Shown in pieces: positions 1 through 64,000 of a stretch of DNA of 64,000 bases (positions are counted from its first letter, which is position 1; each line of letters begins with the position of its first letter). This stretch comes from Pseudomonadales bacterium. Lineage in GTDB: Bacteria; Pseudomonadota; Gammaproteobacteria; Pseudomonadales; JAHEIH01. The notes beneath the pieces were generated by a model. It worked only from the letters and a program-made list of their open reading frames with translations. It did no database searches and was not told the DNA's origin. Made by a program: the position numbers and the translations under genes. Where the stretch lies: contig DATHYR010000041.1 in assembly GCA_035458985.1 (NCBI GenBank), positions 16,910-80,909 of the forward strand. Direction: 5' to 3'.

Positions 1-1218
1 CTGGATACTCGAGAGCTGCATCCTCATCGCTACCATCTTGCTCAGTTGGGCAATGGACGGCGTCAGTTCCTTTATGAGGGTCTACGCGACGTTGAATCTT
101 CACTGCGCGATCTTAATCAGTCCCTCACCTTCTGCTACGGTAAAACCACTGAAGAACTGGCGAGATTGATTCATCAACACGATGTCGGAAGACTGGTGTG
201 TGCGCGACAATTTGGTAGTGATGAACGCCAAGTGCTGAAGCAATTATCCAAGCGCTTTCCCGATTTGGCTATCGAAGAAATCGACAACACCACCCTGTTT
301 TCTCATCAGACGCTGCCTTATGCAGTAGGTGATCTGCCCAATAGTTTTACACCGTTCAGAAAAGTGGCAGAACGCGAGGCCATCGCCCACCCACTCCCAG
401 CACCAGAAACGCTCCCTCTTTCGCCTTGCAACCATGATAATCAACTTGCTTGGTCCATGCTAAAACCTACCACGTCACTCAAGGCGCCAATGTTTATTGG
501 GGGAGCAAAAGCAGCACAGCAGCACCTAGAGGCCTATTTCAGTGGCACATTGCCCCAACACTACAAAGAGGTTCGCAACGCCCTAGACGGGTTCGACAAT
601 AGCTCTAAGTTTTCTGCTTGGTTGAACCAAGGCAGTTTGTCTTCGCGCCGTTTATATCATCGGATTCGGCAGTATGAACGCGATGTGGTCAGCAATGATT
701 CCACGTATTGGCTGTTTTTTGAGCTCCTCTGGCGCGAGTATTTTCAATGGCTAGCACATCAACTTGGCAACCATATATTTCGCTATGGCGGTGTACGTCA
801 ACCACAACGCAATCCGGGCTGCTTCTATCCGGAGCGCTACCGTCGTTGGTGCGCGGGCAATACCCCCTACCCCCTTGTTAATGCGTGCATGAAACAATTG
901 CTACAAACGGGTTATATGTCTAATCGCGGTCGACAAATCGTTGCCAGCTGCTTGATCAATGAGCTCGGTATGGATTGGCGTTACGGTGCCGCATGGTTCG
1001 AGCATCATTTATTGGACTTCAATATTGGCTCCAACTGGGGCAACTGGCAGTACATTGCCGGGGTTGGCGCTGATCCGCGTGGTGGACGTCACTTTAATAT
1101 CAGTAAACAAGCCGCCACCTATGACCCTGAGGGTGTTTTCGTGAACCAATGGTCACCCGAGGCGGTGCAGAGTCAACTCGACTCGATTGGCATCGATGAT
1201 TGGCCCCTTGAGCAATGA
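1..1218 (+). CDS. DASH-type cryptochrome / photolyase-family FAD-binding protein (5' end outside window)
   Basis: Frame 1 is open from nt 1, so the listed ATG at 46 is internal. Motifs [71 protein letters not shown] match the FAD-binding domain of the Cry-DASH subgroup. ATGA overlap with the next gene. Confidence 0.85.
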
Positions 1219-2675
1219 ACCTCGCGGTCGTCTGGTTTAAGCGTGATCTGCGTCTCCGCGATCACGCCCCTTTGCACGCGGTATCTCAGCGTCGCCAATC
1301 AGCCTTGCTAATCTATATCGTAGAACCCAGTCAGCTTAAGGACCCACACAACGACCTCAGACACTGGCGATTTATCACCCAGTCGCTGCACGATCTTAAT
1401 CAACAACTTCACCCCGTTGGCCAACATGTTCATCTCCTATTTGGCGAGGTTCCTGAGGTTCTTTCGCGCTTGTTGAATCACTATGGCAATTTTACCCTCC
1501 ACAGTTACCAAGAAGTGGGGGTGGGTAGTACCTTCGCGCGCGATAGAGCGGTGCTTTCCTGGTGCCGCCAGCACCAAATTGTGTGGCAAGAGTACCCCTA
1601 CGCGGGCGTCATTCGCGGTTTGCGCCGTCGAGACCATTGGGATACCCATTGGCTAACGGTGATGCGAGCCCCCGTGCAGCACCCAGACATCAGTCAGTTG
1701 ATAGCGCCCTCTGCTCCGCCAGAAGGGTTGCTTTTTTCTCCTCCAACATCATGGCTAGCGCCTAGTGCACAAATGCAGGCGGGGGGTGAACAATGGGCAT
1801 GGAAGACCCTCTCCTCGTTTCGTAAGGGCCGAGGTAAACGCTTTCACCTTGATATCAGTAAACCACTCGCGGCGCGTAAATCCTGCTCTCGCCTATCCCC
1901 GTATTTAGCGTGGGGAAATATTTCAATGCGGGAGACTTATCAATATTTGAGTGCTCTAGCCAATGAAAAAGGCTGGCAACGGGCGATGAACGCCGCCGTA
2001 TCTCGCTTGCATTGGCATTGCCACTTCATACAAAAGTTTGAGAGCGAAGTCCGCATGGAGTTTGAACCGGTTAATCGGGCTTACCGCCATTTCCCGCATC
2101 GTACTGATGACAAGATCAGTACAGATTTGGCGGCTTGGTGCAGCGGCAACACGGGTGTGCCATTGGTCGATGCCTGTATGCGATGTGTTATCGCCACGGG
2201 ATATCTCAACTTTCGGATGCGCGCCATGCTGGTTAGCTTTCTGTGCCATCACCTCAATATCGATTGGCGCTTGGGTGTTCACCATCTTGCGAGGCAATTT
2301 CTCGATTTTGAACCCGGCATTCACTACCCGCAATTTCAAATGCAGGCGGGCGTCACCGGCATCAATACTATCCGTATCTACAACCCCGTTAAACAGGCAC
2401 AAGAACACGACCCCGACGGTAGCTTTATCAAGCAATGGTGCCCGGAGCTGGCACACATTCCGGTTCCGTTACTCTTTGAGCCCTGGCAACTTAGCCCCAT
2501 GGAACGCACCATGTATGGCTTGAGGCTTGGATTCGATTACCCTCATCCCATTATTGATCTAGACCAAGCAGCCGCGGCTGCTAGAGACCGATTGTGGGGC
2601 TTTAGAGCGCAACTCGAGGTAAAGCTTGAGGGACGACGAATCCTTGACCGCCATGTGCGAAAAGCGAGTGCCTAG
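1215..2675 (+). CDS. cryptochrome/photolyase family protein (deoxyribodipyrimidine photolyase-like)
   Basis: N-terminal [16 protein letters not shown] photolyase alpha/beta domain. C-terminal FAD-domain motifs [57 protein letters not shown]. Translationally coupled (ATGA) to the upstream paralog. Confidence 0.85.
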
Positions 2676-2833
2676 TGGCTCACAAAAAACCTCACCTTCC
2701 CAGCAAAGTGTGCCTCCATTGTCAGCGCCCGTTTACTTGGCGTAAAAAGTGGGAACGCGATTGGGACAACGTCAAATACTGCTCTGAACGCTGCCGCCGC
2801 AGTAAAAAGGACCCCAGCCATCATGAACAATGA
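2675..2833 (+). CDS. DUF2256 family zinc-ribbon protein (52 aa, not in the ORF track)
   Basis: Hand translation from the GTG at 2675: [52 protein letters not shown]. It carries a CxxC...CxxxC motif and the [13 protein letters not shown] signature I associate with DUF2256. The GTG overlaps the upstream TAG (TAGTG) and the 3' end overlaps the next gene by 11 nt. Confidence 0.7.
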
Positions 2834-4379
2834 CTACCATACGCTGCGCTTAATCCTGGGGGATCAACTCAATGCCCACCACAGCTGGTTTCGCCACACC
2901 GATGACGGGGTGCTGTATGTGATTGCCGAGTTGCGTCAAGAAACAGACTATACCCGTCATCACGTGCAGAAAATTACCGCCTTTTTTGCGGCCATGACGC
3001 AATTTGCGCACGCTTTACAACACGCCGGTCATCACGTCCTGCATATGACTTTGGACGATACCGCCCACTATAAAGACCTCCCCGCCTTGCTGCGGGCACT
3101 GATTGATACTTACCACTGCCAGCAGTTTGCTTACCAACGTCCCGATGAATTTCGTTTGTGCGAACAAATGGCTGCCTTTTGTGCGGATCTGAGGATGACA
3201 ACAGAATGTGTCGACAGTGAACATTTCCTGTTGCCATATGAAGACATCAAACGCGAGTTTAAAGCCGATAAACACGTCCGTATGGAGTCATTTTATCGCC
3301 GCATGCGAAAACGCACTCAGTACTTAATGCAAGACGACGAACCTTTGGGAGGGCAATGGAATTACGATGCCGACAATCGCGAGTCCTTCAAGGCCAGCGA
3401 CCTCAGTGACATCCCCGCGCCGCTCGTTTTTGCCACGGATGTCAGCGATATTCTGGCGCGTTTATCACGACACGGTGTCGACCATTTTGGTAGGGCTGAC
3501 GCTCACCTGTTGTGGCCCACTACGCGCCGTCAGTCGTTGCAGTTACTTGAACATTTTTGCCGCCACTGCTTACCACTGTTTGGTAAATACCAGGACGCCA
3601 TGACCCACAAAAGCGAACATGCGTGGAGCTTGTATCACTCAAGGTTGAGCTTTGCTATGAATAGCAAAATGCTCTCCCCAGCCCAAGTGGTTGAAACCGC
3701 GATCGCTGAATACCATGCACGACCACACGCCATAAATCTGGCACAAATCGAGGGATTCGTGCGGCAAATTATTGGTTGGCGGGAGTATGTGCGAGGGATG
3801 TATTGGATCAACATGCCCCATTATGCCAGCCTAAATGCACTTCAGGCCAAGCGACCACTGCCGTCGTGGTACTGGAATGGGGATACCAAGATGGCTTGTT
3901 GCCAGGCGGCTATTCAACAATCTCTCAACACCAGCTATGCGCACCACATTCAGCGCCTGATGGTCACCGGTAACTTTGCGCTTTTAGCCGGTATCGATCC
4001 CGATCAAGTCGACCAATGGTATTTGGGCATTTACATCGACGCCCATGAATGGGTGGAAATGCCTAATACTCGCGGTATGTCATTGTCAGCGGACGGCGGC
4101 CTCATTGCCACGAAACCCTATGCCTCAAGCGGTAACTACATTAATAAAATGAGTGACTACTGCAAGGACTGTTACTACAACGTCAAACAGCGTACTGGAG
4201 AGCGTGCTTGCCCATTCAATGCGCTCTATTGGGATTTTCTTGACCGCCACGCCGAGCGATTTGGGGCCAACCCTCGGATGGCTTTCCCGTATAAAAGCCT
4301 GGCCCGTTTCAGCGATGAAGAACGTCAGGCCATTCGCCAACAAGCCACACAAATACTGCACGACTTAGATAACCTTTGA
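2823..4379 (+). CDS. FeS-BCP / CryB-PhrB-type cryptochrome-photolyase (putative bacterial (6-4) photolyase, COG3046-like)
   Basis: 518 aa. Cys pattern MACC... then [19 protein letters not shown] (C-x2-C-x12-C) reproduces the spacing of the [4Fe-4S] ligands of PhrB/CryB. Also [16 protein letters not shown] and [11 protein letters not shown] motifs. Confidence 0.85.
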
Positions 4380-4454
4380 ATACGAATGTAGCGCTTTAGC
4401 CCATGGCGCGGGCTATGGTAACGTAGCGCGATCTTTGACAAGGGACACACCACC

Positions 4455-5987
4455 ATGAACTACGCTGATCAATATGACATTCAACTGAGAGATTGCATGG
4501 CGTCACGGCGTCAAGATTGGCGTATGGGGGCGGTGGTTTATCAAGTGTTGGTCGATCGTTTTGCACCAAGCGCTAATCTAGACGCAAAGCGTGATCTTTA
4601 CCCAGCCCCGAAAACGCTGCACTCCTGGGATGAGCAGCCCCGCATGGGACACTATCTAGACAATGAACAGCTGTGGAGCCATGAAATTCAATTCTGGGGT
4701 GGTGACCTCGCTAGCCTTCGTAGCAAACTACACCACCTACAAACGCTCAATGTCGATGTGCTCTACCTTAATCCGATTCACGTGGGATACACCAACCACA
4801 AGTACGACTCGCTGGATTTTGCAGAGGTGTCACCAGAATTTGGCCGTCGTGATGATGTTCTCCAGTTAGCCGATGCATGCCATCAGTTAGGCATGAAGCT
4901 GGTGTTAGACGGTGTGTTTAACCACATGGGACAAAACGCGCGCATATTCAAAGCCGCGCAGTCCGACATGAATAGCCCCTATCGCGATTGGTTCTATTTT
5001 GGTGATCAATACCAAGGCGGTTATTTGGCCTGGGAAGATGCCCGCAATCTACCCGAGTTAAATTTAGAATCTGAAGAGGTACAGCAGTATATCTATGCCT
5101 CACAGGAATCGGTGGTACAGAAATATTTGCGCGAGGGTGTCGATGGTTGGCGCCTCGATGTCGCCCACGATATTGGCTATCGTTTTTTGAAAGACATCAC
5201 CGAGGCGGCTCATCATGCCAAGGCGGATTCGCTTGTGGTCGGGGAAGCATGGTGCTACCCCAGTCAATGGGTTAGCGCGATGGATGGCCTTATGAACTTT
5301 AGCCTGCGTCAAATTGTCCTCACGCTCAGCCGCGGCGAACTCGACCCCAGGGTGGCTCGGGAGATGCTGGACGACATGCTGAATGACAGCGATTATGAGG
5401 GATTACTCAAGTCTTGGCTGATTCTCGACAACCATGATACGCCGCGGCTCGCCAACATTTTACCTCGCGAGGCTGATCGAAAACTCGCGCAAGTGCTGCA
5501 CTTTACACTGCCTGGCAGCCCAAACATTTACTATGGTTCCGAAGTGGGCATGCGTGGTGGCGATGACCCTGAGATGCGCGGCCCTATGCGTTGGGACTGG
5601 GTCGAAGCGGGTAACGAGGAGCTGACCTGGACTAAACAGCTCATTGCACTTCGCCAGGCCCACGCTGCTCTCAAGATTGGTAATATGCGCACCATGGCTG
5701 CCAAGCAATTGTTTGCTTTTGAACGCTACACCGAACAGGTCGCCGAATCGATGTTCATTGTTATCAACCCGACGGATGACACAGTGCAAGAGATGTTGAT
5801 GTTACGCAATGCAAAATTGATGACTAATCGCGCCATGCAATATGTGTTGACGAATGTTCGTGATAAGACTGAACTTAAGGTGGTCGCTGGCAGTTTACAA
5901 GTCACACTGCCAGCTAAGGGCTTCATGGTATTACGGGCAAATACCTCGGCGACGAATGGTTACACCACCTTTAAACGCGTGGTTTAA
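4455..5987 (+). CDS. GH13 alpha-amylase family glycoside hydrolase (cytoplasmic, neopullulanase/alpha-glucosidase-like)
   Basis: GH13 conserved regions are visible: DGVFNH, GVDGWRLDVAHD, VGEAW, ILDNHDTPR. No signal peptide. Confidence 0.85.
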   Translation: MNYADQYDIQLRDCMASRRQDWRMGAVVYQVLVDRFAPSANLDAKRDLYPAPKTLHSWDEQPRMGHYLDNEQLWSHEIQFWGGDLASLRSKLHHLQTLNVDVLYLNPIHVGYTNHKYDSLDFAEVSPEFGRRDDVLQLADACHQLGMKLVLDGVFNHMGQNARIFKAAQSDMNSPYRDWFYFGDQYQGGYLAWEDARNLPELNLESEEVQQYIYASQESVVQKYLREGVDGWRLDVAHDIGYRFLKDITEAAHHAKADSLVVGEAWCYPSQWVSAMDGLMNFSLRQIVLTLSRGELDPRVAREMLDDMLNDSDYEGLLKSWLILDNHDTPRLANILPREADRKLAQVLHFTLPGSPNIYYGSEVGMRGGDDPEMRGPMRWDWVEAGNEELTWTKQLIALRQAHAALKIGNMRTMAAKQLFAFERYTEQVAESMFIVINPTDDTVQEMLMLRNAKLMTNRAMQYVLTNVRDKTELKVVAGSLQVTLPAKGFMVLRANTSATNGYTTFKRVV

Positions 5988-6856
5988 AACCACTGTTCCC
6001 AAGGTAGACTGACAACCCCCATAAACAGTACCCAGCAGGAGAAGAACACTTTCAACTGTACCGGTGGCATCCATACTGCTAGGCGTTTAGCAATGGTGCC
6101 ACCAATGACCGCGGCAGGCCCAGCAAATAAAATGACATCCCAAACAACGTTGCCTGCCATAGCATGGTAGCTAATACTCGACCATACACTGATAGCTGAT
6201 ACACACACAGCGGCGGCCACTGACATGGTGGCACTAAACCCACGCAACAAAAGATAGAGTGCCAATATTTCTCCCACACCCACGGACAACCATGCCGTAA
6301 TCACACCGCCCAATAAACCAATCAACACGATCATGGCTATATCGAGTCGAGTAAGTTGTAGACGAATATCCAATGCCCCATATCGCATCACACTAAATAA
6401 TAGAGAACTTCCTAATACTAGGGAGAAAACAGCAAAGATGTGTTTGAGTGATCCAGGCGACGCCACACCAAACCCGTTAATAGCGGCCAAGCCCAATACT
6501 GACCCTATGGCGCAAATGAGCGTAATTTGAGAAAAACATGCCCACTCTTCCGGCGGTGTTTGGCTAGAACGCGCATACCGCAGCCAGGCAAATGAGCCCG
6601 CGGTCATACCAAAGCATTGAATAGCAAACGAGGTACCCACCGATTGAGCATCGCTGAATCCCAGCCATTGAAAGGCAGGAATGAAAACAACCCCGCCACC
6701 GGCCCCGGTAGAGTTGGCAAAAATGGCGCCTATTAATCCCATGCCCGTGAACGGCAGGTATTGTTGTAACCAATGCCAATCGCCAGCCATAAACTGATGA
6801 ACCAAGATCACCCATAAGAATAAGGGAAGAAGAAAAACAAGGTAATGCGGTCGCAT
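5984..6856 (-). CDS. TauE/SafE family sulfite-exporter-like membrane protein
   Basis: 290-aa polytopic membrane protein with Gly-rich repeats (NSTGAGGGVVFIP ... GGVITAWLSVGVGEI) typical of DUF81/TauE. Confidence 0.75.
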   Translation of the reverse strand: MRPHYLVFLLPLFLWVILVHQFMAGDWHWLQQYLPFTGMGLIGAIFANSTGAGGGVVFIPAFQWLGFSDAQSVGTSFAIQCFGMTAGSFAWLRYARSSQTPPEEWACFSQITLICAIGSVLGLAAINGFGVASPGSLKHIFAVFSLVLGSSLLFSVMRYGALDIRLQLTRLDIAMIVLIGLLGGVITAWLSVGVGEILALYLLLRGFSATMSVAAAVCVSAISVWSSISYHAMAGNVVWDVILFAGPAAVIGGTIAKRLAVWMPPVQLKVFFSCWVLFMGVVSLPWEQWF

Positions 6857-6900
6857 AGTCGCCCCGAAAAGTTATCGCGGCTATTGTAGGCAGCTAGTCG

Positions 6901-7734
6901 TTATTGTCTAGCCTTTTGCTGGCCGATTTGCGACGGCACATCAAAACGTGCCAGCTTATTATGACGGATCATGGACGAGAGTTCGTCGACATAATCTTGA
7001 CCACGGCTGGAGTATTTAAGCAAGGCGTTTACAAGTTCCATACCGGTTGGAGGTTGTTTAGAGGACCGTTGTTTACTACGCATTAATCGCAGTGACGCAT
7101 AAGCACGGTTGGTATTGAGGTTGTGCATATAGCTTCGGACAGAATCTACTGGGGTATTGAATTTGCGCACCTCATGTGACGCCTCCTCGATACGTGCATT
7201 TGGAACTAGTCCACAACCCTCTCTGAAGCACCATTGGCCAAACAAGTTATTCGCATCCACCGCGAAACGTGAGGTGCCGTAGGCGGATTCATTCGCGGCT
7301 TGCGCTAGTGCAAGCGACGCCGGTATGGTGTCAACACGACGCCACAAGATAGCCAACTGATCTTCAACACTCTCTTCTTCGACACCATATTTCTCGCTCA
7401 TAGCCATTAGCTCCTGTAATTGAGCATTGCTCAAGCCTTGGCTGGAAAGCGCAGCCTTGCGCAGCTGATCTAAGGCAAACCGCTCAGCACGCAATTGACT
7501 GTTGATGTGTCGGATAATAGGAAGCAGATACTGAAAGAAAGCTTCTTTGCGTGCTTTGCCCGCGGGAAATTCAGAAAAATCAGGGAGTGTATCTGCACCC
7601 GGAGGTAAAGCAATAATGGGAGGAGCAACAGGCGCTTCAGGGGTAGACTGAGCAAACAGGCTGTAGGCGCCGCCCCATGTGACAACACCTACTATAACAA
7701 GCACGCCTATAGGGGCTTTCATCAACCAATGCAT
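6901..7734 (-). CDS. Bax-like glucosaminidase domain protein
   Basis: N-terminal membrane anchor. LALAQAANESAYGTSRFAVDANNLFGQWCFREGCGLVP matches the Bax / FlgJ-type N-acetylglucosaminidase domain. Confidence 0.75.
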   Translation of the reverse strand: MHWLMKAPIGVLVIVGVVTWGGAYSLFAQSTPEAPVAPPIIALPPGADTLPDFSEFPAGKARKEAFFQYLLPIIRHINSQLRAERFALDQLRKAALSSQGLSNAQLQELMAMSEKYGVEEESVEDQLAILWRRVDTIPASLALAQAANESAYGTSRFAVDANNLFGQWCFREGCGLVPNARIEEASHEVRKFNTPVDSVRSYMHNLNTNRAYASLRLMRSKQRSSKQPPTGMELVNALLKYSSRGQDYVDELSSMIRHNKLARFDVPSQIGQQKARQ

Positions 7735-7752
7735 CCCATCTCCTGTGGTGCT

Positions 7753-8091
7753 TTACGCCTTCTTCACAAATTCGGATTTTAACTTCATGGCACCAATGCC
7801 ATCGATTTTACAATCGATATCGTGGTCACCCTCGATCAAACGAATATTCTTTACTTTAGTACCTACTTTGACAACAAGCGAAGATCCTTTCACTTTTAAG
7901 TCTTTAATCACTGTTACCGTATCACCCTCTTGAAGAATGTTGCCATTCGCATCCTTATAAATAGGTGCACCATCGCCGTTGGTCTGTTCAGCTTCAAGCC
8001 ATTCATGCGCACACTCAGGACACACTAGCAACGCACCATCGTGGTAGGTAAATTCGGACTGGCATTTGGGACAAGGAGGTAACGCGTTCAT
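7753..8091 (-). CDS. yjdM: zinc-ribbon protein YjdM/PhnA
   Basis: [30 protein letters not shown]-terminal zinc ribbon plus [28 protein letters not shown]-terminal domain. 112 aa. Confidence 0.9.
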
Positions 8092-8103
8092 AAAAAATCC
8101 ATA

Positions 8104-8673
8104 TTAAAAAACGGCGACGGAGACGCCAATGAGCCATGTATGTAGGTATTGAGCAAAGCCAAACCATAGAACGCTGGCGAATATTAGCGCCAACACATCG
8201 CGACGATACGACACCGGCAAAGGCGCAGGTAAAGGCCAATCACGCCACAACACAGATAGTACCCAGCCTAAAATAGCGACACACAATATCCACTGATGTA
8301 GATAGGCACTCACACTTAAATGCAAGATAGCCCACAATACAATCGCAAGTAACAGCGGCTGTTTTAGGTAAGAACGTATATGTGTCCCAGGAATCCAACT
8401 CGCGGCCACACCGAGCGCCACCCACCACATGCCATAAGACATCACTGTTCGCCAATAAGGCTCTGGCTGCCACAGCAATACAGGGGCTTGGCGTGCGGCA
8501 ATGAGTCCCCAACCGATCAAAGATAGCGCCATTAGCGTTATCAATGAGTAAACAATGCGAAAAGATAGGACGCCAAATCGGTCTATCAGGCGTGCTCGCA
8601 CATTGGGAAAATGACTACGAAGCGAATGCAACGCAATAAATATGACAAGCCCGATTAAAATGAGCCAATCCAT
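8104..8673 (-). CDS. NnrU family membrane protein
   Basis: Start reassigned to MDWLILIGLVIFIALHSLRS (ATG at 8673), because the longer ORF would run through the arsR-type gene. Five or six TM helices with an NnrU-like HS(L/V)R N-terminus. 5-nt gap to the upstream regulator. Confidence 0.7.
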   Translation of the reverse strand: MDWLILIGLVIFIALHSLRSHFPNVRARLIDRFGVLSFRIVYSLITLMALSLIGWGLIAARQAPVLLWQPEPYWRTVMSYGMWWVALGVAASWIPGTHIRSYLKQPLLLAIVLWAILHLSVSAYLHQWILCVAILGWVLSVLWRDWPLPAPLPVSYRRDVLALIFASVLWFGFAQYLHTWLIGVSVAVF

Positions 8674-8677
8674 GACG

Positions 8678-8989
8678 CTACAAGGTTGAAGGACAATAAA
8701 TACTTTGCAGCACGCCGATGACACGCACTGTCGCATCACCATTGAGGCGGTAGTAGATCGTTTGCGCCACCTTACGTGTGGCCACGAGGTCAGCTTTCCG
8801 CAGCGCCGCAAGATGTTGGGATAACGCAGATTGACTAATGGGTACGGCTTTATTGATATCGCTGACGGTCATTTCACCCCCAGCCAACAAACACAAAATC
8901 ATCAATCGACTTTGATTAGCCATAGACTTAAGAAGCTCAACCGCTTGGGTCGCATGTTCTTGCATTACTTCGGGTGCTAAATCAGCCAT
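8678..8989 (-). CDS. ArsR/SmtB family transcriptional regulator
   Basis: 103 aa. LKSMANQSRLMILCLL..GEMTVSDINKAVPISQSALSQHLAALRKADLV..RK..QTIYYRL is a winged-HTH ArsR signature. Confidence 0.85.
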   Translation of the reverse strand: MADLAPEVMQEHATQAVELLKSMANQSRLMILCLLAGGEMTVSDINKAVPISQSALSQHLAALRKADLVATRKVAQTIYYRLNGDATVRVIGVLQSIYCPSTL

Positions 8990-9002
8990 TGTCTGGATAC
9001 CA

Positions 9003-9022
9003 CTATTTAGAGCTCTGAATAG
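9003..9022. promoter_or_regulatory. 20-bp near-perfect palindrome, candidate ArsR-family operator
   Basis: CTATTTAGAG|CTCTGAATAG has one mismatch to perfect dyad symmetry and lies 14 nt upstream of the arsR-type start codon. Confidence 0.35.
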
Positions 9023-9138
9023 TAGCGAATGCTAATAGACTTTGCAATCTAGGCCTATTAGGCCTTGGTCGCAGTTGTGTGACGGGGACAATAATTGTAA
9101 AGTGGTTGGCTTTGTAACATGACTCAATAAGGATCTCC

Positions 9139-10188
9139 ATGCCACACATTACGGATGATGTGCGCATCAGTGCCATCAAAGAATTGCTGCCACCTGTCGC
9201 ACTCCTAGAGCGTTTCCCCCTCGGCGAGGCCACCGCCGAAATGATCTATCAAACGCGGCAAAATATTCACAACATTTTGCATGGTGAAGATCATCGCTTA
9301 CTAGTGATTATTGGCCCCTGCTCTATTCATGATACCGACGCGGCCATCGACTATGCGCGACGGCTTTTACCCCTGCGTCAAAAATACCGTGATCAGCTGG
9401 AAATTGTGATGCGAGTTTACTTCGAGAAACCGCGAACCACCGTTGGCTGGAAAGGCCTCATCAACGATCCTAATTTAGATGGTTCGTTCCATATTAACGA
9501 TGGCTTGCGCAAAGCGCGTAAATTGTTGCTCGACTTAAATAACCTTGGTATGCCTGCCTCGTCGGAAATGCTCGACATGATTACCCCTCAGTACATCGCT
9601 GATCTGCTGAGCTGGGGAGCGATTGGTGCACGAACAACAGAGTCTCAGGTTCACCGCGAAATGGCTTCCGGCCTGTCTTTCCCAGTGGGCTTCAAGAACG
9701 GCACCGACGGTACTGTCAAAATCGCCATCGATGCCATTGGTGCTGCCATCGCCCCACACCACTTTTTATCGGTTAACAAATACGGCCATTCAGCTATTGT
9801 CTCCACCAGTGGTAATCAGGATTGCCACCTTATTTTACGCGGAGGCAAAAAGCCCAATTACAGTGCAGATGATGTGGCCGAATGCAAAGCAGCGCTTCGT
9901 GAGGCGAAGCTTCCAGAAAAGCTCATGATCGACTTTAGTCACGCCAACAGCAGCAAGCAATTTAAAAAGCAAATGGACGTTTGCGCTGATGTGTCAGCAC
10001 AAATAATCGCGGGCGAAAAAGCCATTTGCGGCGTGATGGTAGAAAGCCATATCAATGAGGGTCGTCAGGACTTAGTCGACGGTGTGGCGGCAAATTATGG
10101 CCAAAGTATCACCGATGCCTGTATCGGATGGGCAGATACTGAAACCCTTCTGGCACAACTCGCCGACGCCGTCGCCCAACGCGTTTAG
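9139..10188 (+). CDS. aroG: 3-deoxy-7-phosphoheptulonate (DAHP) synthase, class I (AroG-like)
   Basis: Near-collinear with remembered E. coli AroG: IKELLPPVALLE, LLVIIGPCSIHD, VMRVYFEKPRTTVGWKGLINDP, GARTTESQVHRE, KQFKKQMDVCADV. The isozyme/feedback specificity is not certain. Confidence 0.88.
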   Translation: MPHITDDVRISAIKELLPPVALLERFPLGEATAEMIYQTRQNIHNILHGEDHRLLVIIGPCSIHDTDAAIDYARRLLPLRQKYRDQLEIVMRVYFEKPRTTVGWKGLINDPNLDGSFHINDGLRKARKLLLDLNNLGMPASSEMLDMITPQYIADLLSWGAIGARTTESQVHREMASGLSFPVGFKNGTDGTVKIAIDAIGAAIAPHHFLSVNKYGHSAIVSTSGNQDCHLILRGGKKPNYSADDVAECKAALREAKLPEKLMIDFSHANSSKQFKKQMDVCADVSAQIIAGEKAICGVMVESHINEGRQDLVDGVAANYGQSITDACIGWADTETLLAQLADAVAQRV

Positions 10189-10210
10189 TCAGCCTACCGC
10201 CTATTTATAA

Positions 10211-10238
10211 AATGGGATCTTTAGATCCCATTTTTTTG
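10211..10238 (+). terminator. Rho-independent terminator after aroG
   Basis: AATGGGATCT-TT-AGATCCCATT hairpin followed by a T-run. Confidence 0.7.
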
Positions 10239-10398
10239 CGATATCCCCTCGTCACAAGAACTGCAGACGTCATCACTAGCAGCGTAAGTAAAGCGGGTAT
10301 TATGAAACATGACGAGATTCAGTGAATGGATTTAATGAAGTGAATAATTGATCAATGTGGGGGCATGATGACGCTAGTGCAACATGGCATGCTTTGAC

Positions 10399-10420
10399 AA
10401 AAAAGGAGGCTTTCGCCTCC
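10399..10420 (-). terminator. Rho-independent terminator after amtB
   Basis: On the minus strand, GGAGGC-GAAA-GCCTCC is followed by TTTTTT, 9 nt after the amtB stop. Confidence 0.65.
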
Positions 10421-10428
10421 CTTTTTGT

Positions 10429-11724
10429 TTAGATATCGTAGCCACGCTCATCGTGGAGTACCAGATCAAGACCAATGGTCTCTTCTTCATCATCCACACG
10501 TAAGCCCACCAGCGCATCCACCAGCTTCAACAGCACAAAAGAAACCACCGCCGTGTAAACAAAGGTTGACACCACGCCGATCAACTGAACGCTAAACTGC
10601 CCAGCAATAGAATCAATGCCGTCGCTGAAACCGTTACCACTGAAAATACCTAGGCTCTGCGCACAGAAAATACCCGCTAACAAGGTCCCTAGGATTCCCC
10701 CTACACCGTGAACGGGAAACACATCCAACGAATCATCAATCTTAAGGGTGTTCTTAATCCAGTTAGTCGCAAAGTAACAAATCACACCCGCTGACAAACC
10801 AATCACCAAGGCGGCGGCAGGGCCAACCGAACCCGACGCAGGAGTGATCGTTCCTAGACCCGCGACCATACCGGTCACGATACCAAGCACAGATGGCTTA
10901 CCGTGTCGTATCCACTCCATCGCCATCCACGCCAACGCACCGGCCGCCGCAGAAATGTGCGTGACTAACATAGCCATAGTGGCACTCTCATTCGCGGCCA
11001 GCGCTGAACCCGCATTGAAACCAAACCAACCTACCCACAACATACCCGCGCCAGTGACCGTCATCGTGAGGTTGTGTGGCAACATCGCCGCTGTACCAAA
11101 GCCTCTTCGAGGCCCCATGACCAGAGCAGCGACAATCGCCGCTACAGCAGCCGTGATGTGAACCACTGTCCCGCCTGCGAAATCTTGCAGCCCCATCTGG
11201 CCCAACCAGCCGCCACCCCAAACCCAATGGCAGACAGGGGCATACACCACCAACAGCCAAATACTGCAGAAAAGCAGCATAGCTGAAAACCGCATACGCT
11301 CGGCAAATCCACCCACGATCAGTGCTGGAGTAATTACCGCAAAGGTCATTTGGAAAATCGCAAATAAGGTGGTAGGAATATCGCCTGTGACACTATTCAT
11401 CGTGATTGAGGCGAAGAAAATATTACCGAAATCACCGACCCACGCACCTTGTTCGACCCCCTCACTGCCAAAAGCAATGGTATAACCTACGGCGAACCAA
11501 AGAATCGACATAAGGCACGTTAAAGTAAAACATTGCATCAATACTGACAGAACGTTTTTAGAACGAACCAAACCCGCATAAAACAAGGACAATCCAGGAA
11601 TGGTCATGAATAACACTAACGCTGTCGCGGTGATCATCCATGCCGTATTACCGGAGTCAATCTGAGCAAACGATGGCGATGCCACTGCCAGAAGTGGCAA
11701 GGCAAAAATTATTTTTTGGTACAT
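10429..11724 (-). CDS. amtB: ammonium transporter AmtB
   Basis: 431 aa with a signal peptide and 11-12 TM helices. DFAGGTVVHI, GWFGFNAGS and VHGVGGILGTLL signatures. Directly downstream of glnK. Confidence 0.92.
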   Translation of the reverse strand: MYQKIIFALPLLAVASPSFAQIDSGNTAWMITATALVLFMTIPGLSLFYAGLVRSKNVLSVLMQCFTLTCLMSILWFAVGYTIAFGSEGVEQGAWVGDFGNIFFASITMNSVTGDIPTTLFAIFQMTFAVITPALIVGGFAERMRFSAMLLFCSIWLLVVYAPVCHWVWGGGWLGQMGLQDFAGGTVVHITAAVAAIVAALVMGPRRGFGTAAMLPHNLTMTVTGAGMLWVGWFGFNAGSALAANESATMAMLVTHISAAAGALAWMAMEWIRHGKPSVLGIVTGMVAGLGTITPASGSVGPAAALVIGLSAGVICYFATNWIKNTLKIDDSLDVFPVHGVGGILGTLLAGIFCAQSLGIFSGNGFSDGIDSIAGQFSVQLIGVVSTFVYTAVVSFVLLKLVDALVGLRVDDEEETIGLDLVLHDERGYDI

Positions 11725-11735
11725 ATGTTTATCCC

Positions 11736-12125
<390 letters not shown>

Positions 12126-12220
12126 TCAAACTGTGGCCGACGACTATACTTGTTCGGCAGGGGTCGAATTCTGTCACAGTGACAAAATCGATACAAGCCA
12201 GATGTTCCGCATACGAATAA

Positions 12221-12616
12221 ATGGGTGAAATCATGAGGCTTAAACAGCGCTTTCTTATCGCTCTTGGATGGTTGTGTGTTGCTCTAGGCATCGCAGGAAT
12301 TCCTCTCCCTGTCTTACCTACAACCCCATTTTTATTATTAGCTGCCTGGTGTTTTGCCCAATCATCACCACGCTTTCATCGCTGGTTAATCGAGCATCCC
12401 AAACTGGGGCCCATCGTTAACCCTTGGCGCGAGGGGAAAGGCATTCCTCTTCATGTGAAACGCAGGATTTTATTGGCCATGTGGTTCAGCATGGGGTTGA
12501 GCGCCGCTATTGTCGGCAATCCACGCGTCGCCTTGATGATGCTGATCAGCGGTTTATGTGTCAGTGTTTATATTCTTAGACAACCTGAATTTCAGGCACC
12601 CTCCTCGTCGCGATGA
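12221..12616 (+). CDS. ybaN: YbaN/DUF454 family inner-membrane protein
   Basis: GIAGIPLPVLPTTPFLLLAAWCFAQSSPRFHRWL motif. Start could be the ATG at 12233. Confidence 0.8.
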   Translation: MGEIMRLKQRFLIALGWLCVALGIAGIPLPVLPTTPFLLLAAWCFAQSSPRFHRWLIEHPKLGPIVNPWREGKGIPLHVKRRILLAMWFSMGLSAAIVGNPRVALMMLISGLCVSVYILRQPEFQAPSSSR

Positions 12617-14394
12617 CTTTGTTGAACACGCCACATCGCCGCGTAGAGCCCATTGAGACTCAGCAATTGTTTGTGTGTGCCCTGTTCAACGACCCTGCCA
12701 GCCTCTAACACCACGATACAGTCCGCCTCTATCACTGTCGACAGCCGATGGGCGATCACCACACTGGTGTGATCCATCGCGAGACGTTTGATCTCTTGTA
12801 ATACCGCACGTTCTGAATGGCTATCGAGTGACGATGTCGCCTCATCAAACAATAAAATCGACGGTTTCTTGAGTACTGTACGCGCAATCGCTACCCGCTG
12901 TTTTTCCCCCCCCGACAACTTTAACCCGCGTTCCCCTACGCGTGTTTGCAACCCCTCTGGCAACGACATAACGAACTGACTGAGATTCGCTGTAGCAATC
13001 GCCGCCTCAACTTCGGTATCGCTAGCATCAGGACGGCCGTAACGCACGTTCTCCAACAGGCTGTCGTTAAACAATACCGTATCTTGAGGCACCACACCCA
13101 ATGCTGCGCGAAGAGAAGATTGTGTGACCTGGCTAATGTCTTGGCCGTCGATGCTCACTACGCCGCGCTGTGCGCGGTAAAAACCACACAATAATTTCAC
13201 CAGTGTGGACTTACCCGCACCGCTTGGGCCAACCACTGCCAAGGTTTGGCCTCGTCCAATGCTAAACGTGACATCGTGCAAAATTTGTCGATTAGCTTGG
13301 TAGCCAAAACACACCTGATCGAATCGAATGTCGCTATCTCTCAAGACCAGTGGCTGTGCACCTTCCACATCTTCTATGGCGGGTTTTCTGTCTAATAAAG
13401 CAAACATGTGCTCAATATTGGCCATGGCGCCTTTGATTTCTCTATAGACAAATCCGAGAAAGTTTAAAGGGACAAATAATTGCACCATAAAGGCATTGAT
13501 GAGAACAAAATCCCCTAGACTCATGTGTTCTTGCTGCACCTGTGATGCCGCCAAAAGCAACATAATGGTCATAGCGACAGAGACGATGAGGGCCTGACCA
13601 ATATTTAGTGCAAATAATGAAAGACGATTTTTCCGTCGTGCCTGCTCCCAATCGGCCAAGGCTTGGTCGTAGAGACGGGCCTCAAAAGCTTCATTACCGA
13701 AATATTTAACGGTTTCATAGTTGAGCAGACTGTCGATGGCACGGGTATTTGAGGTAGAGTCAGCCCGATTCATCTCCCTCACATACTGGGTGCGCCACTC
13801 CGTGGTTTTGAAAGAGAACCACACATAAGCCACAATGGCCAAGACCGTCACCATTGCAAACGAAACCCCATAATTTAGCAACAGGATGGCACTTACCATG
13901 GTAATTTCGATCAGCGTCGGGGCAATATTGAAAACAAAGAAGCGCAGTAAAAATCCTACCCCTGTTGTGCCACGCTCGATATCACGAGACAAACCGCCGG
14001 TGCGCCGGTCGAGATGAAAATCCAGTTCTAGGGTGTGTAGGTGACGAAACACCGCCAGACTTACTCTGCGCATGGCACGTTCGGTGACGCGACCAAAGAC
14101 AGTGTCGCGAAGTTCGCCAAATAAAATAGTGCTAAATCGAGCCATCCCATAGGCGATGACTAAAGTTGCAGGTAACAACCAAAAACCTACAGAAGCTTGC
14201 ACACCCGCATCGAGTCCATCGACGATATATTTCAATAAAAACGGCCCGGTCAGCGTGGCTACCTTGGCCGCCACTAAGAAAGCCATCGCTAGCGCCACCC
14301 GCCCTTTGTATTCCTGTAAAAATGGCCACAGGTGTCTGAGTACCGACCAATCTATAGGGCTATTAAGATCGCCACCAAAACTTGAACCACGCAA
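12592..14394 (-). CDS. ABC transporter permease/ATPase fusion, Atm1/HMT1-like exporter
   Basis: 600 aa. Six-TM domain followed by an NBD with Walker A GPSGAGKST, signature LSGGEKQRVAIAR and Walker B ILLFDEATSSLD. The overall layout resembles Atm1-type exporters. Confidence 0.8.
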   Translation of the reverse strand: MRGSSFGGDLNSPIDWSVLRHLWPFLQEYKGRVALAMAFLVAAKVATLTGPFLLKYIVDGLDAGVQASVGFWLLPATLVIAYGMARFSTILFGELRDTVFGRVTERAMRRVSLAVFRHLHTLELDFHLDRRTGGLSRDIERGTTGVGFLLRFFVFNIAPTLIEITMVSAILLLNYGVSFAMVTVLAIVAYVWFSFKTTEWRTQYVREMNRADSTSNTRAIDSLLNYETVKYFGNEAFEARLYDQALADWEQARRKNRLSLFALNIGQALIVSVAMTIMLLLAASQVQQEHMSLGDFVLINAFMVQLFVPLNFLGFVYREIKGAMANIEHMFALLDRKPAIEDVEGAQPLVLRDSDIRFDQVCFGYQANRQILHDVTFSIGRGQTLAVVGPSGAGKSTLVKLLCGFYRAQRGVVSIDGQDISQVTQSSLRAALGVVPQDTVLFNDSLLENVRYGRPDASDTEVEAAIATANLSQFVMSLPEGLQTRVGERGLKLSGGEKQRVAIARTVLKKPSILLFDEATSSLDSHSERAVLQEIKRLAMDHTSVVIAHRLSTVIEADCIVVLEAGRVVEQGTHKQLLSLNGLYAAMWRVQQSHRDEEGA

Positions 14395-14501
14395 AGCCTT
14401 CTCCTTAATAAACCGCGCTTGTTTCGCGCGGATTTGCTATATTGTCCCGTCAAGTCCATAAATGCGAGCACAGCTTGAAAAAATTACCCACCAAGGCAGA
14501 T

Positions 14502-14801
14502 ATGCGCGCCGAAATGGCGAAGCAAATCGACGACTTCATTGCACAGGGCGGTGAAGTCGCACATATTCCTAATGGGATTAGTGGGCGAATCTCCAACGAC
14601 GGTCCACTCCGACATAACAGCACAGTATTCGAACCCAAGGCGGCTGAACGGACGTTTATTCCTGACGTTGTCGCGGCCTTGGAAGAACGCAGCAAACAAC
14701 TCAAAGCGCCCATGGCCGCCAAAAAGCGACCCTCCAAACCCAAAAAAGTCCCCATTTACGACGACTTTGGTGAAATTCTTCGCTGGGAGTGGCGCGACTA
14801 G
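14502..14801 (+). CDS. small basic conserved hypothetical protein (possible SutA-like)
   Basis: Preferred start is the ATG at 14502 (AAGG 6 nt upstream); the track ORF starts at a TTG at 14442. The DDFIAQGGEVAHIP motif resembles the FLSRGGKVQEI core I recall from Pseudomonas SutA. Lys/Pro-rich tail. Confidence 0.45.
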   Translation: MRAEMAKQIDDFIAQGGEVAHIPNGISGRISNDGPLRHNSTVFEPKAAERTFIPDVVAALEERSKQLKAPMAAKKRPSKPKKVPIYDDFGEILRWEWRD

Positions 14802-17278
14802 CGATTGTCTCGGTCCATCTTGGCTTTGGTGGTCGTGGTGGCCTGAGCTTGTCGTGGATCATCTGGCCAATAATGCTTTGGATAGCGACCTTTCATATCT
14901 TTTTTGACCTCTGCATACGCATTTTGCCAAAAACTTGTTAAATCGGCCGTCACGGCAAGTGGCCGCTGCGCCGGTGACAAGAGATGCAAAAGAACTTTTA
15001 CCCTCCCCTCTGCCAAGCTCGGTGATTCGGGGCAACCAAACATTTCCTGCATTTTGACAGCGAGAACCGGTTGATCGGCGCAATAATTGATAGCCACATG
15101 TCGACCGGAAGGCACGAGAACATGGCTCGGTGCAAGACGCTGAATGGTCTGTTGCTGCTCCCACGTAAAGCGTGACATTAAGATCGCCGCGACATCAAGT
15201 TTTTGTAGCACTGCCAGCGACTTCACCCCTACCAGGTAAGGCGTGAGCCAATCGTCTAATTGTGAAAGCAGACGTTCATCAGCGATATCGGGCCAATGCG
15301 GGTCATCGATAAAGCGGCGCGTAAATTGTGCTCTTGCTTGCCATTGTCGCGCACCCTCGCTCCAAGGCAACACTTGGAGTCCCTTGTCACGAATATGCTG
15401 CAATAACGCCTCTTGAATGATGGCGTCATCGATGTCGTGAATAGCTCGAGAACCAATCACAAGCTCACCCCAGCGCCGCTGTAAACTCGCTTCAAACCGG
15501 CCAACATTGTCATTCCATCTCGCCGAAAGATGCTCGACAACCCCCTCCGCCAGATCGTGATCAAAGGCCTCAGGTGGCAAGGCCGCTGCCAGAAAAATAT
15601 TATCGTCGCTGCGCCCTGCACTCCCCCCGACATCCGCGACCACCAAATAAGGTTGACCATATAAACTGTCGTCTGGACTCAAGACAGCCCCTCGGCCCGA
15701 CGCCAATTTATATTCCCCTCCGCCAGGCTTACGACATTGTGCCACACGATCGGGGTAAGCTTGGGCGAGAAGCACCGCAGGGCTGATCTCACGCCTTGCC
15801 GCAGTTAAGGTCAGGGCTTTGCATAGCTGAAAAGCCCTAGCTTGAATACGAGCCGCTTGTCCCTTGCCAGTACTCAGCCAAGCCAGTCGCTGCTCAATAT
15901 CGGCACCCGCATGACGTAAAGGGTCACGTTCCTCCAGCAATGCGGCAAGTTGTGCGGCTTGCTGTCCAGCACCCCATGCATTGGCACGCAACAACATATG
16001 ACCTAACCGAGGATGACAGGGGATAGCCGCCAATTGCTCACCGTGTGGGGTCAGTTGATTATCATTCAGGGCCCCCAGTTCATGTAATAACTGCAGGGCA
16101 CGTTGATAGGCGTGCTGAGGCGGCGTATCAAGCCATTGTAATTCATCCAGATCGCGACAACCCCATGCGACAAGCTGCAGAGCCATCGCTGTCAGATCAG
16201 CCTGCAGAATATCCGGCGTATCGTGCAGGGATAATTGTTGATGCTGCTGTTCTGTCCAGAGTCGATAGCAAACCCCCGGGGCCGTTCTGCCGGCTCTACC
16301 CGCACGTTGCTTGGCCGACGCCTGAGAAATACGCTGATGGTGAAGTCTGCTCATACCGTTGCGGGCATCAAACCGAGAGACCCTAGCCCAGCCTGTGTCG
16401 ATAACGATATCAACACCTTCAATCGTAATACTCGATTCAGCAATATTCGTGGCTAATACAATCTTACGATGCCCGGGTATGGCAGGTGTTACTGCCCGCC
16501 GTTGCTCATCCATTGAGAGCTGTCCATATAACGGGGCAATATGGAGCGTGGCATCGTCTGCATAGCGGGCCTGCAAAAGGGCATGTACTTGCTGAATCTC
16601 TCTCTGACCCGGCAGGAAAACCAGCATCGAGCCTGCGTGATGTTGTAACGCCAGGCGAACCTGTGCCACCACTGCATCGACCAAATCCCGTCGCTCAACA
16701 TGGTGTGAACTAAATACAATGTCGACGGGGAAGCTGCGACCTTCACTCCTTATAACTGGGCAATTCAGCCACTGCTGCAATGGACCTACGTCCAGTGTCG
16801 CCGACATTACCAGCAGACGAAGGGACTGCTGCTCGCGAAATAACTCCGCACTCTGCAAACACAATGCGAGGGCAATATCACTATCAATATTGCGCTCATG
16901 GAACTCATCAAATATCACCATACCTATGCCATCAAGACTGGGATCATCTTGCAGCATTCGCAAAAAGACGCCCTCTGTGACGACTTCCAGCCGCGTTTTT
17001 TCGGACACCGCCGTCTCATGGCGCATACGATAGCCCACCGTCGCCCCACAACGTTCACCCAGCTGTGCGGCCATAAATTCTGCCGCCCCACGCGCCGCGA
17101 TTCGCCGAGGCTCAAGCAGGATAATTTTCTGCCCATCGAGGTAAGATTGCTGCAATAAGGCCAGCGGAACACGCGTGGTTTTGCCCGCGCCGGGCTCCGC
17201 TTGCAACACACAGATAGCGTCGCTGCCAAGCGTGTCCAATAAAGAAGGTAAGACATCATCAATAGGGAGTAAACGCAT
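14798..17278 (-). CDS. hrpB: ATP-dependent RNA helicase HrpB
   Basis: 826 aa. DEAH-box helicase motifs AEPGAGKTT, FDEFHER, SATL, LATNIAESSITI, QRAGRAGR, plus the HrpB C-terminal domain. Confidence 0.9.
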   Translation of the reverse strand: MRLLPIDDVLPSLLDTLGSDAICVLQAEPGAGKTTRVPLALLQQSYLDGQKIILLEPRRIAARGAAEFMAAQLGERCGATVGYRMRHETAVSEKTRLEVVTEGVFLRMLQDDPSLDGIGMVIFDEFHERNIDSDIALALCLQSAELFREQQSLRLLVMSATLDVGPLQQWLNCPVIRSEGRSFPVDIVFSSHHVERRDLVDAVVAQVRLALQHHAGSMLVFLPGQREIQQVHALLQARYADDATLHIAPLYGQLSMDEQRRAVTPAIPGHRKIVLATNIAESSITIEGVDIVIDTGWARVSRFDARNGMSRLHHQRISQASAKQRAGRAGRTAPGVCYRLWTEQQHQQLSLHDTPDILQADLTAMALQLVAWGCRDLDELQWLDTPPQHAYQRALQLLHELGALNDNQLTPHGEQLAAIPCHPRLGHMLLRANAWGAGQQAAQLAALLEERDPLRHAGADIEQRLAWLSTGKGQAARIQARAFQLCKALTLTAARREISPAVLLAQAYPDRVAQCRKPGGGEYKLASGRGAVLSPDDSLYGQPYLVVADVGGSAGRSDDNIFLAAALPPEAFDHDLAEGVVEHLSARWNDNVGRFEASLQRRWGELVIGSRAIHDIDDAIIQEALLQHIRDKGLQVLPWSEGARQWQARAQFTRRFIDDPHWPDIADERLLSQLDDWLTPYLVGVKSLAVLQKLDVAAILMSRFTWEQQQTIQRLAPSHVLVPSGRHVAINYCADQPVLAVKMQEMFGCPESPSLAEGRVKVLLHLLSPAQRPLAVTADLTSFWQNAYAEVKKDMKGRYPKHYWPDDPRQAQATTTTKAKMDRDNR

Positions 17279-17427
17279 GATAACTCGATCAAATGAAAAG
17301 GGAGGCAGTGTAGCTTAGCGGCGCGCTGAAAGGGAATTGTGAATAAAGACAGGCGCTTCAAACGACACGGTTACAAACACCTCAATACCCGAATTTATGT
17401 CTATACTGCTATGGATACGGAGGCACT

Positions 17428-18036
17428 ATGACAGATACAGTTAATGTGAAATTCAAAGGCGAGATTGCCCCAGATAAAACCCCGGAGCAAGTGCTAGTCG
17501 CACTAGCACATTTGTTTAAAACAGAGCCTAATAAATTACAGCATTGGCTAAGTGGACAAGACGTCATCATTAAACGTGATATCAGCCACGATCAGGCCCA
17601 AAAATATCTCCATGCAATGGCGAAGGTTGGCGCAATAGCCGTGCTAGAGTCAACAGCAATGGAGCCCGCGCTAAACCAAGCAACGACGGCATCTCCAGAT
17701 TGGAGTATCGCGGCGCTAGGCAGCGATGTGCTTCGCCCCGACGAAATAACTACCGCCACACCCGTCAAGGTCGATATTTCCCAATATCGCGCCCTCGATA
17801 ACAACGAATTGGTCATAGAAACCTTCCAACCACCCAGTGTAGAAACACCGGATATCAGTCGATTTGGTTTGAAACCCGCCGGACGTTTGGTGGAAGAAGA
17901 GGAGCTGAGCCCTCCTACTCCACTCACACCTGATATTTCGGGTTTGGATATTCTTCCCCCGGGAAATATCGACAACTTACCTGACAAACGGTCTGTACAG
18001 GCACCCGACGTGAGCCACCTAACAATAGATCATTAA
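17428..18036 (+). CDS. hypothetical protein with five ~26-aa-periodic PD(I/V/W)S repeats
   Basis: 202 aa. Compact N-terminal ~75-aa domain, then repeats SPDWSIAAL / KVDISQYRAL / TPDISRFGL / TPDISGLDIL / APDVSHLTI at residues ~90, 116, 142, 169 and 194. Confidence 0.6.
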   Translation: MTDTVNVKFKGEIAPDKTPEQVLVALAHLFKTEPNKLQHWLSGQDVIIKRDISHDQAQKYLHAMAKVGAIAVLESTAMEPALNQATTASPDWSIAALGSDVLRPDEITTATPVKVDISQYRALDNNELVIETFQPPSVETPDISRFGLKPAGRLVEEEELSPPTPLTPDISGLDILPPGNIDNLPDKRSVQAPDVSHLTIDH

Positions 18037-18121
18037 CGCCCGACCACAATGTAACAAAGTTGTTGCAATAAAATACCGGATCCTCTACTGTAGGTACGAC
18101 AACTCGCTACTGGTAGACGTT

Positions 18122-18529
18122 ATGAAGACCCAAGCCACTATCCTCCTTGTTGAGGATGATCATGCGAGTACCGTTGTCGCTTCAACCATGCTCACGCGTG
18201 AAGGTTACAACGTTATTTGCGTTGAAAACGGCAGGGATGGCCTCGATATTGCTCAAACGGACAGGGCAGATTTAATCGTGTTGGACCTAAACCTCCCTTT
18301 GTTTAGCGGCCAACAGTTTCTTGATGCGCGCATGCAATGCCCTATCATGAAGCACATTCCATGTATTGTGACTTCCGCCCATGCCCAGTCGCACTACATC
18401 GACGAAGCTAAAAAATTAGGGGCTGACCTCTACTTCACTAAACCCCTCGACTGGCCATGCATCGTCAATGCAATCAACGCAATTTTGTCATCAAGCGTCC
18501 GTATCGACTTGGCGAAAACAGCAGGCTAA
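18122..18529 (+). CDS. single-domain response regulator (CheY-like receiver)
   Basis: ILLVEDD..., phospho-acceptor context LIVLDLNLP, and a downstream conserved Ser/Thr (TSAH) and Lys (TKP). 135 aa with no output domain. Confidence 0.85.
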   Translation: MKTQATILLVEDDHASTVVASTMLTREGYNVICVENGRDGLDIAQTDRADLIVLDLNLPLFSGQQFLDARMQCPIMKHIPCIVTSAHAQSHYIDEAKKLGADLYFTKPLDWPCIVNAINAILSSSVRIDLAKTAG

Positions 18530-18561
18530 CGTAGACTTGCGCCTCTCAATGGAGGCGCACC

Positions 18562-19056
18562 ATGAACAACAAAACGACCCTATCAACACACGTTGGCCTT
18601 ATCCGCCGACTCATGACAATCCTCTACGATAGTTTCCTTATTTTCCCGTGTTGCCTTATCACGGGTGGTGTAGTGGTCGCCGTTAAAGTGGCTATAACCG
18701 ACAAGGCCGCCATTGAAACCATGCGAGCCAACGGTGAGCGTGCTATTTCAGGACCTTGGGAAAGCAGTATTTTATTTAGCGTTTTTTTACTGACGGTGTT
18801 TTTCTTTTACGGCTACTTTTGGCGCAAAAAAGGACAAACACTGGCTATGCAGGCATGGCGTAGTAAAATTGTGCGCTCCGCAGACGGAGAACTGCCCACC
18901 TGGGGTCAATGTATCACGCGGTTTATTGTCGCCTTCTTCTCTCTAGCCCTAGGTGGTCTGGGTTTCCTGTGGATGGTGATCGATCGCGACAAAAAAACGT
19001 GGCATGACCACCTCTCAGGTACGGAATTGCAGCTTCAACCAAAACGAAAAAAATAA
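18562..19056 (+). CDS. RDD family membrane protein
   Basis: 164 aa with three TM segments. Q..GQTLAMQAW and a C-terminal DRDKKTWHD motif typical of the RDD domain. Confidence 0.78.
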   Translation: MNNKTTLSTHVGLIRRLMTILYDSFLIFPCCLITGGVVVAVKVAITDKAAIETMRANGERAISGPWESSILFSVFLLTVFFFYGYFWRKKGQTLAMQAWRSKIVRSADGELPTWGQCITRFIVAFFSLALGGLGFLWMVIDRDKKTWHDHLSGTELQLQPKRKK

Positions 19057-19057
19057 A

Positions 19058-20119
19058 TTACCTGACACGGCTCAATAGAATGCTTCCGATAGCGATACAC
19101 AGCACCGCGGGTAACAACGCGGCGTAAATCGGGGGCACGCCAAACACCAGACTGGCAGGGCCTAACATATCTTGGCTAGTTTGAAAGGCAATGCCAAAAA
19201 TCGCACCAATGAAGATCCTAAAGCCCATGGTCACCGAACGCAGTGGCCCGAACACAAAAGAAATGGCCACTAATACCAGACCAAAGGTACTCAGCGGTTG
19301 CAGCATTTTTTTCCAAAATGCCATCACATACTCCCCATTATTCTGTCCCTGTTCGGCCAGATAGTTGGAATACTGCCACAGCCCTGTCATCGATAAACTT
19401 TCTGGACTCATCGCTACCACCGACAGTAATTCCGGGGTAATCTCCGTATCCCAACGCAGCACTTCATAGTTTTCAACCGAACTGCGCTGATTTTCCAATT
19501 GCGTTTCAAGGATCCCCTCTAACATCCAGTGCGATCCTTGGTAGGTCGCTCTGTCGCTGTAGCGAGCAGAGATCATTTCGTTATTATCATTAAATCGGAA
19601 ATGAGATACGCCATAGAGCACCCCGTTTGGCTGGACAACTGAAAAGTGCATAAACGTATTGCCTTCCCTTGTCCAGACACCACCTGTAGTCACAAATCCC
19701 CGGTCACCATAGCGCGCCAAGGCTTTTCGACTCTCGGCGACTTGATCGGTCACTGGCGCAATATATTGACCCAATACCATCCCAAAAAGCATGATCATAG
19801 CCACGGGTTTCAGAACGGACGCCACAATTTTAAAAATAGATACCCCCGCTGCACGAATCACCACCAACTCACTGTTCGAGGCCAAACTCCCCAGACCAAA
19901 TAAGCAGCCCAGTAGACAGGCAAACGGAATATTGTTGTAGATCATGCCGGGTATGAGTGTCACCACGTACTGCAGGGCCTGCAATAACTGATATTGCGCT
20001 TCAAGTCGACTGAGCTGATCTATGATCGCAGAGACAAGATTTAGACCGACAATGACCACCAAGGTCACGATCACAGCCCCAAAGATATGTTGTGCTATGT
20101 AGCGATTTAAGAGGTTCAA
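19058..20119 (-). CDS. lptG: LPS export ABC transporter permease LptG
   Basis: LNRYIAQHIF N-terminus, SELVVIRAAGVS, and FVFGPLRSVTMGFRI (E. coli LptG has FIFGPLRSVPMG). Likely TTG start at 20119 preceded by GAGGG; the track ORF extends to 20182. Confidence 0.85.
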   Translation of the reverse strand: MNLLNRYIAQHIFGAVIVTLVVIVGLNLVSAIIDQLSRLEAQYQLLQALQYVVTLIPGMIYNNIPFACLLGCLFGLGSLASNSELVVIRAAGVSIFKIVASVLKPVAMIMLFGMVLGQYIAPVTDQVAESRKALARYGDRGFVTTGGVWTREGNTFMHFSVVQPNGVLYGVSHFRFNDNNEMISARYSDRATYQGSHWMLEGILETQLENQRSSVENYEVLRWDTEITPELLSVVAMSPESLSMTGLWQYSNYLAEQGQNNGEYVMAFWKKMLQPLSTFGLVLVAISFVFGPLRSVTMGFRIFIGAIFGIAFQTSQDMLGPASLVFGVPPIYAALLPAVLCIAIGSILLSRVR

Positions 20120-20249
20120 AACAGCCCTCAATTCCTTATTTTGATTACCGTTTATGCAGACGGCAAAACGAGACATTGTCAATTGCGATAACGCTAGATA
20201 AGCTGACGTTATTATTACTCAAACCACCGCCAATGTCTTTGGAGAAAAT

Positions 20250-21743
20250 ATGGATTTTGCAATCAAGTTTACCGACAAGTTAGCGACACATCGCAGCGAC
20301 TGTATCGTCGTTGGCGCCTTCCAAGGCGGTAAACTGGGTGAACGCGGCCAGCGCTTGGACGACGCGTGCCACGGCGTTATTAGTGCTGTGCTCAAACAAG
20401 GGGATATCAAGGGCAAACTGGCTGATACCCTCATGCTTCATGCCCCCAATGGTCTAAAAGCCAAGCGATTATTGATTTTAGGGCTCGGTGACAGCGATAA
20501 AGCCATGTCGCCCGCAGACTGCCAAAAGCTTTTCAGTACACTTTACCAAGTGGTTAGCAAGACGCCGGCTAAAGATGTCACCCTCTGCCTAGACGGTCTT
20601 CATGTGGAGGGCAAGGATGAGGCTTGGCAATTGGAAATGCTGAGCCGCCAAGGGGAGTACAGCCAATACCAATACACCCATACCAAGAGTGACAAAGAGC
20701 GTAAATCAAGTCTAGAAAGCACCCAAGTACTCTGGCACAGCAAGGTGAGCAATGCGCATAAAATCGCCCTCGATTTAGGGGCAGCCATCGCACGTGGTGC
20801 CAATGTGGCACGAGAGCTTGGCAATTTACCCGGCAATATTTGTACACCCAGTTATCTAGCTGAACACGCCGAAGCACTGAGTAAATCGTTTGATAACCTG
20901 AGTTGCAGTGTACTCGGGGAAAAGAAAATGGCCTCGCTTGGCATGGGCTCCCTACTCTCAGTAGGCAATGGAAGTGCGCAAGAGTCAAAACTGATTGTAT
21001 TGGAGTACAAAGGCGCTGCCAAAAACAAGAAGCCGCTGGTACTGGTGGGCAAAGGCATCACATTTGACACCGGTGGTATTAGCTTGAAACCTGGCGCCGG
21101 CATGGATGAAATGAAATTTGATATGTGTGGCGCGGCATCCGTGCTGGGAACAATGCGAGCTATTGCGGAGATTGCACCCAAAATTAATGTCGTGGCCGTG
21201 GTAGCTGCTGCCGAAAATATGCCCAGTGACCGTGCCACCAAACCTGGCGACATCGTCACCTCAATGTCGGGCAAAACCATCGAAATTCTTAATACCGATG
21301 CCGAGGGACGCCTAGTACTTTGTGATGCGTTGACCTATGTGGAGCGTTTCAAACCCGCCGCCGTTGTGGATGTCGCGACACTGACGGGCGCGTGTATTGT
21401 CGCACTGGGTAAAGTCGCCACAGGCCTCTATGCCAACCAACAAGCCTTGGCTGATGAATTGATTGCTGCGGGTGAAGACAGTCTTGACCGCGCGTGGCAA
21501 ATGCCACTATGGAGTGACTATCAGTCCTTACTCGACTCCAATTTTGCCGATATCGCGAACATTGGCGGACCACACGGAGGCAGTATTACCGCGGCTTGCT
21601 TCCTGTCGCGTTTCGCAGAGAACTACGATTGGGCCCACTTAGATATTGCTGGAACCGCTTGGCACTCAGGTGCTAATAAAGGCGCGACTGGCCGACCAGT
21701 ACCCATGCTTACCCGTTTTATTTTGCAACGAGCCGGCGCATGA
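20250..21743 (+). CDS. pepA: leucyl aminopeptidase PepA (M17)
   Basis: VGKGITFDTGGISLKP, MKFDMCGAA and NTDAEGRLVLCDAL M17 active-site motifs. 497 aa. Confidence 0.93.
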   Translation: MDFAIKFTDKLATHRSDCIVVGAFQGGKLGERGQRLDDACHGVISAVLKQGDIKGKLADTLMLHAPNGLKAKRLLILGLGDSDKAMSPADCQKLFSTLYQVVSKTPAKDVTLCLDGLHVEGKDEAWQLEMLSRQGEYSQYQYTHTKSDKERKSSLESTQVLWHSKVSNAHKIALDLGAAIARGANVARELGNLPGNICTPSYLAEHAEALSKSFDNLSCSVLGEKKMASLGMGSLLSVGNGSAQESKLIVLEYKGAAKNKKPLVLVGKGITFDTGGISLKPGAGMDEMKFDMCGAASVLGTMRAIAEIAPKINVVAVVAAAENMPSDRATKPGDIVTSMSGKTIEILNTDAEGRLVLCDALTYVERFKPAAVVDVATLTGACIVALGKVATGLYANQQALADELIAAGEDSLDRAWQMPLWSDYQSLLDSNFADIANIGGPHGGSITAACFLSRFAENYDWAHLDIAGTAWHSGANKGATGRPVPMLTRFILQRAGA

Positions 21744-22168
21744 CACGAATAGATTTCTATTTGTTGAAGAGTGGTGACCCGCAGGTACGCCTGCAGGTCG
21801 CCTGCAGGCTTGTCGAAAAAGCCTATCAACAACAACACCAGATCTTTATTTACTGCCCTGATTCTGAATTGGCTACGCAGTTCGATGACTTGTTATGGAA
21901 TATACGCGAGACGGCCTTCATTCCACACGGTAATTTGCATACGGATTCAGCGGATATCACATCACCGATTCTCATCGGCGAACACCCTCCTGAACACAGT
22001 CACGATTTACTCATAAATTTAGACCGTACCATTCCGCCACATTTTGGGCGATACACACGTGTGTTAGAGCTTGTGTGTCAGGGTGACGACGCCTGGGTGG
22101 AGGTTGGACGAGCCAATTACCGCGCCTATCGGGATATTGGCTACCCCATCCATACGCATCACCTCTAA
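21740..22168 (+). CDS. holC: DNA polymerase III subunit chi
   Basis: 142 aa. ATGA-coupled to pepA, the conserved pepA-holC arrangement. N-terminal IDFYLL... and LLW motif. Confidence 0.85.
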   Translation: MTRIDFYLLKSGDPQVRLQVACRLVEKAYQQQHQIFIYCPDSELATQFDDLLWNIRETAFIPHGNLHTDSADITSPILIGEHPPEHSHDLLINLDRTIPPHFGRYTRVLELVCQGDDAWVEVGRANYRAYRDIGYPIHTHHL

Positions 22169-22255
22169 CCTAACGTGCTCCTCGCTAGCCTGCCGCCCAT
22201 ACTTCTTGGCATGGCATTACCTTTGTTGGTAGCCAACATCAGGCCACGCCAACGA

Positions 22256-23041
22256 TCAGGCTAATTTACGCTTGACGTAGATATCGTAACGAATGGATTT
22301 ACCCACGATTTGATGCGACGGTGTTGCCCCACCAAGCGTGGGAGCCTTAACCGGCCGCTTAACGACGACCCTTGCACAGTCTAACGCCAGGGCGGCCGAA
22401 AACAAGGCATCGGCGTCGGGGTCTTCACCAACCACAGCGTGAAAAAAACGCATATCTTTTTTTACCAAGGCTGACTTTTGTCGTTCAGGAAACATGGGGT
22501 CGAGATAGATAACATCTATCGATGAGGCGGGTAAGAACCCGGTCAATAGACTGCCGAACGTTGCCGACATGGCACCAGCGATTTTCATCACCTCGTTATC
22601 GCCGCACACCTTTGCTCGGTTCAGGCCATCTTCAAGCAGCGCAAATACAACCGGCGAGCGCTCCAACATATCGACATGACACCCCAAGCTAGCCAACGCA
22701 AAGGCGTCCCGACCCAATCCAGCCGTCGCGTCTAAAACCCTGGGCATTACACCTTTATTGAGGCCTACCGCCTTGGCGATATCTTGGCCCTTTCCCCCAC
22801 CAAATTTACGCCGATGATCAACCGCGCCAGCCGCAAAATCGACGCGTAATGGATTCTCACGCCCAAATCGATGCATTAATTGCACACACTGCGGCGTGAA
22901 CTGCAGCACATACGCCGCTTGCTGATCGAGACGGTTGGCGTCTAACAGGCGATGACGAGAAATATCTGCGCTGCACATGTCAGCGCCGGGCAATATGTCC
23001 AGTGCGACAACACTATCTGACAAAGGCGAGACCAACCCCAT
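22256..23041 (-). CDS. rsmJ: 16S rRNA (guanine1516-N2)-methyltransferase RsmJ
   Basis: DHRRKFGGGKGQ, DATAGLGRDAF.LAS.GC.V.MLERSPVV, YLDPMFPERQKSALVKKDMRFF match E. coli RsmJ. The start is uncertain (23041 or 22978; the track gives 23092, which would overlap the PilZ gene by 80 nt). Confidence 0.8.
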   Translation of the reverse strand: MGLVSPLSDSVVALDILPGADMCSADISRHRLLDANRLDQQAAYVLQFTPQCVQLMHRFGRENPLRVDFAAGAVDHRRKFGGGKGQDIAKAVGLNKGVMPRVLDATAGLGRDAFALASLGCHVDMLERSPVVFALLEDGLNRAKVCGDNEVMKIAGAMSATFGSLLTGFLPASSIDVIYLDPMFPERQKSALVKKDMRFFHAVVGEDPDADALFSAALALDCARVVVKRPVKAPTLGGATPSHQIVGKSIRYDIYVKRKLA

Positions 23042-23279
23042 CGCGTTGCTCGTGAACAACACGCATTTTAACGGGCTCCTGATTAATCGCACCGGTATAG
23101 CGTTTGATCCTTACCAATAGTTCAGTGCCCACGGGCGGCTTGGGGTAAATACCCGTCAACACAAACACCCCACCTTCGGATAAATCCCGCGCTTTGACTT
23201 CATACACGCCTAAACTGGGGTGGTGAATTTCCACCAACGCCTCAGATGGCGTCCTGGGGTATATTCGATGCTCTAACAT
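23013..23279 (-). CDS. stand-alone PilZ domain protein
   Basis: 88 aa. N-terminal HRIYPR (RxxxR-like) and DLSEGGVFV (D-x-S-x-x-G) are the c-di-GMP-binding PilZ motifs. Confidence 0.7.
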   Translation of the reverse strand: MLEHRIYPRTPSEALVEIHHPSLGVYEVKARDLSEGGVFVLTGIYPKPPVGTELLVRIKRYTGAINQEPVKMRVVHEQRDGVGLAFVR

Positions 23280-23294
23280 AGCGTACGTCCTAAA

Positions 23295-23990
23295 TCAGTC
23301 ACGACTGGCAATCTCCTCGCGAACACGCGCGTACCAGGTCGAGGGATCATCTATCTCACCGTCCTCGCGAAGCGCGGGGTAGTCCACATTGTTTACCGTA
23401 CAAAAATGGGTAACCTTTGGGTGCGCCCACTCAAAAAACAGCCTCTCCTGCGCCTCTTGTGGCATACGCGACGTTTCGTACAAACCAGCACACTGTCGCT
23501 GATAGGATGCTTCACTCAAAATAATGCCAGCGGCTACCGACACGTTGAATGACTCAACCATCCCGAGCATAGGTACGATCACTTCATAATCGGCTAGCGC
23601 AATGCCGTGGTCGCTAACACCTTCTCTTTCCGCGCCCATCAAGATCGCCGTAGGCACAGTGTAGTCGATCTCACGAAAGTCGACGGCACGAGGCGAGAAG
23701 TTGGCAGCCACAACCTGAAAACCGCTTGCCTTAAGACCGATCAACGCCTGACGGACGCTATCGTGGCGGACAACGTTCACCCACTGGTGGCTACCTTTGG
23801 CTGTGCCTCTAAACGCACGGTACTCTTCAGCGGGCACCACAGCATGCATAGTACCGATACCCACCGCATCACAATTACGCACAATGGCCGACAAGTTTCG
23901 CCCCTTGTGGACATAGTCTGTCACAACCGTTAGATCTGGTTGGCGCCGTGCTAATACCTCACGCAATCGCGCAATTCTCTCTGGGGTCAT
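23295..23990 (-). CDS. trmH: tRNA (guanosine18-2'-O)-methyltransferase TrmH
   Basis: LARRQPDLTVV...VHK..NLSAI.R..DAVG, AVDFREIDYT.PT.ILMG.E..G, MVESFNVSVA are collinear with E. coli TrmH. Confidence 0.9.
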   Translation of the reverse strand: MTPERIARLREVLARRQPDLTVVTDYVHKGRNLSAIVRNCDAVGIGTMHAVVPAEEYRAFRGTAKGSHQWVNVVRHDSVRQALIGLKASGFQVVAANFSPRAVDFREIDYTVPTAILMGAEREGVSDHGIALADYEVIVPMLGMVESFNVSVAAGIILSEASYQRQCAGLYETSRMPQEAQERLFFEWAHPKVTHFCTVNNVDYPALREDGEIDDPSTWYARVREEIASRD

Positions 23991-24096
23991 GCCAATCTCC
24001 TTGAGGCGGCATTATAGGCGAAAGCGGCGCCGACAAAAAACCCCTTAGCTACCGGCGATGCAGATGGCTATAATGCCCTCTTTTTAGGAGAGTTTC

Positions 24097-24846
24097 ATGG
24101 CAGGGATTGAGCTTAACTACGAAGGCGATATAGCCGTCCTCACCCTCAACAATGCGGCGCGTCACAATGCCCTTGGCAAGAGTGATATCGACGCCATTGT
24201 TGACGCCGTTCGGGAAGCACAAAAACGCGCCCGCGTATTGCTAGTGACTGGCGCAGGAGATCAGACCTTTTGCGCGGGTGCACTGTTAAGTGACATGCAA
24301 TCAGGTAGCCTAAATCCGGATGCTTTTGAACGCGTCACCGATGCCTTGTTTGCCTGCCCTATTCCAACCATTGCAGCACTCAATGGCAATGCCTTCGGGG
24401 GCGGCGTGGAGTTAGCCCTGTGCTGCGATTTCCGCTTCGCCAGAGAAGGTATTCGGCTTCAGATTCCTGCGGCCCATATTGGTATTTGTTATCCTGCCAA
24501 TGGTATCCGCCGCTTAGTCGCCACCCTCGGCCTTGATACGGCAAAACACTTATTACTTACCGGCCAGCCCATTGAAGGCGATGCCTTGCAGTATACCGGT
24601 GCCATCGAGCGTGTATTACCCCAGGATGAATTGTTACCAACGGCGTGGCAGCGCGCCCAACAGCTTGCCCTGCACGCCCCTTTATCGATGAAAGGCATGA
24701 AAGAACTTCTCAATCGTGCCGCTGTTGACGAATGGGACGATAATCGCTACCGCGACATTAGTAAGCGTTGCTTATTATCGGAAGACCTTATAGAAGGGCT
24801 AGCCGCCAAAAAAGAAAAACGCTCACCACAATTTAAAGGAAAATAG
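24097..24846 (+). CDS. enoyl-CoA hydratase/isomerase (crotonase) family protein
   Basis: VLTLNN....NAL, FCAGA.L, and the oxyanion-hole segment IAALNGNAFGGGVELALCCDFRFA. Confidence 0.8.
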   Translation: MAGIELNYEGDIAVLTLNNAARHNALGKSDIDAIVDAVREAQKRARVLLVTGAGDQTFCAGALLSDMQSGSLNPDAFERVTDALFACPIPTIAALNGNAFGGGVELALCCDFRFAREGIRLQIPAAHIGICYPANGIRRLVATLGLDTAKHLLLTGQPIEGDALQYTGAIERVLPQDELLPTAWQRAQQLALHAPLSMKGMKELLNRAAVDEWDDNRYRDISKRCLLSEDLIEGLAAKKEKRSPQFKGK

Positions 24847-24928
24847 CGCCAAGGTGGCAAGATCAGCAATATGTCGCACAACAGAGTCCCCCTATACTCG
24901 CATAGCTGTTTAACAATAAGGATGAGTC

Positions 24929-26977
24929 ATGAATAAAACTACCAGCTTTCTGATCATTGTCGCGTTAGCGCTGATGGTCGGTTTTTACCGTGTATCTAAT
25001 ACTTCAACACCCGTGCCGCAAACAGAATCCGTCAGCCTACGTTCCGGAATTTATACCGACAACATCGACGACAGTGTGCGCGCGCAAGATGATTTTTATC
25101 GCTACACCAACGGCAAATGGCTAGCCACTACTGAGATTCCCGCCGACAAATCGAACTATGGTATTTTCACTGTGCTGGCGGATAAAGCCCGTGAAGATGT
25201 ACAAAAGATCATTGAAAATGCCGGCACCTCAGACAAACCCGAAGCCAAAAAACTGGCTGATTTATACGCCAGCGTGATGGATACCGCAACTATTGAAACC
25301 CTTGGTATCAGTGTACTTGACGGATTGTTAGCCGATATTGAGGCGATTGCCGACGCCGATACCTTGGCGAGTTATTTTGGCGGCGCGTTACGCAATGGCG
25401 TTAGCGGCCCCTTCTCCTTCTATATCAATAATGATTCAAAGCAACCTGACCGCTATGTGCCCTATTTCTACCAAGCGGGCATTGGTTTACCCGATCGCGA
25501 TTACTATTTCCGTGACGACGAGAAATCCGTGCAAACACGTCAGGCCTACCTTGAACACATTGCAAAGATGTACGACCTGGCTGGCTGGGACAATGGCAAC
25601 GCCGCGGCACAGACAATTATGACCCTTGAAACCGCGATTGCCGAGGGTCACTGGACACGTGTTGAGCGTCGCGACCGCGACAAAACCTACAACCTACATA
25701 CCCCAACCAGCCTTGCGACACTCGCACCCGGTGTGAATTGGATGGCCGCATTGACGGCCGCAGGTATGGTTGACCAAGCGGAATTCGTCGTGCGCAACCC
25801 AAGCTACTTCACCCACCTGGGTGAATTGATGGGTAAGTTCAATCTTGCGGATTGGAAGACCTATGCGCGTTGGCAAGTGCTGAATACCTATGCCAATGTG
25901 TTACCTGAGGCCATTGATGCGCAAAATTTTGCCTTTTATGGCACTGTGTTAAAAGGTACTGAAGCCCAAGAAGATCGCTGGAAACGCGCCGTTAGCACGG
26001 TCAATGGCATTCTGGGCGAGCAAGTAGGTCAGATTTATGTGGCGGAGCACTTCCCCCCTGCCGCTAAAGCCCGCATGAACGAATTGGTTGAAAACCTGCG
26101 TGAAGCCTATCGCCAAAGTATTCTCGATCTAGCGTGGATGGGCGACGAAACCAAACAAAAAGCGATAGAAAAGCTGCAAAAATTCCGCCCCAAAATTGGC
26201 TATCCTGATAAGTGGAAAGATTACAGCGGTCTTGAAATCGCCGCTGATGACCTGTTTGGCAACACGCTTCGCGCCAACCGTTTTGAGTATGATGAACAAA
26301 TGGCCAAATTAGGGTCACCCGTCAATCGCGATGAATGGTTCATGACACCGCAAACCGTGAATGCCTACTACAACCCCAGCATGAACGAAATCGTTTTCCC
26401 GGCGGCGATTCTGCAACCCCCCTTCTTTGATCTGAAGGCAGACGACGCGGTGAATTACGGCGGCATTGGTGGCGTCATCGGTCACGAAATGGGACACGGT
26501 TTCGATGACCAAGGTGCAAAATCTGACGGCGATGGCGTGCTTCAAAACTGGTGGACCGAGCAGGATTTAGCCGAATTCAAAGCACGCACGCAGCAACTGG
26601 TGCAACAGTACAATGAATTTACGGTATTAGATGGCGAGCACGTTAATGGTGAACTGACGTTGGGCGAAAATATTGGCGACTTAGGTGGTCTTAGCATTGC
26701 CTACAAAGCCTATCAACTCTCGCTAGGTGACCAAGCAGCTGCCGAGATGGATGGATTCAGTGGCGACCAGCGCTTTTTCTTGGGTTGGGCACAGGTCTGG
26801 GCGCGCAAGTACCGCGACGAAGAATTGTTGCAACGCTTAATCACCGACCCACACTCACCCAGTATCTTTAGAACCAATGGTGTAGTGCGTAACATGCCAG
26901 AGTTCTACCAGGCGTTTGATGTCAAAGAGGGCGATCAACTCTACCTGCCGGCTGAGCAGCGGGTAAAAATCTGGTAA
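24929..26977 (+). CDS. M13 family metallopeptidase (PepO / endothelin-converting-enzyme-like)
   Basis: 682 aa with an N-terminal anchor. NAYYNPSMNEIVFPAAILQPPFF, zinc motif GGVIGHEMGHGFD, GENIGDLGG, and C-terminal RV.IW. Confidence 0.9.
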   Translation: MNKTTSFLIIVALALMVGFYRVSNTSTPVPQTESVSLRSGIYTDNIDDSVRAQDDFYRYTNGKWLATTEIPADKSNYGIFTVLADKAREDVQKIIENAGTSDKPEAKKLADLYASVMDTATIETLGISVLDGLLADIEAIADADTLASYFGGALRNGVSGPFSFYINNDSKQPDRYVPYFYQAGIGLPDRDYYFRDDEKSVQTRQAYLEHIAKMYDLAGWDNGNAAAQTIMTLETAIAEGHWTRVERRDRDKTYNLHTPTSLATLAPGVNWMAALTAAGMVDQAEFVVRNPSYFTHLGELMGKFNLADWKTYARWQVLNTYANVLPEAIDAQNFAFYGTVLKGTEAQEDRWKRAVSTVNGILGEQVGQIYVAEHFPPAAKARMNELVENLREAYRQSILDLAWMGDETKQKAIEKLQKFRPKIGYPDKWKDYSGLEIAADDLFGNTLRANRFEYDEQMAKLGSPVNRDEWFMTPQTVNAYYNPSMNEIVFPAAILQPPFFDLKADDAVNYGGIGGVIGHEMGHGFDDQGAKSDGDGVLQNWWTEQDLAEFKARTQQLVQQYNEFTVLDGEHVNGELTLGENIGDLGGLSIAYKAYQLSLGDQAAAEMDGFSGDQRFFLGWAQVWARKYRDEELLQRLITDPHSPSIFRTNGVVRNMPEFYQAFDVKEGDQLYLPAEQRVKIW

Positions 26978-26990
26978 AACACAATCAATA

Positions 26991-27016
26991 AACGCCCCTT
27001 AGGGGCGTTTTTTTTA
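26991..27016 (+). terminator. Rho-independent terminator after the M13 peptidase gene
   Basis: AACGCCCC-TTA-GGGGCGTT followed by a T-run. Confidence 0.7.
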
Positions 27017-27037
27017 TGTCTGTTATTTAGCCTATCG

Positions 27038-28462
27038 TCACGAGCGCTTTGGCTTAGCCTTAGGATGGGGTTTCTTGTTGTCGCGCATCTGCTTTAAACG
27101 CCGCTCTTTGGCGGCTTTTTGCGAATTGGCGGGCGCACTCTTACTCGCGAAGGGGTTTTCAGAACCTTTAAATTCAATACGCATCGGCGTACCCGACAAT
27201 TTTAATTCGCGCCGAAACACTTTTTCCAAAAAGCGCTTATACGCTTCAGGCACCTTATCTACCTGATTACCGTGAATCACAATAATTGGAGGATTGTGAC
27301 CACCGGCGTGGGCATAACGCAACTTGATACGGCGGCCATTGACGCTGGGGGGTTGGTGCTCAAAAATGGCCCCCTCCAAAATCTGAGTGAGCTTATGTGT
27401 GCCAAAACGCGCCGTCGCCGAACGGAACGCCTCGTCAATCGACTTATACAACACCCCGACGCCAGAGCCGTGAAGCGCCGAGATAAAATGAATATCAGCA
27501 TAGTTGGCAAAACCTAGGCGGCGCTCGATATCTGCTTTGATACGACCACGCTGATACTCATCTAAACCATCCCACTTATTGATGGCGATCACTAACCCGC
27601 GGCCATTTTCGATGGCAAAACCCAACATATGTAGATCTTGATCGACCAAGCCTTCACGGGCATCCATCACTACTACCACGACATTAGCATCTTGAACAGC
27701 TTGCAGCGTTTTAATGATGGAAAACTTTTCAACCGTTTCTTTGACGTTTTTACGACGCCGTACACCGGCCGTATCGATAATCGTATACGGCTGTTCATTG
27801 CGCTCGTAGTCAATGTAGATACTATCGCGAGTGGTACCCGGCATATCAAATACGACCACGCGCTCTTCGCCCAGCATACGATTAACCAGGGTTGACTTAC
27901 CCACGTTAGGACGGCCGATAATAGCCATTTTAATGCGATCGTCGCGACTCGCCTCTTCCTCAGGGTCAATCTCTGGGAAATCTTTGAGGGCATCCCTCAT
28001 GAGCGGGCGTATGCCACTGCCCTGAGATGCGGCTATAGGGTACACCGACTCAATACCCATGGCGTAAAAGTCCGCCAGCGCCGCATTGGGATCAACCCCA
28101 TCGGTCTTATTGACGACTAAGAAAAAAGGTTTCTCTTGGCGCCGCAAACGCTGAGCAATGTCTTGATCGACCCCCGTCATTCCTTCGCGTCCATCGACTA
28201 AAAAGAAGACCACATCGGCTTCGTCGATGGCCTGATAGCTTTGCTTAGCCATCATCTCGTCGATACCGGTTTCTCCTCCGAGAATACCGCCAGTATCCAC
28301 CAGCAGAAAACGTTTATTATCGTACTCTGCCTCACCGTATTTACGATCACGGGTGAGACCTGAATAGTCTGCCACCAGTGCATCGCGCGTCCGCGTTAAG
28401 CGATTAAAAAGGGTTGATTTACCCACATTAGGGCGACCAACCAAGGCGATGACAGGCAACAT
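27038..28462 (-). CDS. der: ribosome-biogenesis GTPase Der (EngA)
   Basis: Two tandem GTPase domains (GRPNVGKST twice, DTGG/DTAG, NKxD twice) with a basic C-terminal tail. Confidence 0.93.
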
Positions 28463-28481
28463 AACGATACAATCCAGTCGA

Positions 28482-29621
28482 TTACTTAACTTTAAGGGCA
28501 GCTAAACGGCCACTATTTCCATACACGTACAAGGTATCCCCATCGACAAGCATCGGGGCCCGTACACCATCGCTATCGATGCGGATACGTCCCGCCATAT
28601 GGCCGTCTACCTGCGATAAAAAGTGAACATAGCCTTCAAAATCACCTACCGCCACATAGGAGCTAATCGCCGCCGGATCCGACAAGCGACGACGCGCAAG
28701 TTCAGTGCGCTGCCAACGAATATCGCCATTGGCCTCGGCCAAGGCAATAATCGAGCCCTCAGCATCGCTGATGTACATATTGCCAAAGCCATTCGCCATA
28801 CCGTTATAACTCGAGGCGGGCTCTGACCAAATGACACGACCGTTGCTGGGCTCAATCGCCATGGCGTTGCCTTGGTAACTGGTGACATACACAAGATCAT
28901 TGCGATACAGCAAGGCACCGTCGATATCAACAATACGATCTAGCTCAGAACGGCCCTTCGGAATGGCCACACGACGCTCCCAGCGAATTTTGCCGTTATT
29001 GGCATCAATCGCTACCGCTTTACCACTGGCAAAGCCAGCAACGACCGTGTCGGCAATCAGCAAAGGGGTACTCACGGATCGCATCGTCAACACAGGTACC
29101 GTCGATATGTATTCCCATTTTTCCTCGCCACTAGCCGCCTCAAGCCCCAGTAAACGGCCGTCAAGGGTTTGCACTACAGCAATGGAATCATTGGCGGCCA
29201 CCGGTGATAATACTTCGGCGCCGACATTGTGGCGCCATAATTCACGGCCGCTATCGCTGCTCAACGCAATGACATCGCCTGAAACAGCTGCGACATAAAG
29301 CTGACCATTAGCAACGCTTACTCCACCGGACAACGCGGTTTGCAGATCGCGAGCCCAAACCTTACGACCATTTGTCTTATTCAAGGCCACAACATCGCCG
29401 TTGTTGGCTGCAGCAAAAATCAAACCGCCCGATACGGCCGGTTGAAGGCGGTTATATATATCACCTTGGCCGTTGCCAACATTTTCACTCCAAACGGTTT
29501 TGAGCGTGACTTCCGCTTTAAAATCAATCAGCTCCGCCGGTGGCAAGACTTTCTCATCATTGCTACTACACGCGATCAACGCGCTGGCAAAAGCGATTAA
29601 CACAAGGCGTTTAATAGCCAT
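28482..29621 (-). CDS. bamB: outer-membrane protein assembly factor BamB
   Basis: Lipoprotein signal (LIACSS). PQQ-like beta-propeller repeats (G.v.ALd..tG...W). Conserved yfgM-bamB-der order. Confidence 0.9.
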
Positions 29622-30289
29622 TAGGCATTGTCTCCCGAGGTCGCCGAAGCCACCGATTCAATTTTGATTCTCAACAGAGGACTTGGGCGCAGCATGTCAT
29701 CACCTGATGACAAATTTTGGGCGTCCTCGTAGGCAGCGGCAGCTTGGCTGTTGTTACCTTGCGCCGCTAAAATATCACCACGTAATTCAGCCGCTTGAGC
29801 GGCGTATTTTTGCATATCACCGTCAAGTGCAGTTAGGGCTTCGCCGAATTTTTGCTGCGAAAAGAATACCTTCGCTAAGCGAAAATTAACCAGCGCCGCC
29901 AATTCAATGGATAACGTTTGACCTTTCAACTGCTGTAGAGTGGACGCGGCCTGTTCGTATTCTTTCGCATCCATCGCCAAACGAACGCTGGCAAGTGCCG
30001 CTAACTGATCGTAACCTGTTCCCGCGTATTGCTCTCTGAGTTGGCCGATTAAGGTACCGGCAGTAGCGCGTTGGCTATCAGACAAGTCAGGGGCTGACAT
30101 CAGTGCCAATAAGTCTTGATACACCGCAGAAGCCGCCTCTTTCTCGGCTTGTTGATGATCTTGCCAATAGCGCCAGCCAAACGAAACGGCAACGGCAAGA
30201 GCGATAGCGATGAGGGTGTTCGTGCCATTTTCTTGCCACCAACGCTTGAGGGCTTCTACCTGTTCTTCTTCAGTGCGATAGGTTTCCAA
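29621..30289 (-). CDS. yfgM: YfgM family protein (SecYEG-ancillary, TPR-like)
   Basis: N-terminal EEEQVEALKRWWQENG followed by a TM helix, as in YfgM. Located between hisS and bamB. Confidence 0.78.
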   Translation of the reverse strand: METYRTEEEQVEALKRWWQENGTNTLIAIALAVAVSFGWRYWQDHQQAEKEAASAVYQDLLALMSAPDLSDSQRATAGTLIGQLREQYAGTGYDQLAALASVRLAMDAKEYEQAASTLQQLKGQTLSIELAALVNFRLAKVFFSQQKFGEALTALDGDMQKYAAQAAELRGDILAAQGNNSQAAAAYEDAQNLSSGDDMLRPSPLLRIKIESVASATSGDNA

Positions 30290-30300
30290 AATATTCTCCG

Positions 30301-31587
30301 TTATTGCTGTGCCAGCAAGGCTTTTAGGGCATTTGCCATTTCATTTCGTGGCACACGCTGTTGCTCTAGCGTGACGTCACGTAAGGGTTTAATTAACACG
30401 GTGTTATCTTCACGTTCACGCTCACCCATAATCAGGGCGAAGCGAGCACCACTTTTATCTGCTTTCTTCATCTGACTCTTGAAAGAGCCACCACCGCAAT
30501 TGGCGACACATTGTACGCCAGGCAGGTCGCGGCGCAAGCTTTCCACCAAAGACATTAGCTGCACGCCGACATTATCGTCAGGTACCATCGCAAAAACATC
30601 TGGATTAGCGTCCACGGAGGGCGGATAAGCGTTTAATGTTTCAAGCAACAGTGTGCAGCGTTCAATACCCATGGCAAAACCTACAGCCGGTGTATCACGA
30701 CCGCCCAGTTGCTTCACCAGACCATCATAGCGACCACCCGCACACACCGTACCCTGGGCACCCAGCTGATCAGTCACCCATTCAAATACGGTATTGCAGT
30801 AGTAATCTAAACCGCGCACCAGCCGCTGGTTAATCTCATAGTGCACACCGCACGCGTCAAGAATGTCACATACGCCTTTAAAGTGCGCCAGACTCTCGGC
30901 ATCCAAGTAATCGTGCAGCTTGGGCGCTCCTGCTAACAAGGCCTGAGTATTGGGGTCTTTACTATCAAGAATTCGCAGTGGGTTACTGCCCAAACGACGC
31001 CTACTATCTTCATCGAGATCGTCTTTTCTGGCTGATAAATACGCCACTAATGCTGCACCGTAATCACGGCGATTCTCTGAACTGCCAATGGTATTAAGCT
31101 GTAATGTTAGGTGCTCGCCGATGCCTAATTCGCGCCAGATCCGCGCGGAAATGAGTATCACCTCTGCATCAATGTCCGGGCCCTGCATACCAAACGTTTC
31201 AACACCCAGCTGATGGAACTGACGAAGGCGGCCTTTCTGGGGGCGCTCATAGCGAAACATCGGCCCCATGTACCATAGGCGTTGTGTTTGGTTATACAAC
31301 AACCCGTGTTCTTCACAGGCACGTACACAGCATGCCGTCCCCTCGGGACGCAAGGTAAGACTATCTCCGTTGCGGTCATCAAAGGTATACATTTCTTTTT
31401 CAACGATATCGGTCACTTCACCTATCGAGCGTTTAAAGAGCTCCGTACGCTCCAAGACGGGAAAGCGAATTTCGTCGTAATTGTAGCTGGTTAAGAGGCG
31501 GGCCAGTGTTTGCTCTAAATATTGCCAACGCACCGTTTGACCAGGCAGATTGTCGTTCATGCCACGAATGGCGGTAATTTTTGCCAC
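30301..31587 (-). CDS. hisS: histidine--tRNA ligase
   Basis: RGMNDx[34 protein letters not shown] motifs. 428 aa. Confidence 0.94.
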
Positions 31588-31601
31588 GATAATATTCCGA
31601 G

Positions 31602-32714
31602 TTATTGCTTAGCGATGAGGTCTTTTTCAGCGGCTTCTTTAACCGCTACGCGCTCGCGGATCATGCTTTCTAAACGATCCACTAAGCCTTCATTGACCTG
31701 TTTGGTATTGGGCTTACCATCGACATAAATCAAATTATTGGGGGTTCCACCGGTCAGTCCAATGTCCGCCTCACGCGCTTCACCAGGACCATTCACGATA
31801 CAACCAATCACCGCCACATCGAGGGTGGTATTGACGTCTTCAAGTCGCTGCTCTAGCTCATTCATGGTTTTGACGACATCAAAGTTTTGTCGTGAACAGC
31901 TTGGACAAGCGATAAAGTTAATTCCTTTCGTGCGCAACTTTAAGCTTCGCAAAATGTCAAAACCGACTTTGATTTCTTGCACAGGATCTGCCGCCAAAGA
32001 GACGCGTAAGGTATCACCAATGCCGTCCATTAATAGCATGCCAAGACCGATCGATGATTTTACCGTCCCAGAGCGAAACCCCCCGGCTTCCGTAATCCCC
32101 AGATGGAGAGGTTGTTCGATCTGGCTAGCGATCTGACGGTAAGCCGCCACGGTCATAAAGACATCAGAGGCCTTCAAACTCAATTTAAAATCGGGAAAAT
32201 TCATGCGGTCGAGGATGTCGATATGACGCATCGCTGACTCCACCAGGGCCTCGGGAGTAGGTTCACCGTATTTTTTTTGCAGATCTTTTTCAAGCGACCC
32301 CGCATTCACTCCTATACGAATGGGAATGCCGCGATGACGAGCCGCCTCAACAACCTCACGAACGCGATCTTCTCTGCCAATATTACCGGGATTAATGCGC
32401 AAGCAATCAACGCCATACTCGGCTACCTTGAGAGCAATTTTGTAATCAAAGTGGATATCGGCCACCAGTGGTACGGGCGATTGCTGCTTGATCAATTTAA
32501 ACGCTTCAGCCGCTTCCATTGACGGGACAGAAACACGCACAATATCGGCACCGACATCAGCAAGCGCTTGGATTTGGGCAACGGTAGCCGACACATCGCA
32601 GGTCTCAGTATTGGTCATACTTTGCACGGAGATGGGTGCATCACCACCGACGGGAACATTCCCAACCATAATTTGACGTGATTTTCGACGCTTAATCGGC
32701 GAAGTAAAATTCAT
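31602..32714 (-). CDS. ispG: 4-hydroxy-3-methylbut-2-enyl diphosphate synthase IspG
   Basis: [24 protein letters not shown] / GCIVNGPGE Fe-S ligands. 370 aa. Confidence 0.94.
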
Positions 32715-32725
32715 AAAACACTCAT

Positions 32726-33643
32726 TTAAGGTACTGTAAATTCCGCATAACCATTGCGGGCATAACTGTAATTTAATAAACGGCCATTGTAACTGATGGA
32801 TACACCGCGTCCGTCGCCAACAATGATGCTAAAGGGGGCGTTCCCCTCAAGATCAACCTGACCGCCGGCCCTCACAAGATCAGCATACAATCTGTTACCT
32901 GAGGCATCGCGTACTTCGATCCAGCTGTCACCGGTAAGTTCAAAACGCAAACTATCTAGCAATGACTCAGAGGCCATGTCCGTTGTCAGACTTGCCTCAT
33001 CTTTTACCACTTCATCGGCATTTCCCGGGGCTCGAGTGATGTCTTGATCGCTGACCATTTCAGCCGTACCTTCATCACGCGTTGCCTCGCTATCAGGATC
33101 TACCAACTCGGGCACAGGCTGCTCGGCCGGCAACGTCAACATGGCGGGGCCCGTCGATGTCGACGGCGCTGACGATGTCGCGCCCCGATCGTCAAACCAA
33201 CCTAACTGCAACACCATGCCTGCTGCCGCGGCCACAAATACAACTAAGACCAAACCACGCCACACGGCGCTTATCGCACGGCGTGGCCGCGAGGTCGTCA
33301 TGCCGCCAAGTGGTCGTGCTCGCCAGGAACGCGCGGCGCGTTTTACACCCGATTTAGCCGTTTTTGTTTCTGGCGCAGCAAAATGTTCGTTGTACTGTGC
33401 TACTAAAGATTCACCCTCAAGGCCCAAGTGTTCGCCGTAACGACGCAAATAACCGCGGACAAAGGTGGCCCCTTTTAGCACTTGATCAAACCTATTGTCC
33501 TCAATGGCACGAAGGTTTGACGGTAAAATATGTAATGTCTCGCTGACCTCTTCTAAGGTCAGCCCCTTCGCCTTGCGGGCTGCTTTAAGCCTGTCTCCCG
33601 GTGTTTCTTCGGCGGAGGATTTGGTGATGTTTTCATCACTCAT
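32726..33643 (-). CDS. rodZ: cytoskeleton protein RodZ
   Basis: N-terminal XRE-type HTH ([21 protein letters not shown]), a central TM segment and a C-terminal DUF4115-like domain. Conserved position upstream of ispG. Confidence 0.8.
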
Positions 33644-33675
33644 GTTATTGTCCTTTTTGTTATTTTTAGAAAGGT

Positions 33676-34446
33676 TTAATGACTATTTTGATACTCTCTA
33701 TACTCAGGCGATTGGCCAAACAAACTGGATAACCTCATGGCCATTGAGGCCGCGTCGTTATCGCGACCTTGTGCCTCGGCAATTTTAATACCCAACAACA
33801 AACTGGCTGCGCTTTCACTGCTACTCATCGTTAGACGCTGCCAATAATTGTACGCCATACTAATACTCCCCGCTTGATAGTGCATCAAGCTGGTGTAATA
33901 GAGCGCCACGGGGTGCAAGCGGTTAAATCGTAGCACCTTGCTAAACAAATCAGCTGCCGCACTCTCTTCATGCATTTCAAGTTTACATACGGCGAGGGAG
34001 ACCATGGCGTCGGTACGATTTTCGTAGAGAACATCGTCAACCACGCGCTGAAATTGCTGTGCCGCATCGCTGTATCGCTGTTGCGACATTAAAAACGAGG
34101 CATAGTTATTGCGGTATCGCGAATTATTTGGCTCGCGACTCAAGGATTTTTGAAAATAGTCATCGGCCAGGGCCATTTCATCCGTGGCCATAAACATGAG
34201 AGCCAAAGCATCATGCACCTCTGCAGACTCAGGCGCTAATTTCAACGCATCGCGCAAATGGAAACGGGCACGTTCAAAATTACCATTTTGGATGTAGCTT
34301 TTACCAAGCTGGACTTTCTTGTGAAGAACGTCGGGATTCGTTACTGACTCAGTCTTAACATTGCTTGCACCACTGCAGGCCACGATACTCGCAGCCACGG
34401 CGATCAATAATGCTCTACGACATGCAATAACGACAGAATTAGTCAT
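33676..34446 (-). CDS. pilW: type IV pilus biogenesis/stability lipoprotein PilW (TPR)
   Basis: Start reassigned to MTNSVVIAC...IVAC|SG (lipobox), 4 nt after the rlmN stop; the track ORF start at 34593 lies inside rlmN. TPR repeats throughout. Confidence 0.75.
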
Positions 34447-35578
34447 TGATAATGCGTACCGCCTGTTCATCATTATTGAGCCCCATTTGTTGCTTGTAGC
34501 GTTCACTCCGACGGGTTTTGTCTTGGAAGTTACCCACCAACTGACCACAGGCGCCATCAATATCATCACCGCGCGTTTTACGCACGGTGACAACGAAACC
34601 GGCCTTCGTCAACAGCTCCCAAAAGCGTTGCACGGCGTTTTTACTCGGCCGCGTGTAGTCTGACCCAGGAAATGGGTTAAAGGGTATCAGATTGATCTTA
34701 CAAGGGAAATCGGCCAATAGCACCGCTAACTGACGAGCGTGCTCGGGCTGGTCGTTTATGCCGGCGATGAGCGTATATTCGACCGTTACCACCCGGCGAG
34801 TATCGCTCTGTCCGCCAATGTACTCGTAGGCCGAACGCAGCAACTCAGCGATAGGGTATTTTTTATTGATGGGGACTAATTGATTGCGTAACTCATCCGT
34901 CGGCGCATGCAGCGAAATAGCCAGTGAGGCTTCTGACACGGCGGCCAACTTATCTAAAGCGGGGACCACACCTGACGTTGACAAGGTCACGCGGCGTTTT
35001 GAAATACCATAGGCGTTATCGTCCATCATCAACGTCATGGCATCGACCACGTTGTCGAAATTGAGCAACGGCTCACCCATGCCCATCATCACCACATTTG
35101 TGACGGCCCGCCCTTTGGTGGTACCGAAACTATTAAACGAATTATTTGCCAACCAGACTTGGCCAATGATTTCAGCCGCGGTCAAATCGCGCTGAAAACC
35201 CTGCTTACCGGTTGAACAGAAACTGCAATCCAAGCTGCATCCCACTTGAGAAGACACACACAATGTGCCGCGATCACCTTCAGGGATATACACGGTTTCA
35301 ACCATACTGTTCTCACCCACACGCACAATCCACTTGCGGGTACCGTCTTTCGAGTCAGCTTGAGATAAAATTTCAGGAGGGCGAATTTCAGCGACAACAG
35401 CGAGTTTTTCGCGCAGGACTTTTGACATGTCCGTCATGGCGTCAAAGGTAATCACACCGCGTTGATGGATCCACTTTAACACCTGACGAGCACGGAAAGG
35501 TTTTTCGCCGAGCTCCGCGAAGAAGGCTTCCATTTTAGCTGGGCTTAATCCCAGCAAGTTGACCTTAGGAGTACTCAC
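34439..35578 (-). CDS. rlmN: 23S rRNA/tRNA (adenine-C2)-methyltransferase RlmN (radical SAM)
   Basis: [18 protein letters not shown] radical-SAM cluster motif, GMGEPL, and the C-terminal DIDGACGQL. Confidence 0.94.
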
Positions 35579-35597
35579 CGAAAAACCTCACGTGAGA

Positions 35598-36026
35598 TTA
35601 GCCGCGGGGGCAAATCTCGTTATCAGCAAAGAAATAGGCGACTTCACGGGCTGCAGAAGTGGTTGAATCTGAACCGTGTACCGCGTTGGCATCGATTGAT
35701 TCAGCAAAGTCTGCACGAATAGTGCCTGGCGCAGCTTCTTTAGGGTTAGTCGCCCCCATTAATTCACGGTTTTTCAATACCGCGTTTTCACCTTCCAATA
35801 CTTGAACAGTCACAGGACCTGAGGTCATGAACTCCACCAATGCACCGAAGAAAGGACGCTCTTTGTGCTCAGCGTAGAAGCCTTCAGCTTGCTCGCGTGA
35901 CAAATGCAGCATCTTTGAAGCGACGATTTGAAGACCCGCTTTTTCAAAGCGGCTGTAAATTTCACCGATGGCATTTTTGGCAACAGCGTCAGGTTTAATA
36001 ATAGAAAGCGTACGTTCGAGGGCCAT
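35598..36026 (-). CDS. ndk: nucleoside-diphosphate kinase
   Basis: [12 protein letters not shown] and NAVHGSDS (active-site His). 142 aa. Confidence 0.94.
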
Positions 36027-36227
36027 TAGTTTTCTCCTAGCCTAGAAGTTTAAATCAGCCCCGCTTTTGGCAAGGCATAAAAGCCAAGAATTTTACGCGA
36101 CTCAAGGCGTATTAGCAAAGCCTAACCTAGCAAAAAGACATTTAATTTCAGCCTATGGCCTGCCTCTCAACAGCGCTGATTTTGGCGTGCTACAATCGGC
36201 GCCACAAGATGAAGCGCGGAGATCACT

Positions 36228-37187
36228 TTGAGAATTTTACTGGCCCCCATGGAGGGCGTCGTTGACCATACCATGCGCGATATGCTCACCACCTTTGGTG
36301 GTATCGATCGCTGCGTCACCGAATTCGTCAGAGTGACCAATACACTCCTCCCTAACAAGACCTATCTTCGACTGTGCCCAGAGTTGGCCACTGGCTGCAA
36401 AACACCTGCTGGCACACCCGTTTATGTACAGCTACTCGGCAGTGATCCCGACGCTATGGCGGCCAATGCTTATCGTGCAGCAGATCTCGGTGCCCTCGGT
36501 GTAGATCTTAACTTTGGCTGCCCCGCCAAAACAGTTAATAACAATGATGGTGGCGCAGCACTGCTTAAAACACCAGAGCGTATTTTTAAGGTCGTGCAGG
36601 CTGTCCGTCATGCTGTCCCGCCCAGTATTCCAGTCACCGCCAAAATGCGTCTTGGCTATACCGACAAGTCACTAGCACTGGATAATGCCCTCGCCTGCTG
36701 CAGCGGCGGCGCGGCTGAATTAGTGGTACACGCGCGAACGAAAACCGACGGATACAAACCCCCGGCCTATTGGGAAGACTTAGCGGCAATACGTGAAGCG
36801 ATTGATATACCACTGATTGCCAATGGCGAAGTGTGGACCAGCGAGCAGTTTCATCGCTGTCGTGCTGTGAGTGGCTGTAGCGACGTGATGATAGGCCGCG
36901 GCATGGTAGCCAACCCTGGACTGGCGAATCAAATCGTTCACGGCGCACCTCCCCTTACGTGGGCCGACATCATTCCCTTGCTGATTCGCTTTCAACACTA
37001 TACGGTAAAGACTTACGAGCCCAAATATACCGCCAATCGCATCAAACAATGGTTGAATTATCTTTCAAGCAACTACACTGAATCTGTGAGTTTGTTCGAA
37101 AAAATAAGAAAAATGCGAGATGGCCAAGAGGTATTGGTAGCGCTGCAAAACGAACGAGCGATAGCTTCTAATAAATCGAATACTTAG
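36228..37187 (+). CDS. dusC: tRNA-dihydrouridine(16) synthase DusC
   Basis: RILLAPMEGV.D...R and DLNFGCPAK... Dus family motifs. The N-terminus matches the DusC type. TTG start. Confidence 0.82.
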   Translation: MRILLAPMEGVVDHTMRDMLTTFGGIDRCVTEFVRVTNTLLPNKTYLRLCPELATGCKTPAGTPVYVQLLGSDPDAMAANAYRAADLGALGVDLNFGCPAKTVNNNDGGAALLKTPERIFKVVQAVRHAVPPSIPVTAKMRLGYTDKSLALDNALACCSGGAAELVVHARTKTDGYKPPAYWEDLAAIREAIDIPLIANGEVWTSEQFHRCRAVSGCSDVMIGRGMVANPGLANQIVHGAPPLTWADIIPLLIRFQHYTVKTYEPKYTANRIKQWLNYLSSNYTESVSLFEKIRKMRDGQEVLVALQNERAIASNKSNT

Positions 37188-37267
37188 CGGTATATTTCTT
37201 CGCTATTAGCGAAAGTTTTTACTGGCAATGCCCTAATGAGAGACTTATTATTTAAGGTAATTCTAAT

Positions 37268-38041
37268 ATGACACAGCAACAGGATGGTGCGATGAATATA
37301 CTAGCGAGCGATCTTCCGGCAAAAAACTCACATTGCCACCACGATCACCGAGTCAGCTGTAGCAATTGTCGCCTAGGCAGTCTGTGCTTACCCATCGCTG
37401 TCAGTACGGAAGATATCGAACAAATAGACAACATTGTTTTACGCTCACGCCCCATCGACAAAGGTCATCATCTGTTCAATCAAGGTGACACCTTTAAATC
37501 TATTTTTGCCGTACGCTCGGGCGCCATAAAAACGTACAGTTTATCGCCAAGCGGCAAGGAACAAATCAACGGATTTTATCTGCCGGGAGAAATCTTTGGC
37601 ATGGACGGTATTTCAGACTTTTCACACGCCAGTTCGGCGGTTGCCCTTGAACGCAGTGCGGTTTGCGAAATCCCCTATGATTCATTAGGCAAACTTAGCA
37701 ATGAGTTACCATCACTGCAGCGCCACTTTATGCAGTTGATGAGCCGCGAAATTGCCAACGATCAAAAGTTGATCAGCCTCTTGGGTAAAAATTCAGCCGA
37801 CGAGCGCATCGCGGCATTAATTTTAAGTTTGTCTGCCCGCAATGTTCGCCGTAAATATTCAGCCACGGAATTCCATTTACCCATGTCGCGCACTGACATC
37901 GCTAACTTCCTCGGCTTGACCATTGAGACCGTGAGCAGAATCTTATCCAAATTTTCCAAACAAGGAGTGATTGATTTGCGCAATAAGGAACTAAAAATTC
38001 TAAACATTGAACAAGTCCGACAGATCGCCGGTATCGAATAA
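37268..38041 (+). CDS. fnr: FNR/Anr family oxygen-sensing transcription factor
   Basis: N-terminal Cys cluster C..(x)..CSNCRLGSLC plus an internal Cys, a cNMP-like beta-roll, and the C-terminal HTH MSRTDIANFLGLTIETVSR with the E--SR recognition motif. Confidence 0.9.
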   Translation: MTQQQDGAMNILASDLPAKNSHCHHDHRVSCSNCRLGSLCLPIAVSTEDIEQIDNIVLRSRPIDKGHHLFNQGDTFKSIFAVRSGAIKTYSLSPSGKEQINGFYLPGEIFGMDGISDFSHASSAVALERSAVCEIPYDSLGKLSNELPSLQRHFMQLMSREIANDQKLISLLGKNSADERIAALILSLSARNVRRKYSATEFHLPMSRTDIANFLGLTIETVSRILSKFSKQGVIDLRNKELKILNIEQVRQIAGIE

Positions 38042-38054
38042 TACATAACTTGTT

Positions 38055-38096
38055 TTGATGTGCGTCAATACTCGCTGAAGACCTTCCGAATAGAAT
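38055..38096 (+). promoter_or_regulatory. class II FNR/Anr-dependent promoter (FNR box plus -10)
   Basis: TTGATgtgcGTCAA at 38055-38068 is 9/10 to the TTGAT-N4-ATCAA consensus. TAGAAT at 38091-38096 places the box centre at about -41.5 relative to a start site near 38103. Confidence 0.7.
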
Positions 38097-38138
38097 TACT
38101 TTACCGCTGCCAATTCATCATCTGTCTGAGGAAAGACA

Positions 38139-38738
38139 ATGTTCAAGTACCTTTTCAGTATTTTACTGAGCCCTAAATCGACGTGGGAAAACGTCGCCAA
38201 ACTTCCGAAAGACGCCGCTGATTACGGCATGACCTATAGCTTGCTACTGGCGCTCATTCCGACATTGTCTTTCTATTATGGCACCACGCAAGTCGGCTGG
38301 GTGGTTGGTGATGGTTTAACGACCAAGTTAACACTCGAAAGCGCCAATCGAATGATACCGCTGTTTTATTTCGCACAAGTTGGTGCCATTTTTGGTATAG
38401 GGTGGTTTATCCATTGGATGTCCGCAACCTACGGGGCTAATTCATCGCTCACCAAAGGCATTCGGATTTCTGGCTTGACCGCGACACCACTTTTTTTAGC
38501 CGGTATCGTCGGCGTAACACCACAACTTATTGTGGATTTTACTGTGGGGATTGTTACCGCTTCCTGGTCTACTTATTTACTCTACATAGGTATCCCTAGG
38601 GTCATGAATATTCCTGAAGAACGCGGCTTTTTATTCTCTAGTGCCATCATTGCCATATGCCTCATGGCCATCGTCGTTATTCTTGGCGCCTCGGTTATCC
38701 TCTGGGATATGGGTGCTGCGCCAGCGTTTACAGATTAA
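38139..38738 (+). CDS. Yip1/DUF1282 family membrane protein, first gene of the cco transcription unit
   Basis: 199 aa with five TM helices and a Yip1-like layout (cytoplasmic N-terminus then a helix bundle). 21 nt upstream of ccoN and downstream of the FNR promoter. Confidence 0.6.
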   Translation: MFKYLFSILLSPKSTWENVAKLPKDAADYGMTYSLLLALIPTLSFYYGTTQVGWVVGDGLTTKLTLESANRMIPLFYFAQVGAIFGIGWFIHWMSATYGANSSLTKGIRISGLTATPLFLAGIVGVTPQLIVDFTVGIVTASWSTYLLYIGIPRVMNIPEERGFLFSSAIIAICLMAIVVILGASVILWDMGAAPAFTD

Positions 38739-38759
38739 TTTTAGCTTAGGAAGTCACAC

Positions 38760-40193
38760 ATGAGTCATACGCCGCTGGAACATCCTGAATACAGCATGGA
38801 TGTGGTGAAGAAATTCGCCATCATGACTGTTGTTTGGGGCATCGTAGGCATGCTACTCGGCGTTTACATCGCCGCGGCGCTTGTCTGGCCCGATATCAAC
38901 ATGCAACTACAATGGTTTCACTTTGGCCGCTTGCGTCCGCTGCATACTAACGCGGTTATTTTCGCCTTTGGTGGCTGTGCCCTAATGGCAACATCACTCT
39001 ACGTGGTGCAACGTACCTGTTATGCACGCCTCATTTCTGAAAAACTCGCCAGTTTTGTTTTCTGGGGCTGGCAAACCGTCATTGTACTCGCCGCCATAAC
39101 CTTACCGCTGGGTTACACTTCCTCAAAAGAATACGCGGAGTTGGAGTGGCCTATCGATATTTTGATTACCGTGGTGTGGGTGGCGTATGCCGTACTGTTT
39201 TTTGGTACCGTTGCCAAACGCAGAACCAGTCATATATATGTGGCCAATTGGTTTTTTGGAGCATTTATCGTCACAGTTGCGATTTTGCATGTGGTCAATA
39301 GTGCCGCCCTGCCCGCTAGCATGTGGAAATCCTATTCCATGTATGCCGGTGCCACCGACGCTATGATTCAATGGTGGTACGGCCACAATGCCGTTGGCTT
39401 TTTCCTGACAGCAGGCTTCTTGGGCATGATGTATTATTTTGTTCCCAAACAAGCGGAACGTCCTGTCTATAGCTATCGTTTGTCAATTGTACATTTTTGG
39501 GCATTGGTCGGGGTGTATATCTGGGCGGGACCACACCACCTTCACTACACGTCTCTACCTGACTGGACACAAAGCCTTGGCATGGTCATGTCACTCATCT
39601 TGTTAGCGCCAAGCTGGGGCGGCATGATCAATGGCATGATGACATTATCTGGCGCATGGCATAAGTTGCGCACAGATCCTGTACTGCGCTTCTTGGTGGT
39701 ATCTCTTTCATTCTATGGCATGGCGACCTTCGAAGGCCCAATGATGGCCATCAAAACAGTTAATGCAATGTCGCACTACACCGACTGGACCATTGGTCAC
39801 GTGCATTCTGGTGCACTCGGCTGGGTAGCTATGATCAGCATAGGGTCTACTTACCACCTTATTCCCGTACTTTTTAATAAGGAAGGTATGTACAGCGTGC
39901 GTTTGATCAACATTCACTTCTGGATGTCGACCATTGGCACGGTATTGTACATTGCATCGATGTGGGTCAATGGCATCTTACAAGGGCTAATGTGGCGCGC
40001 CTACAACGCTGACGGCACCCTCACGTATAGCTTTGTGGAGTCGTTAGAAGCCAGTTATCCAGGTTACGTCGTTCGTTTCATTGGCGGGGCTATTTTCACG
40101 TTAGGCATGATCTTAATGGCGTACAACGTGTGGATGACTATCCGAAGCGAAGAAACCGTCGATGAGACTGTTGCGTTGAAAGGAGCAATGTAA
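38760..40193 (+). CDS. ccoN: cytochrome-c oxidase cbb3-type subunit I
   Basis: 477 aa, 12 TM. Heme-copper His ligands in contexts [41 protein letters not shown]. Confidence 0.95.
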
Positions 40194-40813
40194 TGAATCA
40201 TGAAATTGTAGAAAAAAATCTACCATTAATGGTATTGCTGACGGTCTTCGCAATAAGCTTTGGTTTTCTAGTCGAAATCGTCCCCTTATTTTTTAGCAAA
40301 GAGACCAACGAACCCGTTCAAGGATTGAAGCCACTCACGGCACTGCAACTGGAAGGACGAGACATCTACATTCGTGAGGGTTGTGCGGTTTGTCACTCCC
40401 AAATGATTCGACCTTTTAGAGCAGAGACAGAGCGTTACGGTCACTATTCTGTGGCCGGTGAGTTCGTCTATGACCGACCCTTCTTGTGGGGATCAAAACG
40501 TACAGGGCCAGACCTCGCGCGCGTAGGTGGACGTTATTCCGACGAATGGCATAAAGCGCATTTATACAACCCTAGAGATGTCATACCAGAGTCAAACATG
40601 CCCGCGTTCCCTTGGTTATTTGAACAAACGGTTGACCCCTCGCTAACACCGAAAAAGCTTGCCACATTACAAGCCCTTGGCGTGCCCTATAGCGACGAAG
40701 ATATTCAAGGGGCAAGTGACGCGGTCATGATTAACGGCAATCCTGCCACTGAGGTAGATGCATTAGTGGCCTACCTACAAAATCTAGGTTTGCTAATCAA
40801 AGCAAAACGGTAA
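40193..40813 (+). CDS. ccoO: cytochrome-c oxidase cbb3-type subunit II
   Basis: TAATG coupling to ccoN. N-terminal TM, heme motif [23 protein letters not shown]. Confidence 0.94.
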
Positions 40814-40817
40814 CCAT

Positions 40818-41012
40818 ATGGACATGAATTTTTTTCGCTCAATCGCGACGGTCCTGGCGTTTATCGCCTTTATTGCCATTTTTTGGTGGACCTACAGTAG
40901 TAAGCGCAAGCAATCATTTGAGGAGGCGGCCAATATTCCTTTTCGAGAGGTCATGAAAGGCGACCCAGAAGCGAGAGCGGCAAGCCAACAACGAGGTGAT
41001 AAACATGACTAG
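40818..41012 (+). CDS. ccoQ: cbb3-type cytochrome oxidase subunit CcoQ
   Basis: 64-aa single-TM protein between ccoO and ccoP. Confidence 0.8.
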   Translation: MDMNFFRSIATVLAFIAFIAIFWWTYSSKRKQSFEEAANIPFREVMKGDPEARAASQQRGDKHD

Positions 41013-41889
41013 TTTTTGGAGTGGTTGGATTATTGTACTGACCACCATCAGTATTATACTTTTACTTTGGGTGTTATTTGCCAATCGTAAAACATCAGTT
41101 CAAGACGAGAATAACAGAACCACTGGGCACGTGTATGACGGTATTGAAGAGTATGACAACCCGCTCCCGGCTTGGTGGTTCAAACTCTTTCTCGGGACCG
41201 TTATATTTAGCGTGGGGTATTTAATAGCCTACCCTGGTATGGGCAACTTCCAAGGGTTACTTAACTGGAGCTCTGAAGGCCAATGGCAACAAGAAATGGC
41301 CGTTGCTGATTCGAGACTTCAGCCCATCTTAGATCAATATGCCACCACCGATATGGATGCTCTAGCAGCCATTCCAGCGGCCATGAAAATGGGGGCGCGT
41401 ATTTATGCCAATAATTGTGCTCAGTGCCATGGTTCTGATGCTCGTGGGAGCTATGGCTTTCCGAACCTTACTGATAACGATTGGCTATACGGCAATAAAC
41501 CACAAGAATTAATGACGACGATTGTTCACGGTAGGCAAGCGGTCATGCCTGCTTGGCAAGCTATCTTAGGTGAAGAAGGCATTAGGAATATGGCGGCCTT
41601 CGTGGTAAACATGTCTGGCCGCCCAGCTGATGCAGAAAGAGTGGCTAAGGCTGAGCCGCAATATATGGCAATGTGTATGGCATGTCACGGCGCTGATGGC
41701 AAAGGCAATCAGATGCTTGGCGCACCCAACTTAACCGATGATATCTGGCTTTATGGTGGCTCACCCGCCATGATTGAACATACATTGCGCGTGGGTCGAA
41801 ATGGGCGAATGCCAGCCTTCAAGGACGTGTTACAGGAAGAAAAAATCCATATTGTAGCCGCTTATGTAAAAAGTCTCAGTCAACCCTAA
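41005..41889 (+). CDS. ccoP: cytochrome-c oxidase cbb3-type subunit III (diheme)
   Basis: ATG at 41005 preceded by GAGGTG. DGIEEYDNPLP, with two heme motifs CAQCHG and CMACHG. Confidence 0.92.
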   Translation: MTSFWSGWIIVLTTISIILLLWVLFANRKTSVQDENNRTTGHVYDGIEEYDNPLPAWWFKLFLGTVIFSVGYLIAYPGMGNFQGLLNWSSEGQWQQEMAVADSRLQPILDQYATTDMDALAAIPAAMKMGARIYANNCAQCHGSDARGSYGFPNLTDNDWLYGNKPQELMTTIVHGRQAVMPAWQAILGEEGIRNMAAFVVNMSGRPADAERVAKAEPQYMAMCMACHGADGKGNQMLGAPNLTDDIWLYGGSPAMIEHTLRVGRNGRMPAFKDVLQEEKIHIVAAYVKSLSQP

Positions 41890-41895
41890 TCACTA

Positions 41896-41921
41896 ATGCG
41901 CGGGCATTCTGCCCCGCGCAT
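41896..41921 (+). other. GC-rich hairpin between ccoP and ccoG
   Basis: ATGCGCGGG-N8-CCCGCGCAT is a perfect 9-bp stem 7 nt after the ccoP stop. There is no clean T-run afterwards. Confidence 0.4.
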
Positions 41922-41945
41922 ATTATCTCTTTTAAGGATTGACAG

Positions 41946-43358
41946 GTGAGCGATAAAATTCCCTTACAAGATATCTCAGACATGGCGCCTGCTGAAGTCT
42001 GCGAGGTCGACCTTTACCAAAAGCGTGAAAAAATATATACCCGTAAGATCGAAGGTTTTTTTCAACGTATTCGCCTCCTCACCGGCTGGCCGTTATTAGC
42101 AGGTTACTTCTTACTTCCTTGGTTAAACTGGGGAGATCGACAGTCCGTACTGTTTGATTTACCTGCCCGTCAGTTTCATATTTTGGGCTTAACCTTTTGG
42201 CCGCAAGATATGAGTTTATTGGCCTGGGTATTAATCATCGCCGCCTGGTCACTCTTTTTTATCACGGTATGGGCCGGGCGTGTATGGTGTGGCTATACCT
42301 GTCCACAAACGGTGTGGACCAGTATGTTTATGTGGGCAGAACAATTTGCCGAGGGGACCCGCAACCAACGTATTAAATTGGACAATGCGCCGATCTCATT
42401 CAATAAAATTTGGCGAAAAAGTTTCAAACAGGCGATGTGGCTTGGCATTGCGTTTGTCACAGGCGTGACATTTATAGGTTACTTTTACCCCATCCGCTCA
42501 CTCATACCCGACTTGATGAGCCTTGAGGTCAATCATTGGGCGGCGGCTTTTATATTGTTTTTTACTGTGGCGACCTACATCAATGCCGGCTATTTACGTG
42601 AACAAGTCTGTATTTACATGTGCCCTTATGCCCGCTTTCAGTCAGTTATGTTTGATGCCGATACACTGATCGTTAGCTACAACCCCGAACGAGGAGAACC
42701 ACGCGGTGCTCGGAAACGCCATGAGACAAAGCCTGATACCCTTGGCGACTGTATCGATTGTGATTTATGTGTTCAGGTATGCCCGACGGGCATAGACATT
42801 CGCAATGGCCTTCAAATTGAGTGCATTACTTGTGCACTATGCATCGATGCTTGCAACTCTGTCATGGACAAGATGGGCTACGACAAAGGGCTTATTAGTT
42901 ACACCAGCGAAAATGCACTTAAAGGTAAAAAAACACATTGGTTTAGGCCCCGCTTGGTTGGTTATGGTGTGGCTATCTTGGTGATGATAATTGCCTTTGG
43001 TATACGTATATACACTAGGATTCCCTTAGAAGTGGATGTGACAAGAGACAGAAATACCCTCTTTAGCACGAACAGCATGGGACTGATCGAAAATACCTAC
43101 ACGCTTAAGATTATTAATATGGATAATCAAACACATCTATTCGAGGTCAAGGCGACGGGTATAGAGGCGCTCTCCATGATCGGTCGCGAGACGATCAATG
43201 CTGCACCTGGTGAAATTGTAGAGCTGCCCCTTCGTTTAGTCGCAGACCCCGCGTTTCTGAAAAAAACATCCACCACGATTGAATTTATTGTTAGCTCGAC
43301 AGATGGCCAACTCTCTCACACAACAGAAAGTCGATTTTTGGGCCCTAGGACAATGTAA
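41946..43358 (+). CDS. ccoG: cytochrome c oxidase accessory protein CcoG (polyferredoxin)
   Basis: GRVWCGYTCPQT, then two 4Fe-4S motifs CIDCDLCVQVCP and CITCALCIDAC. 470 aa. GTG start. Confidence 0.9.
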   Translation: MSDKIPLQDISDMAPAEVCEVDLYQKREKIYTRKIEGFFQRIRLLTGWPLLAGYFLLPWLNWGDRQSVLFDLPARQFHILGLTFWPQDMSLLAWVLIIAAWSLFFITVWAGRVWCGYTCPQTVWTSMFMWAEQFAEGTRNQRIKLDNAPISFNKIWRKSFKQAMWLGIAFVTGVTFIGYFYPIRSLIPDLMSLEVNHWAAAFILFFTVATYINAGYLREQVCIYMCPYARFQSVMFDADTLIVSYNPERGEPRGARKRHETKPDTLGDCIDCDLCVQVCPTGIDIRNGLQIECITCALCIDACNSVMDKMGYDKGLISYTSENALKGKKTHWFRPRLVGYGVAILVMIIAFGIRIYTRIPLEVDVTRDRNTLFSTNSMGLIENTYTLKIINMDNQTHLFEVKATGIEALSMIGRETINAAPGEIVELPLRLVADPAFLKKTSTTIEFIVSSTDGQLSHTTESRFLGPRTM

Positions 43359-43837
43359 TGCGCGACGACTCAAGTAAATGGTATTCAAATTTTTGGCCAT
43401 GGTTCATCATCGGCCTTATGGGAACGGCCATTACGGCAAGCCTTATTACGGTATACATTGCCATAGAGGGTAGCGACGATATCGTTAGCGACACTTACTA
43501 CAAAGATGGTTTGGCAATTAATCAAGTTCTTGAACAAGACGAGCTAGCCAAGACATTGGAGCTGAAAGCGCAACTTTATTTGTCAACCGACAAGGTCATT
43601 GCAAACGTGATGAGCGTCGCCCCGCTGCCCGATCAAATCATCTTGAAGTTAATTCATCCTGCGGATGACATGCTTGATCAAACCATTTTTCTTTTTCACG
43701 AGGGCAATGGCCAATACCAAGGCGCCGGTAAAAAAGCGACACAGCGCTATTACCTGCAGCTTATCGGCTCTCACGAAGGCCAAATGTGGCGCTTGAATGG
43801 GGAGTTTCACCCTGGCATTGACGTTGTTGCCATGTAA
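43358..43837 (+). CDS. ccoH: FixH/CcoH family protein
   Basis: 159 aa. N-terminal WPWFIIGLMG TM segment. Sits between ccoG and ccoI with TAATG coupling. Confidence 0.8.
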   Translation: MRDDSSKWYSNFWPWFIIGLMGTAITASLITVYIAIEGSDDIVSDTYYKDGLAINQVLEQDELAKTLELKAQLYLSTDKVIANVMSVAPLPDQIILKLIHPADDMLDQTIFLFHEGNGQYQGAGKKATQRYYLQLIGSHEGQMWRLNGEFHPGIDVVAM

Positions 43838-43839
43838 AC

Positions 43840-46239
43840 ATGTCTATGGATCGCTGTTACCACTGCCATGAGCCGCTGCCGAGCAAACTCACGATCGTTG
43901 CTAACATCGATGGGCAAAATCAACCTATGTGCTGTTATGGCTGCAAAGCTGTGGCCGAATCTATCGCGGGGGCAGGTCTTAAACAGTATTACCAATACCG
44001 CACGTCACCTGCCATTAAAGCCGAGCAACATTCTGGCGAGGATTACCAACTCTTTGATCAAACTGCATTCAATCGTGAATTTGTGCACCAAGATCAACAC
44101 GGCCATCAATGTGCCGACATACTCATCGAGGGTGTGAGCTGTGCCGCGTGTAGTTGGCTCATTGAAAACTCAATTGCCCCCATGCCAGGCGTTCAAAATA
44201 TACATTTTAACCTGCAAGATAAACGACTAAGGCTGACATGGGATCAGCAACAATCAAAGCTGTCTGACGTTATTCAGCGGCTGGCAAATTTAGGTTATCG
44301 TCCCAAACCCTACCTCCCTGACGCGCTAAAAGACAGCCACAGAAAAGAGCATTACTTATTCCTAAAACGTTTGGGTGTCGCGTTTATTGGCATGATGCAA
44401 GTGGGTATGTTTGCTATTGGCCTCCACGCGGGAGAAGCCAGTGATATCACCGAAGAACACCGCGATTTATTGCGTTGGGTTAGCGCGTTGGTCACTACGC
44501 CGGTCGTGTTTTATTCAGCCGGTGTATTTTTTAGCAATGCATGGCGCGGTCTTAAAGCAAAAAGTACAAGTATGGACTTACCCGTTAGCATCGCTATCGG
44601 CATTGCCTATGTGCTAAGTCTCGTTGCCACGGTACAAGGCAATGGAGAAGTCTATTACGACTCCATTATTATGTTTACGTTTTTATTACTGTTGGGCCGT
44701 TACGTAGAAATGCGGGCTCGACATCAGCTTGGGGACCCAGCAACAGCGCTACGCGCCATTTTACCACGCAGTGCTACGGTGCTGAGGCAAGCAGACAAGC
44801 AATGGATACCATTGGCAACAGCGCTAAACGAAATACAGGTGGGGGACAGACTCCTCATTAAACCCGGTGAAGTCATTCCGGTGGACGGCCTCGTTGTGGA
44901 AGGACTGTCGAGTGTTGATGAATCCACCTTCACCGGAGAGTCGATACCGCAAAATAAGTCCATTGGAGATCATCTTCTTGGCGGTACGATCAATATTGAG
45001 TCTCCGCTACAGGTTGAAGTGTCTCACGATCTCAATCATTCGAGATTGCATGCGGTGTATGACATGCTAGTCAACGCACAAGCACACAAACCGAAAATTG
45101 CCGCGATGGTAGATGCGCTGGCGGTCAAATTTATCTCCATAGTACTTTTCTTATCATTTATCACGGCGGCGTACTGGTATTACACAGCGCCACAGGACGC
45201 CGTATGGATTGGCCTCTCTGTGCTTGTTGTCAGCTGCCCCTGCGCACTGTCACTGGCCACGCCAACCGCACTCACAGCGGCGGTTACCCGACTTAAAGCC
45301 ATGGGCTTACTGGTCGTCTCGGGTGATGTTATCGATAAATTTAGGCACATTGACACCGTGGTGTTTGATAAGACCGGCACGCTAACCACGGGGCACATTC
45401 AGCTTGCCGCCTGTTTGAACGTGGCCGAGCTAGATCAAGCCACCTGTTTGGCGATAGCTTGTGCTATGGAACGCGACAGCGAACATCCCATCGCCCGGGC
45501 ATTTCGTCATTCAACCGAACAGCACATTGTCCTCGAACAGCGACGAAACATACCCGGCAGCGGCGTCGAAGCGTGGTTAGATGGCCACCTCTACCGCTTA
45601 GGAAAACCTGACTTTAGCTGCGATAAAAGTGTCACACCGCCCTACTCCGGCCAATGGATTTGTCTGTCTCGAGACGGTGAACTCGTGGCTTGGTTTGAAC
45701 TCTCAGACAGCCTGCGCAAGGAAGCCGCGGAGACGATCCAAATGCTCCAGCGACATGGCATGAGGGTCGATATTTTGAGTGGGGATAGCCCGTATGCCGT
45801 GGCCAAGGTAGCTCATGAGCTGGGCGTTGAGCACTGGCAAGCGGGTGTAAGTCCTGAACAAAAACTGACCTACTTAAGAACGCTTCAATCCCAGGGCCAT
45901 CGTGTCTTAATGGTGGGTGATGGCATTAATGATGTTGGTGTACTCGCTGGCGCAGACCTGTCGGTGGCGATGAGCATGGCAAGCGAACTCGCGAAAACCA
46001 ACGCCGATTTAATTTTACTCAATCCTGATCTACGTGCCCTGCAACAAGGGATGAGCATTGCTTCACGATGCGATGTCGTCATTAAACAAAATATCGCGTG
46101 GTCCTTGCTATATAACGCATCCGCCATTCCCTTGGCGATGATGGGTTGGGTACAGCCTTATCAAGCGGCCATAGGCATGTCATTGAGCTCGCTTGTGGTG
46201 GTCATTAATGCGCTCAGGTTTAAAGGAATGCGTCAATGA
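43840..46239 (+). CDS. ccoI: copper-translocating P1B-type ATPase CcoI/FixI
   Basis: N-terminal CYHCHE and GVSCAACS metal-binding motifs, TM CPC (SCPCAL), phosphorylation site DKTGTLT, and GDGINDVG. Confidence 0.92.
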   Translation: MSMDRCYHCHEPLPSKLTIVANIDGQNQPMCCYGCKAVAESIAGAGLKQYYQYRTSPAIKAEQHSGEDYQLFDQTAFNREFVHQDQHGHQCADILIEGVSCAACSWLIENSIAPMPGVQNIHFNLQDKRLRLTWDQQQSKLSDVIQRLANLGYRPKPYLPDALKDSHRKEHYLFLKRLGVAFIGMMQVGMFAIGLHAGEASDITEEHRDLLRWVSALVTTPVVFYSAGVFFSNAWRGLKAKSTSMDLPVSIAIGIAYVLSLVATVQGNGEVYYDSIIMFTFLLLLGRYVEMRARHQLGDPATALRAILPRSATVLRQADKQWIPLATALNEIQVGDRLLIKPGEVIPVDGLVVEGLSSVDESTFTGESIPQNKSIGDHLLGGTINIESPLQVEVSHDLNHSRLHAVYDMLVNAQAHKPKIAAMVDALAVKFISIVLFLSFITAAYWYYTAPQDAVWIGLSVLVVSCPCALSLATPTALTAAVTRLKAMGLLVVSGDVIDKFRHIDTVVFDKTGTLTTGHIQLAACLNVAELDQATCLAIACAMERDSEHPIARAFRHSTEQHIVLEQRRNIPGSGVEAWLDGHLYRLGKPDFSCDKSVTPPYSGQWICLSRDGELVAWFELSDSLRKEAAETIQMLQRHGMRVDILSGDSPYAVAKVAHELGVEHWQAGVSPEQKLTYLRTLQSQGHRVLMVGDGINDVGVLAGADLSVAMSMASELAKTNADLILLNPDLRALQQGMSIASRCDVVIKQNIAWSLLYNASAIPLAMMGWVQPYQAAIGMSLSSLVVVINALRFKGMRQ

Positions 46240-46403
46240 ATAGCTTATATCTACTCATACCCATTGCGCTTTTCTTTGCTATTGTGGTGATCATCTTACT
46301 GTTCTGGTCTATCAACAGCGGCCAATACGACGATTTAGATAACGAAGCCAGCCGCATCCTATTTGATGACGACACACCTAAAGACAAGGACTCAAAGCAA
46401 TGA
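46236..46403 (+). CDS. ccoS: cbb3 oxidase maturation protein CcoS/FixS (55 aa, not in the ORF track)
   Basis: Hand translation: MNSLYLLIPIALFFAIVVIILLFWSINSGQYDDLDNEASRILFDDDTPKDKDSKQ*. Single TM plus the SGQYDDL motif. ATGA overlaps at both ends (ccoI stop and next gene start). Confidence 0.8.
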   Translation: MNSLYLLIPIALFFAIVVIILLFWSINSGQYDDLDNEASRILFDDDTPKDKDSKQ

Positions 46404-47065
46404 TCGAGGGGTTTGTCGCCGCTGTGTTGATGGGTTTGGCAGGCAGTGGCCATTGCATGGGTATGTGTGGCGGTATCGCCGCTGCCCTGGGACAACAACA
46501 ATCCAACGCGCTTCGCATCACGCTATTTAACTTAAGCCGAATATCTAGCTATGCCATCATCGCGGCGTTGGTGGGCTCAAGTATTGCTATTCTTGGTCCC
46601 GATTTCAAAATGTTGATGCCTATCTTACGCTTAATGGCGGGCTTGCTGCTCATAGCCATGGGGCTGTATCTGTTAGATTGGTGGCGTGGCATTCAATTCC
46701 TTGAGCGTGGTGGTGCCGTTTTATGGCGTAGCTTACAACCCATAAGCCGACGCTTGATGGGGCGTAGAACACTTCCTAGCACGGTCGCTCTTGGCTTGCT
46801 TTGGGGATTTTTACCCTGTGGTCTTGTCTATTCCGCCCTCAGCTGGTCAATCGCTTACAGTGGAGATACAAACGCCGCTTGGCTCATGCTGGGCTTTGGG
46901 GTCGGCACTCTTCCTTCGATGTTAGCCACCAGTTTCACTGGCGCGTGGCTACAAAAGCTATTTCGTCAACGTACGACACGATCCATTGTGGCGGTCAGTA
47001 TGATGATATTTGGTCTTTGGACGGCCGCCATGCCGATCATGAAAATGCTCACTGCGTTGCACTAA
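46400..47065 (+). CDS. TauE/SafE- or DsbD_2-like membrane protein associated with ccoS
   Basis: 221 aa, six TM. GSGHCMGMCGGI motif at the N-terminus and LPCGLVY later. Conserved position after ccoS. Confidence 0.7.
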   Translation: MIEGFVAAVLMGLAGSGHCMGMCGGIAAALGQQQSNALRITLFNLSRISSYAIIAALVGSSIAILGPDFKMLMPILRLMAGLLLIAMGLYLLDWWRGIQFLERGGAVLWRSLQPISRRLMGRRTLPSTVALGLLWGFLPCGLVYSALSWSIAYSGDTNAAWLMLGFGVGTLPSMLATSFTGAWLQKLFRQRTTRSIVAVSMMIFGLWTAAMPIMKMLTALH

Positions 47066-49076
47066 TGTCAATGATTCTATCTGCTGCGGCTAGACAATCT
47101 GGTCGATGTGCCACCATCAGTATCGTTAACCCAAGCGCTGGCTCGCGCAGCGCTTGCATGAGTCTTTTCTCCGCCAACACATCCAAATGACTGGTCGCCT
47201 CATCGAGCAATAACACGGCGGGTTGTCGATAGAGTGCTCGTGCAATTTGCACACGCTGTGCTTGTCCTGCACTCAAGCCATGACCGTATTCGCCGACCGG
47301 GGTATCAAGCCCCATCGGTAAATCTGCCAACACGCGATCAACACCGGACACAATGCACACGTGACGTAATCGTTGCCCATCGGGAGAGGGATCGAAGTGA
47401 CAAATATTGTCTTGTATACTGCCGCTCAACAAGCCATCGCCCTGCAGTACCGCGGCTACTTGCTCGCGCTGACACCCCCAACGGATAGATGCTGTATGTG
47501 TTTCCAACCCCAGTAGGGCTCGCATTAAGGTCGATTTTCCACATCCACTGCGTCCCGCAATGGCGACACACTCTCCCGGTTCTAAGGTAAGACGAAGGTG
47601 ACGGCCTTCCACCCTCAATATCTCCGGTTGGATATAGGCAAAAAGATGATTGTCCGGCTGCCGCTCGGTCATGGCGATATCTGCTAAACGATCTCGATGA
47701 ACAGGTAACAAACGAAGTGTTAGTAAGGCCGATACAAGGCCTTGGCTAGCACTGGCAAATCGCCCTTTGTAAGCTAGAAAAGCGAATAACATGCCGATGG
47801 TCATGTGCTGTTGCATCACCATATGGGCCGCCCAGTACACCAAGACAATGTGCTCAAGACCTTGTAAGGCACGTAAGGTCGTGTCTAATCTCACTTGCCA
47901 AAACTTAGCGTTGACATCAGCGCCATTGAAGTCGTGTAATTTGTCACACCACTGATCGCTTCGATCCTGACGAGCACCCATTTGCGCGATGGTTTGAACC
48001 ATGGCAATACTCTCTATGAAATGGCCATCAAGGGTCGCCCGCGATTGAACTGCCTGCTGCTGAGCACGCTTAATCCATCCACTACTCAACCACACGACAA
48101 GGACATACATCACCGTACTTGCCAACACGATACCACTCAACAATGGGCTATATAGCCACATGGCAAACAAGGCGGCTAGGGCCAAGATTCCATCCACAAT
48201 ACTCACCGCGAGTTGCTGACTGAATAGCTCTCGAAAATAATCAATGGCATTAAAACGAGACTGGATGTCACCGATGTGTCGCGCCGCAAAGAATCTTAGG
48301 GGTAGTGTCATTAAATGGCGAAATAATCGCTCACCAAGCTGTCGTTGCAACGCGGCAGAGAAACGCAATACCACGGCATCCCGAAGGTATTGTAGGGTTG
48401 TTTGAAACACCAATAACCAGGTAAACCCAAACGCCAAACTCCCCAGTAAAGCACCATCCAAGCGAAGCACGACATCGTCGACGACGGTTTGAACATACAG
48501 CGGCGAAAGCAACAAACAGGCCTGTAAAACGACAGATAGCAGCGCAACGGTCACCACCTGGCTGGCTACCGAAGCACTGTATAGCAATGGTCGCAAGGCA
48601 AATATCGGGAGGGGCTGACATGGCGCTGTGGCCTTGCCTCGTTGTAATAGCATCGCCACACCGGTGAAATGCCGGGCCATTTCGTTACTCGATAACCACC
48701 GTTCACCTCGTGCGGGATCGTGGATGAGATGCCTACCAAAACGGCGCCTCACATAGACCACGAAATGATTGAAATCCCAGTGCAACACCATTGGTGAGGT
48801 TTGCACCGCCAAATCAGTCAACGATAGGCTATACACTTGCCCTTCTAGCCCATAACTATGGGCAATTGCTCGCAACTGTTTCACTGTATTACCACGTCCT
48901 GCATTACCAAAACGTTCACGCAATTGTTTTAAACTAACGCCGACCCCGTGGTAATCAAAGCACATAGCTAAACACGCCAAACCACACTCGGCGGCTTCGG
49001 CTTGCCAAATCATGGGGATTTTTCGTCCGACGTTAAGCCGCCACCAGGGGCGTGTGTAAACTAGGGTTCCTTCCAT
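47049..49076 (-). CDS. peptidase-C39-domain ABC exporter (PCAT, CvaB-like bacteriocin/microcin transporter)
   Basis: 675 aa. N-terminal C39 motifs QAEAAECGLACLAMC (catalytic Cys), HWDFNHFVV (His) and HDP. Six-TM domain. NBD with GRSGCGKST, LSAGQAQRVQIARAL, LLLDEATSHLD, MVAHR. GAGAGGTG RBS. Confidence 0.88.
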   Translation of the reverse strand: MEGTLVYTRPWWRLNVGRKIPMIWQAEAAECGLACLAMCFDYHGVGVSLKQLRERFGNAGRGNTVKQLRAIAHSYGLEGQVYSLSLTDLAVQTSPMVLHWDFNHFVVYVRRRFGRHLIHDPARGERWLSSNEMARHFTGVAMLLQRGKATAPCQPLPIFALRPLLYSASVASQVVTVALLSVVLQACLLLSPLYVQTVVDDVVLRLDGALLGSLAFGFTWLLVFQTTLQYLRDAVVLRFSAALQRQLGERLFRHLMTLPLRFFAARHIGDIQSRFNAIDYFRELFSQQLAVSIVDGILALAALFAMWLYSPLLSGIVLASTVMYVLVVWLSSGWIKRAQQQAVQSRATLDGHFIESIAMVQTIAQMGARQDRSDQWCDKLHDFNGADVNAKFWQVRLDTTLRALQGLEHIVLVYWAAHMVMQQHMTIGMLFAFLAYKGRFASASQGLVSALLTLRLLPVHRDRLADIAMTERQPDNHLFAYIQPEILRVEGRHLRLTLEPGECVAIAGRSGCGKSTLMRALLGLETHTASIRWGCQREQVAAVLQGDGLLSGSIQDNICHFDPSPDGQRLRHVCIVSGVDRVLADLPMGLDTPVGEYGHGLSAGQAQRVQIARALYRQPAVLLLDEATSHLDVLAEKRLMQALREPALGLTILMVAHRPDCLAAADRIIDISATQ

Positions 49077-49094
49077 GGAACACCTCTCATTGTG

Positions 49095-49364
49095 TTAGAG
49101 GGTTTTCAAGAGCAAACCTGTGACAAAAAGCACACCGGCAATACCATGCAGCGAATTCACTAGCGTGGACTTGACCTGGACCTTGCCAAGCTTGGCACTG
49201 ATAAATCGAACATTGTCAGGCAAGGGGAACAGAATCATAATAATCCCTAACGCCCACAAGACGTCTCCCCATGCCTGTTGCTGAATGTGTAACATAGCAT
49301 TGGCCATGGCTAAACAAAGCAAGATTATCAGCATGGCCATTAGGCCATTTTTCTTCATATCCAT
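49095..49364 (-). CDS. small three-helix membrane protein, candidate immunity protein
   Basis: MDMKKNGLMAMLIILLCLAMANAML...ALGIIMILFPL...GIAGVLFVTGLLL. Located between the peptide gene and the PCAT gene. Start chosen at the second ATG (AAAGG 9 nt upstream); the track start is 49373. Confidence 0.5.
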   Translation of the reverse strand: MDMKKNGLMAMLIILLCLAMANAMLHIQQQAWGDVLWALGIIMILFPLPDNVRFISAKLGKVQVKSTLVNSLHGIAGVLFVTGLLLKTL

Positions 49365-49404
49365 AACTGTCATCCTTTCACTGTGGTCATCCCTGAAGAT
49401 TAAA

Positions 49405-49427
49405 TGTGGCCCGCTGGGCGAGCCACA
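49405..49427 (-). terminator. stem-loop (possible partial terminator/attenuator) just after the peptide gene
   Basis: Minus-strand RNA UGUGGCUCG-CCCAG-CGGGCCACA forms a 9-bp stem with one G-U pair, followed by UUUAAUCUU. It begins 10 nt after the peptide stop codon. Confidence 0.45.
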
Positions 49428-49436
49428 CGCGGCGAC

Positions 49437-49640
49437 TTAATACTCGTTAAATAAGTCGTAGACCTCGCTTCCCAGCCAATTTCCTAATGTGTTAGCACCG
49501 TAAAAATTGGCCGTTTCATAAGACTGCTTATAGGTCACACCAATAGTCGCAATGAGGCCAAGCGCTTGCACCCAGCCTCCGGCTACGTGATCTAGCATGT
49601 CATCTTCAAGTGTTAGTAAGTCAGTATTGTAATCATCCAT
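49437..49640 (-). CDS. double-glycine leader peptide precursor (class II microcin/bacteriocin-like)
   Basis: MDDYNTDLLTLEDDMLDHVAGG|WVQALGLIATIGVTYKQSYETANFYGANTLGNWLGSEVYDLFNEY. Leader has L-15, L-12, L-7, V-4, G-2, G-1. AGAGGA lies 8 nt before the ATG at 49640; the track start at 49649 has no usable spacing. Adjacent to PCAT and HlyD genes. Confidence 0.75.
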   Translation of the reverse strand: MDDYNTDLLTLEDDMLDHVAGGWVQALGLIATIGVTYKQSYETANFYGANTLGNWLGSEVYDLFNEY

Positions 49641-49737
49641 GATTAACATCCTCTGTTGTGATGCCGCTACAGGATTGCAGCGACACTCTTAGTATTAGCC
49701 AGATGATTGACAGTCACCACTGCACCGACAGCCAGAA

Positions 49738-49941
49738 TTAGCTGAAAAATGTCAGTAAGCCCTGCCGATTATTGATGTTTAATTTGCGATATATATTGGA
49801 GCAATGAAATTTCACCGTTCGCTCCTCGATATGCAGATTTCTGGCAATCACTTTATTTGGTCGCCCCAATAGGAGTTCGCCAAATACCTGTGACTCACGT
49901 GGTGATAACAAACGACTTAGTTCTGATATTACATCTCTCAT
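49738..49941 (-). CDS. LuxR/GerE-type HTH-only transcriptional regulator (67 aa)
   Basis: LSPRESQVFGELLLGRPNKVIARNLHIEERTVKFHCSNIYRKLNINNR is the LuxR C-terminal DNA-binding domain. There is no receiver or ligand-binding domain. AAGGAG RBS. Confidence 0.8.
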   Translation of the reverse strand: MRDVISELSRLLSPRESQVFGELLLGRPNKVIARNLHIEERTVKFHCSNIYRKLNINNRQGLLTFFS

Positions 49942-49963
49942 AGCTGATCTCCTTATCTAGCTA

Positions 49964-51199
49964 TTAACGCGTGAAACCTCCACGCAACGAATAGAGCGGC
50001 TCAAATAGCCACTCCGCAAAAGACCGACGACTCAACACAACGTCGGCCTCAAAACTCATCCCTGTTTTGAGTTGATAGCGTTTACCATGCGCCAATACCG
50101 AGGTTTCCTCCAAGGCGACTTTGGCGGTATAGACAAATTCTCCATGCGTATCGGCATTTGGTGTATCGTTGAGTTGCTCGATGATGCCATGATGCACCCC
50201 GTACTTTTGGTAGGGGTAAGCACTATATCTTAGCTCGACGGGTTGACCTTCACTGACAAAACCCGCCGCCTGCACTGGGATATGCATTACGCCAATAAGA
50301 CGCGCATTATGCGGAAGAATGTTAAGCAAGGCTTGACCTGGACGCACTTCATCGCCAACGTGAATGGCAATGCTGTCAACGACTCCGGACTGCGCTGCCA
50401 CAATGGCATGATACCCCTTCCCTTGAAGATCAATCATTTGCTGGGAAAAACCATGAGATGCCGCCTCATGTCGGCTCTTGTTGAGCGCTTGTTCGGTCGC
50501 CAAACTCGCCAGTTGTTGTTCTAGGGAGACATGTAGGCTTTGCTGATCGGCGAATTCGCCCTCCAGACTGAGCATTTGCAATCGCAGATGATGAATTTTT
50601 TCCTGCATATCAAGCAGTGAGGCGGCGGCCACATGTCCCTGCTCAAAAAGAATCTTAGCCCTATCATATTGCTGATTGGCCATCTGCAAAATTAATTCAC
50701 GATCATGCTTAGCTGTTTCAAATAACGCTAACTTTCGGGAAGAACCCGCCAACTGTGAAACGAGCCTCTGTTGTTTTTGGTCATCAAGCTCTGCTTGGCG
50801 AACTTGCTGTTCTAATAATGTCTGCTGCTGCTGATCCAGTACGCCTCGCTGAGCATCGAACACTGACAGCCCATTAGACATAAAATGAAGCGGACTCACG
50901 AGCATTAATACATCACCGGCCTCGACCGTCTGACCGATATTAACAAGCTGCTCAACGATTCGACCTTGCACTGGCGAACGATGTGTTTGTACACCGGCGG
51001 CGGGTTCTACCCAGCCAATGACCGTTTGATAGCGCACGAAGTGCTGAGTTATCAACCAGCCTGTCGCCACCATAGATAACACCATCATGACGACCATCAC
51101 CCACAGATAGTTGGTTTGTAATGGCGTATAGAATGGCCTTACACGGCCCTGGGCGGCATACAATACGGCATCCTGCCGAAAAATAGGTAACGCTTTCAT
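49964..51199 (-). CDS. HlyD/CvaA family membrane fusion protein
   Basis: N-terminal FRQDAV motif as in bacteriocin MFPs, one TM helix, a long Gln/Leu-rich coiled-coil and a C-terminal beta-barrel domain. 411 aa. Confidence 0.85.
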   Translation of the reverse strand: MKALPIFRQDAVLYAAQGRVRPFYTPLQTNYLWVMVVMMVLSMVATGWLITQHFVRYQTVIGWVEPAAGVQTHRSPVQGRIVEQLVNIGQTVEAGDVLMLVSPLHFMSNGLSVFDAQRGVLDQQQQTLLEQQVRQAELDDQKQQRLVSQLAGSSRKLALFETAKHDRELILQMANQQYDRAKILFEQGHVAAASLLDMQEKIHHLRLQMLSLEGEFADQQSLHVSLEQQLASLATEQALNKSRHEAASHGFSQQMIDLQGKGYHAIVAAQSGVVDSIAIHVGDEVRPGQALLNILPHNARLIGVMHIPVQAAGFVSEGQPVELRYSAYPYQKYGVHHGIIEQLNDTPNADTHGEFVYTAKVALEETSVLAHGKRYQLKTGMSFEADVVLSRRSFAEWLFEPLYSLRGGFTR

Positions 51200-51304
51200 A
51201 GCATCCTTGCTGTCGTTAACGGATATAACTCGGTTTAGAAATTGTAGTTAACATTAGGAAAGTTTTTATACGTTTCTGTTACAAGCGACCCTGGCCATAT
51301 AACC

Positions 51305-52189
51305 ATGAATCAAAGAAGCCCTGTCCAAAAGTCCATCGATCTTTCATCGCATCGTATCAACGTGCACGAATGGGGACAGGCTTTGCAAGATCAACCCACG
51401 GTGGTTTTAGTCCATGCGACAGGTTTTCATGGCCGCACTTGGGACAAGGTGGTTAGTCACCTGCCCCATCATCACGTTATTGCGTTAGACCTTCGTGGTC
51501 ACGGCATGAGTGACGCGCTCACCTTTAATAGCTGGTATGAGCTCGGTGAAGATGTGGCAAGTACACTGAGAAAATTGCAGCTACACAATGTCATCTTGGT
51601 CGGACATTCCCTCGGCGGAGTCGCTAGTGTTGTCGCCGCGCATCTTGAACCCAATATTGTCGAAAAAGTGATGCTGATCGATCCGGTCATTTTACCGCCA
51701 CCGGTTTATCAGGGTATGGACCTTCCGATGCACCATGCCGAGAAAACAACTAAGGCACGACAGGCTGAATTTCCCAGTATTGACTCAATGATTAGCCGCT
51801 ACCAAGACAGGCAACCCTTCGCGGTATTTGACCCGGAGGTATTTCGTGATTACGTACAACACGGTCTGCATTGGAACGAGGACAAGCAAGCCTACACACT
51901 TGCCTGTAAACCGGACTTTGAAGCGAGGGTCTACACCCACATGAGCAGTTTCAAAGACATATACAAAACCCTAGAAAGTCTTGAACAAACCGTGCACGTG
52001 TTGCGGGCCATGGCTCCCCCAAGCTTTGATAAATTCTATGGATTCTCCTATTCACCCACCTATCCCGGCCTCGTTCAGCACATAAAAAAGGGCAAAGATA
52101 TTCATTTAGATAGCCTGACGCATTTCATCCCCCAACAGGATCCTGTGTTAACGGCGGAACATATTAAGCACCTTATCGAAGAAACCTAA
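51305..52189 (+). CDS. alpha/beta hydrolase
   Basis: HATGFHGRTW (oxyanion region), nucleophile elbow GHSLGG, and a C-terminal His (LTHFIPQQDP). Confidence 0.8.
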   Translation: MNQRSPVQKSIDLSSHRINVHEWGQALQDQPTVVLVHATGFHGRTWDKVVSHLPHHHVIALDLRGHGMSDALTFNSWYELGEDVASTLRKLQLHNVILVGHSLGGVASVVAAHLEPNIVEKVMLIDPVILPPPVYQGMDLPMHHAEKTTKARQAEFPSIDSMISRYQDRQPFAVFDPEVFRDYVQHGLHWNEDKQAYTLACKPDFEARVYTHMSSFKDIYKTLESLEQTVHVLRAMAPPSFDKFYGFSYSPTYPGLVQHIKKGKDIHLDSLTHFIPQQDPVLTAEHIKHLIEET

Positions 52190-52217
52190 AAAACATCACT
52201 TTTTTACCTCGCAGAGG

Positions 52218-52246
52218 TTGACGCTCCCTGCCCCAACCTCTATTAT
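52218..52246 (+). promoter_or_regulatory. sigma70-type promoter for tRNA-Ala
   Basis: TTGACG, a 17-nt spacer, then TATTAT, followed by a GC-rich discriminator (TCGCACC). About 38 nt upstream of the tRNA 5' end. Confidence 0.6.
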
Positions 52247-52283
52247 TCGCACCACTTTCGAGGCACACTCGAATCCCAAATTT

Positions 52284-52359
52284 GGGGCCTTAGCTCAGCT
52301 GGGAGAGCGCAACACTGGCAGTGTTGAGGTCAGCGGTTCGATCCCGCTAGGCTCCACCA
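52284..52359 (+). tRNA. tRNA-Ala (anticodon GGC)
   Basis: Cloverleaf folded by hand: acceptor GGGGCCT/AGGCTCC with the G3:U70 Ala identity pair, D-arm GCTC/GAGC, anticodon stem CAACA/TGTTG with loop CTGGCAG, T-arm AGCGG-TTCGATC-CCGCT, and an encoded CCA. Confidence 0.93.
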
Positions 52360-52368
52360 AAAATAAAA

Positions 52369-52395
52369 GATCACCTTCGGGTGGTCTTTTTTTTT
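52369..52395 (+). terminator. Rho-independent terminator 1 after tRNA-Ala
   Basis: GATCACC-TTCG-GGTGGTC followed by nine T. Confidence 0.75.
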
Positions 52396-52443
52396 GCGTG
52401 GCAAAGCCGGCGTGGAGAGAACCGCTGAAAGCGAGTTCAATGA

Positions 52444-52470
52444 AGACCACCTCCTGGTGGTCTTTTTTTT
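52444..52470 (+). terminator. Rho-independent terminator 2 (duplicate)
   Basis: AGACCACC-TCCT-GGTGGTCT followed by eight T. Confidence 0.7.
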
Positions 52471-52550
52471 GCGTGGCAAAGCCGGCGTGTAAAGTTATGG
52501 GAGTCGTCTGCTGGCAGACGGCGATAGCGCTTGTCTATTTCACATGCGAG

Positions 52551-53744
52551 ATGCTACAAAGACATCCTTCCAATATGTGCGATCTCATCATGATAAAAAA
52601 CACCCTAACACTCTACCCCGCTGCGCAAGCCCTTGGCGCCTCAGCGGCGCCCATCGTGATCTCTCTGGCGGGACTGGTGAGTATTTCGCTCGGAGCGCAC
52701 AAGGACATCGCCACACTGCCCATCTTTTTACTGAACGCAGGGATGGCCGTTTCCACCTTGATCGCGGCCTATTCCATCAAAACCTTAGGGCGAAAAACCG
52801 CCTACATCATCGCCGCCACGGTGGCGCTTCTCGGTGCAGGCTTACAAACAGCGGCGCTTCTACACACCTCATTTTTATTGTTTTGCATTGGCACTACTAT
52901 GCTAGGTTTTAACGCGGCGCATATTCAGACCTACCGCTTTGCTGTCATGGAGGGACAACCCACGCACGATCATGGCAAAGCTATTTCTAGGGTCATGCTC
53001 GGTGGTCTAGTAGCCGCCATTATCGGGCCACAGATTGTCGTATGGGGAGGAACGTTAGCAAGCGGACAATTCATCGCTAGCTTTGGTGGTATTGGTGTTT
53101 TGCTGGTCTTGCAAATCCTCATCCTCAGTGGACTGCCTCGTTCGCCAGCACAGTCTCGGCAACAGCATCAGCAACCCAAGGTATCCATCTGGACCCTGTT
53201 ATCTCGACCGACCTACGTTACGGCCATGCTCGCGGGCGTGGTGTCCTATGCGTTAATGGCCTTTGTGATGACCGCTGCCCCCATTGCCATGGTGTCGCAT
53301 GGGCATCCTGTGAGCGATGCTGCGCTTGGCATTCAATGGCACGTGCTGGCGATGTATGCGCCCAGTTTTTTCACAGGCAAACTGATTGAGCGCTTTGGCA
53401 AAGCCACCATTACCGCGATCGGCTTACTTTTCATTGCACTTTCCGGGGGTCTAGCCCTCATGGGGTTAGACTTAATGCATTTCTGGGGTACGTTGATACT
53501 CTTAGGTCTTGGTTGGAATTTTGGCTTTACCGGCGCCACGGCCTTAATCGCCACCTCAGTCAGCGACGAAGAGAAAAGTGTCGCACAGGGCCTGAATGAC
53601 TTTATGATCTTCACGACCATGGCCATTGGGTCACTCATGGCTGGCTTCATGTTTAATTCCATTGGCTGGCAAATGCTGAATCTAGTGGTCTTTCCCGGCG
53701 TAGCCATAGCCCTGGCTATGATGCTCCTCCACCGCGCGAAATAA
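52551..53744 (+). CDS. MFS transporter
   Basis: About 12 TM helices. The track ORF (52218-) runs through the tRNA and terminators, so the start was moved to the first downstream ATG (52551; 52575 and 52590 are also possible). Confidence 0.78.
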   Translation: MLQRHPSNMCDLIMIKNTLTLYPAAQALGASAAPIVISLAGLVSISLGAHKDIATLPIFLLNAGMAVSTLIAAYSIKTLGRKTAYIIAATVALLGAGLQTAALLHTSFLLFCIGTTMLGFNAAHIQTYRFAVMEGQPTHDHGKAISRVMLGGLVAAIIGPQIVVWGGTLASGQFIASFGGIGVLLVLQILILSGLPRSPAQSRQQHQQPKVSIWTLLSRPTYVTAMLAGVVSYALMAFVMTAAPIAMVSHGHPVSDAALGIQWHVLAMYAPSFFTGKLIERFGKATITAIGLLFIALSGGLALMGLDLMHFWGTLILLGLGWNFGFTGATALIATSVSDEEKSVAQGLNDFMIFTTMAIGSLMAGFMFNSIGWQMLNLVVFPGVAIALAMMLLHRAK

Positions 53745-53765
53745 CCCCCAACGAGGAAACCCATC

Positions 53766-54305
53766 ATGACAACACATATTGAGCAACACTGCCGCGACTG
53801 GGTAAATGCCATGGTGGTCGGCCAGAATCTATGCCCTTTTGCCAAGCGGAGTCTCGACGCAAACGGTGTGCGTTTCAAAATATTGGAAGGATCTCTCGAC
53901 ACACTAGCGGATGTCTTTTTGGGGGAATTACAACTGCTGGACATGGATGAACGCGTCGAAACTACCCTACTAATTATTCCACAAGGGCTCGAGGACTTTA
54001 TGGATTATCTCGACATCCTCGAGGGCGCGAATCAAATGCTTGATGAACTCGGTTATGAAGGCGTTTATCAGATTGCTAGTTTCCACCCAAGGTACCAGTT
54101 TGAAAACACGGCGGAGGACGCCCCAAGTAACTACACCAACCGCGCCCCTTTCCCCATATTGCACTTGTTACGCGAGGCGAGTATCGAAAAAGCCATCGAG
54201 GCCTATGGCAGAGAAAACGCCGAGCGCATCCCCCATAACAACATCGACAATTTGGAACGAATGGGATTAGAGAACATCCTTGCGTTGCTGCGTAAATCCT
54301 CTTAA
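53766..54305 (+). CDS. DUF1415 family protein
   Basis: 179 aa. N-terminal W...V.G.NLCPFAK motif and overall size match my recollection of DUF1415. Not verified by a search. Confidence 0.55.
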   Translation: MTTHIEQHCRDWVNAMVVGQNLCPFAKRSLDANGVRFKILEGSLDTLADVFLGELQLLDMDERVETTLLIIPQGLEDFMDYLDILEGANQMLDELGYEGVYQIASFHPRYQFENTAEDAPSNYTNRAPFPILHLLREASIEKAIEAYGRENAERIPHNNIDNLERMGLENILALLRKSS

Positions 54306-55396
54306 ACGGAGGATTTCCCACGGACAGACTTATCGGCGGATACATCGGACAAATCGACACCCAAGGCCGTAATTCGCTCTTTCCAGAGCGTCTTCGCCAA
54401 GGCACGAAGGTCTTCGACCTTGTCCATTTCATCCATGATATCCATCCCGATCAACGTTTCGAAGATATCCTCTAGCGATAACAACCCTTGTACTGTGCCA
54501 TATTCATCCACAACAAGGGCAATGTGTGATTTCTCGCGCATCAACTGTTTGTAGCCTTCCATGGCTGTCAGCCGATCAGAAATCACCAAAAATTCGCGTT
54601 CAAATTCATGAAGCTGGCGATCAAATTGATCATTAGCTTGAGCGATGAGCAGATCGGTTTTTAACACATAACCTGAGATATCATCATGACCTGCCCCGTA
54701 GATGGGAATGCGTGAAAACGACGACTCAGCATGGAGTGAAAAAAACATCGCTACCGTTTCTTGTCTCGACGCAGTGACCAATACGGTTCTTGGTGTCATC
54801 AAATCACGCACGGAGAGTTGTCGCAGCATCAACAAGTTGGACACAATCTTATGCTCGTTATGATCAATAACACCCTCTCGCTTGCCAATATCAATCATGG
54901 CCGTCACTTCTTCGCGCGAAAAGGTGTGCAGCCCCTCATTGGACGAGGAAATTAATTGCGTCACCTTGCCCGACGCCCATACGAGTGGATACAACAACCG
55001 CGTCATCCAATGAATAATCACGCACATGATTCCTGCCAATTGTTTCCAATAATTGGCACCGATGGTTTTGGGAATAATTTCAGAAAAAATGAGGATCAGC
55101 AGCGTGAGTACCGCCGAAATCAAGCCAAAGTATTCATCACCGAAAACATAACTGGCCTGTGCTCCTACCCCGGCAGCACCGACAGTGTGCGCAATAGTAT
55201 TGGCGGTTAATATCGCCGCCAAATGCTTATCCATATTGTGTTGTTGATCACTCAGTAAGCGCGCTTTGCGACTATTGGGGTCCAAGGAGGCTATAAATGA
55301 GGGGCGAGTAGACAACAACACCGCCTCCGACACAGAGCACAAAAACGACACACCAATGGCTAAGAAGAGGTATAACAGTAGTAATTCCATGAACAA
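54302..55396 (-). CDS. CNNM/DUF21 plus CBS-pair domain membrane protein (CorB/HlyC-like family)
   Basis: Four N-terminal TM helices (DUF21: SEAVLLS..., FSEIIPKT), then two CBS motifs (VRDLMTPR..., IALVVDEYGTVQGLLSLEDI). No long CorC_HlyC tail. Confidence 0.8.
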   Translation of the reverse strand: MFMELLLLYLFLAIGVSFLCSVSEAVLLSTRPSFIASLDPNSRKARLLSDQQHNMDKHLAAILTANTIAHTVGAAGVGAQASYVFGDEYFGLISAVLTLLILIFSEIIPKTIGANYWKQLAGIMCVIIHWMTRLLYPLVWASGKVTQLISSSNEGLHTFSREEVTAMIDIGKREGVIDHNEHKIVSNLLMLRQLSVRDLMTPRTVLVTASRQETVAMFFSLHAESSFSRIPIYGAGHDDISGYVLKTDLLIAQANDQFDRQLHEFEREFLVISDRLTAMEGYKQLMREKSHIALVVDEYGTVQGLLSLEDIFETLIGMDIMDEMDKVEDLRALAKTLWKERITALGVDLSDVSADKSVRGKSSV

Positions 55397-55492
55397 GACT
55401 CAGGTAAATGATACGCCACTCACTATAGTTGATATACGGATTGGCGGCACACCTAGTCGCCGTATACTGCACGAAAATGCGCGCGCAAAACG

Positions 55493-56419
55493 TTAACGTT
55501 TATATAAAGGAAATGGCGTTTCCCCCCGTTCAAGCCGAGCAATATTTTCTGCCAGTACTTTGGCGGCTGAACGCGCATGGGTGGCACCCGACATGTGCGG
55601 TGTCACCACCACATTAGGATGAGACCACAGGGGTGAAGAGACGGGTAGCGGCTCTTGCTCAAAAACATCGAGAACCGCGAGAGATAAATGCCCCGCATCG
55701 AGCTGCGCCAATAAGGCCGAGTGATCAATAATGCCACCCCGGCTCACATTAATCACCACGCCACCTTTTTTGATGCATTTCATGCGGGATGCATTGATTA
55801 AGTGCCGCGTATTGGGCTTTAAGGGTAAGCAATTCACTACGACATCAACACCTTGCATGGCCTCTTCAAGGGCGTGGTCGCCAATAAAACAGGTCATATC
55901 GATGGCTTCTACCGGGCGTAGATTCCAACCGCGAACATCAAAACCGTTGATGTGAAGACGCCTGGCCACCTCTGCACCTACTGGCCCAAGACCGAGTACC
56001 AAAACGGTGTAATCTCTCACACGAGGTGACATGTAGCGCTGCCAGTACTTATCGTTTTGCTGCTGACGGTACACATCAAAACCGCGCTGAGCATGCAATA
56101 CCCAATGCAAAACATAAAACGCCATATCGTCCAATATTTCGGGGTCAATCAAACGCACAATTGGCACATCGGGTACGCGTTCAGCCGCGTCAATGTCTTC
56201 CGTACCCGCACCCAGGATAAAAATGGCTTCAAGATGGGGGTAGCGGAATAAGTCTTCCATCGGGTGATGCCATACCGCCGCATAACGAATACGCGCAACC
56301 CACTCAGGTTGCTGCTGCACCGTTGAAAACTCAACCACGGGCAGATCGGGACGCCATTGCGTCAGATTTTCAACCCAAGGAGTATTATCGTAACCATGAT
56401 TATTGAGGAGAATTGCCAA
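55493..56419 (-). CDS. ghrA: D-2-hydroxyacid dehydrogenase, GhrA-like glyoxylate/hydroxypyruvate reductase
   Basis: YAAVWHHP...AIFILGAGTEDI parallels E. coli GhrA YALVWHPP...AVFALGAGVDSI. NAD fold LGLGPVGAEVA, VSRGG..D, DVFEQEPLP..SPLW.HPNV..TPH. Confidence 0.78.
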   Translation of the reverse strand: MAILLNNHGYDNTPWVENLTQWRPDLPVVEFSTVQQQPEWVARIRYAAVWHHPMEDLFRYPHLEAIFILGAGTEDIDAAERVPDVPIVRLIDPEILDDMAFYVLHWVLHAQRGFDVYRQQQNDKYWQRYMSPRVRDYTVLVLGLGPVGAEVARRLHINGFDVRGWNLRPVEAIDMTCFIGDHALEEAMQGVDVVVNCLPLKPNTRHLINASRMKCIKKGGVVINVSRGGIIDHSALLAQLDAGHLSLAVLDVFEQEPLPVSSPLWSHPNVVVTPHMSGATHARSAAKVLAENIARLERGETPFPLYKR

Positions 56420-56451
56420 AATATTCCCTAACAGCTTAGTGATCTGAAGAT

Positions 56452-58494
56452 TTAAGTATCACGCTTCCATGAATGTTCCGAGATGACTCTTTCAATTTCA
56501 TTAGTCAACACGTCGATTTCTATCGGTTTACTAACAAATCCGTCCATACCCGCTTCTATAAATTGTTGCTGCTGCTCTACCATAGCATCAGCACTAATCG
56601 CTAAGACAGGAATCGTACTACAAACAGTGCCGCTGCTACGCAAAATTCGCACAGCCTCGCAACCACTCATGACTGGCATATTGTTATCCATGAGCACGAC
56701 ATCAAAATCGCATGGGTTTGCATAGAGTTCGTCCAAGGCTTGCTGACCATTTTCAACACATACTACCGTATGCCCCAGCTTTTCCAATGCAGCTTGTATC
56801 AACATTTGATTGACCTCTTGATCTTCTGCAACCAATATTTTCAAGGATATACCTTCAAGGGCAGGGTCATTTTCTATGGTTAATACATGCGACCCAGATG
56901 AAAGGGGCAGCGTTAATGTCACAAAAAAGGTAGAGCCCTTACCCACCTGACTTTCGCACCAAATATCCCCCCCCATAAGCGTGACGAGTTGCTGACAAAT
57001 GGCTAATCCAAGTCCAGTCCCTTTAATATATTTTTCATCTTGAGTCAGCTGGGTGAAACGCTCAAAAATATGATGTTGATTCTCAGGCGTTATGCCTGGA
57101 CCAGTATCACTAATCGTGATCACAACTTTAGCGTGCTCGTTTTCAATTTCATATGCAACATTGAAAGTAACATGCCCATGATCAGTAAACTTTATAGCGT
57201 TACTCAATAAATTAATCACGACTTGGCGAAGCCTTATTTCATCGCCAAGAAGGAAAATATCGCTTGCTCCTGATATATCTGAGTAGAAGCTTAGGCCTTT
57301 TTTACTCAATAGTGGGGAGACTAAGACTCTCACTTTGGCAAAAAAGCTTTTAATCGAAAAAGGCCTAATTTGGATATGAAACTTGCCTTCTTCTAACTTG
57401 GAAAAGTCCAAAATATCATCGATGATTTGGAGTAAGGAGGAAGTCGCTGAAAGCGCAATATTAATGAAATTCCTTTGCTGTTGGTCGTTATCTGTATCAC
57501 TGGCCATATTCAGAGACATTAAAATCGCATTCATGGGTGTACGAATCTCGTGGCTCATGTTGGCCAAGAAACGACTTTTTATGTCCTTAGCAACTTCGGC
57601 ATCTTTTAACGCGCTTTCAAGTTTGATCTGATTTTCTGTTAATTTTTTTTCTGTTTTTTTCAATAAAATAAAAGGACTTACTAATAGGCTATAGCCAAGT
57701 AAGAAAAGTACAGCCATAGAAGAGATAATTATAAATAAAAGACTTTTCTTAAGATCATCTTCAATCAATAACTGTTGCGAAATATTTTCAGATATATCAA
57801 AGGATATAAGGTAGTTGACTGGAAACTCACTTAACCTGCCTTTGACTGTGTGCTTAAAATCACTAGTGATTAGGTCTGTGGTAAAAGACCCGAGTTGAAA
57901 ATTCAATTTCATTTCATACTTATGATTAAAATTGCTCTCATCTGAGATTATTGTTTGAAAGTCGACTGGGTATGACTGCCCTATAAAGCCCTCAATAAAG
58001 CCCTGATAATATACTGGTAAAAATATTACTAAGCGTTTATCAGGCATACTTGCCAAATAAACATATTCAGAATCATTCATCAGGCTGTCAACTACCATCA
58101 ACATAGTATCAGCCTCAAAAAACGGGAAGTCTTGCGTCTGATAAATTGACTGCCCCATGAAATCATAGAGACTTGTGGGAATCTTATGATTTAAAAACTT
58201 ATGGTCATTTATTCGAGCAATTAAACCAATATCATCGCGATCAGATAATATGATGCTGCCGACAATTATATCACTTTCAGAGAGATTCTTAGCGTGGGCA
58301 ATACGTACTGAAAGCGCGCCTTCGATCTGTTGGATTTTAGAACTAAGAACTAAATTTTCGTTATTAACTCGATAATCACTAAGACGCTGTGAAAGATCTG
58401 GCACAAAAAACCAGTAAGATATGATCAACAGTACCAATCCAACCACAAAGACAATAGCACCATGAACTAAAATTATTTTTAGTCTTTGACTCAT
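56452..58494 (-). CDS. hybrid sensor histidine kinase/response regulator (no Hpt domain)
   Basis: Two TM helices flank a ~220-aa extracytoplasmic domain. H-box MSHEIRTPMNAI, N/G boxes (NLLSNAIKFT, DTGPGI, GTGLGLAICQQLV) and a C-terminal receiver (ILVAEDQ...VLMDNNMP). The gene is markedly AT-rich. Confidence 0.88.
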   Translation of the reverse strand: MSQRLKIILVHGAIVFVVGLVLLIISYWFFVPDLSQRLSDYRVNNENLVLSSKIQQIEGALSVRIAHAKNLSESDIIVGSIILSDRDDIGLIARINDHKFLNHKIPTSLYDFMGQSIYQTQDFPFFEADTMLMVVDSLMNDSEYVYLASMPDKRLVIFLPVYYQGFIEGFIGQSYPVDFQTIISDESNFNHKYEMKLNFQLGSFTTDLITSDFKHTVKGRLSEFPVNYLISFDISENISQQLLIEDDLKKSLLFIIISSMAVLFLLGYSLLVSPFILLKKTEKKLTENQIKLESALKDAEVAKDIKSRFLANMSHEIRTPMNAILMSLNMASDTDNDQQQRNFINIALSATSSLLQIIDDILDFSKLEEGKFHIQIRPFSIKSFFAKVRVLVSPLLSKKGLSFYSDISGASDIFLLGDEIRLRQVVINLLSNAIKFTDHGHVTFNVAYEIENEHAKVVITISDTGPGITPENQHHIFERFTQLTQDEKYIKGTGLGLAICQQLVTLMGGDIWCESQVGKGSTFFVTLTLPLSSGSHVLTIENDPALEGISLKILVAEDQEVNQMLIQAALEKLGHTVVCVENGQQALDELYANPCDFDVVLMDNNMPVMSGCEAVRILRSSGTVCSTIPVLAISADAMVEQQQQFIEAGMDGFVSKPIEIDVLTNEIERVISEHSWKRDT

Positions 58495-58522
58495 GCTATG
58501 TCACCTGGATTTCGATACATCA

Positions 58523-59743
58523 CTAAAGTAGCCTTATATTCCCATCACGATCGTAATAGGCCATACAATAATCTTGCGGACTTAAAGCTTCATGACCGTC
58601 AACATTGAGCAGTTTATCGAATGCACTAAATGGCTGCTGGTACGTTTTAATAAGACCGTGCACCGGAGTAGTAAGGTTTTCTAATGACTCACGGAGATCT
58701 TGCCTTCGCAACTGAGTATTTTGAGCAAGATCAACATGCTTGAGCGCTTCAATCAGCAAAAGCATAGCATCATGCGCATGTATGAACCCGACCGGAGAAG
58801 TAATATCTTCAGCGTCATTTATAACCGGATAAAATATTTGACGAGCACGCGCCAAAACATCTTTACCATAATCACTCAATGACGGAGACATGAAGGAAAA
58901 GCAGCTTTGTATAAACGTCAATTGAAGCTTTTGACGTATTTCATGAGGAACATTTTCCTCAAATCTTCCAGCTGAAATACCCCAATGACTTATTAATTTT
59001 ATTGATTCAGATGAATCAATACTTCCCAAAGCTTGAGCTATAATTGCCCCTTCAATGGGATTAGCAACCAATATTACACAGTCGGCTTCACTACGAGAAA
59101 TCTGACGGGCTAATATGTTAGCGCTGTCTTCGTGAAGGTTTATTCCAAAACGCAGAACTAGTGGTTGAGACACCCCGTGTTGTAGCAATGTCTGACCAAT
59201 ATTTTTCAAATTGTAGTCACCCCACGGAGTAGACTCCAAAAGAATGACTGGGCGTTGACACTGCCTTTGTAGCATAGCGAAATTGGTCAAGAATTCACCG
59301 GCATACGCATCGTCAATGGATACACGGAATACCCAATTTTCTCCCTCATCAAATCGTGTAATAGGAGCACCTGCCGCCCATGGAACTATCGTGACAAGAT
59401 TGAGATTATTAATAAATGCACGGTTGGTTATTAATGGGGGGGAGTGCACACCTGCCATCACGGCGATGGCAGAGGGATCATCAGCGGCCTTCTTAAAATT
59501 AAGCTTACTGCGAAGGACATTACCTCGATGATCGAGAGGTACAATTTTTAGGGTATAGCCACCGATATTATTGTTAACCGAGGATAACGCCGTTTGCATG
59601 CCACGTAGAATTGAAGAAGCAGAACTTTTATTGATCGACAGGTCGGCATCAAAATATAAGGTGAGTTGTTTATCATCCGCGTACAAAATTTGGCTGTACA
59701 TCCATAAGAAGATCATGATTAGCTTCAATATTCTCATGAACAC
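58523..59743 (-). CDS. periplasmic type-1 binding protein (Leu/Ile/Val-binding-like), probable sensor partner of the kinase
   Basis: Signal peptide, then LTLYFDADLS...G..LKIVPLD.RGN...AVMAGVHSP, reminiscent of the Peripla_BP_6 fold. 28 nt upstream of the kinase gene. AT-rich. Confidence 0.7.
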   Translation of the reverse strand: MFMRILKLIMIFLWMYSQILYADDKQLTLYFDADLSINKSSASSILRGMQTALSSVNNNIGGYTLKIVPLDHRGNVLRSKLNFKKAADDPSAIAVMAGVHSPPLITNRAFINNLNLVTIVPWAAGAPITRFDEGENWVFRVSIDDAYAGEFLTNFAMLQRQCQRPVILLESTPWGDYNLKNIGQTLLQHGVSQPLVLRFGINLHEDSANILARQISRSEADCVILVANPIEGAIIAQALGSIDSSESIKLISHWGISAGRFEENVPHEIRQKLQLTFIQSCFSFMSPSLSDYGKDVLARARQIFYPVINDAEDITSPVGFIHAHDAMLLLIEALKHVDLAQNTQLRRQDLRESLENLTTPVHGLIKTYQQPFSAFDKLLNVDGHEALSPQDYCMAYYDRDGNIRLL

Positions 59744-59899
59744 TCCCCTCGTTTAGATGTCGTGCGGTATGCTGATCGATGTAACAAATTAGTGATATTC
59801 ATACTCTAGTACATCAGCAATAACTGTACAGACCAAACAGCATAAAAATAGACAATCAAAGACAGCGTGCCAACACCATGTCGTTGCTTAAGGACGGTA

Positions 59900-60568
59900 T
59901 TAATCGGTCTTTACAAATCTGTATGTCTTGTTATCAATCAACAAAAGACGATGAAAGGGTGCATCTTCCGTCATGGCGCCTTGATGCCATCCACTGTCGC
60001 CAGGGTATAGCGCCACCATACCACCTTCGTAACGCACCACCTTAGGCACGTAATCGAAATATGGTCGGTCGTGTAAAAAATCACGCATGCTCGCTGGTGT
60101 ATTGTGCGCCTGTAAATCGTGGAGACTGACAATGGTCGGAGGCATCATTTTGTACTCCCCTGCCGACGCCCTTTTCCACGCCTCGGGTAATGAGATCCAA
60201 TGACCCGACACAATCTCAGAGCCATCAACCGTCAACGAGGTGTCGGGCGCGACGAAAGCCACAAATAAATGGGTTCGAAAACGGTAGCGTGCAGAGGTCG
60301 GCCCAGTCCACGTGGCCAGATAATATAATTCACCTAAGCCATCGATGCCGGCTTCTTCTAAACATTCTCGCCGCGCCGCATGGTAGGCCGCGTCGACTTC
60401 ACCATCGCCGTCGCGGTAATCGAATTCTTCTATCTTGCCACCCGGGAATACCCAATGACCCGGGGCAAAACTGAGTTGCTCGCTGCGCTGCAGTAGTAAG
60501 GTATCAAAGCCCTCTGAAGAGGGTTTAAGTAATACGACTGAGGCCGCCGGCCTTATGTGGTTATCCAT
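59900..60568 (-). CDS. NUDIX hydrolase
   Basis: Nudix box GGKIEE...AARRECLEEAGI. Start moved to MDNHIRPAASVVLL (60568), because the longer ORF would overlap the abgT 3' end. Confidence 0.7.
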   Translation of the reverse strand: MDNHIRPAASVVLLKPSSEGFDTLLLQRSEQLSFAPGHWVFPGGKIEEFDYRDGDGEVDAAYHAARRECLEEAGIDGLGELYYLATWTGPTSARYRFRTHLFVAFVAPDTSLTVDGSEIVSGHWISLPEAWKRASAGEYKMMPPTIVSLHDLQAHNTPASMRDFLHDRPYFDYVPKVVRYEGGMVALYPGDSGWHQGAMTEDAPFHRLLLIDNKTYRFVKTD

Positions 60569-60621
60569 CGGGTGCCTGCCAGAAACAAGGGGTATATGGC
60601 TTTGGTATCGCGACGGCCATA

Positions 60622-62220
60622 TTAAGGTTGATAGTAAATGGGCGAGCCAGGCCCCACCGGCAGACCAAAACCAAAGACCCATACATAAAACAGTGCTACC
60701 CAGCCCACGAAGAAAATCATACTGTAAGGCAGCATGATCGATATCAACGTACCTATACCAATATCTTTTTGATAGCGCGCGGCCACGGCCAGAATAAGCC
60801 CGAAATAACTCATCATCGGCGTTATAAGGTTGGTAACAGAGTCACCGATACGGTACGCCGCCTGAATGGTTTCTGGCGCATAACCTATAAGCATTAACAT
60901 TGGGACAAATATGGGGGCTGTCGCTGCCCACTGAGCAGAGGATGAGCCTAAACTCAAATTGATCAATGCACAGAGGAAAATAAAGCCAACAAAGACCTCT
61001 GGACCGGTAAGATTGAGTGCCTGTAGCAATGCCGCGCCTTTAATAGCCAAGATGGTGCCGAAATTGGTCCATTTGAAAAACGCCACAAACTGAGCAGCAA
61101 AAAAGACTAACACAATATATAGGCCCATTGAGCTCATCGACGTCGACATAGCATTAATGACATCGCGGTCGCTTTTCATGGTGCCGACCACTCGCCCGTA
61201 GACATACCCAGGAATGGCAAACGTCACAAAGATAAAAGCCACAATTCCTTTTAAAAAAGGCGAACCCGCCACCTCACCGGTCTGCGGATGGCGTAATATG
61301 CCGTCGGCAGGGACAATGGTCCATGCCAACAAGAGGCACATGACAACAAACGCGACCCCAGCCCAACGCAAACCGCGTTTTTCAAGATCACTGACCTTGT
61401 CTACTGAGGTATTGCTCAGATCAACACTGGCGTTGGCATGACTGTATTTACCGAGTCGAGGCTCCACAATGCTCTCGGTCACAAAGGTGCCAAGACCAGA
61501 AATCAGAAAGACCGATACCATCATGAAATACCAATTTGCCTCGGGCCCTACCACGTAAGTTGGATCAATCATTTGCGCGGCAGGGGTTGTAATGCCCGCT
61601 AGCAAAGGGTCAATCGTACCGAGAAGAAGGTTAGCACTGTACCCCCCCGACACACCGGCGAAAGCCGCCGCCAAACCTGCCAGAGGGTGTCGACCAAGAC
61701 TGTGGAAGATCATCGCCGCCAATGGAATGAGTACGACATAACCCAGCTCTGAAGCCGTGTTAGAGAGAATACCAGCAAATACCACCGTGAAGGTTACTAG
61801 CCGTTTGGAGGCCTCCATGACCATGTTGCGCATCACGGCAGATAATAAGCCTGAGTGTTCCGCCACACTCACCCCAAGGATGGCTACTAACACCGTACCC
61901 AGGGGGGCAAAACTGGTAAAATTTGTGACCAAGCCCGTCACAATGCGCTGTAAGCCTTCCACCGACAGCAAGCTGACTACTTCGATCACCCCATCGGGTG
62001 AGCGACCACGGGCACCCACTGGCCGAGGATCTTCAACGGCCAAGCCGAAGAAGTCAGCAATACCGCTACCTACAACAATAACTACACAGAATATGGCGAA
62101 TAAGGTAATAGGATGAGGGAGTAAATTACCTAAAAACTCTACGCTGCTTAAAAAACGGTTAAACAAACCATTGCTAGGCGCCTTGACGTTCGATGTCATT
62201 ATTAAAACCTTTGATGTCAT
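60622..62220 (-). CDS. abgT: AbgT family (p-aminobenzoyl-glutamate / antimetabolite) transporter
   Basis: 532 aa. N-terminal FLSSVEFLGNLLPHP motif and a ~12-13 TM layout characteristic of AbgT/MtrF. Confidence 0.85.
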   Translation of the reverse strand: MTSKVLIMTSNVKAPSNGLFNRFLSSVEFLGNLLPHPITLFAIFCVVIVVGSGIADFFGLAVEDPRPVGARGRSPDGVIEVVSLLSVEGLQRIVTGLVTNFTSFAPLGTVLVAILGVSVAEHSGLLSAVMRNMVMEASKRLVTFTVVFAGILSNTASELGYVVLIPLAAMIFHSLGRHPLAGLAAAFAGVSGGYSANLLLGTIDPLLAGITTPAAQMIDPTYVVGPEANWYFMMVSVFLISGLGTFVTESIVEPRLGKYSHANASVDLSNTSVDKVSDLEKRGLRWAGVAFVVMCLLLAWTIVPADGILRHPQTGEVAGSPFLKGIVAFIFVTFAIPGYVYGRVVGTMKSDRDVINAMSTSMSSMGLYIVLVFFAAQFVAFFKWTNFGTILAIKGAALLQALNLTGPEVFVGFIFLCALINLSLGSSSAQWAATAPIFVPMLMLIGYAPETIQAAYRIGDSVTNLITPMMSYFGLILAVAARYQKDIGIGTLISIMLPYSMIFFVGWVALFYVWVFGFGLPVGPGSPIYYQP

Positions 62221-62371
62221 ATCACATGCCTTAACCTTAAATGGCTACGGCCAGATTTTCTCTGTCATTCCCCGCCTTTAGGGGTGCAATAAGGTCGTTA
62301 TCAACTGACGCAACGACACCGTCTTTGCTAACATCCGATCCTACCAACGCACAACGGCACAGAAAAACACC

Positions 62372-63022
62372 ATGAAAACGTACATTTGGGACATCCCTCT
62401 TCGCCTCTTCCATGGCCTATTGTTTATTTTGGTCAGCCTTGCATGGTTTAGTGTTGAGATCCTTGATGATCTTGAACTGCATTTTTTGTGCGGCTATGCC
62501 ATTTTGGGATTGATGATATTTCGACTTGTATGGGGCATGGTGGGGCCTGAACATGCCCGGTTTAAAGGTTTTGTGGTGGGACCCACGGCGATTAAACGCT
62601 ACCTACAAGGCCATTATGGTGAATATCGGGGCGGACATACTCCTCTCGGGGCACTGTCTGTGGTCTTTCTCATTGGCGCGATTTCAGCACAGGCGGTATC
62701 AGGGCTTTTTAGTGATGATGAATACTACTTTTTCGGTCCCCTCAATCGCTTCGTATCATCTGACGTGGTTGATCTGTTGAGTGCATTCCACCTCTTCAAC
62801 GTCGATGTGCTTTTCATCGCTATTGGGCTGCATCTTCTCGCCATTGCCTATTACGAATTTTTCAAAAAAGAACGTTTAACACTGGCGATGCTGACGGGTT
62901 ATAAACGAGACACAGAGAAAAAGTTTACTGCAATTCGCCATTCCAACATGGGTCTAGCCATCGTTATTGCCTTGATATCCGCCGCCATCGCGGCAGGTAT
63001 TGCAAGTCTTGAGGCCAGTTGA
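62372..63022 (+). CDS. cytochrome b561/Ni-Fe-hydrogenase b-type cytochrome family membrane protein
   Basis: WDIPLRLFHGLL, four TM helices with conserved His (H in TM1, HLLAIAYY in TM4), and RLVWG. Confidence 0.78.
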   Translation: MKTYIWDIPLRLFHGLLFILVSLAWFSVEILDDLELHFLCGYAILGLMIFRLVWGMVGPEHARFKGFVVGPTAIKRYLQGHYGEYRGGHTPLGALSVVFLIGAISAQAVSGLFSDDEYYFFGPLNRFVSSDVVDLLSAFHLFNVDVLFIAIGLHLLAIAYYEFFKKERLTLAMLTGYKRDTEKKFTAIRHSNMGLAIVIALISAAIAAGIASLEAS

Positions 63023-63060
63023 TAAAACGGGAGCCTTCTCGGGTTGGGCTCCCACGCTTA

Positions 63061-63507
63061 TCAATGACGCTCTTTGAAATTCTTGTGGCAACCACCACAG
63101 CCCTCGCGACCAAAGTTACGCGCATCAAATGAAGCCATGTCGTAATCCTCACTGGCAACGTCTGCCGCCATTGAGCGCATTTTTTGCGCCGCTTCGTTAA
63201 AGGCGGCCATGTCCTCCCAAACCGCAGGCTTAGCCTTCGAGTCCGCCACTAAACTATTCGCAATAAAACCCTCGGTAATCAGACCCGTTAAATAGGCCAA
63301 ATCATTGGCATGCTTCTGGAAGGTCGCGCGGTCATCCTGTGCTTTAGCCGCCGCTAATTGCCCCACTTTCCAAGATAAACTTTGAAATACGCCTTGGCGA
63401 AAATCCACGGCCTGTTCCTCGATACTAGGTGGCTGAGCATGCGCTAAAGCAGAGATCGTGGTTAACACAAAAATGGAAGATGCGCATAGGCGTATAAGTG
63501 GTTTCAT
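63061..63507 (-). CDS. cytochrome c' (class II cytochrome c)
   Basis: Signal peptide. A four-helix-bundle-sized 148-aa protein with a single C-terminal heme site CGGCHKNFKER. Confidence 0.85.
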   Translation of the reverse strand: MKPLIRLCASSIFVLTTISALAHAQPPSIEEQAVDFRQGVFQSLSWKVGQLAAAKAQDDRATFQKHANDLAYLTGLITEGFIANSLVADSKAKPAVWEDMAAFNEAAQKMRSMAADVASEDYDMASFDARNFGREGCGGCHKNFKERH

Positions 63508-63670
63508 GGCAAAGCTCCTTAATCATTAACATTAGTATCACTGCAGTCTAGAACAAAAAACATGGCAATGTCTGTCACGTTGGCGCAAGTTTCATGGCCA
63601 TGATCCACTCTGTTAGTAGTGACCTCTCCCAACTAGCATAGCGAGTACTTATAAGATAAAGGATCACGCT

Positions 63671-64000
63671 GTGAAAAAGTTCATGCCCACCTCCCTCATT
63701 GCCGCGCTTGGCCTTAGCGTCTCGGTGCAGGCTGCCAATCCTTTGGTATGGCTCGATGACAACCGCCAACAGTTTATCGATGTTGCAGACGCTTTGTGGC
63801 AAAAAGCCGAAGTGGGTTATCTTGAAACAGAATCCATGGCACTGTTGAGTCAGACGCTGGAAAACGAAGGTTTTACCGTGACCCGAGGTGTGGCGGACAT
63901 TCCCACTGCGTTCGTCGCCGAATACGGTAACGGTGGCCCGATTATCGGTATTCTTGCTGAATTTGATGCCCTGCCCGGCATTAGCCAATCCGCGTCACCG
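63671..64000 (+). CDS. M20 family amidohydrolase, AbgB-like (3' end outside window; not in the ORF track)
   Basis: Open frame from the GTG at 63671 (AAAGGA 8 nt upstream) to the window end: VKKFMPTSLIAALGLSVSVQA|ANPLVWLDDNRQQFIDVADALWQKAEVGYLETES...GGPIIGILAEFDALPGISQ. Signal peptide plus an M20D N-terminal pattern. Confidence 0.72.
   Translation, partial: MKKFMPTSLIAALGLSVSVQAANPLVWLDDNRQQFIDVADALWQKAEVGYLETESMALLSQTLENEGFTVTRGVADIPTAFVAEYGNGGPIIGILAEFDALPGISQSASP

What the first reader, a model, noticed from the sequence alone, without database searches (positions are those of the whole stretch)
47049..51199. Complete double-glycine peptide secretion locus (class II microcin-like) with unrecognised cargo
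Five co-directional minus-strand genes are separated by only 18-88 nt. In order they are:
- an HlyD/CvaA-type fusion protein;
- a 67-aa LuxR-HTH-only protein;
- a 67-aa peptide with a canonical GG leader;
- an ~89-aa three-helix membrane protein;
- a 675-aa ABC exporter.

The exporter has an N-terminal C39 peptidase domain that keeps the Cys (ECGLAC), His (NHFVV) and Asp (HDP) contexts, and its NBD motifs are intact.

This is the full parts list of a Gram-negative class II microcin system (precursor, immunity, PCAT, MFP, with TolC in trans). I cannot match the cargo to MccV/L/N/H47/E492-type peptides. The gene order (MFP first, regulator in the middle, PCAT last) differs from the classic cvaAB/cvi-cvaC layout. 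The host does not look enterobacterial.

The locus sits between the conserved ccoGHIS-tauE operon and an alpha/beta hydrolase plus tRNA-Ala. That position is consistent with an accessory insertion.
Basis: partly seen in the sequence, partly recalled or inferred. Interest (0 to 1): 0.85.

Follow-up and report, generated by a model that had tools for sequence, protein, structure and literature searches.

The report
Microcin-like peptide export locus, new cargo family
This is a real five-gene locus that very probably cuts and exports a small bacteriocin-like peptide from an uncultured gammaproteobacterium. The system type is well known, but the peptide, its membrane partner and its tiny regulator belong to rare undescribed families, and the locus is inherited vertically rather than recently inserted.

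Summary
Five co-directional minus-strand genes at 47049-51199 encode:
- an HlyD-type adaptor;
- a 67-aa GerE/LuxR helix-turn-helix-only (HTH-only) protein;
- a 67-aa double-glycine (GG) precursor;
- an 89-aa three-helix membrane protein;
- a 675-aa peptidase-containing ABC exporter (PCAT) with Cys31/His104/Asp120 and intact ATPase motifs.

This matches the published parts list of a class II microcin system. TolC was not found in the locus, and activity is untested.

The cargo is not a known microcin. It belongs to a rare family of about 35 clusters among 5.8 billion proteins. The family core motif is T[YF]KxAYETAx[FW][FY]GA..LGxWLG..xYD, and no Pfam or NCBIfam model covers it.

Relatives of the peptide sit next to a homologous ~90-aa membrane protein. 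They often lie in multi-peptide loci with CPBP/Abi genes, MFP and PCAT. This supports a bacteriocin plus immunity reading.

The "accessory insertion" idea is not supported. The locus lies at the same site (hydrolase | locus | DsbD_2-ccoS) in at least six lineages, synonymous sites are saturated, and there are no mobility marks.

Two unusual points stand out. The HTH-only regulator is far more conserved than its housekeeping neighbours. Its rare relatives elsewhere also sit beside MFP-PCAT genes and GG peptides.

Verdict: a new member of a known kind, of moderate interest.

The parts
49964..51199 (-). Membrane-fusion (periplasmic adaptor) protein, 411 aa, HlyD/CvaA type
   Evidence: Pfam HlyD_3 5.2e-18, HlyD_D23 6.3e-11. 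TIGR01843 type_I_hlyD 6.9e-35, below its equivalog cut-off. 60-79% identical in syntenic relatives.
49738..49941 (-). 67-aa GerE/LuxR-type HTH-only transcription factor, with no receiver or ligand domain
   Evidence: Pfam GerE 4.8e-19 covering residues 11-64. 91-99% identical across lineages, dN 0.006-0.065. Rare subfamily of 9 hits. Distant members also sit next to MFP-PCAT genes and GG peptides.
49641..49737 (-). GerE-peptide spacer with conserved blocks; a candidate activator-dependent promoter for the peptide gene, with RBS GAGGA 8 nt before the ATG
   Evidence: Five-lineage alignment shows invariant blocks (TCGGT.CAGTGG; ATACTAA; GAGGA) separated by variable sequence. The promoter role is inferred.
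49437..49640 (-). 67-aa precursor: 22-aa double-glycine leader (49575-49640) plus 45-aa core (49440-49574; 5081.6 Da, pI 4.05, no Cys)
   Evidence: Leader ...LLTLEDDMLDHVAGG|W has hydrophobic residues at -4, -7, -12 and -15. The family alignment keeps the GG site and the core motif YETA.F.GA..LG.WLG..YD. Physicochemical values.
49404..49428 (-). GC-rich stem-loop 8-11 nt after the peptide stop codon; a leaky-terminator or mRNA-stabiliser candidate
   Evidence: Terminator-like scan hit. A stem of 7-14 bp (-16 to -21 kcal/mol for the hairpin itself) lies at the same place in all six lineages with different sequences, and 3 pairs show compensatory changes. The function is inferred.
49095..49364 (-). 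89-aa protein with three hydrophobic segments: candidate immunity protein
   Evidence: Hydropathy peaks at about residues 7-25, 31-50 and 67-87. No Pfam or NCBIfam family. Homologous to the ~90-95-aa proteins immediately downstream of family peptides in L093, L095 and L097 (hhalign 95.8%, E 7.7e-9). Fastest-evolving gene of the locus (dN 0.29-0.56).
47049..49076 (-). Peptidase-containing ABC transporter (PCAT), 675 aa
   Evidence: Peptidase_C39 2.5e-31, ABC_membrane 7.8e-29, ABC_tran 1.1e-23. Closest solved structures are HlyB 1e-63 and PCAT1 3e-59. Cys31/His104/Asp120 are present, as are Walker A, Q-loop, signature, Walker B and H-loop. About 35% identical to plasmid PCATs.
51200..51304 (.). 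Divergent hydrolase/MFP intergenic region; candidate shared promoter/operator
   Evidence: Nearly invariant in five lineages although synonymous sites in the flanking genes are saturated. The role is inferred.

Best explanation
The locus is a chromosomal, vertically inherited class II microcin-like system.

Step 1, shown at sequence level. The 67-aa precursor carries a 22-aa double-glycine leader. The PCAT has a complete C39 catalytic triad and a complete ATPase motif set. An HlyD-type adaptor is encoded in the same operon.

Step 2, inferred from the PCAT1 and CvaAB-TolC paradigms. The leader docks in the C39 domain and is cut after Gly22. The 45-aa acidic, aromatic-rich, Cys-free core (5.08 kDa) is pumped through the PCAT-MFP-outer-membrane-channel conduit. 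The TolC-like channel is encoded elsewhere.

Step 3, inferred. Outside the cell the core acts on the envelope of related bacteria. It has a hydrophobic N-terminal stretch followed by the conserved motif YETANFYGA..LG.WLG.EVYD. The co-inherited 89-aa three-helix membrane protein protects the producer.

Step 4, inferred. The 67-aa GerE-only protein controls transcription through the conserved hydrolase-MFP and GerE-peptide spacers. A conserved hairpin after the peptide gene sets the ratio between peptide mRNA and downstream immunity/PCAT mRNA.
For: - Domains and catalytic residues. The triad positions Cys31/His104/Asp120 match CvaB Cys32/His105/Asp121, the positions used as the screening criterion in PMC9746304.
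- The locus matches the five-component definition of class II microcin systems in PMC9746304, and the immunity criteria (adjacent, small, transmembrane helices) in PMC12219008.
- The peptide family keeps the GG site and one core motif across about 35 clusters.
- Family members occur in loci typical of bacteriocins. These include several different GG peptides sharing one leader, CPBP/Rce1-like genes, MFP and PCAT (L092, L095, L097), and an orphan peptide+partner pair beside mazEF (L093).
- The ~90-aa membrane partner is homologous across these contexts.
- The peptide and its partner are the fastest-evolving genes of the locus, while all ORFs stay intact over saturated dS.
- Weak hits to Bacteriocin_IIc and TIGR03949 come from the leader and proximal core.
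- A hairpin after the structural gene is conserved by structure, not by sequence.
Against: - There is no experimental evidence of cleavage, export or killing.
- No TolC-like gene was found in the locus, and the rest of the window was only partly checked.
- The locus is fixed at one chromosomal site in every lineage seen, which is unlike the patchy distribution usual for bacteriocins.
- The core is acidic and resembles no validated microcin. Against MccV, hhalign aligns the leader only.
- The AlphaFold model has low confidence (pLDDT 60), so no fold evidence is available.
- The PCAT nucleotide-binding domain is about 24 residues shorter than that of HlyB.
Confidence: 0.7

Rival explanations
1. 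The exported peptide is a signal or kin-recognition cue rather than a toxin. The clade-wide peptide would be sensed at the envelope, possibly through the co-evolving 89-aa membrane protein, and the output would run through the ultra-conserved HTH-only regulator.
For: The locus is fixed at one site in all lineages seen (at least six), with saturated dS. This fits a core trait better than a weapon. The regulator is under extreme purifying selection (dN 0.006-0.065). It also accompanies PCAT loci with unrelated cargo elsewhere. The peptide and membrane protein co-diversify, as pheromone/receptor pairs do.
Against: There is no kinase, receiver or ligand-binding domain anywhere in the locus. The 89-aa protein has no soluble domain to transmit a signal. 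Homologous peptide+partner pairs occur without any regulator, in multi-bacteriocin loci with CPBP/Abi genes and beside a toxin-antitoxin pair.
Confidence: 0.12
2. The peptide is a RiPP precursor that is modified by enzymes encoded elsewhere before export.
For: The leader gives a weak sub-threshold hit to the XyeA triceptide model (21.1 bits against a cut-off of 33). The core is rich in aromatic residues (2 W, 5 Y, 2 F). A related GerE-PCAT locus (L103) has a short Pro-rich GG peptide followed by a 317-aa ORF.
Against: No modifying enzyme lies in or next to the locus in any of the syntenic lineages. The XyeA hit covers only leader residues 10-28. The core has no Cys, Ser or Thr clusters. In the other loci carrying family members, no modification enzyme was called next to the peptide.
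Confidence: 0.05
3. The locus is a recently acquired accessory island inserted between the cco operon and the hydrolase/tRNA-Ala.
For: It is absent beside DsbD_2 in the next families out (about 36-47% DsbD_2 identity). A relative of the system sits on an integrase-bearing island in Alteromonas-type contigs.
Against: Same site and same order in at least six lineages, down to 46% peptide identity and 59% DsbD_2 identity. pS is 0.66-0.89 for the locus genes, the same as for the flanking genes. G+C is like the flanks. No flanking direct repeats or integrase were found. The PCAT and DsbD_2 genes overlap at their 3' ends.
Confidence: 0.05

Closest known systems
Microcin V (colicin V) system of E. 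coli: cvaA-cvaB / cvaC-cvi plus TolC
   Same: GG-leader precursor, PCAT with a Cys/His/Asp triad at equivalent positions (31/104/120 here against 32/105/121 in CvaB), HlyD-type MFP, an adjacent small membrane immunity gene, and no modification enzymes.
   Different: - The core is unrelated; hhalign aligns only the 17 leader columns.
- The core has no Cys, so no disulfide, and is 45 aa against 88 aa.
- The PCAT is only about 35% identical to enterobacterial plasmid PCATs.
- It is a single operon in the order MFP-regulator-peptide-immunity-PCAT instead of two divergent operons.
- It has a dedicated GerE-only regulator.
- It is chromosomal and syntenic across a clade rather than plasmid-borne.
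Moraxella catarrhalis mcbABCI bacteriocin locus (PMC2761928)
   Same: A non-enterobacterial gammaproteobacterial locus, transcribed as one unit, with the MFP gene first, a PCAT, a very short GG bacteriocin gene and a very short downstream immunity gene with no database relatives. It is chromosomal in several strains.
   Different: The order is A(MFP)-B(PCAT)-C-I, whereas here the PCAT is last. The abstract read describes no regulator gene in that four-gene cluster. That locus is strain-variable or plasmid-borne. Its cargo was not compared here, because the sequence was not at hand.
Gram-positive class II (blp/pln-type) multi-bacteriocin loci with CPBP/Abi immunity genes; NCBIfam TIGR03949 lactobin A/cerein 7B family
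   Same: Relatives of the window peptide sit in loci with several GG peptides sharing one leader, small membrane proteins and CPBP/Rce1-like genes. 18 of 35 family members touch TIGR03949.
   Different: TIGR03949 matches only the leader and the first ~20 core residues, not the family motif. The window peptide itself does not match at E<=1. The window locus has a single peptide, no CPBP gene, an MFP for a two-membrane envelope, and no HK/RR pheromone circuit.

Membership tests
Class II microcin system (five components as listed in PMC9746304) | Precursor under 10 kDa with an N-terminal signal ending in GG or GA | tested here: met
   22-aa leader ending VAGG|W. The GG site is conserved in the family alignment. 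The core is 5.08 kDa.
Class II microcin system (five components as listed in PMC9746304) | C39 peptidase-containing ABC transporter with the catalytic Cys/His/Asp | tested here: met
   Peptidase_C39 108.7 bits against a cut-off of 22. Cys31, His104 and Asp120 are present. Cys is present where HlyB has Tyr.
Class II microcin system (five components as listed in PMC9746304) | Membrane fusion protein encoded with the PCAT | tested here: met
   HlyD_3 66.2 bits against a cut-off of 22.2, and HlyD_D23 42.4 against 30.
Class II microcin system (five components as listed in PMC9746304) | Adjacent small inner-membrane immunity protein | tested here: inconclusive
   Position, size (89 aa) and three hydrophobic segments fit. 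The partner gene is conserved next to family peptides elsewhere. Protection itself cannot be tested here.
Class II microcin system (five components as listed in PMC9746304) | TolC-type outer-membrane channel | not tested
   None in the locus. Ten other large ORFs of the window were scanned and none is an outer-membrane factor. The rest of the genome is not available.
Class II microcin system (five components as listed in PMC9746304) | Antibacterial activity of the mature peptide | not testable with these tools
   Needs secretion and inhibition assays.
Class IIa / IIb microcin subclasses | IIa: disulfide bond(s) in the core. IIb: Ser-rich C-terminus carrying a siderophore, with mch/mce modification genes. 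| tested here: not met
   The core has no Cys, its C-terminus is ...DLFNEY, and the locus has no modification genes.
MccV family (Pfam PF17508) | Core homologous to CvaC | tested here: not met
   The window peptide gives no hit at E<=1. Three relatives score 16.7-18.8 bits against a cut-off of 27. hhalign of the family against a verified CvaC sequence aligns only the leader.
TIGR03949 class IIb bacteriocin, lactobin A/cerein 7B family | Score above the curated cut-off (21.5 bits) over the model | tested here: not met
   The window peptide gives no match at E<=1. Two of the six relatives scanned individually reach the cut-off (P0018 29 bits, P0035 21.8 bits), through the leader plus the first ~20 core residues only.
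NHLP/Nif11 bacteriocin export system (TIGR03796/03794) | Equivalog-level PCAT and HlyD scores, with an NHLP or Nif11 precursor | tested here: not met
   PCAT scores 364 bits against a cut-off of 853. MFP scores 41.5 against 156. The precursor has no NHLP or Nif11 domain.
HlyB-type RTX type I secretion | C39-like domain lacking the catalytic Cys; substrate with a C-terminal signal | tested here: not met
   The Cys is retained (ECGL against DYGL in HlyB). The cargo has an N-terminal GG leader.
XyeA triceptide RiPP (TIGR04495) | Score above the cut-off of 33 bits; adjacent radical SAM maturase | tested here: not met
   21.1 bits, covering leader residues only. No radical SAM gene is in the locus.

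The most novel reading that the evidence does not exclude
The locus may not be a weapon. It could be a clade-wide, vertically inherited peptide communication or kin-recognition system of a Gram-negative lineage. The exported 45-mer, its fast co-evolving 89-aa membrane partner and the almost invariant 67-aa HTH-only protein would form a minimal peptide-sensing circuit. The same HTH-only subfamily would then be a dedicated controller of PCAT loci with varied cargo.
Probability: 0.12. Interest if true: 0.7.

Novelty: new member of a known kind. Interest (0 to 1): 0.36.

Why it matters
Class II microcins are now thought to be widespread but have been tested almost only in Enterobacteriaceae. This locus adds three things:
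- A defined, alignable cargo family with a recognisable motif.
- A cognate partner family that can be detected by homology, which is unusual for immunity proteins.
- A small HTH-only regulator that recurs in PCAT loci.

All three come from uncultured marine-type Gammaproteobacteria. They could be turned into search profiles. The 45-mer has no Cys and no modification genes nearby, so it would be easy to synthesise or to secrete heterologously. The fixed chromosomal position across a clade also makes this a convenient case for asking whether such peptides serve competition or communication.

Tried and rejected
- MccV-like core. Weak Pfam MccV hits in three relatives suggested homology to the N-terminal half of CvaC. 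hhalign of the 35-sequence family against CvaC aligned only the 17 leader columns, so this was rejected. My recalled CvaC sequence was first verified as 100% identical to annotated cvaC.
- Structure route. The AlphaFold2 model of the precursor, built with the family alignment, gave pLDDT 60.5 and pTM 0.26 and was essentially one long helix. I judged it too poor for a fold search, so none was run.
- Mobile-element signatures. No direct or inverted repeats bracket the locus, there is no G+C shift, and Rfam finds nothing except the tRNA.
- Second family copy or other GG-leader ORFs in the window. A family HMM over the six-frame ORFs found only the known gene. My first regex scan was too strict to recover even the true peptide and gave only false hits.
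- Sigma-70 consensus scan. It gave no convincing promoter on the minus strand upstream of the MFP or the peptide, and the counts were below shuffle expectation. The promoter assignments therefore rest on conservation only.
- JGI metagenome scan with the peptide motifs. It gave only one extra locus, L091.
- Literature searches. I found no paper describing this peptide motif or a GerE-only regulator of PCAT loci. The library does not cover the whole literature.

Full report
**1. What is in the sequence**

Five minus-strand ORFs fill 47049-51199.
- Pfam assigns the 411-aa product to HlyD_3 and HlyD_D23, and the 67-aa product to GerE (residues 11-64 of 67, so it is HTH only).
- It assigns the 675-aa product to Peptidase_C39 + ABC_membrane + ABC_tran. 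All scores are far above the curated cut-offs.
- The two small ORFs in between match no Pfam or NCBIfam family.

Comparison with relatives fixes the true starts.
- The peptide begins at MDD (49640), 8 nt after a conserved GAGGA. The upstream ATG is absent in other lineages.
- The membrane protein begins at MDMKK (49364), giving 89 aa.
- The gaps between genes are 22, 97, 72 and 18 nt.

The PCAT keeps QAEAAEC31GLAC, NH104FVV and IHD120P, plus Walker A, Q-loop, signature, Walker B and H-loop. Published microcin pipelines use these triad positions as a filter (CvaB Cys32/His105/Asp121; PMC9746304).

Against solved structures the PCAT is closest to HlyB (1e-63) and PCAT1 (3e-59). It carries Cys where HlyB's inactive C39-like domain has Tyr. 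Its nucleotide-binding domain is about 24 residues shorter than that of HlyB.

**2. Whose genome, and is it an insertion?**

A scan of one genome per species with the flanking DsbD_2 protein gave only three close relatives.
- Two MAGs labelled Cellvibrionales and Pseudomonadales have 81-82% DsbD_2 identity.
- One short contig has 59% identity.
- Everything else is at or below 47%.

The two MAGs carry the same five genes between the same neighbours. The 59% contig shows the PCAT convergent on DsbD_2 before it ends.

Exact-protein look-ups added further lineages with identical synteny: L001-L006, L007-L010, L098/L099 and L107.

In Agarilytica, Oceanicoccus, Spongiibacter, Simiduia, Luminiphilus, BD1-7 and the other loci retrieved, nothing homologous lies within 10 kb of DsbD_2. 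The only exception is an unrelated ABC ATPase in Vibrio.

Synonymous differences are saturated for locus and flank genes alike (pS 0.66-0.89). Every ORF is intact. G+C is like the flanks. No repeats bracket the locus. The PCAT and DsbD_2 genes overlap at their 3' ends.

The locus is therefore an old, vertically inherited feature of this small uncultured clade, not a recent accessory insertion.

**3. The cargo**

A word-indexed search of 5.8 billion proteins found only two relatives of the peptide. A full HMMER pass over 1.84 billion representatives found ten real ones. A profile search found 35 clusters.

All of them share two features:
- a GG (rarely GA/AG) leader;
- a core of about 40-45 aa with a short hydrophobic stretch followed by T[YF]KxAYETAx[FW][FY]GA..LGx[WY][LI]G..xYD.

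The window core is WVQALGLIATIGVTYKQSYETANFYGANTLGNWLGSEVYDLFNEY. It is 5081.6 Da with pI 4.05 and contains no Cys.

No curated model covers the motif. TIGR03949 (lactobin A/cerein 7B) touches 18 of 35 members, but only across the leader and the first ~20 core residues. The window peptide does not match it. That model explains why one Shewanella member is annotated as a "class IIb bacteriocin".

A hint of MccV similarity did not survive a profile comparison with a verified CvaC sequence.

**4. Context of relatives**

Family peptides occur in four kinds of setting.
- a. The syntenic clade above.
- b. Loci ordered MFP - peptide(s) - ~90-aa protein - CPBP/Rce1-like protein - PCAT (L095, L096, L097). 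A Shewanella gaetbuli locus has MFP-PCAT followed by three different GG peptides sharing one leader, two 86-aa proteins and a CPBP gene.
- c. An orphan peptide + 95-aa pair beside mazEF and a Fic gene.
- d. An integrase-bearing island seen in more than 200 contigs and annotated in Alteromonas. It carries a longer Gly/Ala-rich peptide ending GSWLGGEIYDWFNS, a small membrane ORF, and MFP-PCAT-GerE-only genes.

The ~90-aa proteins of (b) and (c) are homologous to the window's 89-aa protein (hhalign 95.8%, E 7.7e-9). Peptide and membrane partner therefore travel as a pair.

Multi-peptide loci, CPBP/Abi genes and a paired small membrane protein are the usual company of class II bacteriocins (established knowledge). 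They also match the published working criteria for microcin immunity genes (PMC12219008; PMC9746304).

Within the clade, the peptide (dN 0.13-0.44) and its partner (dN 0.29-0.56) evolve fastest.

**5. The regulator and cis elements**

The GerE-only protein is 91-99% identical across lineages in which DsbD_2 is 81-82% identical. Its dN is 0.006-0.065 against 0.13-0.15 for DsbD_2, with saturated dS. This is protein-level constraint, not recent transfer.

Its subfamily (motif ERTVKFHCSNIYRKLN) is rare, with nine hits. The two distant members whose contexts I looked up (58-61% identity) lie directly after MFP-PCAT and before GG peptides with unrelated short cores. The Alteromonas-type island has one too. 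This small HTH protein is therefore a recurrent, dedicated companion of PCAT loci.

Three non-coding features are conserved.
- The 105-bp hydrolase/MFP spacer is almost invariant in five lineages.
- The GerE-peptide spacer contains conserved blocks.
- A stable stem-loop lies 8-11 nt after the peptide stop codon in all six lineages, with different sequences and compensatory pairs.

I read these as promoter/operator regions and a leaky terminator or stabiliser. That reading is inference. The consensus promoter scan was uninformative.

**6. Mechanism proposed**

Shown: the parts and their catalytic and ATPase motifs.

Inferred from the PCAT1 and CvaAB-TolC paradigms:
- The leader docks through hydrophobic residues at -4, -7, -12 and -15.
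- It is cleaved after Gly22.
- ATP-driven export follows through PCAT-MFP and an outer-membrane channel encoded elsewhere.

Inferred from context: the mature peptide is a membrane-directed bacteriocin, and the 89-aa protein gives the producer immunity.

My confidence is about 0.9 for "GG-peptide processing and export locus" and about 0.7 for "bacteriocin plus immunity".

**7. Rivals**

- Signalling or kin recognition (0.12). Fixation of the locus in the clade and the ultra-conserved regulator favour it. The lack of any sensor domain, and the regulator-less homologous pairs in bacteriocin-type loci, speak against it.
- RiPP precursor (0.05). The only support is a leader-level XyeA hit below its cut-off, and no maturase is nearby.
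- Recent island (0.05). This is contradicted by the synteny and the saturated dS.

**8. Comparison, novelty and score**

The system works like MccV (CvaAB/CvaC/Cvi) and like Moraxella McbABCI (PMC2761928). It meets the architectural definition of a class II microcin system.

It fits neither subclass IIa nor IIb, and its cargo, partner and regulator families are undescribed.

Class II microcin-type loci are now reported as abundant and sequence-diverse across bacteria (PMC12219008). Another such locus is therefore not surprising in kind. I rate it a new member of a known kind.

The three features that raise it above routine are the alignable cargo+partner family, the recurrent HTH-only regulator, and the clade-wide fixed position. 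Interest: 0.36.

Noticed in passing
window 52367-52494: Two tandem copies, 75-76 nt apart, of a GC hairpin followed by T8. They lie immediately 3' of tRNA-Ala(GGC) at 52284-52359 and look like a duplicated terminator (D1/D2/I1).
   Followed up: no
window 51200-51304: The divergent hydrolase/MFP intergenic region is almost invariant in five lineages whose coding synonymous sites are saturated. The 43 nt next to the hydrolase start are identical, or differ at a single base, in five of the six lineages aligned. Rfam finds nothing there.
   Followed up: partly
window 47049-47700 (PCAT nucleotide-binding domain): The NBD is about 24 residues shorter than in HlyB, with gaps before Walker A and between Walker A and the Q-loop. 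PCATs of the GerE-bearing window clade and of the Alteromonas-type island L101 are 675-689 aa. Those in the other loci looked up, including GerE-bearing L103/L105, are 718-725 aa.
   Followed up: partly
L103 3825-5289: MFP-PCAT-GerE-only genes are followed by a 53-aa GG-leader peptide with a short Pro-rich core and then a 317-aa ORF with no Pfam hit on record. This may be a modified-peptide variant of the same regulator/exporter module.
   Followed up: no
L106 899-4089: At least six short GG-leader ORFs (35-54 aa, cores of about 20 aa) lie downstream of a GerE-only gene of the same subfamily.
   Followed up: no
L100 / L101 / L102 / L091: This is an integrase-bearing island, with peptide P0038 seen in more than 200 contigs and annotated in Alteromonas alba. 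It carries an 89-aa Gly/Ala-rich GG peptide with the family C-terminal motif, two Pol-beta-type nucleotidyltransferase-like genes, a GerE-only gene and MFP-PCAT. In L100, L102 and L091 the PCAT is truncated next to IS66-type transposase genes. It is intact in L101.
   Followed up: partly
L093 7674-9240: An orphan family peptide (58 aa, GA cleavage motif) and its 95-aa partner lie beside mazE/pemK and a Fic-domain gene in a Pseudohongiellaceae MAG. No PCAT is present within 8 kb.
   Followed up: no
window 52218-53744: The 508-aa ORF listed here runs across the tRNA-Ala gene. Relatives have a 384-aa MFS-type gene at the corresponding place, so the real start is probably much further downstream.
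   Followed up: no

Follow-up and report, generated by a model that had tools for sequence, protein, structure and literature searches.

The described systems closest to the locus presented here are the class IIa microcins of Enterobacterales (MccV, MccL, MccN and the 31 'EN' microcins described by Parker et al. 2025), which resemble it in having a Gram-negative producer, a GG or GA signal, an adjacent PCAT (an ABC transporter with a C39 peptidase domain), an HlyD-type adaptor, a small transmembrane (TM) gene of immunity type, no modification genes and a hydrophobic, neutral to anionic core. The mature forms of the ten long-known class II microcins comprise at least 60 residues, those that have been tabulated 74-90 (PMC10233263); the validated members come almost exclusively from Enterobacterales, Acinetobacter and Vibrio contributing one example each (PMC12219008). 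The majority of microcins are neutral or carry a negative net charge (-3.4 in MccL and -4.0 in MccE492), MccN and the class IIb microcins contain no Cys, and genes for TolC-type outer-membrane factors are usually unlinked (PMC10233263). The published signal motif, M..R/[KEQI]x[IL]x9G[GAS], describes a signal of 15-18 residues (PMC10233263 Table 1; PMC12219008), and microcin immunity genes have been defined operationally, as adjacent genes for small proteins (median 82 residues) with TM helices (PMC10233263; PMC12219008).

Other systems share some of these properties. The class II bacteriocins of Gram-positive bacteria (Bacteriocin_IIc, PF10439; TIGR03949) are similar to the present locus in the type of leader, the small unmodified core, the GxxxG-like motifs and the downstream gene of immunity type, Abi/CPBP genes being found in some loci; they differ in that no partner peptide is present here and in that a Gram-negative envelope requires an adaptor and an outer-membrane channel. 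The bacteroidetocins of Bacteroidota, which according to PMC6671954 are related to the class IIa pediocin-like peptides, are small peptide toxins of Gram-negative bacteria that have a GG signal and a PCAT gene nearby. Finally, the precursors of XyeA triceptides (TIGR04495) are comparable in their GG-type leader, over about 19 residues, and in their aromatic-rich core.

The locus lies in the window, as the whole 64 kb stretch of DNA that was analysed will be called. Given a complete export operon with a gene for a small membrane protein downstream of the peptide gene, an uncharacterised bacteriocin with its immunity gene is the most likely content; the best reading, which we consider probable, is that of an unmodified, class-II-microcin-like bacteriocin and a cognate immunity protein. 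The kind of system is already known, and the new elements are the sequence family, of the peptide and of the putative immunity protein, and the small size. With respect to the class IIa microcins, the core has 45 residues instead of the at least 60 of the ten long-known class II members, the locus is chromosomal and not plasmid-borne, the host is an environmental Pseudomonadales/Cellvibrionales known as a metagenome-assembled genome (MAG), and the sub-clade to which the window belongs has a leader of 22 residues and an HTH-only LuxR gene inside the operon.

The peptide gene and its export operon

Five genes on the minus strand form the operon, in the order HlyD-type adaptor, 67-residue LuxR/GerE regulator, peptide, 89-residue three-TM protein and PCAT; the GC content is unremarkable across all of it. 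The genes and the elements between them are the following.

49964..51199 (-), HlyD-family membrane-fusion (periplasmic adaptor) protein, 411 residues, first gene of the operon (Pfam HlyD_3, 5e-18)
49738..49941 (-), LuxR/GerE HTH-only regulator, 67 residues, without receiver or ligand domain (Pfam GerE, 4.8e-19)
49717..49737 (-), conserved intergenic box TTCTGGCTGTCGGTGCAGTGG, candidate regulatory site, directly 3' of the luxR stop codon and nearly invariant in five loci
49663..49684 (-), GTCGCTGCAATCCTGTAGCGGC, an imperfect inverted repeat 5' of the Shine-Dalgarno sequence
49649..49654 (-), Shine-Dalgarno sequence AGAGGA, 8 nt upstream of the ATG at 49640, with GAGGA kept in 5/5 related loci
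49575..49640 (-), double-glycine leader of 22 codons, MDDYNTDLLTLEDDMLDHVAGG, hydrophobic at -15/-12/-7/-4 and with GG at -2/-1
49440..49574 (-), predicted mature peptide of 45 residues, WVQALGLIATIGVTYKQSYETANFYGANTLGNWLGSEVYDLFNEY, from composition and family alignments
49437-49439 (-), stop codon of the peptide gene
49404..49428 (-), GC-rich stem-loop of 11 pairs with a T-rich tail, terminator-like, just 3' of the peptide stop codon
49095..49364 (-), protein of 89 residues with three hydrophobic segments, candidate immunity protein, following the peptide gene
47049..49076 (-), PCAT, 675 residues (Pfam Peptidase_C39 2.5e-31, ABC_membrane 8e-29, ABC_tran 1e-23)
roughly 48636-49019 (-), C39 domain of the PCAT

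The open reading frame of the peptide, 49649..49437, spans 70 residues, and its ATG at 49649 is embedded within the Shine-Dalgarno sequence; since AGAGGA (49654-49649, read from the sequence) lies 8 nt 5' of the ATG at 49640, since the upstream ATG has no counterpart in relatives L012 and L013, and since gene callers report the 67-residue form in other genomes, the true coding sequence is 49640..49437, in agreement with the initial annotation, which had favoured this start from the geometry of the ribosome-binding site. The start of the 92-residue frame of the three-TM gene (49373) sits in a Shine-Dalgarno sequence as well, AAAGGA. The proteins encoded in the window match those of a Pseudomonadales bacterium MAG exactly, the peptide being HSG60287.1, annotated there as 'hypothetical protein', so that the producer is Gram-negative. 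The gene for this small peptide is real, above what chance would yield, as indicated by its position in the operon, by selection, by its homologues and by the rarity of the leader pattern, of which the strict form matches twice in the six frames of the 64 kb, the second match being a TM segment of a larger frame. Comparison with an orthologue of 78% identity gives pN 0.12 and pS 0.84, and L012/L013, the pair with the least saturation, has a dN/dS of about 0.10; judged from these substitution rates, the peptide gene is under purifying selection.

The leader, described beforehand as a GG leader with the characteristic hydrophobic spacing, indeed carries L, L, L and V at positions -15, -12, -7 and -4. 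In comparison with the published microcin signal the [IL]x9G[GAS] part fits, position -14 is L and not R/K/E/Q/I, and the length is 22 residues; the full regular expression (motif 1) is matched by 18 of the 36 family leaders. The PCAT beside the peptide gene is the only one in the region, and the closest structural relative of its C39 domain is LahT150 (6mpz, 2e-21); alignment to PCAT1 and LahT150 shows that Gln25, Cys31, the NHFVV His and the IHDP Asp are kept, Cys31 standing opposite the catalytic Cys of PCAT1 and the Tyr found in the inactive HlyB domain. A GG leader next to a C39 ABC transporter with intact catalytic residues predicts cleavage, and supports the earlier proposal that the peptide is a substrate of such a peptidase. 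Both neighbours expected of a class II microcin, a C39 PCAT and a membrane-fusion protein, adjoin the peptide; the latter falls short of the cut-off of NCBIfam type_I_hlyD (7e-35), and occupies the same position in L003, L007, L011-L013, L026 and L030. No TolC-type outer-membrane factor is encoded within the operon.

The core of 45 residues has a mass of 5081.6 Da, which is at the lower limit of the range of class II microcins (about 5-10 kDa), and a pI of 4.05; it is devoid of C, H, R, P and M, contains one Lys against one Asp and three Glu, nine aromatic residues (2F, 2W, 5Y) and five Gly (all counts given in the initial annotation were reproduced), and ends in ...VYDLFNEY, without a Ser/Gly-rich siderophore tail. 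The suggestion that a Cys-free and anionic core would set the peptide apart from the microcins had to be abandoned: both traits are common in microcins (PMC10233263), MccN being a Cys-free precedent, and the net charge within the family ranges from -3 to +4, so that the anionic character is a trait of the sub-clade only.

The AF2 model of the precursor, of low confidence (pLDDT 62.4), consists of two helices hinged at FYGA, and Foldseek found no fold match in the PDB for the low-confidence models (pLDDT about 62). An outer-membrane uptake module is not recognisable in the 45-mer, a feature that, together with the aromatic-rich C-terminal half, would suit a toxin acting on the outer membrane rather than on the inner one; the precedent is offered by the bacteroidetocins, GG-leader and PCAT-linked themselves, which, as stated in PMC8546649, target BamA. 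We give this alternative little credence, given that bacteroidetocins have no immunity protein (PMC10233263), whereas the peptide family of the window has a dedicated, co-conserved polytopic membrane partner, that the C-terminal residues are the least conserved section of the core, and that there is no sequence similarity to bacteroidetocins.

That the peptide is unmodified is suggested by its surroundings, as neither the operon of the window nor any related locus contains genes for radical SAM, LanB/C/M, YcaO or ATP-grasp enzymes. A ribosomally synthesised precursor whose aromatic-rich core acquires modifications before export, such as cyclophane cross-links of the XyeA/triceptide type, from an enzyme whose gene lies elsewhere, could be imagined from the nine aromatic residues, from the affinity of the C39 domain to LahT150, which belongs to a lanthipeptide transporter, and from a match to the XyeA model TIGR04495 (21.1 bits; E 2.5e-4 with the 70-residue frame, 2.6e-4 with the 67-residue form). 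This match, however, lies under the 33-bit cut-off and covers positions 13-31, i.e. the leader region, only; the Pfam matches of other members (Bacteriocin_IIc, MccV) are likewise lost when the leader is removed, the core has no Cys and an arrangement of Ser and Thr unsuited to lanthionine, and the radical SAM maturase of the triceptides is absent from every locus of the family. Membership in TIGR04495 was rejected, and a modified product is in our opinion highly improbable.

The peptide family and its three-TM partner

A search for homologues, as recommended with the initial annotation, retrieved a family of about 37 homologous protein clusters, small and unannotated, from Cellvibrionales/Pseudomonadales, Shewanella, Colwellia, Alteromonadaceae and Pseudohongiellaceae; in four distinct loci no PCAT is found within 4-8 kb. 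Orphan pairs of peptide and TM gene are carried by L017/L022, L018, L020 and L032. A metagenome scan added just three further loci, and neither the plasmid collection nor the viral contigs contain the family, so that it is not obviously mobile. The homologues are not fragments of larger proteins, a possibility raised beforehand: the large matches are P0007 (4032 residues), which lacks the family motif and was matched spuriously through a repeated 'GSATKANYQAAL' unit, and P0012, equally unrelated, and both were discarded. Family cores have 39-50 residues and share the motif TYKxAYETA[TN]FFGAxxxGxW[LI]GxxxYD, in which, according to the family alignments, Y19, A22, G26, A27, G31 and G35 never vary, while conservation reaches at least 90% at E20, T21 and Y39. 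The peptide evolves no faster than the adaptor, so there is no strong signal of diversification on the putative toxin itself.

The matches of this family to known ones are sub-threshold, and those in Pfam depend on the leader. Pfam yields no match to the window peptide, and NCBIfam the sub-threshold XyeA match alone; without its leader the family is covered by no entry of Pfam, NCBIfam or the PDB, the family profile finds among PDB sequences a chance antibody match alone (E 1.8), and the strings of the core motif have no match in the literature. Pfam MccV (PF17508, gathering threshold 27 bits) was considered and rejected, with no match to the window peptide and none with the family cores alone; nine relatives give sub-threshold matches (best E 0.0022), and the two that were inspected score about 15 bits with the leader included. 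Alignment of the core with mature MccV by hhalign reaches a probability of 3.5%. Assignment to TIGR03949 or PF10439 was rejected too, since the window peptide matches neither and a second GG peptide is absent from the window; sub-threshold, weak matches occur in 14/36 members for TIGR03949 and in 10/36 for PF10439, and those to Bacteriocin_IIc, as those to MccV, vanish after removal of the leader.

The weak TIGR03949 matches, together with the name given by NCBI to the Shewanella gaetbuli member ('class IIb bacteriocin, lactobin A/cerein 7B family'), the invariant small-xxx-small motifs of the core, which resemble those of two-peptide bacteriocins, and the further GG peptides of the Colwellia and S. 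gaetbuli loci, raise the question whether the peptide is one half of a class IIb-like pair, or an accessory peptide inactive alone. The chance of this appears slight: the window holds a single GG-leader frame and a single family copy, the same is true across the sub-clade (L001-L013, L026, L030), the extra peptides elsewhere have separate small TM partners, and the matches to models of known bacteriocins are all sub-threshold.

The partner of the peptide is a membrane protein without any Pfam or NCBIfam family or signalling domain. Its homologues were found by an HMM over the fetched loci, a word-index search having given the two closest orthologues only; every one of them has three hydrophobic segments, with W32 and P47 invariant. 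On the same strand, immediately or closely downstream of the peptide gene, such a homologue is present in 17 of 19 distinct loci, the two exceptions being a truncated contig and a variant with a Sec signal. The three-TM gene diverges faster than any other of the operon (38-58% identity), and the AF2 model of its product (pLDDT 62.9) is too low in confidence for reliance. As the protein matches the operational definition of microcin immunity genes, it was counted in favour of the immunity reading. Four loci (L015, L019, L021, L024) contain in addition CPBP/Rce1-like (Abi) genes, whose products function in bacteriocin self-immunity (Kjos 2010, as cited in PMC8692603). S. gaetbuli possesses three cassettes with a shared leader and differing cores, each with its own small TM proteins, the three-TM homologue following, among the three, only the family member, whose gene lies at 8001-8213 of L021 with the partner at 8279-8530; one orphan peptide/TM pair is adjoined by MazEF and Fic genes. 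The regular three-TM partner, the Abi genes and the multi-cassette loci suggest that the initial idea of a new toxin family fits this context.

The initial annotation had offered a secreted signal as the other option, and it is retained here as an unlikely one: the cleaved 45-mer would build up outside the cell and be sensed, possibly via the three-TM protein and the LuxR/GerE regulator, so as to regulate gene expression, as a form of Gram-negative peptide quorum sensing. Export by a GG leader and a PCAT also serves pheromones of the ComC and BlpC type (ComA is among the matches of the PCAT), the regulator stands directly upstream of the peptide gene with conserved intergenic boxes, and the central motif is unusually conserved, as would be expected of a ligand. 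Against this, neither a histidine kinase nor a response regulator occurs in any of the 19 distinct loci, the LuxR protein is an HTH-only protein of a single sub-clade, the regular partner is a small membrane protein devoid of signalling domains, relatives lie in multi-bacteriocin loci with Abi genes, and cores of 39-50 residues exceed the typical length of pheromones. A GG-leader pheromone of the ComC/BlpC/PlnA type was rejected, there being no HisKA/HATPase gene in the operon and, as sole regulator, a GerE HTH without receiver. Very unlikely, in our estimate, is also a circuit of cell-cell signalling or kin recognition in Gram-negative bacteria, in place of toxin and immunity, composed of the peptide, the three-TM partner and the HTH-only LuxR protein, in which YETAxFFGA...GxxxG would form the ligand surface and the three-TM protein would be the receptor.

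Candidate regulatory elements and proposed mode of action

The LuxR/GerE gene is the most conserved of the operon (76-99% identity across the related loci compared), and is confined to the sub-clade of the window, being absent from most loci of the family. Between it and the peptide gene the box TTCTGGCTGTCGGTGCAGTGG is a candidate regulatory site, of which the window has no second copy at up to 3 mismatches; a promoter scan upstream of the peptide found no consensus sigma-70 site. The inverted repeat GTCGCTGCAATCCTGTAGCGGC is a candidate stem-loop of the 5'-UTR or a candidate operator, and its arms co-vary between loci by eye (CGCTGCA/TGTAGCG, CGCAGCA/TGCTGCG, CCTAGC/GCTGGG). The stem-loop at 49404-49428 (MFE -19.8 kcal/mol, z = -1.9) is a candidate partial terminator or mRNA-stabilising hairpin; a stem of 7 bp after the peptide stop codon is kept in 5/5 related loci, with one pair preserved by double changes in two sequences.

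For the preferred reading, that of a bacteriocin with its immunity protein, we infer the following course of events, from cleavage and export to antibacterial activity, immunity and regulation. The C39 domain of the adjacent PCAT would recognise the 67-residue precursor via its 22-residue double-glycine leader and cut it after Gly22; the PCAT, together with the HlyD-type adaptor and a TolC-like channel encoded at an unlinked site, would then carry the core of 45 residues and 5.08 kDa through both membranes. Once outside and arrived at the periplasmic side of the inner membrane in related bacteria, the peptide may fold as helix-hinge-helix, with a hydrophobic N-terminal helix, the FYGA hinge and an amphipathic C-terminal helix exposing the invariant A27xxxG31xxxG35 face, and may pack against, or insert beside, an integral membrane receptor, dissipating the integrity of the membrane. 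The producer would be protected by the 89-residue three-TM protein, which could bind the peptide or shield the receptor within the membrane. The stem-loop between the two genes would keep the mRNA of the peptide in excess over that of the immunity protein and of the transporter, and the 67-residue LuxR/GerE protein would control the promoter of the peptide in the sub-clade of the window.

With this locus, a compact peptide family that lacks annotation is defined in environmental Gammaproteobacteria, paired with a dedicated family of putative immunity proteins; the advance is incremental and not conceptual, useful rather than surprising. The sharply conserved central motif suggests, at the level of sequence, one conserved receptor. 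Unlike most microcins, a core of 45 residues is within reach of chemical synthesis, and a culturable carrier exists in S. gaetbuli DSM 16422. If the activity proposed here is true, profiles of the two families would allow genes now entered as 'hypothetical protein' to be named by annotators, and the ecology of microcins would be extended to aquatic bacteria.

The peptide gene and its operon

The open reading frame proposed in the initial annotation is present on the minus strand at 49649..49437, and its preference for the ATG at 49640 is upheld, AGAGGA at 49654-49649 lying 8 nt 5' of this codon; the upstream ATG at 49649 falls inside the gene's own Shine-Dalgarno (SD) sequence, an ATG at that position is missing altogether in two relatives, and gene callers give the peptide of related contigs as the 67-aa form, so that the coding sequence is 49640..49437, with a 22-aa leader. 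The same decoy ATG is repeated in the SD of the partner gene, whose true start is 49364 (89 aa) and not 49373; mechanical ORF calls are therefore three codons too long for both genes.

Features of the operon (minus-strand order: adaptor, GerE/LuxR regulator, peptide, hairpin, 89-aa protein, PCAT, the peptidase-containing ABC transporter)
51199-49964, minus: HlyD-type adaptor
49941-49738, minus: GerE/LuxR regulator, HTH-only, 67 aa
49717-49737: conserved box of 21 nt directly 3' of the luxR stop codon, with no second copy in the window
49663-49684: inverted repeat 5' of the peptide SD, arms appearing to covary across five loci
49647-49654 AGAGGATG (peptide) and 49371-49378 AAAGGATG (partner): decoy in-frame ATGs in the SD, 9 nt 5' of the real starts
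49428-49404, minus: GC-rich hairpin between the peptide and partner genes
49364-49095, minus: 89-aa protein with three hydrophobic segments
49076-47049, minus: PCAT, 675 aa

The composition originally ascribed to the core, i.e., the predicted mature part, is correct: the 45 residues after Gly-Gly (5081.6 Da, pI 4.05) are free of Cys, His, Arg, Pro and Met and comprise a single Lys, four acidic residues (one Asp, three Glu), five Gly and nine aromatics (2 Phe, 2 Trp, 5 Tyr), while the leader carries Leu at -15, -12 and -7, Val at -4 and Gly-Gly at -2/-1. The ORF, annotated as a hypothetical protein in the 'Pseudomonadales bacterium' MAG which the window matches exactly, is a genuine gene rather than a pattern arisen by chance. 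Over the window's 64 kb, read in all six frames, the strict double-glycine-leader pattern has two matches only, the second corresponding to a membrane segment within a larger ORF; compared with a 78%-identical orthologue, the peptide shows 0.12 nonsynonymous changes per site vs 0.84 synonymous (saturated), and dN/dS is ~0.10 for its least saturated pair.

As far as can be told from sequence, the C39 domain of the PCAT, whose nearest solved relative is the double-glycine protease LahT150, is catalytically intact; its Cys31 is aligned with the catalytic Cys of PCAT1 (the inactive HlyB domain has Tyr there), and further conserved residues are Gln25 and the His and Asp in the NHFVV and IHDP motifs, respectively. 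The operon, unremarkable in GC content, has ccoNOQP-GHIS as its neighbour at one end and an alpha/beta hydrolase gene and tRNA-Ala at the other; these neighbours recur in related contigs, and the operon looks like a chromosomal locus inherited vertically rather than a recent island.

The PCAT gene and the convergent DsbD_2-family gene (46400..47065) that closes the ccoGHIS cluster share 17 nt at their 3' ends (47049-47065), an arrangement also seen in three related loci (L001, L007 and L030). Right after tRNA-Ala(GGC) (52284-52359), a ~75-nt unit, composed of a terminator-like hairpin AAGATCACCTTCGGGTGGTCTTTTTTTT and GCGTGGCAAAGCCGGCGTGGAGAG, occurs in tandem duplicate (52361-52494); a 508-aa ORF with a TTG start (52218..53744) crosses this tRNA gene, and its 5' part is thus spurious.

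The peptide family and its three-TM partner

An exhaustive phmmer search with the peptide gave ten matches, eight of which are small GG-leader peptides sharing the core, and a profile search widened the family to 37 clusters. The initial annotation would have been refuted had the homologues proved to be pieces of larger proteins, which they are not: the sole long matches, the protein clusters P0007 (4032 aa) and P0012, were rejected as spurious repeat matches lacking the family motif. Family members are found in Cellvibrionales/Pseudomonadales MAGs, Shewanella gaetbuli, another Shewanella, Colwellia, Alteromonadaceae and Pseudohongiellaceae; metagenome contigs add a few, and no member was found in the plasmid collection or among viral contigs.

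The cores span 39-50 aa, with 5-12 aromatic residues and a net charge of -3 to +4, and Cys is absent from all 33 members with a GG/GA leader; a Cys-free, aromatic-rich core is thus a family trait, whereas a negative net charge is not. The central part is the most conserved, T-[YF]-[KR]-x-[AS]-Y-E-T-A-[TN]-[FW]-[FY]-G-A-x-x-x-G-x-[WYA]-[LI]-G-x-x-x-Y-D (invariant core positions Y19, A22, G26, A27, G31 and G35), variation being found in the hydrophobic stretch at the N-terminus and in the five C-terminal residues. In two outliers, protein P0038 and a copy at 2775-2981 of locus L029, a Sec-type signal replaces the GG leader, which is consistent with action outside the cytoplasm; the L029 copy is truncated at its C-terminus and has no three-TM partner homologue nearby.

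According to an HMM of the 89-aa protein, a homologue lies just 3' of the peptide, on the same strand, in 30 of the 32 fetched loci (17 of 19 distinct loci), the exceptions being a contig ending 158 nt past the peptide and one Sec-signal variant with a truncated core. Every homologue contains three hydrophobic segments; a Trp following the first of these and a Pro closing the second are invariant, and none matched a Pfam family. Within the operon, the partner gene diverges fastest (38-58% identity vs 52-76% for the PCAT and 76-99% for the regulator). That the peptide is one half of a two-peptide bacteriocin is very unlikely, its whole sub-clade having one GG peptide only.

CPBP/Rce1-like (Abi) genes are present in four related loci; Abi proteins are described as known bacteriocin self-immunity factors in a passage of PMC8692603 citing Kjos 2010. 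Shewanella gaetbuli has three cassettes with one common 20-aa leader and unrelated cores; the small membrane proteins that follow differ from cassette to cassette, and a homologue of the three-TM protein occurs only behind the family member. The peptide/three-TM pair of a Pseudohongiellaceae MAG (L022 7600-9300) is an orphan, there being no PCAT gene within 8 kb; its neighbours are a Fic-domain gene on one side and a MazE/PemK toxin-antitoxin pair on the other. Abi genes, a multi-cassette array and an orphan pair beside MazEF and Fic are typical features of bacteriocin loci.

The array of S. gaetbuli DSM 16422 (L021 6900-10700), with identical leaders, repeated upstream DNA and a CPBP/Rce1-like gene at its end, has the appearance of a modular locus for several bacteriocins, and the strain is culturable.

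Putative regulatory elements

The stem-loop after the peptide gene (MFE -19.8 kcal/mol, z = -1.9) is kept in all five close loci, one pair being preserved via double changes, and plausibly holds the peptide mRNA in excess; nisA-type and mccA-type operons are established precedents for a hairpin keeping structural-gene mRNA in excess. The 21-nt box may be a regulator site and the inverted repeat a 5'-UTR stem-loop, and together with the LuxR/GerE protein they suggest local regulation. A role of the 45-mer as a peptide signal is improbable: a sensor kinase is absent, and the LuxR protein is HTH-only and confined to one sub-clade. Neither a modification enzyme nor a histidine kinase was found in the operon or in any related locus; with no maturase in any locus, there is very little likelihood that the peptide is a RiPP precursor.

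Comparison with known systems and proposed mode of action

Judged from its sequence, the locus would function like a class IIa microcin system, with several elements of the published definition, namely a Gram-negative host, a PCAT with adaptor, a size at the lower limit, no modification genes and an adjacent small TM candidate immunity gene. The leader misses one position of the published microcin signal regex, which is matched in full by 18 of 36 relatives. The initial claim that lack of Cys and negative charge set the peptide apart from microcins runs counter to the table of the microcin review itself. Membership in Pfam MccV and Bacteriocin_IIc, NCBIfam TIGR03949 and XyeA was rejected, the matches being sub-threshold only and those to the Pfam families disappearing after leader removal; the peptide apparently belongs to no described sequence family, and its core motif was not found in the literature searched.

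In the proposed mechanism, the precursor would be cleaved after Gly22 and the 45-mer exported, the core adopting a helix-hinge-helix fold; AF2 predicts helices 22-47 and 49-65 of the precursor at a pLDDT of 62 only, the C-terminal one being amphipathic (hydrophobic moment up to 0.52). Class II microcins attack the inner membrane from its periplasmic side (PMC10233263; PMC12219008) and, by analogy, the invariant A27xxxG31xxxG35 face may pack against an inner-membrane receptor, with loss of membrane integrity, while the three-TM protein would protect the producer. An outer-membrane target of the BamA type, as for bacteroidetocins, is hardly to be expected, since bacteroidetocins are without immunity proteins (PMC10233263).

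The locus, probably encoding an unmodified class-II-microcin-like bacteriocin and its cognate immunity protein, is a new sequence family within a familiar type of system; class II microcins being now reported as abundant and highly diverse (PMC12219008), such a family will not surprise the specialist. Its value lies in a synthesisable 45-aa core, in a conserved motif pointing to one receptor, and in a paired putative immunity family in environmental Gammaproteobacteria.
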